Source: an uncultured Thermococci archaeon (lineage in GTDB: Archaea; Methanobacteriota_B; Thermococci; Methanofastidiosales; B48-G16). Taken from it: a DNA stretch of 64,000 nt. Below are positions 1-64,000 of the stretch, piece after piece. Each line of letters opens with the position of its first letter. The stretch's first letter is position 1. The notes below the pieces were generated by a model. That model worked only from the letters and a program-made list of their open reading frames with translations, made no database searches and was not told where the DNA came from. Both the position numbers and the translations under genes were made by a program. The stretch lies in assembly GCA_964595645.1 (NCBI GenBank), contig CAZQQT010000007.1, positions 79,123 through 143,122 on the forward strand. The letters are read 5' to 3'.

Positions 1-493
1 CGATTCCTGTGGGAGTTTTAAGTTCAAAGAGAGTATTGCATGGCTTAATGTTAATGCACAACTAAAAGACAAAGATAACTATCTTGGTCGGGAATTGCAA
101 GTGATAGACATGCTGGAAAAAATGACGGGGAAGGGGTCGCAGGACAGTCTGTGGGGTGGCAGACCGGATATCGTACTCGAAAAATACGATGAGAACGGTG
201 ACATTGTGTCAGTGCTAATAGGTGAGGTTAAATACACGGACAGCAAGAATTACGCGATTCAGGGCCTCAAAGAACTACTCGAATATATCGCATTGATCAA
301 AGAAGGTGAGAACTACAAACTACGCTATGAGGATTTGTTCGAAAATATAGACGCAGTGAAGGGATGTTTATTCCTCGATGCGATCGCTGACTGGGAGATC
401 GAAGAAGAAAAGAACATCTCAGTAGTGATGTTTGGTGAGGATTCTACCACGTTAAAAAACGTTATAGAGGGAGTGAAACGTGACTCGCGTTGA
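1..493 (+). CDS. C-terminal part of a PD-(D/E)xK nuclease-like protein (McrC/DUF2357-like), 5'-truncated by the window edge
   Basis: Frame is open from position 2; motif GRPDIVLE...VLIGEVKY fits a PD-(D/E)xK catalytic core; lies in a defence neighbourhood. Confidence 0.6.
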   Translation, partial: DSCGSFKFKESIAWLNVNAQLKDKDNYLGRELQVIDMLEKMTGKGSQDSLWGGRPDIVLEKYDENGDIVSVLIGEVKYTDSKNYAIQGLKELLEYIALIKEGENYKLRYEDLFENIDAVKGCLFLDAIADWEIEEEKNISVVMFGEDSTTLKNVIEGVKRDSR

Positions 494-872
494 CCGTGCA
501 AAAAACCGAAACATCATTGATATGGCACTCTCGTTTTCTGCGATGACAAGAATCTTTGAGAAAGGATCCACCGAAAAAGTACGGAAGAAGTTCTACAAGG
601 ATATTGACAAATTCTTCAGTATGCACCACGAAGAAGCTTCAACGAAAACAAACTGGACAAAAAAGTACTATATCGTTGCATTTTTAGAACTCAAGTATCC
701 TCCAATTGATAGCACTAACTACAGAGAGTATGAAGCAGAAATCCAAAACAACATGCACTACCGCCGCGGAGATTTCGAGCGACACGATAAAAGTTTTATC
801 CTGAAAGGAACAAAGAACAGCGGGTGGCTTGAGAACCCAATCCGAATCGACGCGGGGGAGACGAGGAACTAA
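480..872 (+). CDS. Hypothetical protein, possibly a remnant or chimera of two genes
   Basis: 130-aa ORF overlapping the previous stop; no complete recognisable domain. Confidence 0.35.
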   Translation: MTRVDRAKNRNIIDMALSFSAMTRIFEKGSTEKVRKKFYKDIDKFFSMHHEEASTKTNWTKKYYIVAFLELKYPPIDSTNYREYEAEIQNNMHYRRGDFERHDKSFILKGTKNSGWLENPIRIDAGETRN

Positions 873-1142
873 CTACCTCATGAAAAAAGAAATTGCGCAG
901 TACAAACTAAAAAATAAAGAAAAACGAGGATTAAATAGGTGTTATTGTAGGTAGGTTGGAGGAATCTATAATTCCCTTGGTTCATGATTGTAGAAAATAG
1001 TAGCTTCGTGTGGTTAGCGTATCTTTAAATTGAGATTTCTATTTGTTTTAATTTGTATAGAAATCTAACTTTTATAGGTACTCTTTCGAAATGGAGAAAA
1101 TATTTATAGAAAGACTTAGAAGTATAATTGAAGGAAATTCCT

Positions 1143-2309
1143 ATGAATAAAAATCTGGTTCAAAATTTGTATGGCGAATATGAAGAAAAAATAGATTCAA
1201 TCATAAAAGAACATGGTGAAGAAGACGGTTTTATAACGGAAGGAAAGATGTGGTGGGACTATTACAAAGAGTTAATAGACGAAACGTTGGACAAGATTAA
1301 AAACGGCGAATTGACAGAAAAAGATGCTAAAAAGTTTTATAAAACTTTTGGATTTGGTCCCAAACTTTACGGCCGCACATTTATCGAAAATGGGTTATCT
1401 AGCATAGAAAAGTTATTTCTCTTCTTAGCCGATGGTGATATTCCTGCGGAAAGAAAAATCGCTGAAGTAGTAGAAGATCCAGAAAGTGAAAACTATTTTA
1501 GAGGCGTAGGTATCAACTTTGTTACTCTCTTCTTAACGACTTTTTTCCCTAAAAAATACGTGCAATGGAATAGGCAAACAGATGGAGCTTTGGAATTGTT
1601 AAAGATCTATCCGGAGAAGGAAAGAGGAGAGAAAAAATCTGAGTTCTATTCAAAAATAAATAGTGTCTGCAAAGAGATCGGTAGAACTGTGGATGTCAAT
1701 TTTTTACCGAAGATTGATAACTTCCTTTACTGTCTAAACAAAGGATATATTGGAACAGAAATAGTTGAACCTGAGTACGAAAAGGAAGCAAAGAAAAAGG
1801 AAGAACTTGAAGAAAAAGAACTGAAAACGGAAGAGGTAAGAACCCATACGAAAATGATGTACTATCTTATAAAAATAGGATTAAAGAAAAACTATAATGT
1901 GTGGGTTGCTAAAAATGACAGAAATAAAGAATATAGGGAAGAAAAATTTTCAGACCTCTGTTTAAGCGAAATACCAAATTTTACAGGACCCGATACATTA
2001 GCAATCGCAAAGTATATAGATGTGATATGGTTTAGAAAAAATACTTTACATCCTGTCCGTTTTTTTGAGATAGAACACACCACAACAATTTATTCTGGAT
2101 TATTGCGATTAAACGATGTTGCAGTGGATTATCCTATTGGCAAAGCAACGATTGTCATTCCGGAAGAAAGGATTAATTTATTTGAAACACAGATAGATAG
2201 ACGAACCTTCAAAGTGGGCACCGATTTATCGGATGTATGTGACTATTTAACTTACGGAGATCTAAAAAAGTGGTATGAAGCAGTAAATATTGATTCAAAA
2301 TACTCATAG
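1143..2309 (+). CDS. Putative restriction endonuclease: N-terminal helical (HhH-like) domain plus C-terminal PD-(D/E)xK domain
   Basis: C-terminal IDVIWF...FEIEHTTTIYSGLLRLND motif; charged linker between domains; no cognate methyltransferase fused. Confidence 0.6.
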   Translation: MNKNLVQNLYGEYEEKIDSIIKEHGEEDGFITEGKMWWDYYKELIDETLDKIKNGELTEKDAKKFYKTFGFGPKLYGRTFIENGLSSIEKLFLFLADGDIPAERKIAEVVEDPESENYFRGVGINFVTLFLTTFFPKKYVQWNRQTDGALELLKIYPEKERGEKKSEFYSKINSVCKEIGRTVDVNFLPKIDNFLYCLNKGYIGTEIVEPEYEKEAKKKEELEEKELKTEEVRTHTKMMYYLIKIGLKKNYNVWVAKNDRNKEYREEKFSDLCLSEIPNFTGPDTLAIAKYIDVIWFRKNTLHPVRFFEIEHTTTIYSGLLRLNDVAVDYPIGKATIVIPEERINLFETQIDRRTFKVGTDLSDVCDYLTYGDLKKWYEAVNIDSKYS

Positions 2310-2522
2310 CACGATTCACTCCAAGATTTGATAACAACACTGTGTAGAGGAAAGAGTTGAATTCGTAAAACTCTAGAAAGATCCTCGCAAGAGAGGAAAG
2401 GAGGATAATATTCGCTTACCAGCCTCGTAGTTATTTTACAGTTCAAAGTAGATACTCACGAGGAAAGGATAAATTTTAAATAGAATCTAGTGGAATAATA
2501 ACAAAGAGTAGGAGGAGGAATA

Positions 2523-4049
2523 ATGCAAAAAAAACTAGGAAAAATGACACTTGATAGGCTTGAATCACATTTATGGGAGTCTGCAAACATTTTGAGAGGA
2601 AGTATCGACTCATCTGACTACAAGAATTATATTTTTGGTCTACTGTTTCTGAAACGGCTGAGTGATGTATTCGAAGAGAAACAAGAAGAAATCAGGAAAA
2701 ATCATGGAGAAGAATTTATCGAAGATAGAGACTTCCATGAGTTTTATGTGCCTGAGAGAGCCCGCTGGGACAACATCAAAGAAAAAACACAAGACATTGG
2801 TGCAGAACTAAACAAAGCATTTGAAGTCTTGGAGGAAGAAAACAGTCTTTTAGAGGGAGTATTAGTCAGCATTGACTATAACGATAAAGAACGGCTACCT
2901 GACAACGTGCTAGAAGAACTCATTCAACATTTCACAACATATGGGTTGGGGAACAAGGATCTGGAGGATCCCGATCTGTTAGGCAGAGCCTACGAATACC
3001 TCATCCGACAGTTTGCCGACGATGCAGGGAAAAAAGGAGGTGAGTTTTACACACCTCGAGGCGTGGTTAAACTGATAGTGGAGATACTGGATCCGAAGGA
3101 AGGAATGAGAATCTACGACCCCTGTTGCGGATCCGGTGGAATGCTGATATACTCTGCAAAGCATTTAGAAGAGAATGGTCACAGCCCTTCGGAAATATCG
3201 CTGTACGGACAGGAACGGAATCTGAATACCTGGGCCATCTGCAAGATGAACATGTTGCTTCATGGGTTATACGATGCAAAAGTAGAGAAGGGAGATACCA
3301 TGCGGGATCCAAAGTTCGTGGAGGAAGGAACATTGCAGCAGTTCGATATTGTGGTCGCAAATCCTATGTGGAACCAGAGTTCGTGGAGCAAAGAGTACCT
3401 CAAAAATGCCGAGCCGTATGGGCGCTTCTCTTATGGACTTCCACCAAAGAACTCGGCGGACTGGGCGTGGATACAACACATGCTGGCCAGCACACACAAA
3501 AAGGGGAAGGTCGGCGTTGTTTTGGATAACGGTGTGCTGTTCAGAAGCAGAAGTGAGGGTAAAATCAGGGAGAAGGTGATAAAAGACGATCTCATTGAAG
3601 CCGTCATTGCCCTCCCACCAAATCTATTCTACAACACATCGTCTCCGGGAACGATCCTCATTCTCAACAAGGACAAACCTACCGAGCGAAAAGATAAAGT
3701 CATCTTCGTGTATGCCGAGGAGGAATACAGAGAAGGAAGTGCACAGAATTTCTTGGAAGAAGAGCACATCCAGAAGATCGTGGATGCTATCGAAGATTAT
3801 GAAGATCAAGAGAGATTCTGCAGAGTCGTTGGATATGAAGAGATCGAGAAGAACGACTTTAATTTAAATGTTCCCAGGTATGTGGATACTATTGAGCCGG
3901 AGGAACCGATAGATGTGAACGAAGCATGGGCTGAGTTGAAAGAAGTTGAGCAGGAAAGAGACGAGATTACGAGTGAGATGAACGGATATCTGGAGGAGAT
4001 CGGGTATGATTACTCTATGGTTGAGGGAAGTGGTGGGAAAGAAAAATGA
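2523..4049 (+). CDS. hsdM: Type I restriction-modification methyltransferase subunit M
   Basis: LESHLWESANILRG N-terminus, GEFYTP, DPCCGSGG (SAM motif I), NPMW (motif IV). Confidence 0.97.
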   Translation: MQKKLGKMTLDRLESHLWESANILRGSIDSSDYKNYIFGLLFLKRLSDVFEEKQEEIRKNHGEEFIEDRDFHEFYVPERARWDNIKEKTQDIGAELNKAFEVLEEENSLLEGVLVSIDYNDKERLPDNVLEELIQHFTTYGLGNKDLEDPDLLGRAYEYLIRQFADDAGKKGGEFYTPRGVVKLIVEILDPKEGMRIYDPCCGSGGMLIYSAKHLEENGHSPSEISLYGQERNLNTWAICKMNMLLHGLYDAKVEKGDTMRDPKFVEEGTLQQFDIVVANPMWNQSSWSKEYLKNAEPYGRFSYGLPPKNSADWAWIQHMLASTHKKGKVGVVLDNGVLFRSRSEGKIREKVIKDDLIEAVIALPPNLFYNTSSPGTILILNKDKPTERKDKVIFVYAEEEYREGSAQNFLEEEHIQKIVDAIEDYEDQERFCRVVGYEEIEKNDFNLNVPRYVDTIEPEEPIDVNEAWAELKEVEQERDEITSEMNGYLEEIGYDYSMVEGSGGKEK

Positions 4050-5557
4050 GAATCCTCTTGGATACGAACATATTGATATATCGGGAATCAAACCAGATTC
4101 TTTCTGAGGACATCCAAGAGCTGACAAAAATACTGAATCGAGGTGACTTTGATATTCTAATTCACCCCGCAACTTTTGATGATATTAGTAAAGACGGGTA
4201 TGAAAAAAGAAAAAGGATTATGGAATCTAAGTTCAAAACATATTCTACATTAGAAAAACCTCCGAACCCATTGGAAGATCAAGAATTTTTAGATCGCGTT
4301 GAATGGTATTCACATCCCGAGGACGAGATTGACAATAAAATTCTTTATGCAGTATGCAGAAATGCAGTTGATTTTTTAATCACTGAAGATCATGGGATAC
4401 ATCACAATGCTAAGGAGATTGGTATTGATGAACGTGTTCTTCTTGCACAAGACGCTTTGAAATTATTTGAACAAAAGGAAGAAAAACCTCCGAATGTACC
4501 TCCATCGTTGGAAAAAAATTATGTTTACAATTTGGACATTTCCGATCCTATTTTCGATAGCTTAAAAAGAGATTATCCGGATTTCGAGGATTGGTTTGAG
4601 AAAATATCGAAAGAGGGAAGGAAATGTTATGTTAACCGTAGAAAAGACGGTAAAGTAGGTGCTTTGTTGATATATAAACTGGAAGAAGAAGATATGACCA
4701 ACACAAGTCCACCTTTACCATTGAAAAGGAGATTAAAAATATGTACCTTAAAAGTCACTCATGTCGGTTATAAGATAGGAGAACTATTCATTAAAACCTC
4801 AGTAGACATGGCATTGAAAAAAGGTTGTGAACAAATCTATCTCACACATTTCACAGAACCCGACGATAGATTGGTATCATTGATAAACGATTTTGGGTTT
4901 TACAAAGGAGCGGTTAAACATTGGGATGATGGTCGAGAAGAAGACATTTTTTTGAAAGAACTATTTGCCGGAGATGACGTAGAACAATTATCCCCGCTAG
5001 AGATCTCTGAAAAATATTATCCAACATACTATCATGGAAGAAATGTTCGCAAATTTATTGTACCAATAGTCCCAAAGTACCACGATAGGCTATTCACCGA
5101 CTGCGGGGGACGACAAACCTTTTTACATGAACATGCTGGCGAGTTCGTAACGGAGGGAAACACAATAAAAAAAGCTTATTTAAGCCATTCAAAAACCGGA
5201 ATGGTAAGACCAGGCGATATTCTGCTCTTTTATCGTTCTCATGATCAACAAAGAATAACTTCTCTCGGTGTTGTGGAAAAAGTTCATGATGAACTTACAA
5301 ATGCAGGTGAAATAGCCAGTATTGTGGGTAAACGTACTGTCTATTCGTTAAGAGAAATAGAAGAAATGTCAGAAAAAGAAACAAAGGTAATTTTGTTTAG
5401 ACATCACTTTCACTTGCCTCTTCCACTAGATTATAAATTCTTGAGGAAACAATCCATAATCAAAGGGCCTACAAGGTCTATAACTAAAATCGACCACGAT
5501 AACTATTTAAAAATGGTTGAAAAAGGTGGTATAGATGAACGTTTTACTGTCGATTAA
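4046..5557 (+). CDS. PIN-GNAT-PUA/EVE-like three-domain protein
   Basis: PIN: ILLDTNILI...FLITED; GNAT: LKICTLKV...GYKIGELFIK...IYLT...FGF; C-terminal PUA-like: VPIVPKYHDRLF...PGDILLFYRS; ATGA overlap with hsdM. Confidence 0.8.
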   Translation: MRILLDTNILIYRESNQILSEDIQELTKILNRGDFDILIHPATFDDISKDGYEKRKRIMESKFKTYSTLEKPPNPLEDQEFLDRVEWYSHPEDEIDNKILYAVCRNAVDFLITEDHGIHHNAKEIGIDERVLLAQDALKLFEQKEEKPPNVPPSLEKNYVYNLDISDPIFDSLKRDYPDFEDWFEKISKEGRKCYVNRRKDGKVGALLIYKLEEEDMTNTSPPLPLKRRLKICTLKVTHVGYKIGELFIKTSVDMALKKGCEQIYLTHFTEPDDRLVSLINDFGFYKGAVKHWDDGREEDIFLKELFAGDDVEQLSPLEISEKYYPTYYHGRNVRKFIVPIVPKYHDRLFTDCGGRQTFLHEHAGEFVTEGNTIKKAYLSHSKTGMVRPGDILLFYRSHDQQRITSLGVVEKVHDELTNAGEIASIVGKRTVYSLREIEEMSEKETKVILFRHHFHLPLPLDYKFLRKQSIIKGPTRSITKIDHDNYLKMVEKGGIDERFTVD

Positions 5558-5939
5558 ACCAAAATATGTTGAAAAGATCGCCGAGGGTGAGAAGAAACTG
5601 GAGTTCAGAAAGGTGATCTTCAAGGACGAGAACAGGCCGGACACCATATACATATATTGCACCTCTCCTGTCAAGAAGATAATCGGCTATTTCACCACCG
5701 GTGAGATCTTCGAGGACGACCCGGCCGAGCTCTGGGACAGGTTCCATAACCTTGCAGGTATAAGTGAAGAGGAGTTCTTCGATTACTTCTCGGGAAAGGA
5801 AAGAGGATACGCCATCGGTATCGAGGACTTCAACCAGTTCGACAACGCTATCGACCCTTACGAAGTGATCCCGGGATTCACACCACCCCAGTCCTTCTGC
5901 TATATGAACGACGATCTCCAGAGGTATCACGATGTCTGA
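5535..5939 (+). CDS. ASCH domain protein
   Basis: LLSIKPKYVEKIAEGEKKLEFRK (GxKxxExR signature), Y.TSP.K.I.G, C-terminal PPQSF.Y. Confidence 0.88.
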   Translation: MNVLLSIKPKYVEKIAEGEKKLEFRKVIFKDENRPDTIYIYCTSPVKKIIGYFTTGEIFEDDPAELWDRFHNLAGISEEEFFDYFSGKERGYAIGIEDFNQFDNAIDPYEVIPGFTPPQSFCYMNDDLQRYHDV

Positions 5940-7254
5940 GTACAAGGAAGTGCAGATCGGGCCCAAGACGGTGGAGATACCTGTGGAGTGGGATAAAGTT
6001 AAAGTTGAAGGTATTTTCGAGATAATTAAAGGGCAAAGTTATAAAAGTAAATATTATGCTGATGAAGAGGATGGGTTTATATTCATTAATTTAAAATGTA
6101 TAAACAAGAAAGGAGGATTTAATAAAGAAGGTATAAAATTTTATCAGGGACCTTTTGCAGAGAAAAATTTTGTTGAACCAGGAAATTTGATAATGGCCAA
6201 TACAGATTTAAACCGTGACGCAGAAGTAGTAGGATATCCTCTTTATGTACCAGAATTTAATAATGAAAAAAAAATAGGAATATCTATGGATGTCTCAGTG
6301 TTAAGAAAAAAGAACAGTTGTGTAATTGATAAATATTTTTATTATTTATTTAGCAATGAGATTATTCACGGTGCAGTACAAAATTTTGCTGAAGGATCAA
6401 CTGTATTACATCTTGATTTAGATTCTGTAAAAAATTTAACAATCCCCCTCCCACCACTCCCCGAACAGCGCCGTATCGCAGAGATCTTATCTACCGTGGA
6501 CGATGCCATCCAGAAGACGGATGAGGTCATCGAGAAGGCGGAGAGGTTGAAGAAGGGGCTGATGCAGGACCTGTTGACCAAGGGGATAGGGCACGATGAG
6601 TTTAAGGAAGTGCAGATCGGGCCGAGATCTATTAAAATCCCCAAAGAATGGGATATTAAGAATTTACAACCGTCCAATGGGATTGTAAAAAAAGTTACTG
6701 ATGGATCCCATTACTCACCACCCCAAATAGAAGAGGGTGAATATCTTTACGCAACCGTTACGAACTTTAGCGATAGGGGTATAGATTATGGAACATGTAA
6801 TAAAATAAATGAAGAAGAATATCTTAAGATGGTAGAAGGGGGTAATAAACCTCTGAAAGGAGATGTACTTTTCAGTAAAGATGGGACTATTGGAATCACT
6901 GATGTATATGAAGATGATGAAGATGTGGTATTACTTTCGTCCATTGCAATCATTAGGCCTATACAAAATCAAGTAAATCCAATTTATTTGAAATATTTTC
7001 TATCTTCAAAAGAAATCGAACATCAAATACGTTCTTTTAAAAGTGGAACTGCGATTCGCCGTGTAGTTCTTAGAGATATCAAAAAATTCAAAATTCCACT
7101 ACCATCTCTACCCGAACAGCGCCGCATCGCAGAGATTCTATCAAATATCGACAGTAAAATCCAAAAAGAAAAATCCTATAAACAAAACCTCCAGAAACTC
7201 AAAAAAGGATTGATGCAGGACCTGTTGACAGGAAAAGTGAGGGTGAATACATGA
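5932..7254 (+). CDS. hsdS: Type I R-M specificity subunit S
   Basis: Two TRDs, each followed by P.PEQRRIAEIL and LKKGLMQDLLT conserved regions. Confidence 0.96.
   Translation: MSEYKEVQIGPKTVEIPVEWDKVKVEGIFEIIKGQSYKSKYYADEEDGFIFINLKCINKKGGFNKEGIKFYQGPFAEKNFVEPGNLIMANTDLNRDAEVVGYPLYVPEFNNEKKIGISMDVSVLRKKNSCVIDKYFYYLFSNEIIHGAVQNFAEGSTVLHLDLDSVKNLTIPLPPLPEQRRIAEILSTVDDAIQKTDEVIEKAERLKKGLMQDLLTKGIGHDEFKEVQIGPRSIKIPKEWDIKNLQPSNGIVKKVTDGSHYSPPQIEEGEYLYATVTNFSDRGIDYGTCNKINEEEYLKMVEGGNKPLKGDVLFSKDGTIGITDVYEDDEDVVLLSSIAIIRPIQNQVNPIYLKYFLSSKEIEHQIRSFKSGTAIRRVVLRDIKKFKIPLPSLPEQRRIAEILSNIDSKIQKEKSYKQNLQKLKKGLMQDLLTGKVRVNT
5944..7229 (+). repeat. Direct repeats in the hsdS conserved regions
   Basis: aaggaagtgcagatcgggcc at 5944 and 6604; cccgaacagcgccg at 6460 and 7111; tgatgcaggacctgttgac at 6560 and 7211. 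Confidence 0.9.
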
Positions 7255-10200
7255 CACAGGATTGGACTGAGTACCACCTGACGGAGAAACCAGCATTAGA
7301 TCTTCTAGAAGAGCTGGGGTATACAGTCTACGATATCAATGAGACCTTTGAACGACCGGAACGAGACTTGTTGCGAGAGGTGCTGTTACTGAACAACGTA
7401 CGGTCGGCGATTCAACGAATTAACCCATGGATCTCAGAGAATAACCTCAATAAAGCGGTGAACATGATCCGTCCCACAAGAATCCGGGCCGCTGGAATGA
7501 TAGAAGCCAACGAGATCACCTACACCCGACTGGTCAAGTACATCTCAGTTCCTCAGGATCTGGGAAAAGGAAAAAAGAATCAGACGGTAAAGTACATTGA
7601 TTTTGAGCATCCTGAAAACAACGAGTTCTTGGCACTGAACCAGTACAAGGTAAAAGGACACGAGAAAATAAAACCGGACATCGTGATCTTTGTTAACGGC
7701 ATTCCCATCGGCGTCATCGAGTGCAAAAACGAGACTACCTGCGATGATCCAGAGGACGATGCCATCGATCAGTTGCGACGGTATCAGAACATTCGGTACG
7801 AGAATGAGAATGAAGGTGCAGAGCAACTGTTTTATCCTAACCAAATACTTGTAGCAGCCTGGCGGGATTCTGCCTCCTCCTGTGCCATTGGTGCACCAGC
7901 CCGACAGTTCAAAGCGTGGAAGGATCCCTATCCACACACAAAAGAAGAGATTCGATCCGTAGTCGGAAGAAACGTTACCCTCCAAGATATACTCCTCTTC
8001 TCCCTCTTCAAAAAAGATCGTCTGCTAGATCTCATTCAGAACTTCATCGTGTTTGAACGCGCAGGAAACAAGCTCATCAAAAAACTGGCGCGGTACCAGC
8101 AGTATCGAGCAGTAACCAAAGCTGTCGAACGGATAAAGAACGCAGACACACTGATTGATCGGAGTGGTACTGTCTGGCACACTCAGGGATCGGGGAAGTC
8201 TCTCTCCATGCTCTTTTTGGCCCTCAAACTGCGACGAATGGAAGGACTGGGAAATCCCACACTTCTCGTAGTAACAGACAGAATCGATCTCGACGACCAG
8301 ATCACCGGTACCTTCGAACGGTGCGGATTTCCAAATCCAATCCAAGCGCAAGATACAGACAATCTCAAAGAGTTGCTCAGAAGAAACGTCGGAAAAACGA
8401 TTATGACGACGGTGCACAAATTCCAGGAACGTGTGAAGGAGAAATACCCTGTTCTCACTGAAGATACGAATGTGTTTGTAATGGCCGACGAGGCACACAG
8501 GACACAGTACAAAGACTTGGCGGCAAATATGCGAAGAGCCTTGCCCAACGCCTGCTACTTGGGATTCACGGGGACGCCTATCGACAAAGAAGAGAGAAGC
8601 ACACTGCGGACCTTCGGATCCTATATCGACACCTACACCATCGATGAGTCCGTTGACGATGGAATGACGCTCAATATCCTTTACGAGGGAAGAATCCCTG
8701 AGTTACGAGTTGAAGGACGCGATCTCGACGATTTATTCGACAGAATATTCAAAAACTACTCCAACGAAGAGAAGAAAAAAATAAAAGAGAAGTACGCAAC
8801 TGAACGAGACATTGCTGAAGCAAAATCCAGAATTGAACGGATATGTCTTGATATCATCGATCATTACGAATCAAAAATATATCCCCTCAAAGGACAGATA
8901 GTAACAGTGAGCAGAGAAGCAGCCGCCAGATACAAGGAAGCAATGGACAGGTTTAACGGACCTGAGTCTGCTGTGATCATCAGCAGTGATCAGAACGATC
9001 CGCCGCTTCTCAAGAAGTACCATACATCTGCTGGTGAACGAAAGCATCTTATTGAAACATTTAAAGATCCGGAAAGTAATCTCTGCCTCCTCATTGTCTG
9101 TGATATGCTGCTGACTGGATTTGACGCACCAGTAGAGCAGGTAATGTATTTAGACAAGCCGCTCAAAGAACATAATCTCCTGCAAGCGATTGCACGAGTG
9201 AACAGACGGTTTGAAGAGAAAAATTATGGTCTTATTGTGGACTACTATGGCGTGTTTGATTACCTCCAAGAAGCATTGGCCGTCTTCAATAAAAAGGATA
9301 TAGAAAACGCTGTCACCCCCATCAAGGATGAAAAACCGAGGCTGGAGAGAACGTATAGACAGGTTATGCAGTTTTTTGAAGGAGTGGATCTTGATGACCT
9401 CGATGAGTGCATCCTAACCTTTAAAGACGAAGACAAACGACTGAAGTTCAAACGTGCTTTTAAAGCCTTTGCAAAGAGCATGGATATCGTTATGCCCGAT
9501 CCAATCGCGGATCCGTACCGTGAGGATCTCAAAACACTGGGGAAAATTTACAAAGCGGTGAGAAACCACTACCGTGACAGCTCTTTGGACATAAAGGGTG
9601 TTGGTGGGAAGGTAAAGCGGCTAATAGATGAACATATTCGCGCAACCGACATCAAAATACTCAATGAACCGGTCTCTATTCTTGACAAAGAGGAGTTCGA
9701 TCGTACTGTAGAAGAGCATGAAAATATTGAGACTAAAGCTAGTGAGATGGAACACGCAATCCGAAGTGAGATTAGTGTGAAAATGGAAGAGAACCCTGTC
9801 TTTTACCAATCGCTGAAAGAACGGTTAGAGGAAATTATCGAAAAGAGAGTCCAGGGAAGATTCACCTTTACCAAACAGTTAGAAGAAATGAGAGAGATAA
9901 TCCACGAAATTCGAGATGTGAGGACAAAAGCCGAGAAGCTAGGATTGAATGAGCGAGAGTTTGCTCTCTACGAACTGCTCCTCGACGAAAGAGAACATGA
10001 ACGGGTGGAGACAGTGAGTGAGAGTACGGGAGCCTACCATCCTGGTGGTCCTGAACTGCATATTAATAAAAAGGTTAGAGATTTATCCAAACAATTAATG
10101 GACGACCTTGAAGACATGAGAGTCGTGGATTGGAAGGAAAAGAAAATGATTCTAAAAGAAATGAGAAAAGTGATCAAACTCACGTTGAGTGAGTACAAAG

Positions 10201-10265
10201 AATTCAAGAAAAATCTGGATAGCGTCACAACGAAAGTGATCAAACTCGCGAGGAATATCCTATGA
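7251..10265 (+). CDS. hsdR: Type I restriction endonuclease subunit R
   Basis: PDIV...IECK nuclease, HTQGSGKS Walker A, DEAHR, FTGTP, QAIARVNR. Confidence 0.97.
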   Translation: MTQDWTEYHLTEKPALDLLEELGYTVYDINETFERPERDLLREVLLLNNVRSAIQRINPWISENNLNKAVNMIRPTRIRAAGMIEANEITYTRLVKYISVPQDLGKGKKNQTVKYIDFEHPENNEFLALNQYKVKGHEKIKPDIVIFVNGIPIGVIECKNETTCDDPEDDAIDQLRRYQNIRYENENEGAEQLFYPNQILVAAWRDSASSCAIGAPARQFKAWKDPYPHTKEEIRSVVGRNVTLQDILLFSLFKKDRLLDLIQNFIVFERAGNKLIKKLARYQQYRAVTKAVERIKNADTLIDRSGTVWHTQGSGKSLSMLFLALKLRRMEGLGNPTLLVVTDRIDLDDQITGTFERCGFPNPIQAQDTDNLKELLRRNVGKTIMTTVHKFQERVKEKYPVLTEDTNVFVMADEAHRTQYKDLAANMRRALPNACYLGFTGTPIDKEERSTLRTFGSYIDTYTIDESVDDGMTLNILYEGRIPELRVEGRDLDDLFDRIFKNYSNEEKKKIKEKYATERDIAEAKSRIERICLDIIDHYESKIYPLKGQIVTVSREAAARYKEAMDRFNGPESAVIISSDQNDPPLLKKYHTSAGERKHLIETFKDPESNLCLLIVCDMLLTGFDAPVEQVMYLDKPLKEHNLLQAIARVNRRFEEKNYGLIVDYYGVFDYLQEALAVFNKKDIENAVTPIKDEKPRLERTYRQVMQFFEGVDLDDLDECILTFKDEDKRLKFKRAFKAFAKSMDIVMPDPIADPYREDLKTLGKIYKAVRNHYRDSSLDIKGVGGKVKRLIDEHIRATDIKILNEPVSILDKEEFDRTVEEHENIETKASEMEHAIRSEISVKMEENPVFYQSLKERLEEIIEKRVQGRFTFTKQLEEMREIIHEIRDVRTKAEKLGLNEREFALYELLLDEREHERVETVSESTGAYHPGGPELHINKKVRDLSKQLMDDLEDMRVVDWKEKKMILKEMRKVIKLTLSEYKEFKKNLDSVTTKVIKLARNIL

Positions 10266-10999
10266 AATCTACAGAAAAAGTCTCCCTTGGAAAAACAACA
10301 ATTCACTACAAAATTGTTCGGAGTAAGAGAAAGACGTTGGGAATTAAAGTTGGACTTGAAGAAGGAGTAATTGTTAGAGCACCGACTCACTTACCGGTGG
10401 ACGTTATACGAAAAAAGGTACAAGAAAAGGGGGACTGGATTCTACAAAAACTTGAAAAAATGGGTGAAATTGAGCCGAAACCAGCTCCTAAAGAATTTAT
10501 GAGTGGAGAAAAATTGCCGTATTTAGGAAGAAGATATAGGTTAAAGGTTAATAAGGAAAATAATAGTTCTAAAGAAGTTGATGTGAGATTATATCGTGGT
10601 AAATTTTATATTGGCCTCAGCTCTCAGATAAACGAGAGTGAGAGAAGGACGAAAATACGGCAAGCGCTAATCAAATGGTATAGATCGCACGCACAAAAAA
10701 GAATCGCAGAAAGAGTAGAGAAGTATCAATCCAAAATTGGTGTAACGCCTGCGAAAGTAAAGGTAAAGCATCAAAAGAAACGGTGGGGGAGTTGCTCCAA
10801 CAAGCGCAACCTGAACTTCAACTGGAGAATTATCATGGCCCCGATATCGCTTGTTGACTACGTGGTAGTACACGAACTTACTCATCTTAAGTACCCACAT
10901 CACTCAAAAGAGTTCTGGGATACTATTGCATCAATTCTTCCTGACTATAAAGAAAGACGTGAAAGGTTAAGGGTAAAGGGAAACACGTTAGAATTTTAG
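10262..10999 (+). CDS. M48/YgjP (DUF45)-family metal-dependent hydrolase
   Basis: KKRWGSCS and YVVVHELTHL...HSKEFW; typical position after hsdR. Confidence 0.92.
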   Translation: MKSTEKVSLGKTTIHYKIVRSKRKTLGIKVGLEEGVIVRAPTHLPVDVIRKKVQEKGDWILQKLEKMGEIEPKPAPKEFMSGEKLPYLGRRYRLKVNKENNSSKEVDVRLYRGKFYIGLSSQINESERRTKIRQALIKWYRSHAQKRIAERVEKYQSKIGVTPAKVKVKHQKKRWGSCSNKRNLNFNWRIIMAPISLVDYVVVHELTHLKYPHHSKEFWDTIASILPDYKERRERLRVKGNTLEF

Positions 11000-11065
11000 A
11001 TAGAGAGAATAGTATAGTAGAAGATTTATAAAGATCATCTGCGAAGAGAGAGGAGGGTGTGTGGT

Positions 11066-11767
11066 ATGAAAAATTCATTCACGCTTCGTGAACTGCCAGA
11101 AGAAGAAAGACCAAGAGAGCGTCTTCAAACTCTTGGAGTGAATTATCTCTCAATGCAAGAACTATTAGCCTTAGTAATTGAAAGGGGAAGTAGAGGAAAG
11201 AATGTGTTGACTATTGCCCAAGAACTCCTCGCTACGTTCGGGAACCTCTCCAAAATCAAAGAAGCTTCCATAGAACAACTTCAACAGGTCGATGGAATCG
11301 GGATTGCTACTGCATGTAAGCTAAAGGCCTCGCTAAAATTAGGTGAAAAAGCATTGATCGTGCACGAACGGTATGGACAAAAAGTGGAATCACCGGAAAA
11401 TATATTCCATTTACTTAAAAATGACCTGGGAAACAAAAAGAGAGAACATTTTAAAATAATCTTATTGAACACGAAAAAACATATTATAGCCATTGAAAAT
11501 ATCTCTATCGGATCTTTAAATAGTAGCATTGCACACCCACGAGAGATATTCCGTTCTGCTATTCAACATGCAGCGGATTCTGTAATTTTGGTGCATAATC
11601 ATCCTTCGGGTGATCCTAGTCCAAGTGATGACGATATTGAGCTCACTGAAAGACTCATAAAGGTGGGAGATATTTTGGGTATAAAAGTAGTAGACCATGT
11701 GATTATCGCTGGTAAGTCCTTCGTGAACCTTCGGGGGGAGGAAGAAACTGCTGGAATATGGAAATAA
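11066..11767 (+). CDS. radC: RadC/UPF0758 JAB-domain protein
   Basis: ERPRERL N-terminus, HhH, HPREIF, HNHPSGDPSPSDDD, DHVII. Confidence 0.93.
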   Translation: MKNSFTLRELPEEERPRERLQTLGVNYLSMQELLALVIERGSRGKNVLTIAQELLATFGNLSKIKEASIEQLQQVDGIGIATACKLKASLKLGEKALIVHERYGQKVESPENIFHLLKNDLGNKKREHFKIILLNTKKHIIAIENISIGSLNSSIAHPREIFRSAIQHAADSVILVHNHPSGDPSPSDDDIELTERLIKVGDILGIKVVDHVIIAGKSFVNLRGEEETAGIWK

Positions 11768-11812
11768 AGTATCTTAAGCTCATATCAAATCTTTGCATAG
11801 GAGTACCACAAT

Positions 11813-12052
11813 TTACTTCTCCTCTTCTATCTCCTCAAGTCGCTCCTTGTATTTCCCCATCATGGAGAGCGAGATACCAAACGCAATGGCCAGGATCATG
11901 AAGGGAATGAACGCTGCCAGCCACCACGTCGAGTCGAGCACCTCAAGTACCGCGGTAAGAAGCGCCGGAGGGAACAGTGCACCGCCCAAGATCTTGGTAT
12001 ATCGCCTCCAGTGAGCAAGCTGTGATCTGAGAGTTCGTTCGTCGTCATTCAT
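11813..12052 (-). CDS. Small membrane protein (2 TM)
   Basis: Two hydrophobic segments; divergent from the ArsR gene. Confidence 0.65.
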   Translation of the reverse strand: MNDDERTLRSQLAHWRRYTKILGGALFPPALLTAVLEVLDSTWWLAAFIPFMILAIAFGISLSMMGKYKERLEEIEEEK

Positions 12053-12139
12053 TATGGAGCGTATCTCACCACATCTTAAAGTAGATTGTGCCCTGGGACC
12101 ATCACAACGTTTTTAAAGTGATAGACTAGAATATTATAG

Positions 12140-12508
12140 GTGACTACTCAAATGTGCTCACATACCTCACACCACAAAAAACCCGTCGATAGACGGATAG
12201 AGAGACTCCAGGAGCTGGCAAAGGCCCTCCACTGTCCCACACGGTGGAAGATCATCGCAATCCTCGGATCGGAGACGGCAACGACAAGCGAGATACGTGA
12301 CGAGCTCCACACCCACGGGTACGAGATCACGCAGTCCTGTCTGTACTACCACCTCGCCGAGCTAAAAAATGCAGAACTCATCGAGGTTGCAGCGTTCGTC
12401 GAGGAAGGACAGGGAGCCCCCGAGAAGACGTGGAAACTCACCAGCGAACAAATCGTTATCGATCTGATCGAGACGGCAGGTGACGCCAATGAAGATCATC
12501 CGCGCTGA
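12140..12508 (+). CDS. ArsR-family winged-helix regulator
   Basis: AKALHCPTRWKII...LYYHLAELKNAELIE. Confidence 0.85.
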   Translation: MTTQMCSHTSHHKKPVDRRIERLQELAKALHCPTRWKIIAILGSETATTSEIRDELHTHGYEITQSCLYYHLAELKNAELIEVAAFVEEGQGAPEKTWKLTSEQIVIDLIETAGDANEDHPR

Positions 12509-13415
12509 ACAGCTCGACAAATCCTTCGACGGGATCCACGCCGTTGACGGCGTCTCCTTCTCGGTATCCAAGGGCGAGATATTCGGGTTTCTCGGGCCCA
12601 ACGGCGCCGGCAAAACAACGACGGTGAGGATCTTCACCGGGGTGATCACTCCCGATGTGGGAACCGCCTGGATCCACGGGAAGAACGTCAGAGAAAATCC
12701 AACCGGTGCGAAGGAGAATATCGGTATCGTCCCCGAGACGGCAAACGCCTATATCGATATGACCGGCTGGCAGAACATGATGCTGATGGGCGAGCTCTAC
12801 GGTGTCCCGAAACAGCGGAGAGAAGCACGGGCAGAGACGCTGATGGACCGTTTCGGCCTTAAAGAGCGATCCCACGATATCGTCAAGGGGTACAGCAAGG
12901 GGATGAAAAAGCGGCTGCTCCTGGCCATGGCCATGATCCACGACCCCTCGATACTGTTTCTCGATGAACCCATCGCCGGACTGGACGTGCAGAGCCAGCG
13001 GCTGATCAAGCAGCGAACCCGTGAACTCCACGCCCAGGGAAAAACAATATTTTTAACAACGCACAACATCCCCGTAGCCAATGAACTCTGCACCCGGGTG
13101 GCAGTGATCAACCACGGAAAAATCGCCGCCATCGACACCCCCGAGACCTTAAAAAGCGAGATGAAAGGAACGCAGTCCGTCGAGGTACGGTTCGCCTCAC
13201 AGCCGCCGCAGAATATGCTGAAGGAACGCATCAGCGCAGAAAAAATCGAAATACGAGGCGATCGATACCGAATTTACACCGCCGATCCCGTCGCCACGGT
13301 GGAAGCACTCCTCCAGCTCGCACGGAACGAAGGGAGGAAAATCCTCTCACTGCAGACGCTGGGCCCCAGCCTCGAAGACGTCTTTGTCGAGCTCACGGAG
13401 GGTGCGCGCCCATGA
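12489..13415 (+). CDS. ABC transporter ATP-binding protein (DrrA-like)
   Basis: GPNGAGKTT, YSKGMKKRL, LDEP, SLEDVF. Confidence 0.95.
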   Translation: MKIIRAEQLDKSFDGIHAVDGVSFSVSKGEIFGFLGPNGAGKTTTVRIFTGVITPDVGTAWIHGKNVRENPTGAKENIGIVPETANAYIDMTGWQNMMLMGELYGVPKQRREARAETLMDRFGLKERSHDIVKGYSKGMKKRLLLAMAMIHDPSILFLDEPIAGLDVQSQRLIKQRTRELHAQGKTIFLTTHNIPVANELCTRVAVINHGKIAAIDTPETLKSEMKGTQSVEVRFASQPPQNMLKERISAEKIEIRGDRYRIYTADPVATVEALLQLARNEGRKILSLQTLGPSLEDVFVELTEGARP

Positions 13416-14155
13416 TCCAACTGAGCAAATCCATTGCCGTCGCCAAGAAGAACCTTCGTATTTACTACGCGAAGGGACCGGTAGTCATCTTCGGTATGTT
13501 GTTACCCTTCTTCTTTTTCCTGGCATTCTGGATGGGGAGGGAGATGCCCGCCACCATGCTGGGCACAGGACTCGTGGGAATGGCAATCTGGTTTACCGCC
13601 ACGTCCATCAGCCCGGTGATCACGCCGTGGGAAACGAGGACGAAGACGCTTGAACGGCTCGTCTCATCTCCCATCAGCCACGCCGGAATCTTACTCGGTG
13701 ATGTCCTGTCCTCGGCGTTGATAGGTATCGTGATGACCGCAGCGCCGGTGCTAATCGCCCTTTTCTTTCTCGAACTGACGATTGTCCACCCGCTCCTCCT
13801 CTTCATCGGGATTCTCCTGGCAAGCCTGTGCTTCTCGACCATCGGCGTGCTGATGGCGGCCTTCCCCACCGATACGCCTGCAGACGTGATGATGCTCTCC
13901 ACGTTGGTCAAGTTCCCCATGGTCTTCATCAGCGGGATTTTCATTCCGATCCACGAGCTTCCTGCGTGGGGAACGGCGGTGGCCCATCTCTCCCCGCTGA
14001 CCTACCTCACCGATCTCACCCGCCACTGTTTTGGCGGGGGTGACGCATTCTGGCCCTCACCACTCCACGATATCCTCATCCTCATGGGATTCACCGTGCT
14101 CTTCGCGGTAGTAGCTGTGGTATCCCACAGAAAAACACTGCCGGGCAGGCTGTAA
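13412..14155 (+). CDS. ABC-2 type permease
   Basis: About 6 TM, SGIFIPIHELP, SPLTY; ATGA overlap. Confidence 0.92.
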   Translation: MIQLSKSIAVAKKNLRIYYAKGPVVIFGMLLPFFFFLAFWMGREMPATMLGTGLVGMAIWFTATSISPVITPWETRTKTLERLVSSPISHAGILLGDVLSSALIGIVMTAAPVLIALFFLELTIVHPLLLFIGILLASLCFSTIGVLMAAFPTDTPADVMMLSTLVKFPMVFISGIFIPIHELPAWGTAVAHLSPLTYLTDLTRHCFGGGDAFWPSPLHDILILMGFTVLFAVVAVVSHRKTLPGRL

Positions 14156-14251
14156 TACTGCGCGAGTGTACCACGGAGCGACCTTGTTGACTGTTGAACG
14201 TGGAGAGAGGGTGCACACCATGAAACCGAGGTTTACTGAGCAGGTGATCAC

Positions 14252-16054
14252 ATGTCGAAAACGAAAAGGAAACATCCAAGAAAAAAAGGTAAGCGCACGA
14301 ACACCCGCATGATCCCCACGTTGGGGAGGTTAGGCGGATACGCCCGACGCCACTGGCTGAAGATTGCCGGTGCCATGGTAGCCGTGGTGATCTCCACGGC
14401 CTTGGGGCTCGTTCCTCCCTGGCTCATCCGGTACGGCGTGGATACCATAATACTGAAAGGGAGGACGGATCGTCTCGTGATTATAGGGTTGGCAATGGTC
14501 GGTACCGCCGTACTGAAGGGGTTTTTTGACTTTGTAAAAAGTTATGTATCGGAGTACATCGCACAAACCATCATCCATGACATCCGCGTGAACCTGTACG
14601 AACATCTCACCACCCTCTCATTTTCCTTTTACGATGAATCGAGAACAGGCGATCTCATGTCCCGGCTCACCGCCGATGCAGACTCACTTCGCCGTTTCCT
14701 GGGGAGAGTGAGTACCTACGTTTCTGAGAATATCCTGACCATCGCCGGTATTCTAGTGGTCATGATGATCTGGGACTACCGTCTGGGAATGCTGTACCTG
14801 TTGCTCCTTCCGTTCATGGTTTTCGGAATGACCATATACGCCACCAGAGTGAGACCGATGTTTCGGAAGGTACGGCGAACATTTGCCGCGCTGACCCATG
14901 TAGTCCAGGAAAACTTCGTTGGCATCGAGGTAATCAAGCTTTTTGGAAGAGAACGCGAGGAAGAAAAAAAGTTTCACGCACAAAACAAGCAGTACATCGA
15001 CATCAATATAGAAGCAGCTAAAGTCTCAGCGTTGTGGATGCCGTATGTCCATTTTCTTATGGGGTTGGGCACCGCGTTAGTTGTGTGGTACGGCGGTCGG
15101 CTGGTCATCACCGACGTGATTTCTCTGGGGACGTTGGCAGGGTTTATCAGCTACATTGCGATGCTGCTGCGTCCTGTGAGACAGACGGGAATGATGATAA
15201 ACTTCAGCAGCCAGGCTGTGGCTGCCGCCGAAAGAATATTTGAAGTGATGGACACCTCCTCGGAGATAGAAGACGCCCCCGATGCCTACGATCTACCCGC
15301 AGTGGAAGGTGAGGTAGAAGTTAACGATGTCAGTTTTTCCTACCGGGGAGGAACACAGGTGTTGAAGGATATCAACATCCACGTAGCGCCGGGACAGACA
15401 GTGGCGATAGTGGGCCCCACCGGCGCCGGAAAAAGCACGTTGCTCCATCTCCTCCCTCGATTTTACGATCCCGACGAGGGACAGATCCTCATAGATGGAC
15501 ACGATATCAGGGAGGTCACACTCAACAGTTTGAGAAAACAGGTGGGGATTGTACTGCAACACACCTTTCTGTTCGGAGCCTCTATCAGAGAGAATATCTC
15601 CTACGGTAAGCCGGAAGCCCCCATGGACAAGATCATTGAATGTGCTAAAATTGCGCAGATCCATGAGTTCATTGAATCGTTGCCCCTCGGGTATGAGACG
15701 CCGATAGGAGAACGGGGCGTGAACTTATCCGGAGGGCAAAAACAGCGGTTGGCCATGGCCAGAGTGTTACTGACCGATCCGGCGTTACTGATACTGGATG
15801 AACCCACCTCCAGTATCGATGCTGAGACAGAGGAGAGAATGCGGGAGGCCATGAAGGACGTGATTAAAGATAGAACAACGTTTGTGATTGCACATAGACT
15901 GTGGACGGTAAAACATGCAGATAAAATTCTGGTAATTAAAAACGGCGAGATAGTAGAAAAAGGAACACATCACGAACTACTTTCTCGTGGCGAAGGGTTC
16001 TATACGGACGTATATCAACAGGTCCTGAAAAACGAAGAGGCAGGTGAGAAATAA
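14252..16054 (+). CDS. ABC exporter, fused TMD-NBD (heterodimer subunit 1)
   Basis: GPTGAGKS, LSGGQKQR, LDEP. Confidence 0.95.
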   Translation: MSKTKRKHPRKKGKRTNTRMIPTLGRLGGYARRHWLKIAGAMVAVVISTALGLVPPWLIRYGVDTIILKGRTDRLVIIGLAMVGTAVLKGFFDFVKSYVSEYIAQTIIHDIRVNLYEHLTTLSFSFYDESRTGDLMSRLTADADSLRRFLGRVSTYVSENILTIAGILVVMMIWDYRLGMLYLLLLPFMVFGMTIYATRVRPMFRKVRRTFAALTHVVQENFVGIEVIKLFGREREEEKKFHAQNKQYIDINIEAAKVSALWMPYVHFLMGLGTALVVWYGGRLVITDVISLGTLAGFISYIAMLLRPVRQTGMMINFSSQAVAAAERIFEVMDTSSEIEDAPDAYDLPAVEGEVEVNDVSFSYRGGTQVLKDINIHVAPGQTVAIVGPTGAGKSTLLHLLPRFYDPDEGQILIDGHDIREVTLNSLRKQVGIVLQHTFLFGASIRENISYGKPEAPMDKIIECAKIAQIHEFIESLPLGYETPIGERGVNLSGGQKQRLAMARVLLTDPALLILDEPTSSIDAETEERMREAMKDVIKDRTTFVIAHRLWTVKHADKILVIKNGEIVEKGTHHELLSRGEGFYTDVYQQVLKNEEAGEK

Positions 16055-17844
16055 TGCGAGGCGGATTCGGTCGTAGAATTTCATCGGGTGATGAAGAAGA
16101 TTTCTCCTTGAAACAGCTGGATAAACGAGCACTGAAATTTCTATTGAAATATCTCAAAAAACACACGAAGGTCCTATTGATCGCCATCGCCTGTATGGTG
16201 ATAGTCACGTTGGCCAGTCTCGCCGGTCCCTTTTTAATCAAGATAGCCGTTGATGACTACATCATGGAGGGGGATATGGCTGGACTGAACTGGGTAGTGA
16301 TACTGATGGTACTCTCGTATGGGATATACTGGCTTTTTTCCTACTTTCAGACCTACCTCTCCAACTGGATAGGGCAGAAGATCGTGGGAGATATCAGAGA
16401 GGATCTTTACCGTCATCTTCAGGAACTCTCCATCGACTTTTTCCACAAGCGCAATACAGGAGACATCATGTCTCGGGTTACCCATGATGTGAACGCCCTC
16501 TCCGATCTGGTGTCAACAGGGTTTGTCCACCTGCTCAATGATCTCCTCACCGTCACAGGGATTGTGGTAATAATGGTGGTATTAGACGTGAAACTGGCCC
16601 TGGTAAGTTTCATTACCATCCCCTTCATTTTCTTTGTGGTATACGTTCTTGGCAAAAGGATGAGGAAAGCATACAGAGGAGTCAGAGAAAAGCTGGCCGA
16701 ACTAAACGCTGATGTTGAAGAAAATTTATCTGGAATTAGACTGATTCAAGCGTTAAATAGAGAGTCAATAAACACGGGCAAATTCAGTAGGTTGAGCTGG
16801 GAAAATTTAAAGGCAAACCTGAAGGCGGCCTCCTACTTCTCCCTTTTATTCCCAGTAATGAACCTGAGCAAAGTGTTCGGAGAAGCGTTGGTACTGGGAT
16901 ACGGAGGCTGGGGAATTGTTGAAGGAACCATCTCGTTAGGAGTTGTAATGGCTTTTATGGAATATGTACGGAGATTTTTTGCGCCGCTGGCTGATTTAAG
17001 CCAGGTGTACAATACGTACCAATCTGCCGGTGCGGCCTTAGACCGAATCTATGAGTACACGTCCATCGAACCCACAATTGAAGAGCCGGAGACCCCCGTA
17101 TCGCCGGGAACGGATGTAAAGGGACGGATCGAGTTTAACCATGTGACGTTTAATTACGGGAAAGAACCGGTGATCGATGGGTTGAACCTGCGGATTGATC
17201 CGGGAGAGGTATTGGCCCTGGTAGGTCCTACCGGCGCAGGAAAAACAACGATTGTGAACCTTTTGACAAGACTCTACGATGTGGATCACGGTGAAATTTT
17301 AATAGATGGAATCAACATAAAACAATACTCTATACACACTCTTCGATCCCTCATTTCAGTTGTGCCCCAGAATATATTCCTTTTTGATACCTCCATAAAA
17401 AACAATATTCGCTACGGTAAGCCGGGAGCCAGTGACAAGGAGATAGTTGAAATAACCAAACAGGTACAGGCCCATGAGTTCATCAAGGATTTGCCTAAAG
17501 GATATGAGACCCGTGTCGGTGAAGGAGGAGTCAAGCTTTCCGGCGGTCAGAAACAGTTGGTTTCATTCGCCCGGGCAATGCTGGCCGATCCTACAATACT
17601 GATCCTTGATGAAGCCACCTCCAGTGTGGATGCCTACACAGAAGTCCTCATCCAGCGGGCCATGGAAACGTTGTTAAAAGGGAGGACGGTACTGATGATC
17701 GCCCACCGGTTTGCTACGCTGAATAAGGCAGAGAGAATCGGTGTGGTAGAAAATGGAAGAGTGACCGACACCGGCACTCATGACGAGCTTATGGAAAGAA
17801 ACAAGGTGTATCGGGATCTGTATACCACGCAAAAAAGGGGTTAA
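16054..17844 (+). CDS. ABC exporter, fused TMD-NBD (heterodimer subunit 2)
   Basis: GPTGAGKTT, LSGGQKQL, LDEATSSVD, IAHR. Confidence 0.95.
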   Translation: MRGGFGRRISSGDEEDFSLKQLDKRALKFLLKYLKKHTKVLLIAIACMVIVTLASLAGPFLIKIAVDDYIMEGDMAGLNWVVILMVLSYGIYWLFSYFQTYLSNWIGQKIVGDIREDLYRHLQELSIDFFHKRNTGDIMSRVTHDVNALSDLVSTGFVHLLNDLLTVTGIVVIMVVLDVKLALVSFITIPFIFFVVYVLGKRMRKAYRGVREKLAELNADVEENLSGIRLIQALNRESINTGKFSRLSWENLKANLKAASYFSLLFPVMNLSKVFGEALVLGYGGWGIVEGTISLGVVMAFMEYVRRFFAPLADLSQVYNTYQSAGAALDRIYEYTSIEPTIEEPETPVSPGTDVKGRIEFNHVTFNYGKEPVIDGLNLRIDPGEVLALVGPTGAGKTTIVNLLTRLYDVDHGEILIDGINIKQYSIHTLRSLISVVPQNIFLFDTSIKNNIRYGKPGASDKEIVEITKQVQAHEFIKDLPKGYETRVGEGGVKLSGGQKQLVSFARAMLADPTILILDEATSSVDAYTEVLIQRAMETLLKGRTVLMIAHRFATLNKAERIGVVENGRVTDTGTHDELMERNKVYRDLYTTQKRG

Positions 17845-17859
17845 AAAATAGAAGATTTC

Positions 17860-17960
17860 TTGAAGAAGGTGGAGAACAGATATAATCCGGAAAAAATCCT
17901 TGTGTTCGGCAGTAGAGCACGGGACGATCACCTCACTACCAGCGACTATGACGTGGTCAC
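17860..17960 (+). pseudogene. Fragment of a minimal nucleotidyltransferase (MNT)
   Basis: PEKILVFGSRARDD...SDYDVV, then similarity ends. Confidence 0.65.
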
Positions 17961-18123
17961 AAGTTTGAAGATATCCCCTTTCTTGAGAGAATCTCTCAAC
18001 TCCCCTTCATTCATCATACGATGCATCATATTTCGCTACATGTACGTAGGTTGTAGTTCTCCTAAGTGCCTAGAATAAGAATATACCATATTGGAGATAT
18101 ATTTAAATAATACGAAACGCTAG

Positions 18124-18474
18124 ATGTACATGGAGATGGAGAGAAAAATGAAAGAAGTAAAAGAAGTGTCGGAGGCAGTGAAAAGCATTCTAGACGAGAT
18201 GGGAGTCGAATATAGAGAAGTGATGTTATTTGGGAGTAGAGCTACAGATATGTCTGAAAAAGAGAGTGATTGGGACCTTTTGGTGGTCCTTAAGAATCCT
18301 ATCAATGCAAAAGAAAAGAAAACCCTGTGGGTTGAGATACATGAAAAATTCCATGAACGGTTCCCCTTTACGTCTATCGACATTATCGTAAAAGACGCAG
18401 ACTCGTTTGAGAGGGAAAAAACAATCGCGAATACCATCTCCAATGAAGTGTATTTGGAAGGAATCCGTATATGA
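18124..18474 (+). CDS. Minimal nucleotidyltransferase (MNT antitoxin)
   Basis: LFGSRA...ESDWDLLVV. Confidence 0.9.
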   Translation: MYMEMERKMKEVKEVSEAVKSILDEMGVEYREVMLFGSRATDMSEKESDWDLLVVLKNPINAKEKKTLWVEIHEKFHERFPFTSIDIIVKDADSFEREKTIANTISNEVYLEGIRI

Positions 18475-18735
18475 AAGAAAAAATAGTACTCCGTTGGATG
18501 GAAAAGGCAAGGAATGATCTGAAAGTTGTCGAGCATTAAATAGGCGTAGACGACGCACCCACAGATATGCTCTTATTTCATTGTCAGTAAGCCGTTGAGA
18601 AATACCTAAAGGCCTACTTGACATGGTGCGATGTCCGAATTAGAAAAACACATGATCTTGAAACTATTCTCTATCACTGTATAGAAAAGGGTAAAAAATT
18701 TTATAGCCGAAAGACTAGAGAAAAAAGGATTTAAA
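18471..18735 (+). pseudogene. HEPN-domain toxin pseudogene
   Basis: Reads MKEKIVLRWMEKARNDLKVVEH*...FHCQ*AVEKYLKAYL...RKTHDL; in-frame TAA at 18537 and 18588; ATGA overlap with the MNT gene; C-terminus degenerate. Confidence 0.88.
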
Positions 18736-18904
18736 GGTACTAAAAATAATGAATAGAACGAGAAGATTACTATATAATATTATTTATTTCAAAAAGCGTT
18801 GAAAACGCACCAAGGCTCTGTATATCAAGACCCTGGTACCTGTAAGTGTACTATTCTGTGATCGGAAAGGAAAACATATTTAACGATATACCCACAAAGA
18901 GGGT

Positions 18905-19921
18905 ATGGGATCGGTGGAGAACACACGAATTATCGTGATATCAGACACACACCTGGGACACAGCCGCGCGAATGTCACAGCGTTCAATGCGTTTCTACAA
19001 TGGCTCGCCAAGGGAGATCTCCGGGTACGAACAACAGACGGGGAACGGGAGCTGCCGTACCCCGATACGCTTCTCCTCCTCGGTGATATCCTCGAACTCT
19101 GGGAGCCGGCGAACGACAGTTTCGGATCGGTGGGAGACCAGTCGAAAATGCTGCTGGAGAAACTGATCGAGCTCCCCTGTAAGAAGATCTACGTTCTCGG
19201 GAACCACGACACGAGTCTCGAGGAGCTGCGGGCGAAGAAGTACCGGCTGCCCGGTGGCGACTTCGAGATATTCTACAACCATTTTCCCGCAGAGGTCACG
19301 GATACGGTGACCATCGGGGCACAGAAGTACTTCTTTATGCACGGCCACCAGTTCGACAAAGACACGCGGAAGTTCGGGAAGTGGGGTGAGATCGGTCCGT
19401 CGATCCTCCTCTCCCTACAGAAAATCAATAAGAAGATGTTTCGTCTTCACGGGTTCGGATCGCTCCTGCTCGCACTACTCTTCTACTGTCTCCACCTGTA
19501 CTTCGGCGATACCTGCCCACTCTACGGGACTGCCGCCCTCTCCCCCTTCTGGGGCACGAATCTCCTCTGGCGGATGGGACGGCCTGTGGCGAGACGGTTC
19601 TGTAAGGCGCGGGAGGAGCGTATCTACTCTATTGTGGAACATGGATGGTACGAGGCTGCACGGGACACCATCGCCGCAGACAACCTCGTGTTTGCCCACA
19701 CGCACGCCCCAGGAATCGAACGGGGCGACAGGCTGGAGCGTACCACAGGGAAACGGGTAAACAAGGAGCTGCTGGTGAACAGCGGGTCGTGGTTTTCCGG
19801 GGAGACAATTGAGAACACCTTTCTCTATATCGATGCCGACGCGATCCTCCTTTTTAAATGGGGGGAGATACCGGAGCTCGTGATGAAGCACTCCGTGAGA
19901 GGAGAAGATAAATTTAAATAG
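18905..19921 (+). CDS. Calcineurin-like metallophosphoesterase (LpxH-like) with a hydrophobic insert
   Basis: SDTHLG, LGDILE, GNHD, MHGH, AHTH, NSGSW. Confidence 0.88.
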   Translation: MGSVENTRIIVISDTHLGHSRANVTAFNAFLQWLAKGDLRVRTTDGERELPYPDTLLLLGDILELWEPANDSFGSVGDQSKMLLEKLIELPCKKIYVLGNHDTSLEELRAKKYRLPGGDFEIFYNHFPAEVTDTVTIGAQKYFFMHGHQFDKDTRKFGKWGEIGPSILLSLQKINKKMFRLHGFGSLLLALLFYCLHLYFGDTCPLYGTAALSPFWGTNLLWRMGRPVARRFCKAREERIYSIVEHGWYEAARDTIAADNLVFAHTHAPGIERGDRLERTTGKRVNKELLVNSGSWFSGETIENTFLYIDADAILLFKWGEIPELVMKHSVRGEDKFK

Positions 19922-19949
19922 AAAAAGTAGAAGAGGAGTATAGAGTCCT

Positions 19950-20204
19950 ATGAAATCAGTAGATATTCCTGAGGATGTACTAGCCTCAATAAAAATACCG
20001 GAAGAAGATATGGAGAAAGTGTTAAAGGTAGAGTTGGCGATAGCTCTTTATCAGCGGGGTATTATTTCACTAGGAAAAGCAAGAAAAATGGCAGAAATGG
20101 ACAAATGGGAGTTTTTGGAGGAACTTGGCAAACGAAAAATTTCGCCTCACTACACAGAGAAAGAATTGAAGGAGGATATAAACTTTGCTAGAGGTAATAA
20201 GTAA
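19950..20204 (+). CDS. UPF0175-family antitoxin
   Basis: ELAIALYQRGIISLGKARKMAEMDKWEF. Confidence 0.88.
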   Translation: MKSVDIPEDVLASIKIPEEDMEKVLKVELAIALYQRGIISLGKARKMAEMDKWEFLEELGKRKISPHYTEKELKEDINFARGNK

Positions 20205-20672
20205 CTCATCGCCGCTCATCCATCTTGCGAAAATAGGAAGATTAAATCTATTATCATGCTTTTTTGATGGAGTAGTTATTCCTGAAGCAGTATATAGAGA
20301 ATGTGTTGTTGAAGGGGAAGATAAAAAGGACGCAAAAAGGATTAAAATGGCGGAATGGATTAGTGTAGAAAAAATAAGAAATAAAGAGCTAAAAAAAGCA
20401 TTTATGATGATTTTAGATGAGGGAGAAGCAGAAACAATTGTACTAGCGCTGGAAAAGTCTGCCGATCTTCTCCTCCTAGATGAATATGAAGCAAGAAAAG
20501 TGGCAAGAACCTACAACTTACCTATTACGGGACCATTGGTATACTGCTAAAGGCAACGTATGGAGGAAAAATACCAACACTGAAGAATGAATTGGACAAT
20601 TTAAGAGGTACGGGTTTCTGGTTGCATGAAGAATTATATAAGAAAATATTGAGAAAAGTAGACGAATTATAA
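20185..20672 (+). pseudogene. DUF3368 PIN-domain toxin, frameshifted
   Basis: VISNSSPLIHL, LDEGEAETI, LLLDE; after a 1-nt loss near 20530 the family C-terminus TIGILLKA...GFWL continues in another frame to TAA at 20672. Confidence 0.85.
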
Positions 20673-20689
20673 ATTTAAAACCTCTATTC

Positions 20690-21861
20690 TTAGATCTCCG
20701 GTTTCGCTTTATACTTGAACTGTTTCTCGTACAGCTGCTCCGCCCGTTCCAGGGTATCCGCATCCTCCGGTGACTTATCGTACCGAATACTCGTGATCCG
20801 CGCAAACCGGAGCATACCCTGACTCGTACTGCGGACTCTGCTGGATCTCATTAAACGCGACTTCCACCACAAGCTCGGGCCGAACGTAGACCGTGTACGC
20901 ATCTTCATCCCGTTTCAACTCCAGCAACGTCTCCGTGAGCTCCTGGAACTGGGCGTCCGTGGGCCCCTTGAAGGTTTTCCCAGCATATGCCCCTTCCGGG
21001 TGGCGAGATGGTAGTTGCTCAACCAGTTCTTCCTGCGTCCATGGCCCCACTCCGCCGCGATGATGAGGAGATCCAGGGTCTCGGTGGGCTTGATCTTTTT
21101 CCACGTTTTCTCGCGTTTTCCCGGAATATACGGGCTGTCCAGCTCCTTCACCATCACTCCCTCGTGGCCGGCACTGATCGCCTCCTCCAGAAAATGACGA
21201 GTCTCCTCCTTCTCGTCGGTGATAATCCTCTTTACCATGAAGGATCCGGCGAACTCGCTGAGGAATTCCGTCCGTTTTCTATACAGTTCATCGAGGAGCG
21301 TCTCGCCATTCAAATAGAGAAGATCGAAGAGGTAGAGCTTCAGCGGAATCTCCTCGGTAGCCGCCATCACATCATGGATGCGCCGAAACCGTCGGAGGAG
21401 CTCCTGGAAGGGTAACGGTTTTCCGTCTTTCTCCGCGACGACCTCGAGAACGATCCCCTCGCTGGCACCGATTCGCATCTCTCCAAAGATCGTCTTCACG
21501 ATGTGGTCTGCTCCAGCACGGAGGCCTGGCTGAGAAGGCTGGCCACAATCTGCTCCTTCCGTTTCCGCTGCGAGGTGCGCGCGATCTTGCGGAAGTACTC
21601 GGACACATCCGTGATAGTCAGCTCCTGGTCGATCAGGGTTTCCTGGTGTTTTTCCCGTGCCTTCTGGACCGTGTTCCACGAGACATCCAGTGTCGTGCTC
21701 GACGACTCGGGAAATATCTGGCCGGTGATGAGGAGGACGGCCGGCGCGATCTCATCCTCATTCAACTGCTGCAGAAACGTAGCGAGGTACTGAATTTTCT
21801 CCAGCCGCTTTGTGGTGGACGCCACCCGCTCACAACACGCTGCCAGCGCCCGGAACTTCAT
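20690..21861 (-). pseudogene. lig: ATP-dependent DNA ligase pseudogene
   Basis: Fragments in successive frames (N-domain; PLPFQ...LFDLLY...GHEGVMVK...W.KIK; TFKG.TD; LRFARI..IRYDK); frameshifts near 21500, 20975 and 20810; no KxDG adenylation motif. Confidence 0.9.
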
Positions 21862-22874
21862 GATATCCACCTGTCCAACGACGACGTCCCGTGGAGACGG
21901 CGCATTCTCGTGGTGATCCGCTCGATGCTCGTGTCGGAGAAATCTCTGACCCGGAGGAACGCCACGAGCTCGTCCTCGCAGTACTGCGTGTACTCGAGCG
22001 TGTACTCGTCCGTGACCTTTGGATGTAAGAAAATCTCTTTGATCGCGCTATAGGTGTCCGGAAGGTTTTCGCGGATCTCCGACGGGAGATCCTCCAGATG
22101 TCCATGGGATTTGAGGAGCTTCAGGCCTGTTTTGGGACCGATACCACTGATACCCTGGGTGAAGTCGTTGCCGATGAGAATAGAGAGTTCCACGAGCTGT
22201 TCCCGTGTGATCCCATGGTGATCCAGGAACTGCTGGAGATCGATAACCTCCGGTTCGTACTTCCTGAACCGTCCTGACGACGGAAGGTGCTCCTTCCCCT
22301 GAATGGTTACGTACCGTACCTGGCGGTTCGCCCCGAATAACAGCGTGTCGTAGTCCCGGCTGGCCGCAGCGTAGACATCCTTCGTCATGTACGCCGCCTG
22401 TACCTCCGCCTCCGACGGCGCTTGCACATACGGGATGCCGAGATACGTCAACAGTTGTTTCGCCTCCTCCACCATCTCGTTGGTGAGAGACGAGGTCATG
22501 GTTGATTTTGAGTACGCGGTGGCGTAATCCTCCTTTTCCAGTGCCTCCTTCCACTCCTCCCATGCCTTCTTCTTTACCTCCCGCCGTTTTTCGATCTCCG
22601 CTTGTTTGAGCTGAGGTGGTGTGCCATCGAACACGTAGACCAGCCGGAGATGGTGATCGCTGAGCAGTCGGGTAGCCCTGGAGGCGAGTCCGATCAGATG
22701 AGAAGTGACGTTGCCTCGGCTATCGGTGAGAGATCTCCCGCTGCGTGTCCTGATTAACGCGAGAAACTGGTAGAGCACGTTGTTCGCATCGACCGCAAGT
22801 GTCGTGCCCGAGAGCGCGGAGAGACTCACGACTTTTTTCGTGATAATCGGGGTGAAGTTCACGCCCATACCCAT
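21858..22874 (-). CDS. fen: Flap endonuclease 1
   Basis: AVDANNVLYQFL, VFDG, APSEAE, SRDYD, GNDF, GIGPKT. Confidence 0.95.
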   Translation of the reverse strand: MGMGVNFTPIITKKVVSLSALSGTTLAVDANNVLYQFLALIRTRSGRSLTDSRGNVTSHLIGLASRATRLLSDHHLRLVYVFDGTPPQLKQAEIEKRREVKKKAWEEWKEALEKEDYATAYSKSTMTSSLTNEMVEEAKQLLTYLGIPYVQAPSEAEVQAAYMTKDVYAAASRDYDTLLFGANRQVRYVTIQGKEHLPSSGRFRKYEPEVIDLQQFLDHHGITREQLVELSILIGNDFTQGISGIGPKTGLKLLKSHGHLEDLPSEIRENLPDTYSAIKEIFLHPKVTDEYTLEYTQYCEDELVAFLRVRDFSDTSIERITTRMRRLHGTSSLDRWIS

Positions 22875-22898
22875 AAGAGGGAACGAAAGTATAAAAGT

Positions 22899-24041
22899 TT
22901 ACTCAAAAAGGTACGCGTACTCGTTGAACAGCGGATCGTCCATGAACGCTTTCTCCGCCTCCTGGAGACTCATGGGGAGTGAGGTCACGCCGTTTTTTTC
23001 CCGTGCAGCCTCATCGTACTCGTAAACGTTATCTTTCACAGGATTGGGAAGCGTGCCATCGCCGGAGAGCCCTGCCTTCAACAGGAAGAAAAAGGCGAGA
23101 TAGGGGTTGCATGTCGGATCGGGAGAACGTATTTCTATTCGTCCTGAAGGCGGCACACGGATCAGCGCAGAACGGTTGGAGTGTCCCCAGCAGACGTACT
23201 TCGGTGCTTCCTGCTCACCGAACCGCTTGTAGGAGTTCTTCACCGGGTTCGTCACGCGGGTTAACCCCCGGATATGGTAGAGCTGTCCCGCGATAAACCG
23301 TTTCCCACGATCCGTCAGTTTACCGTTATAGAAAAGGTTCTTTCCATTCTTTCGCAGTTCTTGGTGAACGTGCATCCCGGAGCCGGCCTCATTTTCAAAC
23401 GGTTTTGGGAGGAACGATACTTCGACACCGTACTGCGTACAGAGCCGCTTTAATGTTTCTCTACAGAAAAGAATGCTATCTGCCACGCGCAACGCAGCGG
23501 TAGGAAGAAACTCCAGCTCGTACTGGCCTCTTCCGTTCTCATGGTGAAACTTCTCCACAGAAATTCCTTCTCTCTCCAGAACCACAACGAGATCGTCGAG
23601 GATTCGGTGGCCGAGCGTATCGGCAGTGGTGAGGTACGAGTCTTCATCTATCGGGTCTCCTCCTTGTGTCAGGAAAAACTCCAGCTCCGGTTTGAGGGTA
23701 TACGCCGCGTCCTCTTCAGCTAACGCTGTCTTCAGCAGTGAACGTGTGCACTTCTTGTACGGTTTTCCGTCGGGATGGACGATATCACACATAAGCCATC
23801 CCTCTGTTCTCTCTCCATTCACTATTTTTAAAGAGGCGAGATCCGGTTTGAGCCGCATATCGCTTCGGAAAATGCTGCCGAATCGGGGAATGGATGAACT
23901 GTCAAATCCAATGCCCTCCTCCCTCGCTTTCTCAAACACGGACGGCGTGATGGAAAGTGTGTAGATCCTCCCGGGTACATCGACAAATTTCAACCGGATA
24001 ATCGCAATTTCCTGTACGACATCCTCTATCTCATGATTCAT
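22899..24041 (-). CDS. glnA: Glutamine synthetase type I-like protein (short form)
   Basis: FDSSSI, PELEFF, HHENGRGQYE, GSGMHVH, NRSALIRVP, RIEIRSPD. Confidence 0.85.
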   Translation of the reverse strand: MNHEIEDVVQEIAIIRLKFVDVPGRIYTLSITPSVFEKAREEGIGFDSSSIPRFGSIFRSDMRLKPDLASLKIVNGERTEGWLMCDIVHPDGKPYKKCTRSLLKTALAEEDAAYTLKPELEFFLTQGGDPIDEDSYLTTADTLGHRILDDLVVVLEREGISVEKFHHENGRGQYELEFLPTAALRVADSILFCRETLKRLCTQYGVEVSFLPKPFENEAGSGMHVHQELRKNGKNLFYNGKLTDRGKRFIAGQLYHIRGLTRVTNPVKNSYKRFGEQEAPKYVCWGHSNRSALIRVPPSGRIEIRSPDPTCNPYLAFFFLLKAGLSGDGTLPNPVKDNVYEYDEAAREKNGVTSLPMSLQEAEKAFMDDPLFNEYAYLFE

Positions 24042-24371
24042 GTAATTTATTAGGAGGAAATCTATAAAAAACTTACGAAATAGGTTTTATAAACATTTGG
24101 AGAACTTCAATACGAAAAATGTAGATTTTGTTTATCTTTTATCCAATTTTTTGTGATAGTATGTACCTAACTTAGCAAGAAAAGAACATGTGTGAAAAAC
24201 ACCGAGAGTGTCTTGATCACTTTTGCGAAAGGGAAAATGTTTTAGTAAAAAGGCGAAAATATAAGCTTATTTGTGTAAAAAAGCTTATAAATAGGCTTAT
24301 ATCAGTAATAGTAGTGATAAAAATGAGAAAAGAAGAAATAACAAAAATCAAAAAATTACGAGGTGAGAACC

Positions 24372-24431
24372 ATGGAAGGATTTGAGCTTGTGTACATACT
24401 GGAACACGAGATGAGACAGAAGAAGAAATAA
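24372..24431 (+). CDS. Putative 19-aa microprotein MEGFELVYILEHEMRQKKK
   Basis: GAGGTGA SD 5 nt upstream, TATA-like element near 24286, T-rich tract directly after the stop. Confidence 0.4.
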   Translation: MEGFELVYILEHEMRQKKK

Positions 24432-24628
24432 TTATTTTTTTCTCTTTTTTTCTGATCACATTTTTACATCCGCTATCCTGTGATCGTTTGCCCATCACCT
24501 TATGTCATCTTCCGTGTACCTCTATCCTGGTATGATGGACGATCGATGGAGAAGGAAAACCATCTGACATTCATATACTCCCTCACTTCAGCGATAAAGT
24601 TTTAAATGCTACCATATACGGAATTGTA

Positions 24629-25579
24629 ATGAATAAAAGAGAAAAGAAACCAAGTTTTTGGGAGATGGTACGGTTACCCTTCCTATTCGCTATAATAGTT
24701 CCTCTAATCTCTGGTACTGTAGTTTCAATTTCTATCTCTGGTTCTTTTAACTTTTTTGGATTTGCACTTGTATCTATTATTGGAATCAGTCTCCACATCA
24801 CAACGAACGTGTACAACGATATATACGATACAAAACAGGGGGCAGACAATGAAAAATCGAAGAAGAGTGAATTTAGTGGTGGATCGGGGATACTCGTTGA
24901 ACATCCAGATCTCCTTCCACAGATGTATACGATCGCCAGAAGTGGAATCGTCGTGGGACTGATATGCACCTTCTTACTCATGTTCTTTATCGATCCGCAT
25001 CTATGGGTCCCTCTCTGGGCAATCATCGGTATCTCAGTGTTTTTTAGTAAATATTACACGGCTGAACCCATCAAGTTCGCGTATCGAGGAGTGGGTGAGA
25101 TCGTCGTATGGATCGGTTTCGGTCCTCTCGCTGTATTACTCGCTGGGCTCGGCCAAAATATAGGTTTTCATCCCACCTTGGTATCCATCTCCCCTATCAC
25201 CGGGTTTGCCACTCTTTTCATCGTGTGGATGGGTGAGATGGTCGATCTCCCGACGGACATTGAGGGGGGGAAGCGAGGGTTGGTGGTCCGGCTGGGATTT
25301 AAAAAGTCGAGGTACGGCTTGATTGCAGTCCATATACTCGCTCTAACCAATAGTGCGCTTGTAGCATTTCTCATTTTTAACCCGGGCTGGCCTCTCTTGA
25401 TCACCCTCGTTCCCTATGCTGTATTTTGGCCAAAGATATGGTCTGGGATGAAAGGGATGAATAGATACGAGGAAAAAATAAAAAATATCTCTAAACTGAA
25501 TTTTGGATTGTATGCTTCATTTTCTTTTTTTCTAATGGGTGGATATGGAATTGATCTGTTGTTAAAAACATATTTTTAG
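24629..25579 (+). CDS. menA: UbiA-family prenyltransferase, MenA-like
   Basis: NVYNDIYDTKQGAD, SGGSG, YTAEP...YRGVGE, D.PTD..GGKR. Confidence 0.8.
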   Translation: MNKREKKPSFWEMVRLPFLFAIIVPLISGTVVSISISGSFNFFGFALVSIIGISLHITTNVYNDIYDTKQGADNEKSKKSEFSGGSGILVEHPDLLPQMYTIARSGIVVGLICTFLLMFFIDPHLWVPLWAIIGISVFFSKYYTAEPIKFAYRGVGEIVVWIGFGPLAVLLAGLGQNIGFHPTLVSISPITGFATLFIVWMGEMVDLPTDIEGGKRGLVVRLGFKKSRYGLIAVHILALTNSALVAFLIFNPGWPLLITLVPYAVFWPKIWSGMKGMNRYEEKIKNISKLNFGLYASFSFFLMGGYGIDLLLKTYF

Positions 25580-25580
25580 A

Positions 25581-26612
25581 TCATAATCTCAAAAGTGCTC
25601 CTTTTTCCAATAGGTATTTGATTAAGGCAGGAATTGGACCGGGTATGCCCACAGGACTGAAGGAGATCAACCCGTTGATATCACCGAGACTTATCACCAA
25701 GGGTGTCTTCAATTTCCTATACGTCCTTAAGGATCGGCCTTCTCGGCTCCTTACAATATTTTCCGATATTATTCGAGAATGGGAATCTGCATTATGTCCT
25801 GTTTTCTCTTCGTCTATGTCGGTTATATCGCCACCGGCAAAAATGGTAGAATAACCTTTCACTTGGAGGTGTTTGTTGACCTTTAACGATCCATTTTCAG
25901 CGAACGATGACTCATCAAACCTTTGAAATATCCCCGTGTCGTAGCCCAGCCCAGCACTCCATATGCATACATTCGCATCGATCTCTCTGCCGTTATCAGT
26001 TTCAAATTTACCGTGTTCACGATCGATGACCTTCTCACCAAATATCAGTTTAACGCCGTTCTTCCTGAGATATCTCTCTGCAAAGAAAGAAGCCATCGGG
26101 GGATTCCTCTCGATCAGTCTCTTGTGGGAATGAACCAACACTATCTTTTTATCAGTCTTCGATGCCAGTTCCGCAGCAGCTTCAGTGCCTATCAGGCCGC
26201 CACCCACTATCAGTATAGTATCTGCCTTTTTGACCCTTCTTGACAGCTTTTTTACGTCTTTTCCTGAGTTGAGTGTGAAAACATCGCGCGTATCATCCAG
26301 ATAGATCGGGTATCGAGCGCCCAACGCTACCACTAAGATATCGAACTCTGATCTCCTTTCGTCCGTAGAAAAGTATTCCGGAGTGATCGTGACCACTCTC
26401 TCGCTGATGATCTCAGCGTTATCTAAAAATTGAGAATAGCGTTTGATAATCTTTTCGTGATACTCAGGATCGGTAATTAATTTAGGTAAAGAGGGGTAGT
26501 ACTCGAAATACTCCTTTTCATCAATCAGAAACACCTCGAGATCCTTCTTCCGATCCAGTCTTTTTGCGACCATCGACCCGCAGAACCCTCCTCCTAGGAT
26601 CGCTACTTTCAT
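25581..26612 (-). CDS. FAD-dependent NAD(P)H oxidoreductase (NDH-2/AIF-like)
   Basis: GGGFCG, IVGGGLIGTEAAAE, IFAGGD. Confidence 0.88.
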   Translation of the reverse strand: MKVAILGGGFCGSMVAKRLDRKKDLEVFLIDEKEYFEYYPSLPKLITDPEYHEKIIKRYSQFLDNAEIISERVVTITPEYFSTDERRSEFDILVVALGARYPIYLDDTRDVFTLNSGKDVKKLSRRVKKADTILIVGGGLIGTEAAAELASKTDKKIVLVHSHKRLIERNPPMASFFAERYLRKNGVKLIFGEKVIDREHGKFETDNGREIDANVCIWSAGLGYDTGIFQRFDESSFAENGSLKVNKHLQVKGYSTIFAGGDITDIDEEKTGHNADSHSRIISENIVRSREGRSLRTYRKLKTPLVISLGDINGLISFSPVGIPGPIPALIKYLLEKGALLRL

Positions 26613-26836
26613 ATTTGTATAGAATTTTAGATAGATAAATAGTTTATGTTTGTTTTTTATCCAGATAGAACGATGGAAAAGATACTTCGGATGTCCTCCC
26701 CATCCTGCTCTTTATTTTAAAATTTCTTACAGAAATTATCGTTGCAATATTTTATCTTTTATATAAACCGAGAATAGAAATAAATTAAAAAAACATTTTT
26801 CTATACCAACTGAGAAAGTATGAAGAGGAGTAACAA

Positions 26837-27475
26837 ATGCTGAATGCTGTAGTAGAAACCTTGAAAGAGGGTATAGACCTAGAAAATCTTCGAATCCACG
26901 GAAAAAGCTTTAAAAAGGGGAGAATGGCGCACCACGAGTATTTTTTTCTCACTGTTGAGACGGACGAGGAAAGTAAACGGTTGATGCGTGTGAGTCTGTA
27001 CCACGGAGACCCTCCTCATTACCATCCCTGGATAGAACTCTTTGGTATCACCCCCGAGCTCACCATCGGTGATAAGAAGATTGATTTTTTCGATTCGGAA
27101 CTCGAGGACGCGATTCTAGATCTCTTCTCTCGTCCACTCGGGAAGGGAGGAAGAATTTTCATCGAGTACTACGATGATCCGGAAACGAGAAACATGTTAT
27201 CCGTTGGTGTTCCGAAAAGCTGTACCCGACTCGGATTCAAACTTTTTGAGCGAGGGGTTACCTGGTTTAAGGATTGGTACTTTGCTGAAGGGTTCCGTGA
27301 AGGGGGACAGAAACTGCAGGCTGAAAAACCCATAGATAAAGAACACAGGAAAAAACATCTGCGATCGATCAAACGTAACGCGATGGACTTCCTAAAAAGA
27401 AAAGAAGAAAACAAAGATAAATTTAATAAAAGAGCAAGATCACTAATAAACCAGCTAGACGTGGATGGTGAGTAG
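26837..27475 (+). CDS. DUF1122-family protein
   Basis: PWIEL, FIEY..D.ET, TRLG..L...G.TWFKDWYFAEGFREGGQKLQAEK. Confidence 0.85.
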   Translation: MLNAVVETLKEGIDLENLRIHGKSFKKGRMAHHEYFFLTVETDEESKRLMRVSLYHGDPPHYHPWIELFGITPELTIGDKKIDFFDSELEDAILDLFSRPLGKGGRIFIEYYDDPETRNMLSVGVPKSCTRLGFKLFERGVTWFKDWYFAEGFREGGQKLQAEKPIDKEHRKKHLRSIKRNAMDFLKRKEENKDKFNKRARSLINQLDVDGE

Positions 27476-27560
27476 ATGAACCAAGCGTGATAACTCGCAA
27501 CTCTCATCGCCATGCGAAGATACCGATCAAACAAAGGTTATTAACCATTAAAATCAATGA

Positions 27561-27902
27561 GTGTATATGGAAAAACGACGGGTGACTATTTCGATTCTCA
27601 CCGGCGCAGTACTCGGCGTATTGTGCATTATCGGCGTAGGTACGAGGATCGGGTTCGAGGAGAACGAACTCTTCCTGTTCGCCATGTGGTACAACAGAGT
27701 GCTCATGGGGCTGGTGGTTGGGTTCGCCGGCGATATCACGATCATCGATGCTGATACGAACTGTATTGTTCGGGGACTGCTACTCGGTCTACTGGTCACA
27801 TCGGCGATAACACTCACCAGCGGTTTCATGGATTGGCCCAGTTTTTTCGCCGGTATCGCGTACGGTGTCATCATCGATGGAGTGGCAACGAAGTGGGGAT
27901 AA
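27561..27902 (+). CDS. Small membrane protein
   Basis: Four hydrophobic segments; MWYNRVLMG motif. Confidence 0.7.
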   Translation: MYMEKRRVTISILTGAVLGVLCIIGVGTRIGFEENELFLFAMWYNRVLMGLVVGFAGDITIIDADTNCIVRGLLLGLLVTSAITLTSGFMDWPSFFAGIAYGVIIDGVATKWG

Positions 27903-28038
27903 CAGGACTACGATCGTTATCTTGTAGTATGTTCTATTATAAACTACCTCCGTAAGTCTGTATCCTTTTTCAGAATGCAAAATATTAATTGTCAATTTGA
28001 AATGCATTTTTGTAGTTTAAAAGTCTCTAGAAAAGAGT

Positions 28039-29397
28039 TTATAGGCTATTTATCTTGTCCACGTAGACATCTGCATCAAATTTTCGCTTCAGTCCGCTCG
28101 CGCTCATATACCGCACCTTCCCATATATCGGTCGCTCCTTCCACGCCCGATCATGCTTCCCAAAACACCACGCGACACCGGCATACCCATTCGGATCCCG
28201 TCCATCGAGCTCGTACGTATCGTTGAGTGTGACAGCTATCCGGTACGCCTCCTTCGGCGTCTCTGCCCACTCGAGAATCTTCTTGCCCCAGTACATCCGC
28301 ATGTAGCTATGCATCTTTCCCGTTTTCACCATCTCCATCTGGGCGGCATTCCAGTACGGATCATGTGTCTCTGCACGGTCGAGCTGCTCGCATGTGTACG
28401 TGTACTCTCGTGGATCCTTTTCATGTGCCATGAGCGTCTCTCTCGCCCAGCCGGTGACCGCATCGAACCTATCGTAGTGGTCATTGTAGGAGACGAAGTT
28501 TATCGCAAGCTCCCTCCGGACGATCAGCTGCTCGAGGAAGGCATCCTGCGCCTCTTTTTCTACTTCCGCGTTCCGCACACTCAGTGCGATCTGAATAGGC
28601 GAGATCTGTCCAAAATGAAGGTAGGGACTGAGATCGGAGATACACGCTGCCGTCGGATCATTACTGCACGTAGGATATTGCTCCAGCCGATCCCTGATGA
28701 ACGTGCGCATTCGCGTTTCCGCGGGGGAATACCCACCGGTAAACTGCGATGATGGACCAACACTCGTATCGATATCGAGATCGTCCAGCAGTTTCTCCGT
28801 GTGCTCAACAGATATCTCAGCGAGATCGTAGTCACGCGAAGATACCTTCACCTTTCGCTGTGGCACCGGCGTCAACAATCGGGGGAGATTGGTGGTGATC
28901 TTCTTTCTGATGGTGTAGGCAGCGTACTCCTCCTTCTCTGATGCCTGCTCAACAGGAACCGCGACATCGGTTTCCACCTGTACTACACGACAGTCCAGAT
29001 GGACGAGTTGCTGCCGCCATGCTCTGAGATGTCGAAGGTAACCGCGGTCCGTGACGACAAGTGCCGCATCCTCGCCGAGATCGGCGGCTCCTTTCCATGG
29101 AACCGTTTTCTCCACAACAAAATGGATTCCTCGTTTCTTCAGTGCGTTCTTCACTTCTTTCAATCCCTCGAGCATGAACATGTAATGTCGGAGATTCGCC
29201 GCAGGGTATCTATCAGTCAGGCCGAAGTAGACGAGTACGGGCAGTCCCATCCCATTGGCTCGCTCAATCGCATACTCCAGTGCATGGTTATAGACCGTTC
29301 GCTGTGCGTGCTGCATCCAGTAGAGCACATACTCCTTCCCAGGCCGCTCATTGTACTCATTTAACTCCTGAATCCTCGCTCTATCGATCTCTCCCAT
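28039..29397 (-). CDS. phrB: Class II CPD DNA photolyase
   Basis: VLYWMQ, SPYLHFGQIS, THDPYWNAAQ, YMRMYWGKKILEW, DGRDPNGY, HDRAW. Confidence 0.96.
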   Translation of the reverse strand: MGEIDRARIQELNEYNERPGKEYVLYWMQHAQRTVYNHALEYAIERANGMGLPVLVYFGLTDRYPAANLRHYMFMLEGLKEVKNALKKRGIHFVVEKTVPWKGAADLGEDAALVVTDRGYLRHLRAWRQQLVHLDCRVVQVETDVAVPVEQASEKEEYAAYTIRKKITTNLPRLLTPVPQRKVKVSSRDYDLAEISVEHTEKLLDDLDIDTSVGPSSQFTGGYSPAETRMRTFIRDRLEQYPTCSNDPTAACISDLSPYLHFGQISPIQIALSVRNAEVEKEAQDAFLEQLIVRRELAINFVSYNDHYDRFDAVTGWARETLMAHEKDPREYTYTCEQLDRAETHDPYWNAAQMEMVKTGKMHSYMRMYWGKKILEWAETPKEAYRIAVTLNDTYELDGRDPNGYAGVAWCFGKHDRAWKERPIYGKVRYMSASGLKRKFDADVYVDKINSL

Positions 29398-29487
29398 GCG
29401 TGTTCCTCAGTATGCTCTTCTCATTGAAAAATAAAAGTGTGTCGTTTGAACCGAAATATATTTTACGCTGGGGAACGAGAGACAGTA

Positions 29488-31059
29488 ATGAAAACGAAAT
29501 ACCTACTCATCATCTCGTTGCTCTTCCTCATTGTCGGCGCCGCTGGGTTACAGTACGTCCCATCTCATATCCCGAGGGACACATACACTGTTCGTACACC
29601 CGACAATGTCACTATTTCTTACACGCTTTACCGACCTGCATCTCTCCCTGCACCAGTAGTGGTCATCGGGCACGGCGTGAGTGTCAACAAGGAGATGATG
29701 GAAGGGTTTGCGGTGGATCTCGCGGCGAACGGATACATCGTGGCAGTCTTAGACTGGCGTGGCCATGGAAGAAGTACCGGCGAGCTCAGGAATCGAGCGG
29801 ATCTCTTAGTGGATCTTGACTCAGTTATCAACGATATTCCATCGCATGTCAATGCCAAGATGGAAGATCTCGTACTCATGGGGTACTCCATGGGCGGATC
29901 TCCCACGTACCAGTACGCATCTACACATAACACAGCGGCGTGGATAGGACTCGGTACCGGAATTCCTGAAGACATTGAAACACCGGACAATACGTTAGTC
30001 GTCATCGGGAAATACGACGAGGCGTTCTCGCCGGAGACAGTGAGAGCATCGATGGGAAGTATAGTCAGAGGGACTATCGAGTACAATACACGCTACGGAT
30101 CCTTCACCGATGGCTCCGCCAGAAAGGTCCATCTCATTGGCACTGCAGATCATCTTATCGTTCCATGGCACCCCAACGCGATTACCAGCGTAACCCGGTG
30201 GGTAGCACGCACATTTGGAGAGGAGAAACCAGCATCAACATTTCTTCCGCGGATGGTACTGCTTGTCCTCGGTACGCTCGGGTTCCTCGGACTCCTCTAC
30301 AGCGTATCCTTTCTCCTCACGAAAATTCTGGGAGTGGAATGGCACAGTGATACTCCTTCTCTCTCGGTATCATCGTTTCTAGGACGGTACTACGAATTCA
30401 CGCTACTATTGGTTCCTTCGATGATTCTGTTCGTCCCGCTTTTCTTCACACCTCTCCCCTTCACCGCGCTTATCACCATGTTCACAGGCGGGTTTGGGGT
30501 AGGTGTGGGTGTATGTACATGGAGAATCCTGAAAAAGAAGGAGCAATCCATACGAACAATCCTTTCACGATCACTCTCGCAGAAAAAAATGTGGCTACTC
30601 TCGCTTGTCATCACCGTTCTTGCACTGGTGAGCGTGTATCTACTCATTGGGCGGCATTTCCTCGGGATGGTTCCCTCAATGCCAAAACTACCGTACCTCC
30701 CACTCTACATACTCGTGCTCTTCGTTGTGTTCCTGTTCTACACACTATTTATCCAAAAAATCGCTCTCCCGATCCTTGTACCGCATACCGGATGGCTCGG
30801 TGCCCCACTCCTCATCTTTCTCCTGATCTACTCGTGGTTTGCGGGTGTCATCCTCGGACTCTGTCTCCTCCAGGGCAGCTTCTTCCTGGTCACGGTATTG
30901 ATCATGATGGCGCCTATCTTCCTCTTCATGAGTTGGTTCAGTGCTGTGATGGAACGCCTCACCGGATCGATACTGCCGTCTACCGTACTTCACGCGGTGC
31001 TGCTCGGAACTATTGTCACCGCAATCACGCCTTTCACGCACACACTGAACTTTTTATGA
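29488..31059 (+). CDS. Alpha/beta hydrolase with a C-terminal multi-TM domain
   Basis: Signal peptide, GHG, DWRGHG, GYSMGG, DH; about 8 TM. Confidence 0.85.
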   Translation: MKTKYLLIISLLFLIVGAAGLQYVPSHIPRDTYTVRTPDNVTISYTLYRPASLPAPVVVIGHGVSVNKEMMEGFAVDLAANGYIVAVLDWRGHGRSTGELRNRADLLVDLDSVINDIPSHVNAKMEDLVLMGYSMGGSPTYQYASTHNTAAWIGLGTGIPEDIETPDNTLVVIGKYDEAFSPETVRASMGSIVRGTIEYNTRYGSFTDGSARKVHLIGTADHLIVPWHPNAITSVTRWVARTFGEEKPASTFLPRMVLLVLGTLGFLGLLYSVSFLLTKILGVEWHSDTPSLSVSSFLGRYYEFTLLLVPSMILFVPLFFTPLPFTALITMFTGGFGVGVGVCTWRILKKKEQSIRTILSRSLSQKKMWLLSLVITVLALVSVYLLIGRHFLGMVPSMPKLPYLPLYILVLFVVFLFYTLFIQKIALPILVPHTGWLGAPLLIFLLIYSWFAGVILGLCLLQGSFFLVTVLIMMAPIFLFMSWFSAVMERLTGSILPSTVLHAVLLGTIVTAITPFTHTLNFL

Positions 31060-31061
31060 TG

Positions 31062-31703
31062 CTAGTGGGGCTCCACCGTTTTTGCAATGTGTTCCCCGCC
31101 TTTTTCCGGCACGATCCTGAGGAAGAACTGCACTACAGGTCCAATAGCGAGGGCGAAGGCCACCGTCCCCACACCAACTGGTCCCCCAAGGAAAAACCCG
31201 GTAACGAGGACCGAGATCTCGATGGAGTTCCGGACGAACCGGATACTTCTCCCTGTTTTCTTACTCAGTCCCAGCATCAGGCTGTCCCGTGGACCGGCAC
31301 CGAGGTTTGAGTTGATGTATAGTCCCGAGCCGATCCCCACGAAAATCACGCCCCCTGCTAACATGGCAGCCTGCGAGACATAGCCATTCATGTAGGGAAC
31401 GTAGGGATTGATAATATCGATGAAGAACCCGATGAAGAACATATTGAGCAGCGTCCCGATCCCCGGATAGATACCGAGGAAACATGAGAGAATAATGATA
31501 ATAAGCCCGACGAGCTGTGAGATTCTTCCCAGTGTTAACGGCACGTGGTGCGTTACACCGACATGGAACACCCCCCACGGACTCATTCCCAGATCCGCCT
31601 TGAGCATGAAGACAATACCCGCAGCAAACATGAAAAACCCTGCCATGATCTGCACGTAGGCGAGGGGATCTCTGTTATCGAGGTGAAACTTATCCGTGTC
31701 CAT
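31062..31703 (-). CDS. YczE/YyaS/YitT-family membrane protein
   Basis: LGMSPWGVFH, GAGPRDSLM, GGPVGVGT. Confidence 0.9.
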   Translation of the reverse strand: MDTDKFHLDNRDPLAYVQIMAGFFMFAAGIVFMLKADLGMSPWGVFHVGVTHHVPLTLGRISQLVGLIIIILSCFLGIYPGIGTLLNMFFIGFFIDIINPYVPYMNGYVSQAAMLAGGVIFVGIGSGLYINSNLGAGPRDSLMLGLSKKTGRSIRFVRNSIEISVLVTGFFLGGPVGVGTVAFALAIGPVVQFFLRIVPEKGGEHIAKTVEPH

Positions 31704-31996
31704 ACCTCACTTGCAGAGTATATACATTTAAGAGGGTTTGCCCTATCAGTACAGTGAATACTTCTCCTAGTCTATAGTGTAATTTCCCTTCAGATGGTCC
31801 TGGTGCTGAGTACCAACGCTCTCCTTTTTCACGCTTCCAGAGAATATCCTCCATATCAACATTTGAACAAAGAGATGGGTTTTGCTTTTAAATCTATATA
31901 ATTCTACTATTCTATATTTGGAGAAAAATAAACAGCTACCACCCAATAGGATGATTCATCAGTACTTTATTTTTGCACTATTTTATTACCGTACCT

Positions 31997-32251
31997 TCAC
32001 CTATCTAATCCATGATAGATATCCTTTCTGTGCCCTACTGTCACTATAAACACTTTTTTCTCTTCTTTATCTATTTCAAAAATCACTCTGTACTTTCCCA
32101 CTCTCAAACTCCATAGATCGATGCCCTTCAAATGTTTTCCAAAGGACTGAGGAGTTTTTCCTCACTTTTTTTATCTTATTCTGTTCTCATTTTCTTTATC
32201 TACCCTGATAAGAATTTTTACCGCTTCGTCTGAGAGGAACATCTCATGCAT
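31997..32251 (-). pseudogene. RelE/StbE toxin pseudogene
   Basis: MHEMFLSDEAVK...RIR* then, in another frame, GKHLKGIDLWSLRVGKYRVIFEID...VGHRKDIY*. Confidence 0.85.
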
Positions 32252-32252
32252 T

Positions 32253-32438
32253 TTAACACTTATCAGCTATTTTCTCATATTCCTCTAACGAAACAACATC
32301 TCCTTTCTCAATATCTCTCTTACCTCGCCCCACACTCTCCATTAACTCTTTGTCAAAGAGTATACTCAGAATTTCTTCCATCTCCTCGACTTTCATTTTC
32401 AATTCTTTGAACTCTTCTTTTGTAACCTGTACAGACAT
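32253..32438 (-). CDS. Antitoxin partner of the RelE pseudogene
   Basis: 61 aa, LSILFDKELMESV.RG..DI.KG.VVSLEE; directly upstream of relE. Confidence 0.8.
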   Translation of the reverse strand: MSVQVTKEEFKELKMKVEEMEEILSILFDKELMESVGRGKRDIEKGDVVSLEEYEKIADKC

Positions 32439-32639
32439 GCTTCCTCCTTACTACAACACTATTCAAATTTATTTATCATTAGATCCACTCCTCAATAAAA
32501 AAATCTTTTTCCTTCTCGCAGACAGGCTTCTTTCATGTCTCCCACTAATAATTCTTCGCGTCTGTATCTTCTACTAGGTCGTTTTACCCTCTAAAGAGCA
32601 ATAATACTGATTGGGGAATCTCCACAACCGTCGTGTTTC

Positions 32640-32663
32640 AAAAGAAAAGTAAAAAAGAAAAAA
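32640..32663 (-). terminator. Oligo-T terminator of the hom operon
   Basis: T-rich tract on the minus strand directly after the hom stop. Confidence 0.6.
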
Positions 32664-33689
32664 TTAAAACCGTCGGTGAATCTCGAGCATATCGGTGAGC
32701 ATGGCGTACCCAGCAGTGGACGCACCTGCACCGGGTCCTACAACGGTGACGTCACCGGTGACATCGGTCTCAAAGGAAATCGCGTTCAGCACGCCCATGA
32801 CATTTGCCAGCGGATCGGTGAGCGGGATCGGCTCCGGTTTCACCTGTGCTTTTACCTCACCGTCCTCTCGCCACGCCTTGCCGATGAGTTTTATTCGTTT
32901 TCCATCGTTTTTCGCCTGGTTCACATCGTCCAGATTGATATTCGTAATACCTTCACACGGGACATCGTCTAGTTTGACGTTGCCGTCCATGACGGCATTG
33001 GCGAGGATCACGATTTTCGCGAGGGGATCGTGGCCCTCCACATCCGCGGTAGGGTCCGTCTCGGCGTAGCCCTTCTCCTGCGCCTCTGTGAGGACCTCAT
33101 CGTACGCTCGTCCCTCCTCCATGTTGGTGAGGATGTAGTTGGTCGTGCCGTTGAGAATCCCTCTGATACTTCTGATATCGCAGCCCGCAAGATCCCTCGT
33201 GCCGAGGTTGATGGCCGGGGTACCGGAGAGTACCGTCCCTTCGATTCCCATGTACGCGTTGTGTTCCTTAGCGATCTCCATCAGCTCATGGTACTGTAAG
33301 GCGGCGGGGCCTTTGTTCGTGGAGACGATGTGTTTCCCATTTTCCAACGCCGTTCGGTAGTGGGTGAGGCCCGGCTCGCCCGTCTCGATGTTCGTAGGCG
33401 TCGCCTCTACCACGATATCCACATCGGGCTTTTTGATCATCTCAACGCTTTTCAATCCTGTCTGTTCCGCCGGATAATCCTTGATTTTTCCTTTCTCCTC
33501 GTTCATCTTCAGTACCTTACCGAGATCGAGTCCGCTATCATCGTAGATACTCCCTTTCACCACATCGCACACACCGACAACATCGTACTCAAAGCCGTAC
33601 TTCTTCGCCAAGTGCGCTTTCTTCCTGTGCATGATCTCGGCCAGTCCTGTCCCAACAATGCCGAGTCCTATAAAAACTACGTTATACAT
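32664..33689 (-). CDS. hom: Homoserine dehydrogenase (no ACT domain)
   Basis: GLGIVG, TNKGP, GILNGTTNYIL, GYAE.DPTADVEG.D, GPGAG. Confidence 0.95.
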   Translation of the reverse strand: MYNVVFIGLGIVGTGLAEIMHRKKAHLAKKYGFEYDVVGVCDVVKGSIYDDSGLDLGKVLKMNEEKGKIKDYPAEQTGLKSVEMIKKPDVDIVVEATPTNIETGEPGLTHYRTALENGKHIVSTNKGPAALQYHELMEIAKEHNAYMGIEGTVLSGTPAINLGTRDLAGCDIRSIRGILNGTTNYILTNMEEGRAYDEVLTEAQEKGYAETDPTADVEGHDPLAKIVILANAVMDGNVKLDDVPCEGITNINLDDVNQAKNDGKRIKLIGKAWREDGEVKAQVKPEPIPLTDPLANVMGVLNAISFETDVTGDVTVVGPGAGASTAGYAMLTDMLEIHRRF

Positions 33690-34833
33690 TTTTTATCACC
33701 TCTTCTATGTTATCCATCGCCTTTTCTATATTCTCCATTGAGTTTGCGTAAGAAAGGCGTAAATACCCTTCGCCGTAGGTACCAAAAGCCGTTCCAGGTG
33801 TGACAGACACATTCGCTTCCTCCAGGAACCGTTTCCATACCTCTTCACTGGTGCCGTACTGTGAGATATTGGGGAACACGTAGAACGCTCCCTTCGGCAT
33901 GACCGTCGGGATACCCATCTCGTTGAGTCGTTTCACCAGGTACTGCCGTCGTGTATCGTACTCCTTTCTCATTTCCTCTACGCAACTCTGATCACCTTCC
34001 AATGCAGCCAGCGCGGCTCTCTGAGAAACGGCAGGAGCACAGATACTGGTGTAGACGCCGATCATCCCCATGGAGTGAATGATCTCCTTTTTTCCAGCAG
34101 CGTAGCCAATTCGCCATCCCGTCATGGCGTACGCCTTGGAAAACCCATTGATCAGAACACAGCGTTCCTTCATCTCCGGGATGGACGCAATGGAGAAGTG
34201 TTTTTCTCCGTAGATAAGTTTCTCGTAAATTTCGTCGGTAAGTACGAGAAGATCGTTCTCTATCACGATATCAGCAATTTTTCGTAGGTTTTTTTCCGAG
34301 ATCACGCTTCCCGTCGGGTTCGCCGGAGAGTTGAGGATCAAGAGCTTCGTGTTCTCCGTGATTTTTTCCTCGAGATCGTCGGGGGTCAGCGCGAACTTGT
34401 TCTTCTCCTTCACCTGTACCGGCACCACACTAGCATTGAGAAATGCACCGACGTAGATATAGTTGAAGTATCCTGGATCCTGGACGAGCACCTCATCTCC
34501 CGGATCGAGCACCGCCCGCATGAGGAGATCGATGGCATTACCGGCGCCACACGTCACCATGACCTCTTCCTCTGGATCCACGTTCACATTGTTTTCCCGT
34601 GTGAGTTTCTCCGCAATGGCATTTCTCAGCTCGGAGAGTCCAAAGTTCGAGGTGTAGTGTGTGTACTCCGATTCCAGTGCTTCTTTCCCGGCCTCAATAA
34701 TGTGATCCGGCGTATCGAAGTCCGGTTCGCCAATAGAGAGGCTTGTGACCCCCTCGTACTCAGATGCAATGTTGAGAATTTCCTCGAGCATGGAAGGAGG
34801 AGCGTTCTTTATCCGTTCTGCCGTCCATTTCAT
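33682..34833 (-). CDS. PLP-dependent class I/II aminotransferase (aspartate aminotransferase-like)
   Basis: GEPDF, NSPANPTG, DEIY, GFSKAYAMTGWRIG. Confidence 0.95.
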   Translation of the reverse strand: MKWTAERIKNAPPSMLEEILNIASEYEGVTSLSIGEPDFDTPDHIIEAGKEALESEYTHYTSNFGLSELRNAIAEKLTRENNVNVDPEEEVMVTCGAGNAIDLLMRAVLDPGDEVLVQDPGYFNYIYVGAFLNASVVPVQVKEKNKFALTPDDLEEKITENTKLLILNSPANPTGSVISEKNLRKIADIVIENDLLVLTDEIYEKLIYGEKHFSIASIPEMKERCVLINGFSKAYAMTGWRIGYAAGKKEIIHSMGMIGVYTSICAPAVSQRAALAALEGDQSCVEEMRKEYDTRRQYLVKRLNEMGIPTVMPKGAFYVFPNISQYGTSEEVWKRFLEEANVSVTPGTAFGTYGEGYLRLSYANSMENIEKAMDNIEEVIKNV

Positions 34834-34838
34834 TCAAA

Positions 34839-36617
34839 TCACTCCAGTCCCAGCTCTTTCAGTTTTTTCTTGGTGGGATGGCCGTTCTCATCCCAGCCGC
34901 GCAGCTCGTAGTACTGAGAAAGCATCTTCTCAAATCGTTCTTTTCCTATTCTCGCCTCGTCGAGCTCCAGGCTTTCCTCCATAATACGCTGTGGAACCGT
35001 CTCATCCTTTCGCGTCACGCCGTTCTTGATATTGAAGAGTTTTGTGAGATTCCAGATCCGTTCTCCGGTTTGTAAATATTCTTCCTTCGTATAATCAAAG
35101 CCTGTGGCTGTGTTCAGCATCTCTACAAATGTCTCAACGTCCAGTGGTGCAAAATCACAGAGCACAAGCGAGTAGCAACACGCCCGTTCATCCTGTCCCT
35201 CTTTCACGAACTCCGCTCGCCCATCGATACCGTACCGGGGGGTCAAATCTCCTTGTATCTCCGCATTCACAGTCCAGACCCGTTGGTGGCACGCACCGCG
35301 GTCGCTCGTAGCATAGGCCAGTCCCATACCAAAGGCACCACGAGGATCGTAGCCCGGGAACTCCAGTCCTTTGGACTGTATGGCATACTCCGTGCCGCCG
35401 TACTTCTCTGACATTCGCTTCACGCCCTCGGCGAGATCGTCGCCGATACCTTCACGGTACGCGATCTTCCGTATCAACTCCTTCTGGGATTTTGGATCGC
35501 TGAACGTAATATCCGCATCGATAAGACCATTTTTCGCTGCCTCTATGGCAAATGCCACCGCATTCCCGGCAGAGATGGTATCAAGTCCAAGATCGTCACA
35601 GAGATACGAGAGATACGCAACATCTTCGATACTTCCATTGCCACAGTTACTGCCCAGAAGTGCGATGGTCTCGTACTCTGGACCTTCCAGCTCGTACTCT
35701 TCACCATCAAACTCGAATTTTGTCCATTTGCCGCAGGCAATGGGACAGTTGAAACATGATTTATTCTCCTTGACAATTGTATCGTGCATCGTCTCTCCGG
35801 AGATATCCTCCGCATGTTCAAAATTTCCCTGCGAGAAATTGCGGGTCGGGAGCAGCTTATTTTCGTTCACTGGATTGACCCATATGGGTGTCCCGTACTT
35901 CCTCCGCTGGGGAATAAATGAATTTTCATTGATCATGGTGATTGCTTTTTTTACGGCAGCCTTGTATTTCTCCTCATCCGCGTACTTCAGCTTTTTCGTC
36001 CCGTTGATCACGACAGCCTTCAGGTTCTTCGATCCCATCACAGCTCCTGCACCACCTCGTCCGGCGTTGCCGCCTCTGCCACCGTGGACCTGGAGATCCG
36101 TATTGATACACGCAAACTTCACCTGGTTCTCACCGGCCACACCGATGGAGAGTACTCGTCCTTCCTCCTGTAACAGATGTTCTGTATCAAAACAGTTCTT
36201 CCCCCAGAGATGTCCTGCATCCTTTATTTCCACATCATCATCGTTAATCGCAATGTACACTGGATTTTCTGCCTTTCCTTTTATCACAACAAAATCATAT
36301 CCTGCTTTTTTCATTTCTGCACCGAAATACCCACCCACATGTGAATCAAGATACAGCGAGGTGAGCGGTGACTTCGTAACCACACACCAGCGTCCTGAGG
36401 TAGGCGTGAGTGTACCGGTCAATGGCCCTGTGGCAAGAATGAGTACGTTCTCTGGAGAGAGGGGATCCACGACGGGATCGATCTCGTCAAAGAGCATTTT
36501 TGCACCGAGACCTTTCCCACCAATAAACTTTCGAGCGTCCTCTTCATTCAGCTGTTCCCTAGAGACCGTCTCATTCGAGAGGTCTATCGTGAGAATTGTT
36601 CCTGTGTAGCCATACAT
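34839..36617 (-). CDS. aor: Tungsten-type aldehyde:ferredoxin oxidoreductase
   Basis: TKSPLT, GRGGAGAVMGSKNLKA, CFNCPIACG, EYET, DDLGLDTIS, RGACH. Confidence 0.95.
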   Translation of the reverse strand: MYGYTGTILTIDLSNETVSREQLNEEDARKFIGGKGLGAKMLFDEIDPVVDPLSPENVLILATGPLTGTLTPTSGRWCVVTKSPLTSLYLDSHVGGYFGAEMKKAGYDFVVIKGKAENPVYIAINDDDVEIKDAGHLWGKNCFDTEHLLQEEGRVLSIGVAGENQVKFACINTDLQVHGGRGGNAGRGGAGAVMGSKNLKAVVINGTKKLKYADEEKYKAAVKKAITMINENSFIPQRRKYGTPIWVNPVNENKLLPTRNFSQGNFEHAEDISGETMHDTIVKENKSCFNCPIACGKWTKFEFDGEEYELEGPEYETIALLGSNCGNGSIEDVAYLSYLCDDLGLDTISAGNAVAFAIEAAKNGLIDADITFSDPKSQKELIRKIAYREGIGDDLAEGVKRMSEKYGGTEYAIQSKGLEFPGYDPRGAFGMGLAYATSDRGACHQRVWTVNAEIQGDLTPRYGIDGRAEFVKEGQDERACCYSLVLCDFAPLDVETFVEMLNTATGFDYTKEEYLQTGERIWNLTKLFNIKNGVTRKDETVPQRIMEESLELDEARIGKERFEKMLSQYYELRGWDENGHPTKKKLKELGLE

Positions 36618-36621
36618 TCAA

Positions 36622-37566
36622 TCACTTGGGTATTGCTAGATCTGCTGGACCCTGCTCCGACAGTGTAAGCTCGGGGTTAATTTTGTTGATGAAATCCCGT
36701 ATAAGCTGTGCATACTTCACTTTGTCCCGTGCCATATTCGCGAGGAAATCCTCTGAGGTCCACGGCTTGTAGATACCTCCGCCGGCAGCAAGGGTTGTTC
36801 CAGGCTCAATTTTGAAGTAACAGGGAGAAGAAACACGTGCGAGTTCTGCACCTTCCCACATTCTATTAAATCCTCCAAAAGACTCCGAAAGCATTATATG
36901 AACGTCTAATGGCATTTTTGTTGCTTTTCGTATCGATGCAAACATCTGAAGTGGGAGATCGCCCAATGGATTGAATGTGTTCGCTCCTAACTGCTCAAGC
37001 ACCTTCGCACCGGCTGCACTGGCATGTCCAGCGTATATCGATACCTTGAAGACAGTATCTTTCGGGATAATACCATCTTCCCGTAGTTTGGAGAGCAGCC
37101 AGAGAGCTCCTTCATCAGTGGCAAGGAATCCTCTGAATCCAAGCTCGGTACATCGCACAATATCTGCGATGAGGTATGAGAGGTTATCGCTCCCCCGGGT
37201 CCGCATACCAGAGAGAGAACCTTCTGGTGTTGCCAGCTGTCGTCCAATATCCCAGCCCCGGCGTGGTCCGGGTGTAATAATCACTTCCATTTCCTTCTCT
37301 TTTGCCAGTGCCGCAAACTCTTCCAGTTCCTCATCGTCTAGATATGTGGAACCCATCACCGTACTGATCAGTCTGTGCACTGGCACATTACGTTCTTCCA
37401 TCTCGTCTACCAATGCTTCAAGAGTAGAGAGCCGTTCGACTCCAGAGATCTCTATTCGGTAGTTCGCACCATCTGGAAAGGTCAAAGAAGAGGTTGGCAG
37501 TTCGTACAGGTCTCTTCCCGGTACTCCATGTTTCTCCATGGCACTCCTAATTTTCTCTATGTCCAT
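36622..37566 (-). CDS. Uncharacterised TIM-barrel protein (U32-peptidase-like family)
   Basis: FPDGANYRIE, GFRGFL..DEG.L, FKVS, LGANTFN, P.YFK; GGAGG SD; first gene of the operon. Confidence 0.65.
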   Translation of the reverse strand: MDIEKIRSAMEKHGVPGRDLYELPTSSLTFPDGANYRIEISGVERLSTLEALVDEMEERNVPVHRLISTVMGSTYLDDEELEEFAALAKEKEMEVIITPGPRRGWDIGRQLATPEGSLSGMRTRGSDNLSYLIADIVRCTELGFRGFLATDEGALWLLSKLREDGIIPKDTVFKVSIYAGHASAAGAKVLEQLGANTFNPLGDLPLQMFASIRKATKMPLDVHIMLSESFGGFNRMWEGAELARVSSPCYFKIEPGTTLAAGGGIYKPWTSEDFLANMARDKVKYAQLIRDFINKINPELTLSEQGPADLAIPK

Positions 37567-37815
37567 GTATATTCCTCCAAGTTATTTTTCTAAAATTTTT
37601 TATTCTTTACTCCTTTCAATGATATATATGTCTTCTTTGTTTAAATATTTATCCCTTTACTTAACAAACTGAGAAAAAAGCTTTAAAAATCCATAATATA
37701 TAGAAAAGGATTGGATAAGTGCAGTGTTGTCTCTGACTAAAGTAGAAAAATAGAGGGGCATGCTCTCGTTTCATCTATACTTAACGCTTAAATAGACGCA
37801 AATCAATTTTCAACA

Positions 37816-38733
37816 ATGAAACGGCAAAACTGGGCATACCTTTATGCAGCCGGTGCAGTGCTGGCATGGTCAACGGTGGCTTCTGCCTTCAAGATCTCAC
37901 TGCGGTACGTGGATGTGCTCCACCTCCTCCTGTACTCCACGCTGGTATCGAGTACCGTTCTTTTCCTCATTCTCACCGCACAGAGAAAACTCTCCGTGTT
38001 GAAAACCTACACAAGAGAAGAATACGTCCGCTCCGCACTGCTCAGTTTTTTAAGTCCCTTCCTCTACTACATGATCCTTTTCAAAGCGTATTCACTTCTT
38101 CCTGCGCAGGTAGCGCAGCCACTAAACTGTATCTGGCCCATCACCCTTGTGTTACTTTCGATCCCTCTCCTTGGACAGAAGATAGGATTGAAAAGCATCA
38201 CTGCCGTTCTCATAAGCTTCTTTGGCGTGGTGATCGTCGGCACCCGGGGAAACTTCACATCTCCCCAAGGATCGGATCCTCTCGGTGTCTCTCTGGCTGT
38301 GGGATCCTCTGTGATATGGTCCCTTTTCTGGATCTGTAACATGCGAGATTCCCGTGATGAAGTGGCAAAACTCTTCTTAAACTTTTCATTCAGCTTTGTG
38401 TTCGTGATACTCACTATTTTCATCGTGTCGGAGCCTACACTGCCACAGTTCGAGGGACTCATAGGGGTGACGTACGTGGGCATATTCGAGATGGGTGTTA
38501 CCTTTGTCATGTGGTTAAAGGCACTCACCCTCTCAGAAACAACGGCGCAGGTGAGCAACCTCGTATTCCTCTTTCCATTTATCTCGTTGATCTTCATCCG
38601 TCAGATAGTTGGGGAATCAATACTCATCTCAACGGTAGTAGGGCTCATCTTCATCGTCACAGGGATCCTCATCCAACAGTACGCCGGAGTCTCCCAATCG
38701 ACTCTCCGAGAATCTGTTGAAACGGAGAAATAG
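37816..38733 (+). CDS. EamA/DMT transporter
   Basis: About 10 TM in two repeats. Confidence 0.9.
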   Translation: MKRQNWAYLYAAGAVLAWSTVASAFKISLRYVDVLHLLLYSTLVSSTVLFLILTAQRKLSVLKTYTREEYVRSALLSFLSPFLYYMILFKAYSLLPAQVAQPLNCIWPITLVLLSIPLLGQKIGLKSITAVLISFFGVVIVGTRGNFTSPQGSDPLGVSLAVGSSVIWSLFWICNMRDSRDEVAKLFLNFSFSFVFVILTIFIVSEPTLPQFEGLIGVTYVGIFEMGVTFVMWLKALTLSETTAQVSNLVFLFPFISLIFIRQIVGESILISTVVGLIFIVTGILIQQYAGVSQSTLRESVETEK

Positions 38734-38775
38734 GAACAGTCCACGTTTTATATAGTGAAGAAAGTAAGGTCTACC

Positions 38776-39147
38776 ATGGACATAAAAGAGACACTTTCTC
38801 AATACCTGAGAGCACTGGAACATGGAAAGTACGATGAGATTACAGCATTGTTCGCAGAGGATGCCACCGTCACCTCTCCTCTGTATGGAGAGATGGACGC
38901 CGCAACATTCTACAAGGCACTGTTTGAAGATACGCAACAATCGACAATTGCACCGCTACACTTCTTCACCAACGAGAATGCAGGGGCTGCACACTTCCGT
39001 TACGAGTGGATATTGGAGGATGGAACTCCCACTTCGTTCGAATGCGTAGACGTCGTGAAACTTTCTGAAAACGGTAAAATAGTGCACTTAACGATTATTT
39101 ACGATACATATACGATCCGTCAGCAGTTTGAGAAAATGAAAGAGTGA
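38776..39147 (+). CDS. SnoaL/NTF2-like protein
   Basis: LFAEDATV.SP.YG, GKI..L.I.YD. Confidence 0.85.
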   Translation: MDIKETLSQYLRALEHGKYDEITALFAEDATVTSPLYGEMDAATFYKALFEDTQQSTIAPLHFFTNENAGAAHFRYEWILEDGTPTSFECVDVVKLSENGKIVHLTIIYDTYTIRQQFEKMKE

Positions 39148-39452
39148 TCGTTTCTGCGAAACCCTTATATACACAGAAAAGAAATATACTACTGTAGGGA
39201 TTATTAGAAACATGGGGCCTCCCCAACTAAAATATACTTCAATAGGTGGATAAAAGTGGCGAAGAAAAGAAGAACACCTTTTTGGGAGATAGCCACGTCG
39301 GTATGGCAAATAACTGGATTTATTGCCTTCATAATTCTTCAAATATGCATCCCTGTGTTCTACTTCCTTCTCGTCTTCTATTTTAAGAAATTTTTTATAG
39401 GCTAAGAGTATACGAGATGAAGAAAGTTACAAAATAAGAAAAGAAAGAAAAA

Positions 39453-40781
39453 TTACGAGCACGTGATGCCCAAGTTCTCCGCGATCTCTTCACAAAGTTC
39501 GAGCGCTTTCAAGAGTTCATTGTTCGCGTAGATCGTATTCTGTGTCGTGTTCGCGTTATCGAGGTGAGTCTGCATCTCGTCCAGTAACGCTTCGACGTCA
39601 TCTGGTATGTCCTCCGGCAAGTTCTCCTCGATACACGCGTGGTATGTATTCACCTGCGCGAGATGGTAGTTTTTCACCGGCATGAAGGACACAATGGGGT
39701 TGATGAATAGCTCCTCTCCAAGCATTGCGCCGTAGATATCATTTGGATAATTCCTGGCATCCATCCAGACAACGATGTTCTCATAGATTGCTGGATGCCG
39801 TTGAAGATTGTTAGGATAGGTGGCTATGGGAAAGACTGTATACGTTGAGAGATCACGACCGTACAGATCATAATTACTCAACAACCCCGCAGGACCATCC
39901 ATCCAGACGACGATGTCACCATAGATATCCGGATTGTAATGACACATTCCTCCTGTCGTTATCGGAAACTCTGTATGTGTTGAGATGGTATAGCCATAGA
40001 TATCGGAGACCATTGGTCCATTTCTGTGATCCTGCCAGACGACAATATTTCCGTAGATTGCTGGATAGACTTGACCATTCGGATCTGTCGTTATCGGAAA
40101 CTCGCCGACATCATCTCCTGTTCCGATCCTGCCGTCCGGCCCCATGTCGTAGCCGTAGATATCGGGGTTAGCTGACCCATTTCTTTCATCCATCCAGACG
40201 ACGATGGATCCGTAGATTGCTGGATGCCTCTGATGAGATCCACATACTATGCAGAGGGGAATTTCACCGCCATCGTCTCCTGTTCCGAAGAGACCGTCCG
40301 GCCCCATGTCGTAGCCGTAGATATCATCATCTGATGGACCATTTCTATCATCCGCCCACACAATGGTCTTCCCGTAGATCACCGGATGGTACTGACCGCT
40401 CGTATGTGTTGTTACCTGAAACTCCGTATGAGTTGAGAAATTATAGCCGTAAATATTGCAATCTGTCCAGCTACCGGTATCGTCTCTGTAATCTTCCCAG
40501 ACAACGATGTTCTCATGAATTGATGGATTCTGTTGCACACTCGCAGCCGTGCATATGGGGAACTCTGTATTCGTTGAGAGGTTGTATCCGTAGATGTCCT
40601 CATTCGATGGACCATTTCTGTCGTCATACCAGACGACAATATCACCATAGATATCCGGGTCTCTTTGATCGTTTGGATCTGTACATATAGGAAACTCTTG
40701 TACCGTATAGCTCGCCGAAACGATACCAACTAGTGAAATCAACAATAATACTACCAATATTCCTCCTTTTATTTTTCTCAT
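39453..40781 (-). CDS. Secreted beta-propeller repeat cell-surface protein
   Basis: Signal peptide; about 7 repeats of P.IYG.IVVW.D.RNG...DIYGY; helical C-terminal domain. Confidence 0.88.
   Translation of the reverse strand: MRKIKGGILVVLLLISLVGIVSASYTVQEFPICTDPNDQRDPDIYGDIVVWYDDRNGPSNEDIYGYNLSTNTEFPICTAASVQQNPSIHENIVVWEDYRDDTGSWTDCNIYGYNFSTHTEFQVTTHTSGQYHPVIYGKTIVWADDRNGPSDDDIYGYDMGPDGLFGTGDDGGEIPLCIVCGSHQRHPAIYGSIVVWMDERNGSANPDIYGYDMGPDGRIGTGDDVGEFPITTDPNGQVYPAIYGNIVVWQDHRNGPMVSDIYGYTISTHTEFPITTGGMCHYNPDIYGDIVVWMDGPAGLLSNYDLYGRDLSTYTVFPIATYPNNLQRHPAIYENIVVWMDARNYPNDIYGAMLGEELFINPIVSFMPVKNYHLAQVNTYHACIEENLPEDIPDDVEALLDEMQTHLDNANTTQNTIYANNELLKALELCEEIAENLGITCS
40132..40325. repeat. 32-bp perfect intragenic direct repeat
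   Basis: ccgtccggccccatgtcgtagccgtagatatc at 40132 and 40294 (162-bp spacing). Confidence 0.9.
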
Positions 40782-40944
40782 TTGATCACTCTCGAGTATG
40801 AAAATTTAGTATCTTCTATAATTTAATATATAAAAAGATTTCGGTTAATATTGGGTATCTCGCTCTCTGTGGGAAAAAACGATGAGAAAAATATCCTCCC
40901 AAAATCCTTTCCTCCAAAATGTGTCAGTAAAAGACAGCAAGAAC

Positions 40945-42210
40945 TCATTTCTCCATTCGTCGTTTGAGCGATCGTGCATGCCCATATAACCCTTCCGTCT
41001 CTGCAAGCATCCTCGCTATACTACCTATCTTTTCAATTCCCGTTTTCGTCACGCGGAGAGTTGTCTGAAGCTTAACGAAATCTATGGCACTCAAGCCGCC
41101 GGTATACCGCGCACCGGTATTAGTAGGGAGTGTATGGTTGAGTCCGCTGCTGTAATCACCGAGAGCTTCGGCAGCGAAGGATCCGACAAAGAGCGATCCG
41201 TAGTTTCGTAGGCATGGGATGTACTGGTCGGGATCGCGTAGCTGAAGTTCCAGATGTTCAGGTGCCCTTTTGTTCGCAATTTTAACTGCTTCGTCTATTC
41301 CCTCGGTAAGAATCATCGCCCCGTGCGCTATCGCCTTCTCAGCAGTGGATCGTGTGGGGAGCCCCTCGAGCTGGTGTTGAAGCTCCGTTGCAACCCGCTC
41401 CGCCAAGGTTACCGATGGTGTAACTAAGAGTGGTAATGCATTGTCATCGTGTTCCGCTTGCGCAAGCAAATCGGCTGCAACGATCGCCGGATCCGCTGTC
41501 TCATCGGCAATGATCATGAGCTCGGTGGGGCCTGCGAGGAAATCGATGCCTACAGCACCAAGCACCTGTTTTTTTGCCGCTGTGACGTACGTATTTCCAG
41601 GTCCCACGATTTTATCCACCTTTTTGATAGATTCTGTTCCGTAGGCCATAGCCCCTATCGCCTGGACACCTCCCACTTTATACAGTTCGTCCACGCCGAC
41701 ACGGGCTGCTGCGGTGAGAAGTGCTGGATGGATGGTACCCTCATAGGTTGGGGGTGAGCAGACAGCGATCTCCTTCACTCCTGCAACAACAGCTGGAATG
41801 CAGCACATAAGCAGTGTAGAGAGAAGCGGTGCCTGCCCGCCGGGAACGTAGACACCCACACGATCTATCGGGATAATTTGCTGGCCGGCGAAGACCCCAG
41901 GGGCGATCTCCATTTCAAATGCGGTGAGCTGGGAGAACTGACGTTCGGCGAACTGTGTGATGTTCCTCGCAGCTGCATCGATTGCGTCCGCCACAGACGT
42001 ATCTGTCACGTGAACTGCCTCTCTGAACTCGTGACCCTCTACTCGAAGTTTTTCCAAGACCACATGGTCAAACTCGAGGGTATAGCGCTTCACTGCCCTA
42101 TCTCCTTTCTCTCGTACCTCTTGGAGTATTGTTCTCACTGTATCCAATTCCTCAGGCTCCTTGTACGTAAAGAACTCATCCGTGAGTTCATCTGCAGTAA
42201 CAATCCTCAT
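40945..42210 (-). CDS. hisD: Histidinol dehydrogenase
   Basis: GVYVPGG, KIVGPGN.YV, AGPTE, LAQAEHD, APEHLE, GDY..G.NHTLPT. Confidence 0.97.
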   Translation of the reverse strand: MRIVTADELTDEFFTYKEPEELDTVRTILQEVREKGDRAVKRYTLEFDHVVLEKLRVEGHEFREAVHVTDTSVADAIDAAARNITQFAERQFSQLTAFEMEIAPGVFAGQQIIPIDRVGVYVPGGQAPLLSTLLMCCIPAVVAGVKEIAVCSPPTYEGTIHPALLTAAARVGVDELYKVGGVQAIGAMAYGTESIKKVDKIVGPGNTYVTAAKKQVLGAVGIDFLAGPTELMIIADETADPAIVAADLLAQAEHDDNALPLLVTPSVTLAERVATELQHQLEGLPTRSTAEKAIAHGAMILTEGIDEAVKIANKRAPEHLELQLRDPDQYIPCLRNYGSLFVGSFAAEALGDYSSGLNHTLPTNTGARYTGGLSAIDFVKLQTTLRVTKTGIEKIGSIARMLAETEGLYGHARSLKRRMEK

Positions 42211-43460
42211 TCTTTTCTCCTCCGTGCAAGCTCATAAAATACCTCATCAAGGGGTATCCCTCGTTTTGCCAGCAAAACAGTAGAAAAGTATAGGAGATCG
42301 GCAATTTCCCATATCACCCCTTCGTCTGTTTCTGCCTCTACTACCTCCTGCGCTTCCTCCAGAATCTTCTCTCTGAGGAGAGGATCAGTTAGTGTGGCAG
42401 TATACGATCCCTGCTGTGGGCTGTTCAGCCTGTCCTGGACTATCTCGTAGAGCTCATACAACTCGTAGTCTCTCTCGCCGAAACAGGAGTACGATCCCGT
42501 ATGGCAGGCGACACCTTCCTGCGCTACAGTAGCAAGAATCGTGTCGCCATCGCAGTCTGCCCTCATCCGTATAAGCTCCTGCGTATTCCCCGAGGTTTCT
42601 CCTTTCTGCCACAGACTATCCCGGGATCGAGAGAAGTACCACATCTTTTCCGTCTCAAACGCTTTTCGAAGCGACTCTTTACTGCTGTACGCGAGCATGA
42701 GCACCTGTCCTGTGGTATCCTGTGTGATTGTTGGAATGAGGTCACTATCCCATCTCAGCGAAGCAATGAAGGCTTCTGTAAGATCTATTTTTCCTGTATA
42801 GAGTGCCATGCCGAGTTGAATATCCACTCCCATCCGTGAGAGCTCCCGTATCTCCTTCATCGTGCTCACTCCTCCAGCAACGGTGATCGGGTTCTCTGTG
42901 GTGTGTACCAGCGCTTCCACTACGTCCATGTCAGTTCCCTTCATTGTGCCTTCACGTTCCACGCAGGTAAAGAGGAACTCGGCAGCGTATGTCTCCAGAT
43001 GCGAGACTGTCTCAAGGAGATCGAGTCCTGTAGTGTGTCGCCATGCGTCGGTCACGATCTCTCTGTGGAGAGCATCAATGGCAATGATCACTCTGTCTCT
43101 TCCCACCGCCGAGACCAACGCTTCAAGAAAACCGTCGTTGATCCTGCCGCTATCAAAGGCTTTCGATCCGACGATGATCTTTTTCGCGCCGAGAGAAATG
43201 AGCTCCCGTGCATGTTCCGGTGTCCGTACTCCACCACCCACACGACAGTCCCCAATTCTCAGGATCTTTTTTACTGTCTCAGCATTATCGCCTTTGTTCA
43301 TGGCGGCATCGAGATCGATGACTGCGATCTCACCGTATCTATCAAACTCTCTGGCAAGAGAAAACACATCCTCACGTTCAAGCATCTTTTTCCTTCCCTG
43401 TTGTAACTGCACCGCCTTTCCCTCTTTGAGGTCGATGGAAGGGATGATCATCGTACGCAC
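42207..43460 (-). CDS. hisAIE: HisA-HisI-HisE fusion protein
   Basis: IIPSIDL..GKAV / VGGG.R / AGG (HisA barrel); SRSR..LW.KGETSGN, DCDGD, ACHTG (HisI); SYT, KILEEA.EV, EIADLLY (HisE). Confidence 0.92.
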   Translation of the reverse strand: MRTMIIPSIDLKEGKAVQLQQGRKKMLEREDVFSLAREFDRYGEIAVIDLDAAMNKGDNAETVKKILRIGDCRVGGGVRTPEHARELISLGAKKIIVGSKAFDSGRINDGFLEALVSAVGRDRVIIAIDALHREIVTDAWRHTTGLDLLETVSHLETYAAEFLFTCVEREGTMKGTDMDVVEALVHTTENPITVAGGVSTMKEIRELSRMGVDIQLGMALYTGKIDLTEAFIASLRWDSDLIPTITQDTTGQVLMLAYSSKESLRKAFETEKMWYFSRSRDSLWQKGETSGNTQELIRMRADCDGDTILATVAQEGVACHTGSYSCFGERDYELYELYEIVQDRLNSPQQGSYTATLTDPLLREKILEEAQEVVEAETDEGVIWEIADLLYFSTVLLAKRGIPLDEVFYELARRRKE

Positions 43461-44200
43461 ACTCCTCTTTTCTTTAGATACGTCTTGATCTCCTGTACTG
43501 TGTACTCACCGTCGTGAAGAAGGGATGCCAGGAGAACGGCATCTGTCTTTCCGTTTTCCACTACCTCGTATATTTGTTCGAGGGTTCCAGCCCCACCTGA
43601 TGCAATAACTGGGATGTTCACGCTCTCAGAGACTGTCCTCGTGAGCTCAAGATCGTAGCCTTGCTGCGTTCCGTCTCTATCCATAGAGTTGAGCAGGATC
43701 TCGCCTGCACCAAGCGCTTCGCCTTTTTTTGCCCAGGAAATAACATCAACCCCCGAATTATTCCGTCCACCATGGGTATAGGCGTACCATCGGGTCCCTC
43801 GTTTTTTCGCGTCGACAGAGAGTACGATACATTGGGATCCAAAAGTCTGTGCCCCGCGAGAGAGAAGATCGGGGTTGTGGAGGGCGGAAGTGCATAGTGC
43901 AACTTTATCAGCGCCTGCATTCAGAACAGCACGCATATCCTCAACAGTTCGCAATCCTCCACCAACTGTGAGCGGAATGAAGACCTCTCTCGACACGCCC
44001 CTCACTACATCGATAAGGATCTCTCTACTTTTATAGGAGGCTCCAATATCGAGAAAGATGAGTTCATCGGCTCCTTGATCATTGTACCGTCTCGCAAATT
44101 CCATTGGATCGCCTACATCGCGGAGTTCCTTAAATCTTACACCCTTTCTCACTCTTCCCTCGTCTACATCGAGACAGGGAATAATCCGTGTTGTTAACAT
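43448..44200 (-). CDS. hisF: Imidazole glycerol phosphate synthase cyclase subunit
   Basis: RIIPCLDV, GADEL.FLDI, GAGEILLNSMDRDGT, IASGGAG. Confidence 0.98.
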   Translation of the reverse strand: MLTTRIIPCLDVDEGRVRKGVRFKELRDVGDPMEFARRYNDQGADELIFLDIGASYKSREILIDVVRGVSREVFIPLTVGGGLRTVEDMRAVLNAGADKVALCTSALHNPDLLSRGAQTFGSQCIVLSVDAKKRGTRWYAYTHGGRNNSGVDVISWAKKGEALGAGEILLNSMDRDGTQQGYDLELTRTVSESVNIPVIASGGAGTLEQIYEVVENGKTDAVLLASLLHDGEYTVQEIKTYLKKRGVCVR

Positions 44201-44790
44201 TGTCTCACCCAGTTTTTCAGGAGGTTAAGCCCAATTTTTCCGCTCTTTTCCGGGTGAAACTGCACAGCGTAGATCTTACCCTTTCCAATCACAGAAGGGT
44301 AGGAGACACCATACTCGGTGGTGCCGATCACAATGGACTCCTCTGTACGAACGTAGTACCCGTGCAAAAAGTAAAAAAAGGAACTATCATCGATTCCTTC
44401 CATTAACGGCGAGTTCCGTTTTATAGAAACGTTGTTCCACCCTATCTGTGGTACTTTATACCTTTCAAACTCAACGACATTGCCGCGGAAAATGCCAAAC
44501 CCCCTCGTATCCTCCGCCTCTTCACTTGTTTCAAAAAGGAGCTGCATGCCGAGGCAGATCCCTAAAAACGGCCTATCCGCGCGTATCCAGTCATCAATAT
44601 GCTCATACATGCCTGAAAACACTAGCCGGAGAATCGCAGAACGGAATGCACCGACACCTGGAAGAATCAGGCCATCTATCCCTCTAAAATCTTTTTTCGA
44701 TTCGACAACTTTGTATTGTGTTCCCAAGTATTCTAGCGCTTTTTTTACTGAAAGGAGATTTCCAGCTCCATAATCTACTATTCCAATCAT
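44194..44790 (-). CDS. hisH: Imidazole glycerol phosphate synthase glutaminase subunit
   Basis: DYGAGN, LPGVG, GICLGMQ, QFHPEKS. Confidence 0.98.
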   Translation of the reverse strand: MIGIVDYGAGNLLSVKKALEYLGTQYKVVESKKDFRGIDGLILPGVGAFRSAILRLVFSGMYEHIDDWIRADRPFLGICLGMQLLFETSEEAEDTRGFGIFRGNVVEFERYKVPQIGWNNVSIKRNSPLMEGIDDSSFFYFLHGYYVRTEESIVIGTTEYGVSYPSVIGKGKIYAVQFHPEKSGKIGLNLLKNWVRQC

Positions 44791-45374
44791 ACTATCCCCT
44801 TTGTGCTTGGTATAGCGTTTTTTCGCCGTTTTTCAATAGTGCACGCCCTCTTCAACGAATGTCCGAAGGCTTTAAAGATTGCCTCGATCTTGTGGTGATC
44901 GGAACGGCCGTAATACACGTGCACATGAAGTGTGGCCCCCAACGATCCAACAATCCCCTGAAAAAAATCGTTTAACAACTCAGTAGAGAGATCACCAACT
45001 CTCTTGTTTTCAAAGGTTGCATGCATGGTGAGATGGGTTCTGTTGGATATATCGACGGCAGTCATTGCCAACGCGTCATCCATGGGGCAGACAAAGAACC
45101 CCGTCCTACAAATGCCTCTTTTATCACGCAATGCTTTCCTAAAAGCTTCGCCCAGTACAATTCCTGTATCTTCGACAGTGTGGTGCTGATCCACCGCTGT
45201 ATCACCGTGTACTTCCATTTCCAGATCAAAGACTCCATGCTTCGCAAAGGTCTCCAACATGTGCGTTAAAAACCCTATAGGTGTTTTTACAGTGCTCTCT
45301 CCCGTTCCATCAAGGTTGAGCTCTATTCGTATCTGTGTCTCCTTTGTGTTTCTCTCAACAACAGCAGTTCTCAT
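44787..45374 (-). CDS. hisB: Imidazoleglycerol-phosphate dehydratase
   Basis: RNTKET, DQHHTVED, DHHKIEAIFK, PSTKG. Confidence 0.98.
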   Translation of the reverse strand: MRTAVVERNTKETQIRIELNLDGTGESTVKTPIGFLTHMLETFAKHGVFDLEMEVHGDTAVDQHHTVEDTGIVLGEAFRKALRDKRGICRTGFFVCPMDDALAMTAVDISNRTHLTMHATFENKRVGDLSTELLNDFFQGIVGSLGATLHVHVYYGRSDHHKIEAIFKAFGHSLKRACTIEKRRKNAIPSTKGIV

Positions 45375-46438
45375 ATTGACACATCTCCCATTCCTTTTTC
45401 CTCTCGGGGTAGAATATCTCTCAGTACGCTAAGAAACGCGGTATTTTCGCTGCGGGTACCGACAGTTACTCGAAGATATCCGTCCATTACTGGCAATGAG
45501 CTGAGATCCTTCACCAGTATTCCCCTTTTCTCTAAGGCGTTTTTGATACACTCGGCATCCTGTCCCACATTGACCAAGATGAAATTTGTAGCCGTAGTAC
45601 GCGTGTTAACGCCCAGTTTTCTCAATGCACTGGAAAGAAACGCCTTTTCCTTCTGTATATGGTTGACCATGCGACCTATATAGGCAGTATCGGCAAGTGC
45701 TGCTCTCCCTGCAGCAACAGCTGCAGCATTAACAGAAAAAGGAGAAACCACCTTTCGAAGCTCGTCAATGATCTCTTCACTCGCTACGGCCATACCCAGC
45801 CGCAGACCGGCCAGCCCAAATGCCTTGGAAAAGCTGTGGACTGTAATGAGGTTTTCGAACTCCTCGACGAGATCGACGTACGACTCACCGGCAAAGTGGT
45901 AGTAGGTTTCATCCAGCACGACCAGTGAGTTGCTCATTTCCTCCATGATGTCAACGAACTCATCTTTGTCGATGCACGTGCCGGTGGGGCTTCCTGGATT
46001 CACAACAACCACAAGCTTCCCTGACTGTGATACGAGGCGTTTCGTTGGAAAGGAAAGATCCTCATTGTACATCACAGGTACCACCTGTGCTCCTCGTATC
46101 TGTGCCAAGATTTCGTACATGGGAAATGTCGGAGAGGGGAGTATCGCCCTATCTCCCTTTCCAATGTACGCGTTCATCGCCGCTTGAATCGCTCCATTGG
46201 CACCATTGGTGAGAAGAATATTTTCAGGGGGTACTGCTAAATACGTTGAAATTTCCTCAACTAACTGAGAATAATCCGGGTATAAGCTTATATCATTGGA
46301 ATCCAGAGCGTGAAGAGCTTCTAGTGCCTTCGATGAGCAGCCTCTAGTATTCTCGTTGAGGTTCAGCCGTATAGCAGATTTTCGTAATTTAGGTGGTAGA
46401 TACGGTGAAACCTCAGCCAGTTCCTCACGAGCTCTCAC
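45371..46438 (-). CDS. hisC: Histidinol-phosphate aminotransferase
   Basis: LNLNEN, SFSKAFGLAGLRLG, LRVTVG; operon context. Confidence 0.95.
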   Translation of the reverse strand: MRAREELAEVSPYLPPKLRKSAIRLNLNENTRGCSSKALEALHALDSNDISLYPDYSQLVEEISTYLAVPPENILLTNGANGAIQAAMNAYIGKGDRAILPSPTFPMYEILAQIRGAQVVPVMYNEDLSFPTKRLVSQSGKLVVVVNPGSPTGTCIDKDEFVDIMEEMSNSLVVLDETYYHFAGESYVDLVEEFENLITVHSFSKAFGLAGLRLGMAVASEEIIDELRKVVSPFSVNAAAVAAGRAALADTAYIGRMVNHIQKEKAFLSSALRKLGVNTRTTATNFILVNVGQDAECIKNALEKRGILVKDLSSLPVMDGYLRVTVGTRSENTAFLSVLRDILPREEKGMGDVSI

Positions 46439-47289
46439 AGGACCACCTTCCGCAACTCGTACTCCAGAATGTCGGTCGCACCGAGGTTTTTGAGTTGTGG
46501 TATCAGTTTTGCTGTTTCCGTCCGTTTCACCGCAATTTTTACCGCGTACCCTTTCTCCCCATAGAGTGGTGCCATAGTTGGAGATCGCATGCAGGGGAGA
46601 CTCTGAATGATTTCATCGGCTCTCTCTTGAGGAACGTTCATCTCAAGCATGACCCGTTCCCGGGCGTCAAGTACCGCCTCAAACAGCGTCGTTAATTCGT
46701 CGATCTTCTCTCGTTTCCAGGGATCCTCCAACGCCTTTCTACTTCCGATAAATCGAGTGGATGAGTTCAAAAGTGTGCTGACAACGTGGAGGTTGTGCTT
46801 CTCGAGTGTCCGTCCAGTGGAGGTGTTATCAACGATCATATCAGCATCGTCAGGAGGAAAAACCTCTGTTGCACCGTGGGTCCGTAAAAATACGTAGTCG
46901 TATCCTTCTTTCTTAAGAAAATTCGTGGTGATTCTCTCGTACTCAGACGCAACGACGATCCTTCTCTCATGGAGATTTTCGTGCAGAAGATCCTCCGGTA
47001 CCGCCGCCACAATTTGTACGGGATCGAACCCGAGATCCAGTACCTCCACCACATCCGCACCTGTTTCAAGTACCCAATCATGTCCAGTAACCCCGACATC
47101 GTGCGATCCCAGCTCGAGAAGTGTTGGGATATTCTGCGGTTTCATTATTTTCATTTCAAGCTCTGTGTCACTGACAGTAGGTCTGTACGTTCGCTCCTTT
47201 ACCTCTATCCGTATGCCTGCCTCGTTCAGAAGGCCGATCACATTCCCATGAATCCTACCCTTCGGTATAACAATTCGTAATGTTGTCAC
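46435..47289 (-). CDS. hisG: ATP phosphoribosyltransferase (long form)
   Basis: PKGRI, G.D...E, HGATE, D...TGRTL, C-terminal regulatory domain with SPT. Confidence 0.97.
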   Translation of the reverse strand: MTTLRIVIPKGRIHGNVIGLLNEAGIRIEVKERTYRPTVSDTELEMKIMKPQNIPTLLELGSHDVGVTGHDWVLETGADVVEVLDLGFDPVQIVAAVPEDLLHENLHERRIVVASEYERITTNFLKKEGYDYVFLRTHGATEVFPPDDADMIVDNTSTGRTLEKHNLHVVSTLLNSSTRFIGSRKALEDPWKREKIDELTTLFEAVLDARERVMLEMNVPQERADEIIQSLPCMRSPTMAPLYGEKGYAVKIAVKRTETAKLIPQLKNLGATDILEYELRKVVL

Positions 47290-47295
47290 AAAAGC

Positions 47296-47318
47296 ACCTC
47301 CCCTCTTAAAAAGGAGAT
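47296..47318 (-). promoter_or_regulatory. Hairpin sequestering the hisG Shine-Dalgarno
   Basis: mRNA AUCUCCUUU-UUAAG-AGGGGAGGU: 9-bp stem including three G-U pairs, whose 3' arm contains the SD GGAGGU; the GUG start follows. Confidence 0.7.
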
Positions 47319-47321
47319 TAG

Positions 47322-47399
47322 TTATCGATGGTGATGCAGTCCCGACACTACCTTAGAAATACCAATGTTCGTAGGTGTACATTGTTGGTCAGGATACAT
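47322..47399 (-). CDS. Putative his operon leader peptide MYPDQQCTPTNIGISKVVSGLHHHR
   Basis: 25-codon ORF with tandem His codons CAT CAC CAT at 47336-47328, between the TATA box and hisG. Confidence 0.75.
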   Translation of the reverse strand: MYPDQQCTPTNIGISKVVSGLHHHR

Positions 47400-47421
47400 C
47401 ACGCCTCTTTCTCTTTGTCCC

Positions 47422-47437
47422 TTTATAAATGTTTTCC
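47422..47437 (-). promoter_or_regulatory. Archaeal BRE/TATA promoter of the his operon
   Basis: Minus strand reads GGAAAAC-A-TTTATAAA, with the TATA ending about 23 nt before the leader ATG. Confidence 0.7.
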
Positions 47438-47673
47438 CAGCATAAAGTTTTAAAGGATGTACCTATTCTCATTCGCATGCTCCGTTGAAGAAAAAAGAGA
47501 GCGTTTTTTCTACATTTTTATTACTTTAATAAACTATTTCTGAATTAGAACGCGACGAAGTATTTTTCAGTGCTTTTGAGGCATATAAGAGAAAATTGGA
47601 AAAAACACAACAGCTTCTGAGAATGAGAAAATCTTTTAAAGACATATATGCAGAAGAGAATAAAGAGAGTACT

Positions 47674-48432
47674 ATGAAAATCTTTATTATAGCAGCTGCA
47701 CTGACTCTTACTGTTGTTGCGATCTTTGTGTATACTCAGGAGGAACCACCCATGGAAGAGAAAAACATGACTCATAAAATAGAAATGCCTCCCATCGACC
47801 TCGATACGCCAGCTGAGACGAAAACGGCAACCTTCGCCCTCGGCTGCTTTTGGGGTGCTGAGTCCACCTTTGGCTGCGTTCCGGGTGTGATCAGAACTCG
47901 TGTCGGATATGCGGGAGGCACCACCGAGAATCCAACCTATCGTAATATCGACGATCATATTGAAACCGTCCAGATCGAGTACGATCCCACGATGGTATCC
48001 TACGAAGAACTCCTCGAGATCTTCTGGAACGCGCATACCCCCACGTCACAACCGTGGAAACGGCAGTACATGTCTGTAATATTCACTCATACAAACGAGC
48101 AAAGAGAACTGGCTTCTTCAACACGAAATCGCGAGGCGAAAATCCAGAGAGAGATCGCGACAGAAATCATAGCCTTCTCGAAATTTTATCCTGCTGAGGA
48201 CTACCACCAAAAGTACCATCTCCAGCAGTATACGAAGCTTATGAACGAGTTTACAACTGTCTACCCAAATTCTAAGGATTTTATCAACTCTACCGCCGTA
48301 ACACGAACGAATGGATATGTGGGTGGGTGTGGCACCCTGGCAGATCTCCAAGAAGAGATAGACCAGCTCGGACTCTCAAAAGAGGGGAAGAAGTATCTGT
48401 TAGAGATTGTGAGTGGAAGAAAATACCGTTAA
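47674..48432 (+). CDS. msrA: Peptide methionine sulfoxide reductase A with N-terminal signal anchor
   Basis: GCFWG, TRVGYAGG, FYPAEDYHQKY. Confidence 0.95.
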   Translation: MKIFIIAAALTLTVVAIFVYTQEEPPMEEKNMTHKIEMPPIDLDTPAETKTATFALGCFWGAESTFGCVPGVIRTRVGYAGGTTENPTYRNIDDHIETVQIEYDPTMVSYEELLEIFWNAHTPTSQPWKRQYMSVIFTHTNEQRELASSTRNREAKIQREIATEIIAFSKFYPAEDYHQKYHLQQYTKLMNEFTTVYPNSKDFINSTAVTRTNGYVGGCGTLADLQEEIDQLGLSKEGKKYLLEIVSGRKYR

Positions 48433-48526
48433 ATAAGATGAAAAAAAAGAATAGAGAGGAGAGAGCACGGCACGGTATGAAAAAAACACGAAGGGGGGCG
48501 ATACGATAGAAAAGGAACGAGGAGCC

Positions 48527-49012
48527 ATGGACAGTCAGTTGAAATGGAGATGGGGTATCGGCATGACCTTAATGATCGTGGAAATCCTCCTTTTTATCAT
48601 CTACCATAGACCAGCCATCGTCTGGCTCGGCAATCTCGGCTGGATACTCCTCTGGATTGCAGCATTTTTGGCAGTAATTCCTGTTTTCACTCTCCGCAAA
48701 CGAGGAGGAGTGACAGAGGGGAAAAGTTATATTGAGACCACGACACTCGTGGATACTGGACTCTACGGGGTGGTACGACATCCGCAATATCTCTCCTTTA
48801 TGCTCATCTGTGTCGGCATTATCCTCGCGGCTCAGGGATGGATAGTGACAGCTGTTGGCATTCCTGCTACGCTCGCGATCTATCTCGTCATTCGCAGTCA
48901 GGATCGGTTCCTCGTTACGCAGTTTGGTGATGCGTACACAGACTATATGGAACGGGTACCGCGGGTAAACATTCTACTCGGTATTATCCGCTGGTTGCAG
49001 AGGAAAAAATAA
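48527..49012 (+). CDS. ICMT/PEMT-family membrane methyltransferase
   Basis: LVDTGLYGVVRHPQY, FG.AY.DY...VPR. Confidence 0.88.
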   Translation: MDSQLKWRWGIGMTLMIVEILLFIIYHRPAIVWLGNLGWILLWIAAFLAVIPVFTLRKRGGVTEGKSYIETTTLVDTGLYGVVRHPQYLSFMLICVGIILAAQGWIVTAVGIPATLAIYLVIRSQDRFLVTQFGDAYTDYMERVPRVNILLGIIRWLQRKK

Positions 49013-49072
49013 ATAGAGAAATAAAGAGCATGCATAAAAACCGCATTCTTGTTACCAATATCCTGAATTACA

Positions 49073-49328
49073 TTATCGGTATCCTTTTCCTCGTTTAAAA
49101 GCTCTCTCAATCTATACAGTACCTTCTTCAACAAAATACTCAAATCGATGATCCCCCCCCTCTCAGTCGATACAAATCGTGTTTCTTCCCCTTTACTTTT
49201 TTTATATCTGCTCCACTTCTCGACGTATAGGGATCGTTCATGAGCTCTTTTAATCGTTCTTTGAGCCTCTCCTTCTCATTGGTTCTATCAAGATACGTTT
49301 TTACTCGTGGATGTACCCGTATCTCCAT
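49073..49328 (-). pseudogene. RelE/ParE toxin pseudogene
   Basis: SGADIKK.KG...LYRLR, frameshift in a G-run near 49155, then GDHRFEYFVEEGTV*IERAFKRGKGYR*. Confidence 0.85.
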
Positions 49329-49526
49329 TCATATCTCATCCAAAGGTATATACGTCTCTTTCTCCTTTTGAAGTCGTTCCCACCGTGCTTCGATTAGATC
49401 TTCGACATTAATATCCTCACAGTACTTCATCAATCGATTAATAATATCATCATAAGTTTCTCCTTTATATCCAAATCGTTTTAATTTCTCCCTCGTGTTC
49501 TTTTTAATCTGGATAGTAGTCGCCAT
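49329..49526 (-). CDS. RHH-type antitoxin
   Basis: MATTIQI...TREKLK.FG.KGETYDDIINRL; abuts the toxin gene. Confidence 0.85.
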   Translation of the reverse strand: MATTIQIKKNTREKLKRFGYKGETYDDIINRLMKYCEDINVEDLIEARWERLQKEKETYIPLDEI

Positions 49527-49621
49527 GATCTATAATTGTTATACGTACTTTATAAATTTTATGTATAGTATCTAGAAATTATTTGTATATATGAAATGTA
49601 TACAAAAAATCTATCTGTCGT

Positions 49622-51358
49622 TCACTCCACCGTCACGCTCTTCGCCAGGTTTCGCGGCTTGTCGATGGGGAGCCCCTTCTCCTTAGCAATGTAGTAGGCG
49701 AGCAGCTGGCCTATCGTCGTAGCGGTGATGGCAACCTTCTCATCCTTGGACGTGGTGAGGAGGAAGTCGGGCGAGAGCGAGTCATCATTGGAAATGGTAA
49801 TGACCCTTGCACCCCGCGCCTCCACCTCCTTCGTGTTGGAGATCATCTCGCCATCCCCCCGAGGAATCAACGAGATGACCGGTGTGCCGTCCTCTATCAA
49901 CGCAAGGGTCCCGTGCTTTAACTCGCCGCCCATCATTCCCTCGCCATGAAGGTATGGAATTTCCTTCAGTTTCAAGGCGATTTCTCTGGCAATCGGGTAG
50001 GTAAGCCCTCTGCCCAGCACGTAGATATCACGTTTCGAGGAGAGTTCCTTCGCGAGTGTCTGTATCTTCTCTTCGTTGAGATCGATGGTCTCCCGGATTC
50101 GTTGTGAGAGTGTGGTGAGATTGACACTGAGATCATTGAGTGCAGCCAGATAGAGGAGGAGAGAGATCTGGTTGATGAATGTCTTCGTGGCGGCAACACA
50201 GATCTCCTGTCCCGCCAGTATCTCCATAGAAAGATCGGCGATCCGCTGGATACTGGAGTGAGGAACGTTCACGATGGAAGCAATGGTTGCTCCCTTCTTT
50301 TTTGCAAACTTCAATGCTTTGAGTACGTCCATCGTTTCGCCCGATTGTGAAATAGCGATTACGAGAGTCTCGTCATCCACATGAATAAAATGTCTGAACT
50401 CTGAAGCGATAATGGCCTGTGATTCGATATTCACCTTGTTCAAAAAGTAGACGCCGAGGAGACTGGCAAAGTAGCTTGTGCCTGATGCCACAAAACAGAC
50501 CCTTTTCGCCGAGTGGATCATCTCATTGAAATCGAGGATTTTTTGGTGCTGTTCGTTGTTCAGAGAGTGGATAATCCGCTCCACAGCCTGTGGTTCCTCC
50601 TTAATCTCCTTGATCATGTAGTGATCGTACTCCTCCTTTTTTTCCTCGGAGAATCCCCATTCGAACTCCTGAACCTCCTTCTCTATCGGATTCGCATCCT
50701 TATCATAGAATGTGTAATCGTCTCCTATCACCGCGAACTCATCATCCTCGAAGAACACCGCTCTCGTTGTTGTATCCGAAAACCCGTAGATATCGGAGGA
50801 GAGGTAGAGTGTACTGTCACCAACACCGAGTACCAACGGAGAATCCCGTTTGAAGGCGTAGATCTTGTTCTCTCCCTTTCGCATCAACAAAACGGCAAAT
50901 GTTCCCTCGGCTTCCTCGATGAACTCTGCAATGGCCCGCGTCACTCCCATACCATTTTTTTCTCTCTCCTCGATGTAGTGGGCGATGACCTCTGAGTCGG
51001 TGTCCGAGCGAAATGTATGCCCCTTTTCACGGAGTTTTTCTTTGATAGGAAGGTAGTTTTCGATGATACCGTTATGCACAATCATAAACTCGCCGGTACA
51101 GTCGGTGTGAGGGTGTGCGTTCTCCTTGCTCACTCCACCATGGGTTGCCCACCGGGTGTGTGCAATCCCCGTGGTGAACATATGCTCCTCGATTCTCTCT
51201 AAAAAATCTGATATTTCTCCTGTGTCTTTTTCTATCGTCCCGTCATTTGAGGCATACCCCACAGAGTCATATCCTCGGTACTCCAGCCGCCTCAATGCCT
51301 GCAACATCTCTTTCGATGAAATATAACCCTGAGATACAATACCAATTATACCGCACAT
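49622..51358 (-). CDS. glmS: Glutamine-fructose-6-phosphate transaminase
   Basis: MCGIIG, EYRGYDS, HTRWATHG, SQSGET, PRNLAKSVTVE. Confidence 0.98.
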   Translation of the reverse strand: MCGIIGIVSQGYISSKEMLQALRRLEYRGYDSVGYASNDGTIEKDTGEISDFLERIEEHMFTTGIAHTRWATHGGVSKENAHPHTDCTGEFMIVHNGIIENYLPIKEKLREKGHTFRSDTDSEVIAHYIEEREKNGMGVTRAIAEFIEEAEGTFAVLLMRKGENKIYAFKRDSPLVLGVGDSTLYLSSDIYGFSDTTTRAVFFEDDEFAVIGDDYTFYDKDANPIEKEVQEFEWGFSEEKKEEYDHYMIKEIKEEPQAVERIIHSLNNEQHQKILDFNEMIHSAKRVCFVASGTSYFASLLGVYFLNKVNIESQAIIASEFRHFIHVDDETLVIAISQSGETMDVLKALKFAKKKGATIASIVNVPHSSIQRIADLSMEILAGQEICVAATKTFINQISLLLYLAALNDLSVNLTTLSQRIRETIDLNEEKIQTLAKELSSKRDIYVLGRGLTYPIAREIALKLKEIPYLHGEGMMGGELKHGTLALIEDGTPVISLIPRGDGEMISNTKEVEARGARVITISNDDSLSPDFLLTTSKDEKVAITATTIGQLLAYYIAKEKGLPIDKPRNLAKSVTVE

Positions 51359-51484
51359 ACGATATCAATAAAATACAGACTATATAAAATTTTCTTTCGA
51401 AATCATTTCTTTCTTTTTATTTTTACAGCAGAAAAATAAATTTTTGGAAAAATAAAGATATATATTGTTTCAAAAAGCTTTTTT

Positions 51485-52378
51485 CTAATAAAAAAAAGAT
51501 AAGATAATCGCCAATACACCGAAAAGAGCCGAAATGGTCCATAAGAGTACCAAAAGTTTCTTTTCGTTAAGTTGAAAGGTAGACGTGAGAATATTCGCTA
51601 CAGAAAGATACTCTGGAGGAACGAGGATTCCGTTCTCTATTTGTGTAGGCCCATATGATTTTCCAGAGAATCCAACTCGAATTTTCAGGAAAAATTCGAT
51701 TATCTGAGGAACGATACATACTGCCGCAATAAACTCCATGTTGTACAGAATTCCTACTCCTGCAATAACCGTTCCTATCGAGAGTGTCCCCACATCACCG
51801 GGAAACACCCACGAGGGGTAGATATTGAACACGAGGAAGGCGCCCAATGCAGTGATAAAGGGGAGGAGGATCGCGGGATCCTTTCCTGTGATCACCATTG
51901 ACACCGCCAGTGCAGTGCTGGCAATAATGCCACTTCCTACAGCCTCTCCGTTAAATCCTGCGAGGATGTTCGTAGCATTCGCCGCTGCAGTGATCCCAAT
52001 AGGCACCAGCAGATAGTAGAGATACGAGAAGTCGATTGTGAAAAACACGAAGTTAATTGTTTCACTCTGTATAGAAAACACAAGTGGAATTCCGGCGAAA
52101 AGACACAAAAAAACCTTTTTTAATTGTGAAATGCCTTTAAAGTCGTCTATCAGCCCTATTAGTACAACGAGTCCGAGAGTAATGGAAAAGTAATACTTTC
52201 CCATATAGAGTAAAAACACAAAGTAGGGAGCAACGAAGGCAATACCACAGGATTCCGGCAAGTATCGCTCATAGGGCTTATGGAGATCCCGTCCCACGTT
52301 TCCTATAGATTCCATATACTGGGAGACGAGATAGGTAAGTACAAGCGTTGCCACGAGTACGATCAACGGCGCTACCAT
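51485..52378 (-). CDS. Glycosyltransferase family 4 (AglH/GPT-like GlcNAc-1-phosphate transferase)
   Basis: GRDLHKP, GLIDD, NATNILAGFNG, FPGDVGT. Confidence 0.88.
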   Translation of the reverse strand: MVAPLIVLVATLVLTYLVSQYMESIGNVGRDLHKPYERYLPESCGIAFVAPYFVFLLYMGKYYFSITLGLVVLIGLIDDFKGISQLKKVFLCLFAGIPLVFSIQSETINFVFFTIDFSYLYYLLVPIGITAAANATNILAGFNGEAVGSGIIASTALAVSMVITGKDPAILLPFITALGAFLVFNIYPSWVFPGDVGTLSIGTVIAGVGILYNMEFIAAVCIVPQIIEFFLKIRVGFSGKSYGPTQIENGILVPPEYLSVANILTSTFQLNEKKLLVLLWTISALFGVLAIILSFFY

Positions 52379-52517
52379 AGTAGTTGTAGGAAGGAATCCT
52401 TAAAAAATTTGTTGAGTTTTTGATTGACCTCTATCCTTTACTTTCGCCTTGTCTCCATAATGATATACAAACAAAGATGAAACAAAAAGGTATTTCATGC
52501 TTTGGAATTCACGTACA

Positions 52518-52949
52518 TTAATATTTACTTCTGTTTCCAAAAAATAGCCCCTTCAGCATGCTCTTTCCATCATCAAGCACTATTTTTCTTGTAAAATCTC
52601 TCGTTTCTTCCAGAGAAAGCTTCTTTACATCCTCCAATATGCCTTCACGCCATTTTATCGTGCTCTCATTTACTTTTATTGTATAAATACTCTTTTCTAG
52701 ATCGTCAGCATATTCCATTACCTTCCACACACTCACAGTGTATTTTTCTTCAAGAGCAAGTCCCACCACGATATCCATGTCCTCTATGTCTTCTTTCCAG
52801 CTTCTTATTTCCTCTTTGGATAGATTGGAGGGGCCCATGATATCCAAATCCCCCTCAAGTTTCGAGTTCATCAGATTTTCACAGCGTCTCTCCGTACGTG
52901 AATGGTATGTTATCGAAGGGTGGATAAAGTATACTTTTTTCTCAGGCAT
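52518..52949 (-). CDS. Hypothetical protein
   Basis: 143 aa from MPEKKVYF; coding-like composition. Confidence 0.65.
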   Translation of the reverse strand: MPEKKVYFIHPSITYHSRTERRCENLMNSKLEGDLDIMGPSNLSKEEIRSWKEDIEDMDIVVGLALEEKYTVSVWKVMEYADDLEKSIYTIKVNESTIKWREGILEDVKKLSLEETRDFTRKIVLDDGKSMLKGLFFGNRSKY

Positions 52950-53034
52950 ACATACACTAACGGTCGAAGAAATAAAAATGTACTGGTTACGCTGTCCCAA
53001 AAAATTTATATACTTTCTAAAACAATAATGCTTT

Positions 53035-54324
53035 ATGAAAAGAAAAGCTGTGACATTTTTCCTCATTGCCCTTTTCGCGGCCTCATTCAGCACATATAGA
53101 GCTCAAGAAAATCTCCCACTGGAACCTACAATCACGATAAGGGCGATACCTGAGATTGTTTCCCCAGGACAGGAGGTCACAATCAGGGTGACCGTACTCA
53201 ACGATATCGGCACGTACATGTGGAATACAGAGGTATATATTGATAAGTTGATGATTCCGGAGGAGCTCCAGGACCACGTAGAAATCATCGTGGGGAACAA
53301 AGGGGATCTGAAACTGCCGTCCCCTATGTCTACAGGAGATAAAGAGACCGTGGAACTGAAAATCAGGATAACTGAACAGATCCCTGCGGATGAACTTGAT
53401 GTCCCCATCATTGTCAGTACCGAGGAGGGAATATGTGAAGGTCATGGATGTATTCCCTTCCGTACAGACCCTCCGAAGTACGCGCATATAGAGATACTCA
53501 GGACGAAGCCTTCTGTACTACTCACCTTGGATATCAAATCCTTTTTACTCCAGGCGGAGGACTGTGGTATTATCACCACGACATTAGATGTCCCTTTTAG
53601 AATAAAGAACGTCGGTAACACCTCTGTCTACAATATTTCGTTTTATCTCGCCTCGGAGAAGCTCTACTTTGATTACGATGTAGAAACACCTAAAAACCTC
53701 AATGAACTGAGAGAAAACGAAGAGGTCTCCGGAACATTCAAGCTGTATCTCAATGAAGTGGGAGTCAATGTGTATACTATCGTAATCAGGGCGACGTACT
53801 ACGATCGGTACAATAAAAAATTTACTATCGAGGATCAAATTACGATAGAGGTACGAAATGAAGCGTATTCCTTCTACGCGAAAGCGGAGGAGTACTACAA
53901 CAACTGTAACTACACGAAAGCGGAGGAGTACTATACAAACGCAAAAAATAAATATGAAGAAGCTGGTAATACCAATATGGCACTCAAGATCGAGAGGAAG
54001 ATCTACGCAATTCGAGGTAACGAGAGTTTTGAGAGTGCACAGCAATATTACTTCTCGGGTGAAGTAACGAGAGCAAAGGAACAGTACCAACAAGCAAAAG
54101 ATTACTATGACAGAGCAAAATACTGTATCATGGCAGACATCTGTCAGACCGCACTGAACAGTATAGAAGAAGGAAAAACACCGCCACCGACATCTCCATC
54201 CAATGGAGAAACAAAGAAACCTTCTATTGGAGGGGACATAGGACGCCTCATATCAACGACGAATCTCATTTTTTACGCAATCATCGTATTCCTCACTTTA
54301 ATAATAATTTATCAGAGGAGGTAA
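53035..54324 (+). CDS. Membrane-anchored surface protein (Ig-like/CARDB domains plus TPR-like helices)
   Basis: Signal peptide, beta-rich domains, KAEEYY repeats, Pro-rich linker, C-terminal TM. Confidence 0.8.
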   Translation: MKRKAVTFFLIALFAASFSTYRAQENLPLEPTITIRAIPEIVSPGQEVTIRVTVLNDIGTYMWNTEVYIDKLMIPEELQDHVEIIVGNKGDLKLPSPMSTGDKETVELKIRITEQIPADELDVPIIVSTEEGICEGHGCIPFRTDPPKYAHIEILRTKPSVLLTLDIKSFLLQAEDCGIITTTLDVPFRIKNVGNTSVYNISFYLASEKLYFDYDVETPKNLNELRENEEVSGTFKLYLNEVGVNVYTIVIRATYYDRYNKKFTIEDQITIEVRNEAYSFYAKAEEYYNNCNYTKAEEYYTNAKNKYEEAGNTNMALKIERKIYAIRGNESFESAQQYYFSGEVTRAKEQYQQAKDYYDRAKYCIMADICQTALNSIEEGKTPPPTSPSNGETKKPSIGGDIGRLISTTNLIFYAIIVFLTLIIIYQRR

Positions 54325-54328
54325 TGTT

Positions 54329-54733
54329 ATGCCACGATTAAAAGATATTTTTGGCGATAGAAAGCTAAAAAAGGTTAAAAAAGAAAAAGAAAGAGATAAA
54401 GAGAGAGATGAGGATCTAGAGGACATTGAAGGGATAGAGTACGAAGAGGACATTCTCACAGGCGAGGGTTTTATGGAGTTTGGACTTACCTACGTGAAAC
54501 CCATGACCGTGAGAGGTGAATCCGATATCCAAAGAATCACGAAGGAACTCAACGATGGAAATATCGTCCTCGGAAACGTGGAAAAATTAGGTGAAAGAGA
54601 CCCCAACGAGCTTCGAAGACTCGTAGAACAGCTTAAAGGTATCTGTAAAGGTATTGGGGGAGATATTGTTGGTGTAGGAGACTCACGGATCCTCGTCACC
54701 CCCTCGAATATCAAGGTGTACCGGGAAGAATGA
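54329..54733 (+). CDS. sepF: Cell division protein SepF
   Basis: EL.DGNIVL...L.....GGDI.G.....ILVTP.NIKV. Confidence 0.88.
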   Translation: MPRLKDIFGDRKLKKVKKEKERDKERDEDLEDIEGIEYEEDILTGEGFMEFGLTYVKPMTVRGESDIQRITKELNDGNIVLGNVEKLGERDPNELRRLVEQLKGICKGIGGDIVGVGDSRILVTPSNIKVYREE

Positions 54734-54740
54734 CCCAGTA

Positions 54741-55142
54741 TCAATATATAGAAATACTTACTGTCATCCGTTCCCCGCCCTTCAACGCCTGAACGAGTGG
54801 ACGCTCTAGCTCTGCGGCAGCCTTATCGGCGTGTACCATCAGCGTCCTATCACATATGTAAGAACTTTTCCTGATCACGATATCCTTTCCGTCACGAAAG
54901 GTCAGCCGCGGATCAAGGTATCCTTTCACTCGTTCAGTCAGATCCCCAACGACAAATGTAACCACGATCTCCTGCTTCTTATTCTCCTCAAGAAAATTCT
55001 TGAGATCTCGTAGTCCTTTTGTCGCGCTCACGCCGATGATACAGTCTCCTCTCTTCGTAAGATGCGTATCCTTCGTTACTTCAATTGTGGTCTCGTGAGT
55101 AGCCGTGATATTCGGGTGGCCGTACGCGTGAAAGGAGATCAT
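54741..55142 (-). CDS. DUF371-family protein
   Basis: GHPNI.ATH.TT.E.TKD..LT.RGDCIIGV, ADKAA. Confidence 0.92.
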   Translation of the reverse strand: MISFHAYGHPNITATHETTIEVTKDTHLTKRGDCIIGVSATKGLRDLKNFLEENKKQEIVVTFVVGDLTERVKGYLDPRLTFRDGKDIVIRKSSYICDRTLMVHADKAAAELERPLVQALKGGERMTVSISIY

Positions 55143-56395
55143 AGTATCTTCTGTCTGAGCCTCTGCAAAGAGAGCTTGGCGGTCAGTACCCGTTCGGTAC
55201 TGAATATCTTCACGATGATCCAGATAAGCACTATCGAGAGGATCAGCACATATCCAATGCCGCCCAGGACGAGGCTGTAGTTATCGAACATGAGCGACCG
55301 CATGGCCATCATGGGGTGGGAGAAGGGTATCGCAAACACCACAATCTTCAGTGCCATAGGAAGTGTGCTGAAATCCTTCATCATTGTCACGAACATAGGC
55401 ACGAGTGCGAGAGCAACGACAGGGAGATTGAGCATTTGCGCGCTCTTGTAGTTCTCTGCGAAGGTACCGAGGATCATGCAGAGTGAGAGTGCTGCCAAGA
55501 GTGTAATGAACACAGAGAGACCAACCAAAAGGTAATCTTTCATTCCCAGCGTTAACCCGTACTGTGCCATGTCTATCTGAGAGGACATCCCCAGGGAGGT
55601 CATATAGTAGCCGAGTCCTGCCATATATACTACTGCCATTAGAAGTCCCACAGCGGCGCTTCCCACAATCTTTCCGAGCACGATGTAACTCCGTTTCACA
55701 GGAAGTGTGAGCAGTGTTTCCAGGGTTTTGTTCTCCTTCTCCATCCCCATTGATGAGATGACCGTCCCACCAGCCATGATAATGATCATCATCATAATGA
55801 TGGGTACAATTGACGATTGCGAGGACAGCATACCGCTTATCGTGCTGGGAGAGATTCCCTTCATTGTTTTATCTTTGAAGATGGTGGTCTCCTTCCGCAC
55901 TGTCGGGTTGAGCACGATCTCCGAGGTCTCCTTATTTTCTATCAGTTTTTCAGAAATCCCCTGGCTCACCGAATGAACGAGCCCATTCACTACCTCCGAG
56001 GAGATAGTATCTAACACGCCGGCACCGCTCATCACCCAGTAGATCTCTATCTCTCCTTGTTCGTTTTTGTGAATGTTCTCGCTAAAGCCTGATGGCAGTA
56101 TGAGGAGTGCTGTACCGCCCTCTTCCTTTATTGTCTCTATGCCCTCCTCCACACTCGTTCCTGTATACACCACTTTCGCATTGTTATTGAGAATATCAAT
56201 GACAATTTCGGAAAAATCTCCGCTATCCTCATCAATCACACCAATCGTCGGTTTCTCTCCTAATTCTTCCTCAATGCCACCCATCATGTTTCCCATTGAT
56301 CCGAATATCACCGCCATGATCACGATGGGAAGAATCGTGGAGGGTGTGAGCATCTCCCGTATCTCCTTCACAATGATCGTGGTGAGCCCACTCAT
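55139..56395 (-). CDS. ABC-2 permease (NatB-like)
   Basis: EKENKTLETLLTLPV, large extracellular loop. Confidence 0.92.
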   Translation of the reverse strand: MSGLTTIIVKEIREMLTPSTILPIVIMAVIFGSMGNMMGGIEEELGEKPTIGVIDEDSGDFSEIVIDILNNNAKVVYTGTSVEEGIETIKEEGGTALLILPSGFSENIHKNEQGEIEIYWVMSGAGVLDTISSEVVNGLVHSVSQGISEKLIENKETSEIVLNPTVRKETTIFKDKTMKGISPSTISGMLSSQSSIVPIIMMMIIIMAGGTVISSMGMEKENKTLETLLTLPVKRSYIVLGKIVGSAAVGLLMAVVYMAGLGYYMTSLGMSSQIDMAQYGLTLGMKDYLLVGLSVFITLLAALSLCMILGTFAENYKSAQMLNLPVVALALVPMFVTMMKDFSTLPMALKIVVFAIPFSHPMMAMRSLMFDNYSLVLGGIGYVLILSIVLIWIIVKIFSTERVLTAKLSLQRLRQKIL

Positions 56396-57111
56396 TGTAC
56401 CACCGCCGTGAATACTTCTTCTATGTTACTAGCCGTATATTTATTCTTTAACTCAGAAGGACTGCCCTTCTCAACAATCCGTCCTTCATTGATCAGTGCG
56501 ACTGTATCGCACAGAAACTCTACCTCCAACATGTTGTGGGATGAAACGAGGGCTGTAGTCCCTTCTCTCACAGAACGTTTGATAATTCTCCGTACCTCCT
56601 GGGCATTTATCACATCCAACCCGGAGGTCGGTTCATCGAGTATGGCGAGTTTGGGATCGATCATTAAGGCCCTCCCTACCAGGAGACGGCGCATCATTCC
56701 CTTACTATACGTATCAACTTTATCGTCAATTCTTTCCTCAAGATCCGCAATAGCAACTCCCTTTCTCACGATTTCGTTGACTTCTCTCCCCTTGCCAAAA
56801 AATTTCGCAATAAATGTGAGATAGCCTCTACCTGTAAGATTTTTGTACGCGCCCGCATCCTCAGGGAGGTAGCTGATGAGTTTTCTCACCTCCGATGCCT
56901 CTTTCTCCACATCGTGATCAAACACTTTTACTGTTCCGGATGTTGCATCCAGTAATGTCGAGATGATTCGCAGTGTCGTCGTTTTGCCGGCACCATTTGG
57001 CCCGATAAGCCCGAATATCTCTCCTTCAGGTATTGAGAAGGACGCTCCATCCACTGCGATAACATTCGCAAAGGTTTTTACTAGATCGATAATCTCTACT
57101 GCATTGTTCAT
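56392..57111 (-). CDS. ABC ATP-binding protein (NatA-like)
   Basis: GPNGAGKTT, YSKGM, LDEPTSGLD. Confidence 0.95.
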   Translation of the reverse strand: MNNAVEIIDLVKTFANVIAVDGASFSIPEGEIFGLIGPNGAGKTTTLRIISTLLDATSGTVKVFDHDVEKEASEVRKLISYLPEDAGAYKNLTGRGYLTFIAKFFGKGREVNEIVRKGVAIADLEERIDDKVDTYSKGMMRRLLVGRALMIDPKLAILDEPTSGLDVINAQEVRRIIKRSVREGTTALVSSHNMLEVEFLCDTVALINEGRIVEKGSPSELKNKYTASNIEEVFTAVVQ

Positions 57112-57371
57112 GTGATCGCTCTCTATATTACACATGGTCATCTCTTCACTTTAAAAAAGTTGCGATACGTTAAATTATCTGAAAACAGAGCAAACGTTGA
57201 TTGCACATATGATGTTCCATATCGTATGGTATCCTCTTGATGTGCGATTTTCGGATACGTAAAAAACATTTTACTAAAATTTTCTTCACATATACGTATT
57301 TAAATCGCTCAATGGCTAGTATCTATAGGTGATTAAATGGAAAAAAACGGTAATGAAACTTTGAAGAGGAG

Positions 57372-57803
57372 GTGTTTAAAGCACTGGACCATCAGATGAG
57401 GAGGGATATTCTGCGATATATTGGTGAAGAGAAACAGAGCACTTTCACAGCAATAATGAATACATTAAAAGTGGACAGTCCTACACTCTCTTATCATCTG
57501 AGAACACTCTCACCATTCATCGAACAGAAGGATAGCAAATATTCACTCACACCCCTTGGAAAAGACGCATACGGTCTTTTATCGAAAACCTCCTCCACTG
57601 TCACGTCTACTATACTCATCGCCTCGTTAAAAAAAGAAATTTCTTGCGTGATGATAACAAATGCAATTTTGTGGGAATGTGCGTTAGTTTCTGTAGCGTT
57701 ATTTGAGGGAGGGGTCCGTACACTCACTATTTCAATCTTTGCGGTACTCTGGTTTATCAGCAGTGTTATCCTAAATTCCTTTGCAACTCAAATATCTTCA
57801 TAA
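57372..57803 (+). CDS. Winged-helix regulator with two C-terminal TM segments; 5' end may be frameshifted
   Basis: FKALDHQMRRDIL...LSYHL...Y.LT..G; the SD-linked ATG near 57337 is out of frame. Confidence 0.75.
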   Translation: MFKALDHQMRRDILRYIGEEKQSTFTAIMNTLKVDSPTLSYHLRTLSPFIEQKDSKYSLTPLGKDAYGLLSKTSSTVTSTILIASLKKEISCVMITNAILWECALVSVALFEGGVRTLTISIFAVLWFISSVILNSFATQISS

Positions 57804-57849
57804 TGTGTTGTGACAGTAATAATCTAAAAAAAATAAAAAACGAAAGATG

Positions 57850-57903
57850 TTACTTTTTCTTCTCAGACTTTTTCTTCTTTTCCTTTCCTTTTCTCTTTGC
57901 CAT
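57850..57903 (-). CDS. Putative 17-aa Lys-rich microprotein MAKRKGKEKKKKSEKKK
   Basis: GAGGTGA SD overlapping the upstream stop; T-tract downstream on the minus strand. Confidence 0.55.
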   Translation of the reverse strand: MAKRKGKEKKKKSEKKK

Positions 57904-57914
57904 ATATTTTCACC

Positions 57915-58070
57915 TCACAGTTCATCTTCATCTATTTCCCAAAGCTCCCATTCTCCTTCTTCCTTCTGGAGCTCGAGATCACTCCCACAAGCCGGGCAAG
58001 TGATTGTCTTACCCTCGTGGAGACTTTCAATCTCAATATCTTCATAGCAGACCGGACATTCCAGTTCCAT
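57915..58070 (-). CDS. 51-aa acidic zinc-ribbon protein, LysW-like
   Basis: MELECPVC...ITCPACGSDLEL...EIDEDEL; GGTGA SD; below the ORF-track size cut-off. Confidence 0.8.
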   Translation of the reverse strand: MELECPVCYEDIEIESLHEGKTITCPACGSDLELQKEEGEWELWEIDEDEL

Positions 58071-58253
58071 AATGTATCACCACTTCGCAACTAATTTTTA
58101 AAATATAAAATTTTTTTTATAAGAATAGAAACTTACTATACTCCTTTCTCTATTGTTTAGACATTTTATCGTATTTAAAATACTTTATAAATAGATATTA
58201 CTTATTTTATTCCTAAAAAATTAGCAAAATGTTTCTTTTTTCCTCAACAACTT

Positions 58254-58868
58254 TCATATAGTGATTCTCTGTTCCGTCATATGCCTATACGCAAGAACAG
58301 CTTTATATGCTCTGTTATAGACATTTTTCAACGTTACCCCTCGTTGTGTGTACCACATACATCTTTTTTTCAGCAATTTTACATTTGATTTCAGTTCTGA
58401 TAGCCTTTTTTTAGAAAAATTTTCATTTTGTTCGTATTTTTTTACCTTATATACTATCTTTCTCGCTGCATTTCTGTGGTACTTATACACTGTCTCTCTC
58501 AGAAGAGAATCATCGAGTGGTACTACCACAGGACTTCTGTACACTGTTCCATGATCTTCTAAATACTCCTTCAACTCATCAACTGTGACGACATTCTCCT
58601 GTGTTGCATAAGGAAATACATAAATGGATGGGAAAATTCTCACGCCGAGGCTGTGAAAAATTTTTCTCTGGAGGGGTTTAGAAATAAAATTATGTGTAAG
58701 ATCATACGAAAGGATAATAACCCCTTCAGGGAATCTCTTCGATTTTGCTTTCTTTACTTTTTGTGTTTTGAACACGAATCGTTCGTCGGAAATCGGTATT
58801 TCCGAAGAATAAAGGTTTGCTGTAACCTTCGTACAGGTGAGTGCTTTTGTTGACACGATAAGATACAC
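58254..58868 (-). CDS. Basic hypothetical protein with a PaaX-like ferredoxin-fold segment
   Basis: IILSYDL...LG.RI.PSIYVFP followed by helical coiled region. Confidence 0.5.
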   Translation of the reverse strand: MYLIVSTKALTCTKVTANLYSSEIPISDERFVFKTQKVKKAKSKRFPEGVIILSYDLTHNFISKPLQRKIFHSLGVRIFPSIYVFPYATQENVVTVDELKEYLEDHGTVYRSPVVVPLDDSLLRETVYKYHRNAARKIVYKVKKYEQNENFSKKRLSELKSNVKLLKKRCMWYTQRGVTLKNVYNRAYKAVLAYRHMTEQRITI

Positions 58869-58944
58869 ACAGCGACTAGGATATTCAGTATAAAAATCTT
58901 TCCTGTGAAGAAAAATTTAATATGCGCAATGTCTATTTTCCTAT

Positions 58945-60051
58945 ATGGACAGAGGCTTTTGGTTACGTGCATTTCCGCTCATCTGTATACTGCTTGTGAG
59001 CAACTTCTCCTTTATCTCTATAGAAGAGGAAATGGAGATTCAGGCATTGGAGGAACACAGGTACGTGAGTCGCGAGCTGGACGAGATGTCAGTGATCGAG
59101 CTTGGCTACACATCCATTTTTCTCACCGACCACAATCTCACGAAAAGCGAGGAGCTTCTCGATAGAATTGTGGACGCACAGAAAAAAACCGGCGAAATAG
59201 GAGACACCGTAAATCCAAAACTCTCCACAGGTCTCTGTGTGTTTTCACTTATTGTTGGTTATGAGAAAACGGGAAAAGAAATATACAAAGATACGGCATT
59301 AAAGGGAGGAGCATTCCTTATCCAAGAGATTGAGAAGTGGAAGGAGATAAACAAAGTAAAAATTACAGAGATATCGAAGAATGCACGGCATGAAGGGAAC
59401 CCCCAAAGTAGTTTAGAATGCTACTACTGGACAAGTCCCAACGATCTTGGCATTATGGTACTGGGGATTGGAGCGCTCGTTCCCTACGATGAGAAATACA
59501 GGAAGTTTGCAGTGGAACTTGGGGATGCGCTGTGGAAAATGCAGTTGGAGAATGGAGGATGGTACGATGGCTACACTCGGGTACCCATACGGCGGGATCA
59601 GTCCTCGTGGTACGTGGTCATGGCAATGATGGGACTGTGGCAATGTTATAATGTATTAGGGGAAGAGCGGCACCTTCATGTACTTCTAGAAGCAGAGGAA
59701 TGGTTTGAAACTATGTGGGATGGGGGTAGTGTCTATGACATTCTTGCCTACGAAGAGAACTACACCATAGCCCGTGAAGAGGGGAAAGTGATCGGCGAAC
59801 CTTCAGGTCTCCGGTTTGATTACCATCGATACGAGGAAACGAATGAACGAGATTATGTAGCTTCCTCCACCTACACACACTACTATGGGGAACATTCATT
59901 TCTCTTGTCCAATGCGCTTCTCATGAATCTTGGAATCGAACCGAACAGAAAAAAATTGAAGAAAACACTCATCTACATCGAACGTACACGGGAAAAAGAT
60001 CCTTCTAACTGGTTTCTGTTCTCTCTGTGGCTCGTACAGAATAGAGAATGA
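58945..60051 (+). CDS. Secreted alpha/alpha-toroid-like hypothetical protein
   Basis: Signal peptide; Q...GE and QLENGGW repeats. Confidence 0.7.
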   Translation: MDRGFWLRAFPLICILLVSNFSFISIEEEMEIQALEEHRYVSRELDEMSVIELGYTSIFLTDHNLTKSEELLDRIVDAQKKTGEIGDTVNPKLSTGLCVFSLIVGYEKTGKEIYKDTALKGGAFLIQEIEKWKEINKVKITEISKNARHEGNPQSSLECYYWTSPNDLGIMVLGIGALVPYDEKYRKFAVELGDALWKMQLENGGWYDGYTRVPIRRDQSSWYVVMAMMGLWQCYNVLGEERHLHVLLEAEEWFETMWDGGSVYDILAYEENYTIAREEGKVIGEPSGLRFDYHRYEETNERDYVASSTYTHYYGEHSFLLSNALLMNLGIEPNRKKLKKTLIYIERTREKDPSNWFLFSLWLVQNRE

Positions 60052-60088
60052 TACAACATTTTATAACCTCTCCCTTCATAGTACTCTT

Positions 60089-60778
60089 ATGAAGGATCTC
60101 CAGAGAAAACTGCAGGCTGTGGAGTACCTCCGATACCTCAAGCAGTCTCACACATACCGAGAGCTCTCAGAACGGTTCGGGCTTCCCATCACTGTACTGA
60201 GCAGATATATCTCGGGAACAACGTTGCCGGCTGAGAAAAATATGGGGGCTATTCTCACTATGTACAGAAACGATTTCAATCTGGAAAAGGAGGTGGAAAA
60301 GAACATTGTGTTCCATGGAGACTACTTTGACAATACACGGGTACTCTACAATACATTCCTCCTCCGGCGGATCGCCCAACACTGCAGGACACTTTTCGGT
60401 GACGTAGACAAGATTTTTACCTCCGCTGCCGACGGGATCCCTCTCGCAAGTAGAGTTGCCGACGTATTTAAGGTGGACATGGTTTACGCGAAACAGAAAA
60501 AGGAGGTGGGCGTGAAAGAACTCCTTGAAGAATCTTATATCCCTTCATCCTCGGGAAATGTGCTCTCACTGTACCTCCCCAAAAATGCGATTCGTCGAGG
60601 CGAAGATATCCTCATTGTGGATGATGTCATCCGAAGTGGTGAAACACAGCGTGCGATGATCGATTTCGTGACACGGAATAATGCGAGAGTCCACGGGATC
60701 TTCACTATTATCGCCGTCAAAAAGAGCGGTCTCTCTCTTTTAGAAGACGAACACGTTGAGGTCCTGATACAGTTGTGA
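60089..60778 (+). CDS. HTH plus phosphoribosyltransferase protein (PurR-like archaeal regulator)
   Basis: TYRELS...LPITVLSRY HTH; ILIVDDVIRSGET PRPP loop. Confidence 0.9.
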   Translation: MKDLQRKLQAVEYLRYLKQSHTYRELSERFGLPITVLSRYISGTTLPAEKNMGAILTMYRNDFNLEKEVEKNIVFHGDYFDNTRVLYNTFLLRRIAQHCRTLFGDVDKIFTSAADGIPLASRVADVFKVDMVYAKQKKEVGVKELLEESYIPSSSGNVLSLYLPKNAIRRGEDILIVDDVIRSGETQRAMIDFVTRNNARVHGIFTIIAVKKSGLSLLEDEHVEVLIQL

Positions 60779-60814
60779 CAAAACCTTTAAATACTGCGCA
60801 CAATACGTGAATGT

Positions 60815-61069
60815 ATGGAAATTACAGAGTTGATCATTACCATCGTGAGGATGTTCATTGACATTGCCAAGATGATTGCCCAAGCCATCTCCGACGTCAC
60901 GAGGGGAATGGTTCCTGCTGACGCCGTGGGGCCGCTGGGAGTACTCATCCTCTTGATTATACTTAAAGCAGGGTTTGATTTCACGAAACGTGTACTGGAC
61001 GTCCTTATTATTATATTCTTGTTCTATGTTCTTCTACGGATAATTCCCACAATCCTCGGTATGTTCTGA
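60815..61069 (+). CDS. Small membrane protein
   Basis: Hydrophobic 84-aa ORF. Confidence 0.65.
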   Translation: MEITELIITIVRMFIDIAKMIAQAISDVTRGMVPADAVGPLGVLILLIILKAGFDFTKRVLDVLIIIFLFYVLLRIIPTILGMF

Positions 61070-61089
61070 TATTTTTTCTGGTGAAGAAC

Positions 61090-61536
61090 TTAAAAGTACT
61101 TTTCGTATGTATTTTTGCATGTTTCCGTTACTACAAAAGTTCGAGTTTCCTTTACTCCTTCGATATCTTGCAGTACATGTTCAATGATGAATCCCAAATT
61201 ATCTATATCTTTTGCCAGCCCTATACATATGAGAGCATAATCTCCTGTTGTTCCAAATATAGAATGGATAAAATCTAATTTTTTCAATTCTCTTTTTAAA
61301 ATTTCCCGTTTTTCTATTTTCCATTTTATTCCCACAACAAATCGAATCATTTCCCCAACCTTTCTCGGATCGCACATGAGTGTCATATGCGTTATCACGC
61401 CTCTCTCTTTTAGTTTATCGAGTCTTTCACTTATGGTTTGAGGAGAGACCCCATATTTTTTCCCTATTTCCGTAAAGGATTTCCTCGAATCTCTTTGTAA
61501 CTCCATAATGATTTTCTTGTCTAGTTCATCTAACAT
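61090..61536 (-). CDS. Lrp/AsnC-family regulator
   Basis: LDELDKKII.ELQ.DSR.SF.EI, TTGDY, GV..T.T. Confidence 0.95.
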   Translation of the reverse strand: MLDELDKKIIMELQRDSRKSFTEIGKKYGVSPQTISERLDKLKERGVITHMTLMCDPRKVGEMIRFVVGIKWKIEKREILKRELKKLDFIHSIFGTTGDYALICIGLAKDIDNLGFIIEHVLQDIEGVKETRTFVVTETCKNTYEKYF

Positions 61537-61816
61537 TTAAGCACCTCTTTCTATAACTTAAGAATTTATAAATAAAAATCTTTCGGATAGTTTAATTTAT
61601 TTTCTAATTTTTTATTAGAAATTTTTGAACCGAATAAACATTAGAAATAATTTAGAGTTTATTAAAAATAAATAGAATAAAATAAAGAATTAAACTGGCA
61701 GATCGAAAAATATTAATACTAAGAAAATTGTTATAATTTTTTAAGGTGATAGAATTGAATTCTCTAAAGAAAACTAAACAGAATATAAAAAAGATAAGAT
61801 GTAAGGGGGGGTATGT

Positions 61817-62746
61817 ATGAGATTTTGTGATCTGGAAGAATCTCCCACATTTTCTCAGATATGTTCTTTTGCTCGACTTCCCTACAGTAAAAATATTGGA
61901 ACAGCAGACGTGGTATTTCTAGGTGTTCCTTTTGATGACGCTACTACTTACCGACCCGGTGCACGATTTGCACCTAGAGCAATTAGAGAAGCGTCGTGCC
62001 AGATGGTCAAACCTTATAATTTTGTATTAGATGTATTTCCTTTCAAAAAATTCACTGCTGTAGATTATGGGGACGTGAATGTAGTGCCGGGGTATATTGA
62101 AGATACATTTAGAAGGATAGAAGAGAACGTTCTAAAAATTGTAGAAGCCAACGCACTACCTTTATGTTGTGGAGGAGATCACTCCATAACGCTTCCATCA
62201 ATCAGAGCAGTATCAAAAAAACACAAAAAATTAAGTCTAGTACAGTTCGATTCTCATACAGATTGTTTTGATACATATCTTGGAAAAAAATATAACCATG
62301 CCACTCACGTAAAAAGAGCGTGGGAAGAAGGACTAATAGATCCAGAACATTCTATATACATAGGAATTCGAGGAGGGTTGTACAACGAAAAGGATATATC
62401 TACTGTGGAAGATCTCGGGTTCTCAGTGTTGACCATAGACGATGTATATGATATGGGCCTCCAGAAGGTGGTAGATACAATACATGACGTAGTAAAGGGT
62501 AAAACCTATCTAACTGTCGACATAGATGTATGCGATCCTGCATTTGCTCCCGGCACAGGTACACCTGAAATAGGAGGATTGCAGTCAAGAGAAATTATTA
62601 GGCTGATAAGGGGATTGAAAAACATTGAATTCGTAGGATTCGATCTTGTCGAGGTTTCACCCCCTTATGATTCATCTTCGATAACTTCAATGCTCGCAAG
62701 CTGGATTTTTTTTGAATTTTTAAGCGTAATGGCCATTAAAAAATGA
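61817..62746 (+). CDS. speB: Agmatinase (ureohydrolase family)
   Basis: GVPFD, RPGARF.P, GGDHS, DSHTD, DIDVCDPAFAPGTGTP. Confidence 0.93.
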   Translation: MRFCDLEESPTFSQICSFARLPYSKNIGTADVVFLGVPFDDATTYRPGARFAPRAIREASCQMVKPYNFVLDVFPFKKFTAVDYGDVNVVPGYIEDTFRRIEENVLKIVEANALPLCCGGDHSITLPSIRAVSKKHKKLSLVQFDSHTDCFDTYLGKKYNHATHVKRAWEEGLIDPEHSIYIGIRGGLYNEKDISTVEDLGFSVLTIDDVYDMGLQKVVDTIHDVVKGKTYLTVDIDVCDPAFAPGTGTPEIGGLQSREIIRLIRGLKNIEFVGFDLVEVSPPYDSSSITSMLASWIFFEFLSVMAIKK

Positions 62747-62776
62747 AAAGGAGATATATTTTTTAAAGGGATCTCC

Positions 62777-63694
62777 ATGGCCAAAAAAACTAATGGTTAT
62801 ATAGGGCTGATATTATCAGGATGTTTATTTGGTACTATTACTACCTTCTCAGCTATTTTGAGAGATAACGGAGTGTCTTCTTTCCAACAAACATTTTTAC
62901 GGACTTTTTTCGTAGTAGTGTATATCTTATTAATATTTTATTATAAAAAATTAAATTTTTTAATAAAAATTAAAGAGGTACCTTACTATATGCTAATGGG
63001 TATAGTCATGGCAATGGTAGGTTTCTTTGAAAATACAGCTGTGGCAATAGGAACACCAGTAGCAATAGTTGTTCTTCTTCTTTATACCCAACCTATATGG
63101 ACTGCTATATTTGGAAAAATATATTTTAAGGAAGAGATAAACAAAGGAAAAAAGATCGCAATTTTTCTTGCAGTTTTCGGGATTTTTCTTACGAGTAAAG
63201 TATGGAATATATCTTTTTCAAGCTTTTTTGGACCTTTAATATCATTAACAGCTGGAATTCTACTTTCACTTATTTTTATAATGACAAAAGTAGTTTCTTT
63301 GAAAAATAAAAATTTTTTAGTTTTTATTTTTTGGCTTAGTCTTTTTGAAACCTTTTTTATATTCTTTATTGGGTACATGTCACGCTTTGTGACAGAAAAA
63401 GAGATAATTACAAATTTTACTCTTTCTATATCTCTGGAAACATGGTTTCTTATTCTTCTATTCGCATTGTTACCAATGTTTTTTGGAATGATACTTTTTT
63501 ACAAATCTATAAAGTATGTTTCTGTTGTTGCAACCGGTGTTATTCTTATGATCGAACCAATTGCTGGAATATTTTATGGTTATGTTATACTTGGAGAGAC
63601 TATTAACATGTTAACGTTGATTGGAGGGGGATTAATACTAACTGCAAGTCTAGTAGTTATAAAAAATAAATGGATAAATTCTTTATTGGGTTAA
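62777..63694 (+). CDS. EamA/DMT transporter
   Basis: LLYTQP.W, IEP, about 10 TM. Confidence 0.9.
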   Translation: MAKKTNGYIGLILSGCLFGTITTFSAILRDNGVSSFQQTFLRTFFVVVYILLIFYYKKLNFLIKIKEVPYYMLMGIVMAMVGFFENTAVAIGTPVAIVVLLLYTQPIWTAIFGKIYFKEEINKGKKIAIFLAVFGIFLTSKVWNISFSSFFGPLISLTAGILLSLIFIMTKVVSLKNKNFLVFIFWLSLFETFFIFFIGYMSRFVTEKEIITNFTLSISLETWFLILLFALLPMFFGMILFYKSIKYVSVVATGVILMIEPIAGIFYGYVILGETINMLTLIGGGLILTASLVVIKNKWINSLLG

Positions 63695-63930
63695 ACAGCT
63701 AAATGGAACCAAGATCTTCATAATAAATTCCTTCTTTCTAACATTTAAAATTTTCTGTTTTCTAAGTTAGAAAAAAAGTACCATTATACTTAATATAATT
63801 TGATTTTTTCTAAATTATAGAAGAAAAATTACTTATTGATGTAGTAAAATATCATTTTTTCGGAAAAGACCGAAAGTTTTTTATAAGTTATAAGCATTGT
63901 AAGATATAGACAAAAAAATAGGTGACACAA

Positions 63931-64000
63931 ATGGAGTTCAAGAATAGAGATATTCTAAGTCTCTTGGATTTTTCAAGAGGAGAAATTGAACAAGTGTTTG
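63931..64000 (+). CDS. N-terminus of an ornithine/putrescine/aspartate carbamoyltransferase-family protein, truncated by the window edge
   Basis: AGGTGA SD; MEFKNRDILSLLDFSRGEIEQVF matches the usual family start. Confidence 0.65.
   Translation, partial: MEFKNRDILSLLDFSRGEIEQVF

Follow-up and report, generated by a model that had tools for sequence, protein, structure and literature searches.

A candidate histidine-sensing leader peptide upstream of the his operon in an uncultured archaeon of the class Thermococci, with similar leaders in other archaea

Introduction

Can an archaeon read the supply of an amino acid through a ribosome that stalls on a leader peptide? The question is raised by a short open reading frame that ends in three histidine codons just before hisG in an uncultured archaeon, whose order includes Methanofastidiosum and whose class is shared with Thermococcus and Pyrococcus. 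Amino-acid control by stalling ribosomes is known from bacteria. According to a paper of 2014, direct support for archaeal attenuators was absent, and a literature search, with most subscription journals outside its scope, found no later report of ribosome-read attenuation in archaea. Here, we analyzed a window of 64,000 nucleotides (contig CAZQQT010000007.1, positions 79,123 to 143,122) together with related loci. A preliminary description of the window had proposed that a ribosome stalled on the histidine codons covers one arm of a hairpin and thereby exposes the Shine-Dalgarno (SD) sequence of hisG.

Results and Discussion

Organization of the his locus

The gene order hisG-C-B-H-F-(A+IE)-D represents a complete his operon according to the NCBIfam models (Table 1). 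The start codon of hisG is the GTG at 47289, and the gap between the leader stop and hisG is only 32 nt. The fusion of hisA and hisIE encodes one protein of 417 aa (42207-43460). The hisC gene (45371-46438) encodes 355 aa, and its counterparts in the sister species (L111:3852-5525) and at L171:3853-5553 encode 557-566 aa; this suggests that the shorter protein has lost a fused C-terminal domain, possibly a phosphatase. The divergent msrA gene on the plus strand (47596-48432) encodes a protein whose N-terminus includes a hydrophobic stretch and whose Cys active site is normal.

Re-reading of the locus base for base confirmed the elements named in the preliminary description: the TATA box, the ATG, the 25-codon frame ending in L-H-H-H-R with no His outside this run, and the stem that starts 9 nt past the last His codon and carries the hisG SD in its 3' arm. 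The leader ATG (47399) is located 22 nt downstream of the TATA box, and a GTG at 47402 lies in the same frame. Because the spacing between the TATA box and the transcription start site (TSS) is 29 nt at TK0242 of T. kodakarensis, transcription here is expected to start near 47400, and the leader ORF is probably leaderless or nearly so, as had been proposed. No SD precedes the leader ATG in the sister species. The leaders of Thermococcaceae are SD-led, unlike the predicted leaderless frame of the host.

Table 1. Positions of the leader region, the his operon and related upstream frames (window positions, except where another locus is named).
Feature	Position	Strand	Basis
BRE-like purine run and TATA box	47422..47437	-	purine-rich run 5' of the box; putative function
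TATA box TTTATAAA	47429-47422	-	sequence; same place in sister species; putative promoter
Predicted transcription start, at leader GTG/ATG	47398..47402	-	predicted from T. kodakarensis TK0242 spacing
Leader ORF, 25 codons (26 counted from GTG 47402), end L-H-H-H-R-stop	47322..47399	-	sequence
Predicted 15-bp helix P1: 47402-47388 (5' end, start codon) with 47346-47331 (Gly-Leu-His-His codons)	47331..47402	-	
Control codons CAT CAC CAT	47328..47336	-	sequence; invariant in sister species
Leader stop TAA	47324-47322	-	sequence
SD hairpin, with short U tract 3' of hairpin	47296..47318	-	fold; kept in sister species
hisG Shine-Dalgarno GGAGGTG	47295..47301	-	sequence; invariant in sister species
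hisG, long form, first gene of operon	46435..47289	-	TIGR00070 and TIGR03455, scores above cut-off
Remaining operon: hisC, hisB, hisH, hisF, fused hisA-hisIE, hisD	40945..46438	-	NCBIfam
Trp leader before trpE-G-D-C-F-B-A	G000:C2 about 141070-141200 (L284); also L287, L285	-	sequence
Lys/Arg-rich upstream frames	L274:17417-17690; L277:5550-5860, 8490-8830; L280:7900-8040		sequence

Genomic background, transcription and translation of the frame

The background set comprised 610 genes of the host genome with free upstream DNA. Three consecutive His codons among the last six codons of an ATG-started short upstream frame were found before a single gene (1/610), namely hisG; two consecutive His codons occurred in such frames before 8 of the 610 genes. 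Thus, a short ORF enriched in cognate codons before its pathway operon exceeds chance at hisG, and the His-ending leader is not due to chance. An Rfam scan of the locus matched no relevant family.

Exact gene coordinates identified three of the compared genomes as T. kodakarensis (G063), P. furiosus (G046) and T. onnurineus (G065). Published primary TSSs are located 10 nt before the leader ATG in T. kodakarensis (TSS 203450, leader ATG 203460; PMC4247193) and 19 nt before it in T. onnurineus (PMC5316973), which places the leader ORF inside the primary transcript in two Thermococcus species. A start upstream of the leader ATG, on which the original proposal depended, therefore exists in both; for the host genome, the position and the inclusion of the ORF are predicted.

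The codon usage of the leaders is strongly biased. Overall, the leader His codons comprise 162 CAU and 9 CAC, and in Thermococcaceae the leaders have 117 CAT and 5 CAC versus 15 and 61, respectively, in the adjacent his genes. Since the sole tRNA-His of the host genome has the anticodon GUG, CAU is wobble-read, which would raise the sensitivity to tRNA shortage. Pairing of CAU with AUG was rejected as a cause of the CAT bias, being true in the host's own genus only.

The scarcity of wobble variation, with codons nearly all CAT, and the conservation of the flanking bases in Thermococcaceae could also be read as signs that a regulatory protein binds CATCATCAT and its flanks, as DNA or as RNA, the frame being incidental. 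However, the start signals are frame-specific: all 47 His frames of Thermococcaceae can be traced back to an ATG without a stop, and 43 of them are SD-led, and the other frames gave 0 and 2. In addition, an in-frame stop follows at most four codons away, and the Trp and Ile/Leu/Val leaders described below share the layout of the His leaders and not the motif. A protein-binding site is thus very improbable.

Two routes by which the leader ribosome might continue into the operon were also rejected. Read-through of the stop into hisZ would encounter in-frame stops inside the spacers, and slippage at starved His codons would reach hisG through the -1 frame, which is open in the host and closed in the sister species. 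The distance from the stop to hisZ in Thermococcaceae is a multiple of three in 37/47 cases, and the stops in the spacers exclude a fusion. On the 3' side of the leader stop, at L191-L242, a TTCT always lies in the frame of the leader, even past a UGA stop (CTN TTC).

Recurrence of His leaders across archaea

Comparison of orthologous loci revealed a conserved His-run frame upstream of related hisG genes and his operons, as the stalling proposal required. In the one sister species of the same genus, the length of the leader, the H-H-H-R end, the SD hairpin and the position of the TATA box are kept, and the middle of the leader drifts; the hairpin, for which conservation had also been expected, has a changed loop. 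In Methanofastidiosum, a leader of 23-24 codons ending in 2-3 His is present at 9/9 hisG-hisD loci (one of the nine leaders is interrupted by a contig end) and absent at 15/15 stand-alone hisG loci. Several genomes of this group carry two unrelated hisG types, with the leader only at the hisG-hisD type.

A His-ending leader precedes 47 of the 48 his operons of Thermococcaceae, in which hisZ is the first gene, and in the exception the three His remain and the stop next to them is lost. Such a leader is also present in at least five small-genome archaea; as related genomes give non-independent counts, a fair count is about four lineages. On the HisG tree, the leaders stand before three separate clades. 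The leader sequences are unlike one another between lineages: the frame and the control codons are conserved and the rest drifts.

The HisG of the window is 54-70% identical to proteins from many bacteria. Several bacteria with close HisG homologs have classical His leaders and terminators, unrelated in sequence to the archaeal leader. Acquisition of the leader from bacteria was therefore rejected, given the unrelated terminator leaders of these neighbors and a HisG tree that shows no donor direction. As a separate observation, hisG is preceded by unannotated classical His leaders in bacteria that include Spirochaetota and Calditrichota (L042, L071, L110, L116, L118, L123, L150, L167, L175); many of these leaders are followed by terminator-like hairpins, and Aminicenantes and similar bacteria have a leader of the H-H-H-V-F-H-G-R type.

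Leaders for other amino acids

Frames with a corresponding layout precede other biosynthetic operons. Before trpE, frames of 21-22 codons ending in W-R-F or W-R-L, with diverged sequences, were found in three genomes (the host, the sister species and a member of another family), and they begin about 30 nt past a TATA box. A helix between the start-codon region and the segment just after the stop was predicted in two of these genomes, and the third has matching complementary segments. Among the ilvB operons of Thermococcaceae, 6/7 have upstream frames ending in runs of Ile/Leu/Val codons. The frames at L292-L297 (P. furiosus PF0935 and relatives) have 28-50 codons, lie 40-83 nt before ilvB, and encode Ile mostly with ATT. 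Weak Lys/Arg-rich short frames were also noticed before the lysX, homocitrate synthase and aspartokinase genes of T. kodakarensis and P. furiosus.

Judged from their sequences, the cognate-codon leaders for His, Trp and Ile/Leu/Val appear to form a class. The comparisons make it highly likely that histidine is sensed by ribosome stalling on the leader His codons.

Folding of the leader and the output of the sensor

The SD hairpin was predicted at -9.9 kcal/mol, which is modest against shuffled sequences (z -1.65; z -2.64 in the sister species). In free RNA the hisG SD is sequestered, with a probability of being unpaired of 0.03-0.05, and its opening cost of 10.6 kcal/mol ranks among the highest 2.5% in a set of 520 SD-led genes whose median is 3.7; the folds were modeled at 37-65 C, and the organisms may grow hotter.

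Ribosomes of H. volcanii protect 15-16 nt counted from the first P-site base (PMC7261190). With a mask of 15-nt reach placed at any of the three His codons, the SD of both species had an unpaired probability of only 0.04-0.06, and the opening cost was about 10 kcal/mol. At the His codons this cost fell to 7-9 kcal/mol with an 18-nt reach and 4-5 with a 21-nt reach. Thus, the folds gave no support to the proposed release of the hisG SD by a ribosome that stalls on the His codons and covers the 5' arm: masking of the footprint leaves the hairpin closed in both species, the SD stays shut at a reach of 12-15 nt, and 18-21 nt would be needed. The stall geometry falls 3-6 bases short because the stem starts at the edge of the footprint.

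In both species, the opening cost drops to 3-4 kcal/mol exactly when the leader stop codon is in the A site, where the unpaired probability of the SD reaches 0.75-0.81. This would fit translational coupling, in which the leader mainly delivers ribosomes, the SD hairpin is melted by each ribosome arriving at the stop, and any His control operates through another route such as RNA stability or occlusion; a published proposal for bacteria invokes reinitiation at leaders (PMC4833913). However, coupling alone would lower his expression under histidine starvation, which is the wrong sign, and it leaves the pathway-matched terminal codons and the CAT bias unexplained. Moreover, spacers between leader and gene elsewhere measure up to 80-140 nt. 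We consider this explanation improbable.

The effect of a ribosome at the last His codon varies between lineages. The opening cost changes from 9.2 to 7.3 kcal/mol in Methanofastidiosum (5.5 with an 18-nt reach), a drop of 2-4 kcal/mol, and from 10.3 to 5.2 kcal/mol in P. furiosus, and the mean for Thermococcaceae barely shifts (7.6 to 7.0). In two Thermococcus subgroups, the covered segment folds directly onto the SD. No SD switch was found for the Trp leaders in constrained folds.

Other structural elements suggested in the preliminary description found no support. The U tracts are not conserved, since a U5 lies in the stem here and only a U3 in the sister species. As anti-SD partners, the His codons paired with the SD no better than shuffled sequences did, and the full-leader fold pairs them with the 5' end. 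Nor was there an advantage for anti-SD pairing of the covered segment in Thermococcaceae: the cognate value (-9.4 kcal/mol) compared with -9.8 for shuffled, -10.0 for upstream and -9.5 for non-cognate sequences, and 3724/5000 permutations were equally good. A search of the locus for an intrinsic-terminator attenuator gave one hairpin with a U4 tail only, and no antiterminator in constrained folds. The helix P1 (MFE -23.4, z -1.9) is genus-specific, and the sister species keeps it with two one-sided changes. In these models, P1 could induce a pause or restrict sensing to a single event.

The main rival to SD gating keeps the same sensor and assigns its output to premature termination or cleavage by FttA/aCPSF1: a stalled ribosome would cover a U/C-rich loading site past the leader, or let a hairpin hide it. 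FttA is encoded in the genomes of the host, the sister species, Methanofastidiosum and T. kodakarensis; it binds U-rich RNA at most 36 nt from the 3' end, and a proposal holds that it excludes the ribosome (PMC11616081). In 47/47 Thermococcaceae, a TTCT inside or edging the footprint is present at +6, +9 or +12 relative to the final His codon. Equilibrium SD switching largely fails in the folds, and P1, once folded, would hide the start of the leader, which suggests that the decision is taken once, during transcription. However, the U tract is inconsistent (the longest T run is 1-5 in the spacers of Thermococcaceae, 5 in the host and 3 in its sister), the T content of the spacers is only 0.33-0.36, and the TTCT is absent at the corresponding place in the host. 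In addition, a stalled ribosome uncouples translation, which should favor FttA. We regard FttA gating as rather unlikely, and give the same odds to its wider form, in which the class Thermococci, with T. kodakarensis and P. furiosus among its members, would use His, Trp and Ile/Leu/Val leader sensors whose stalled ribosomes gate FttA/aCPSF1.

Proposed mechanism

Overall, a His-sensing leader peptide with SD gating by ribosome occupancy is the best explanation, to which we assign a probability of roughly 45%; for the output, SD gating is the best guess. A ribosome would load at the 5' end of the RNA and translate the short frame. When charged tRNA-His is scarce, it would dwell on the terminal His codons, and otherwise it would terminate and depart. 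The distance between the control codons and the stop is only 0-3 codons, so the ribosome probably signals by its occupancy and not by its position. A pyrimidine-rich arm would otherwise pair with purine tracts including the SD of the first gene; the dwelling ribosome would shield or fray this arm at its own 3' edge, and translation of hisG would start. Given the dwelling, such an occupancy-based release has about even odds, and the case is weak for this very locus. Speculatively, untranslated operon RNA could be removed by FttA-type polarity, resulting in operon-wide control.

Comparison with known systems

For the mycobacterial poly-Cys attenuators such as Ms5788A, mutation showed that the structure which sequesters the SD is blocked when the ribosome stalls (Canestrari et al., bioRxiv 10.1101/834739). 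As in these leaderless sORFs, a cognate-codon ORF, here predicted to be leaderless, heads a biosynthetic operon without a terminator, the following gene has its SD within a structure, and several pathway loci share the layout. The differences are the archaeal host, the use of His, Trp and Ile/Leu/Val instead of Cys, and a system recognized from sequence alone; moreover, the predicted footprint ends at the base of the stem and leaves the sequestering helix intact. Disruption of the helix by the footprint is seen in part in Methanofastidiosum and P. furiosus and not on average in Thermococcaceae. The leader would thus work like the mycobacterial attenuators, but in the models it fails their footprint test here.

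With the enterobacterial hisL attenuator, which we take to be the Rfam family His_leader (RF00514), the locus shares a run of His codons in a short ORF before hisG, and P1 includes the control codons and may resemble the pause hairpin. However, hisL has seven His and the present leader three, C-terminal ones; there is no Rfam match, no antiterminator, and no strong terminator with a long U run in the 32 nt to hisG. The leader is outside the hisL family. In ermCL and cat, a hairpin that contains the next SD likewise lies behind a short ORF, whereas their trigger is a drug-peptide arrest and not tRNA shortage; in addition, the present peptide varies between lineages and the predicted footprint does not overlap the stem.

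In tnaC and mgtL, Rho-dependent attenuation is gated by ribosome occupancy near the leader stop. Such occupancy could similarly gate a termination factor here, with FttA as the archaeal analog, although Rho is absent and the pyrimidine element is short. Xie and Reeve reportedly described in 2005 a trp leader of Methanothermobacter thermautotrophicus with a two-codon ORF, control being mainly exerted by the TrpY repressor; that leader is also a case of a tiny cognate-codon ORF before an archaeal amino-acid operon.

Conclusion

In conclusion, the leader of an uncultured archaeon is tied to what appears to be the same device in the genetically tractable Thermococcales T. kodakarensis and P. furiosus, for which genetic tools, mapped start sites and a system with purified FttA are available. 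Ribosome-read attenuation in archaea and regulatory coupling to FttA are therefore now testable with a small set of point mutations in one identified locus. If true, a family of FttA-gated leaders would be a form of archaeal attenuation without a described example.
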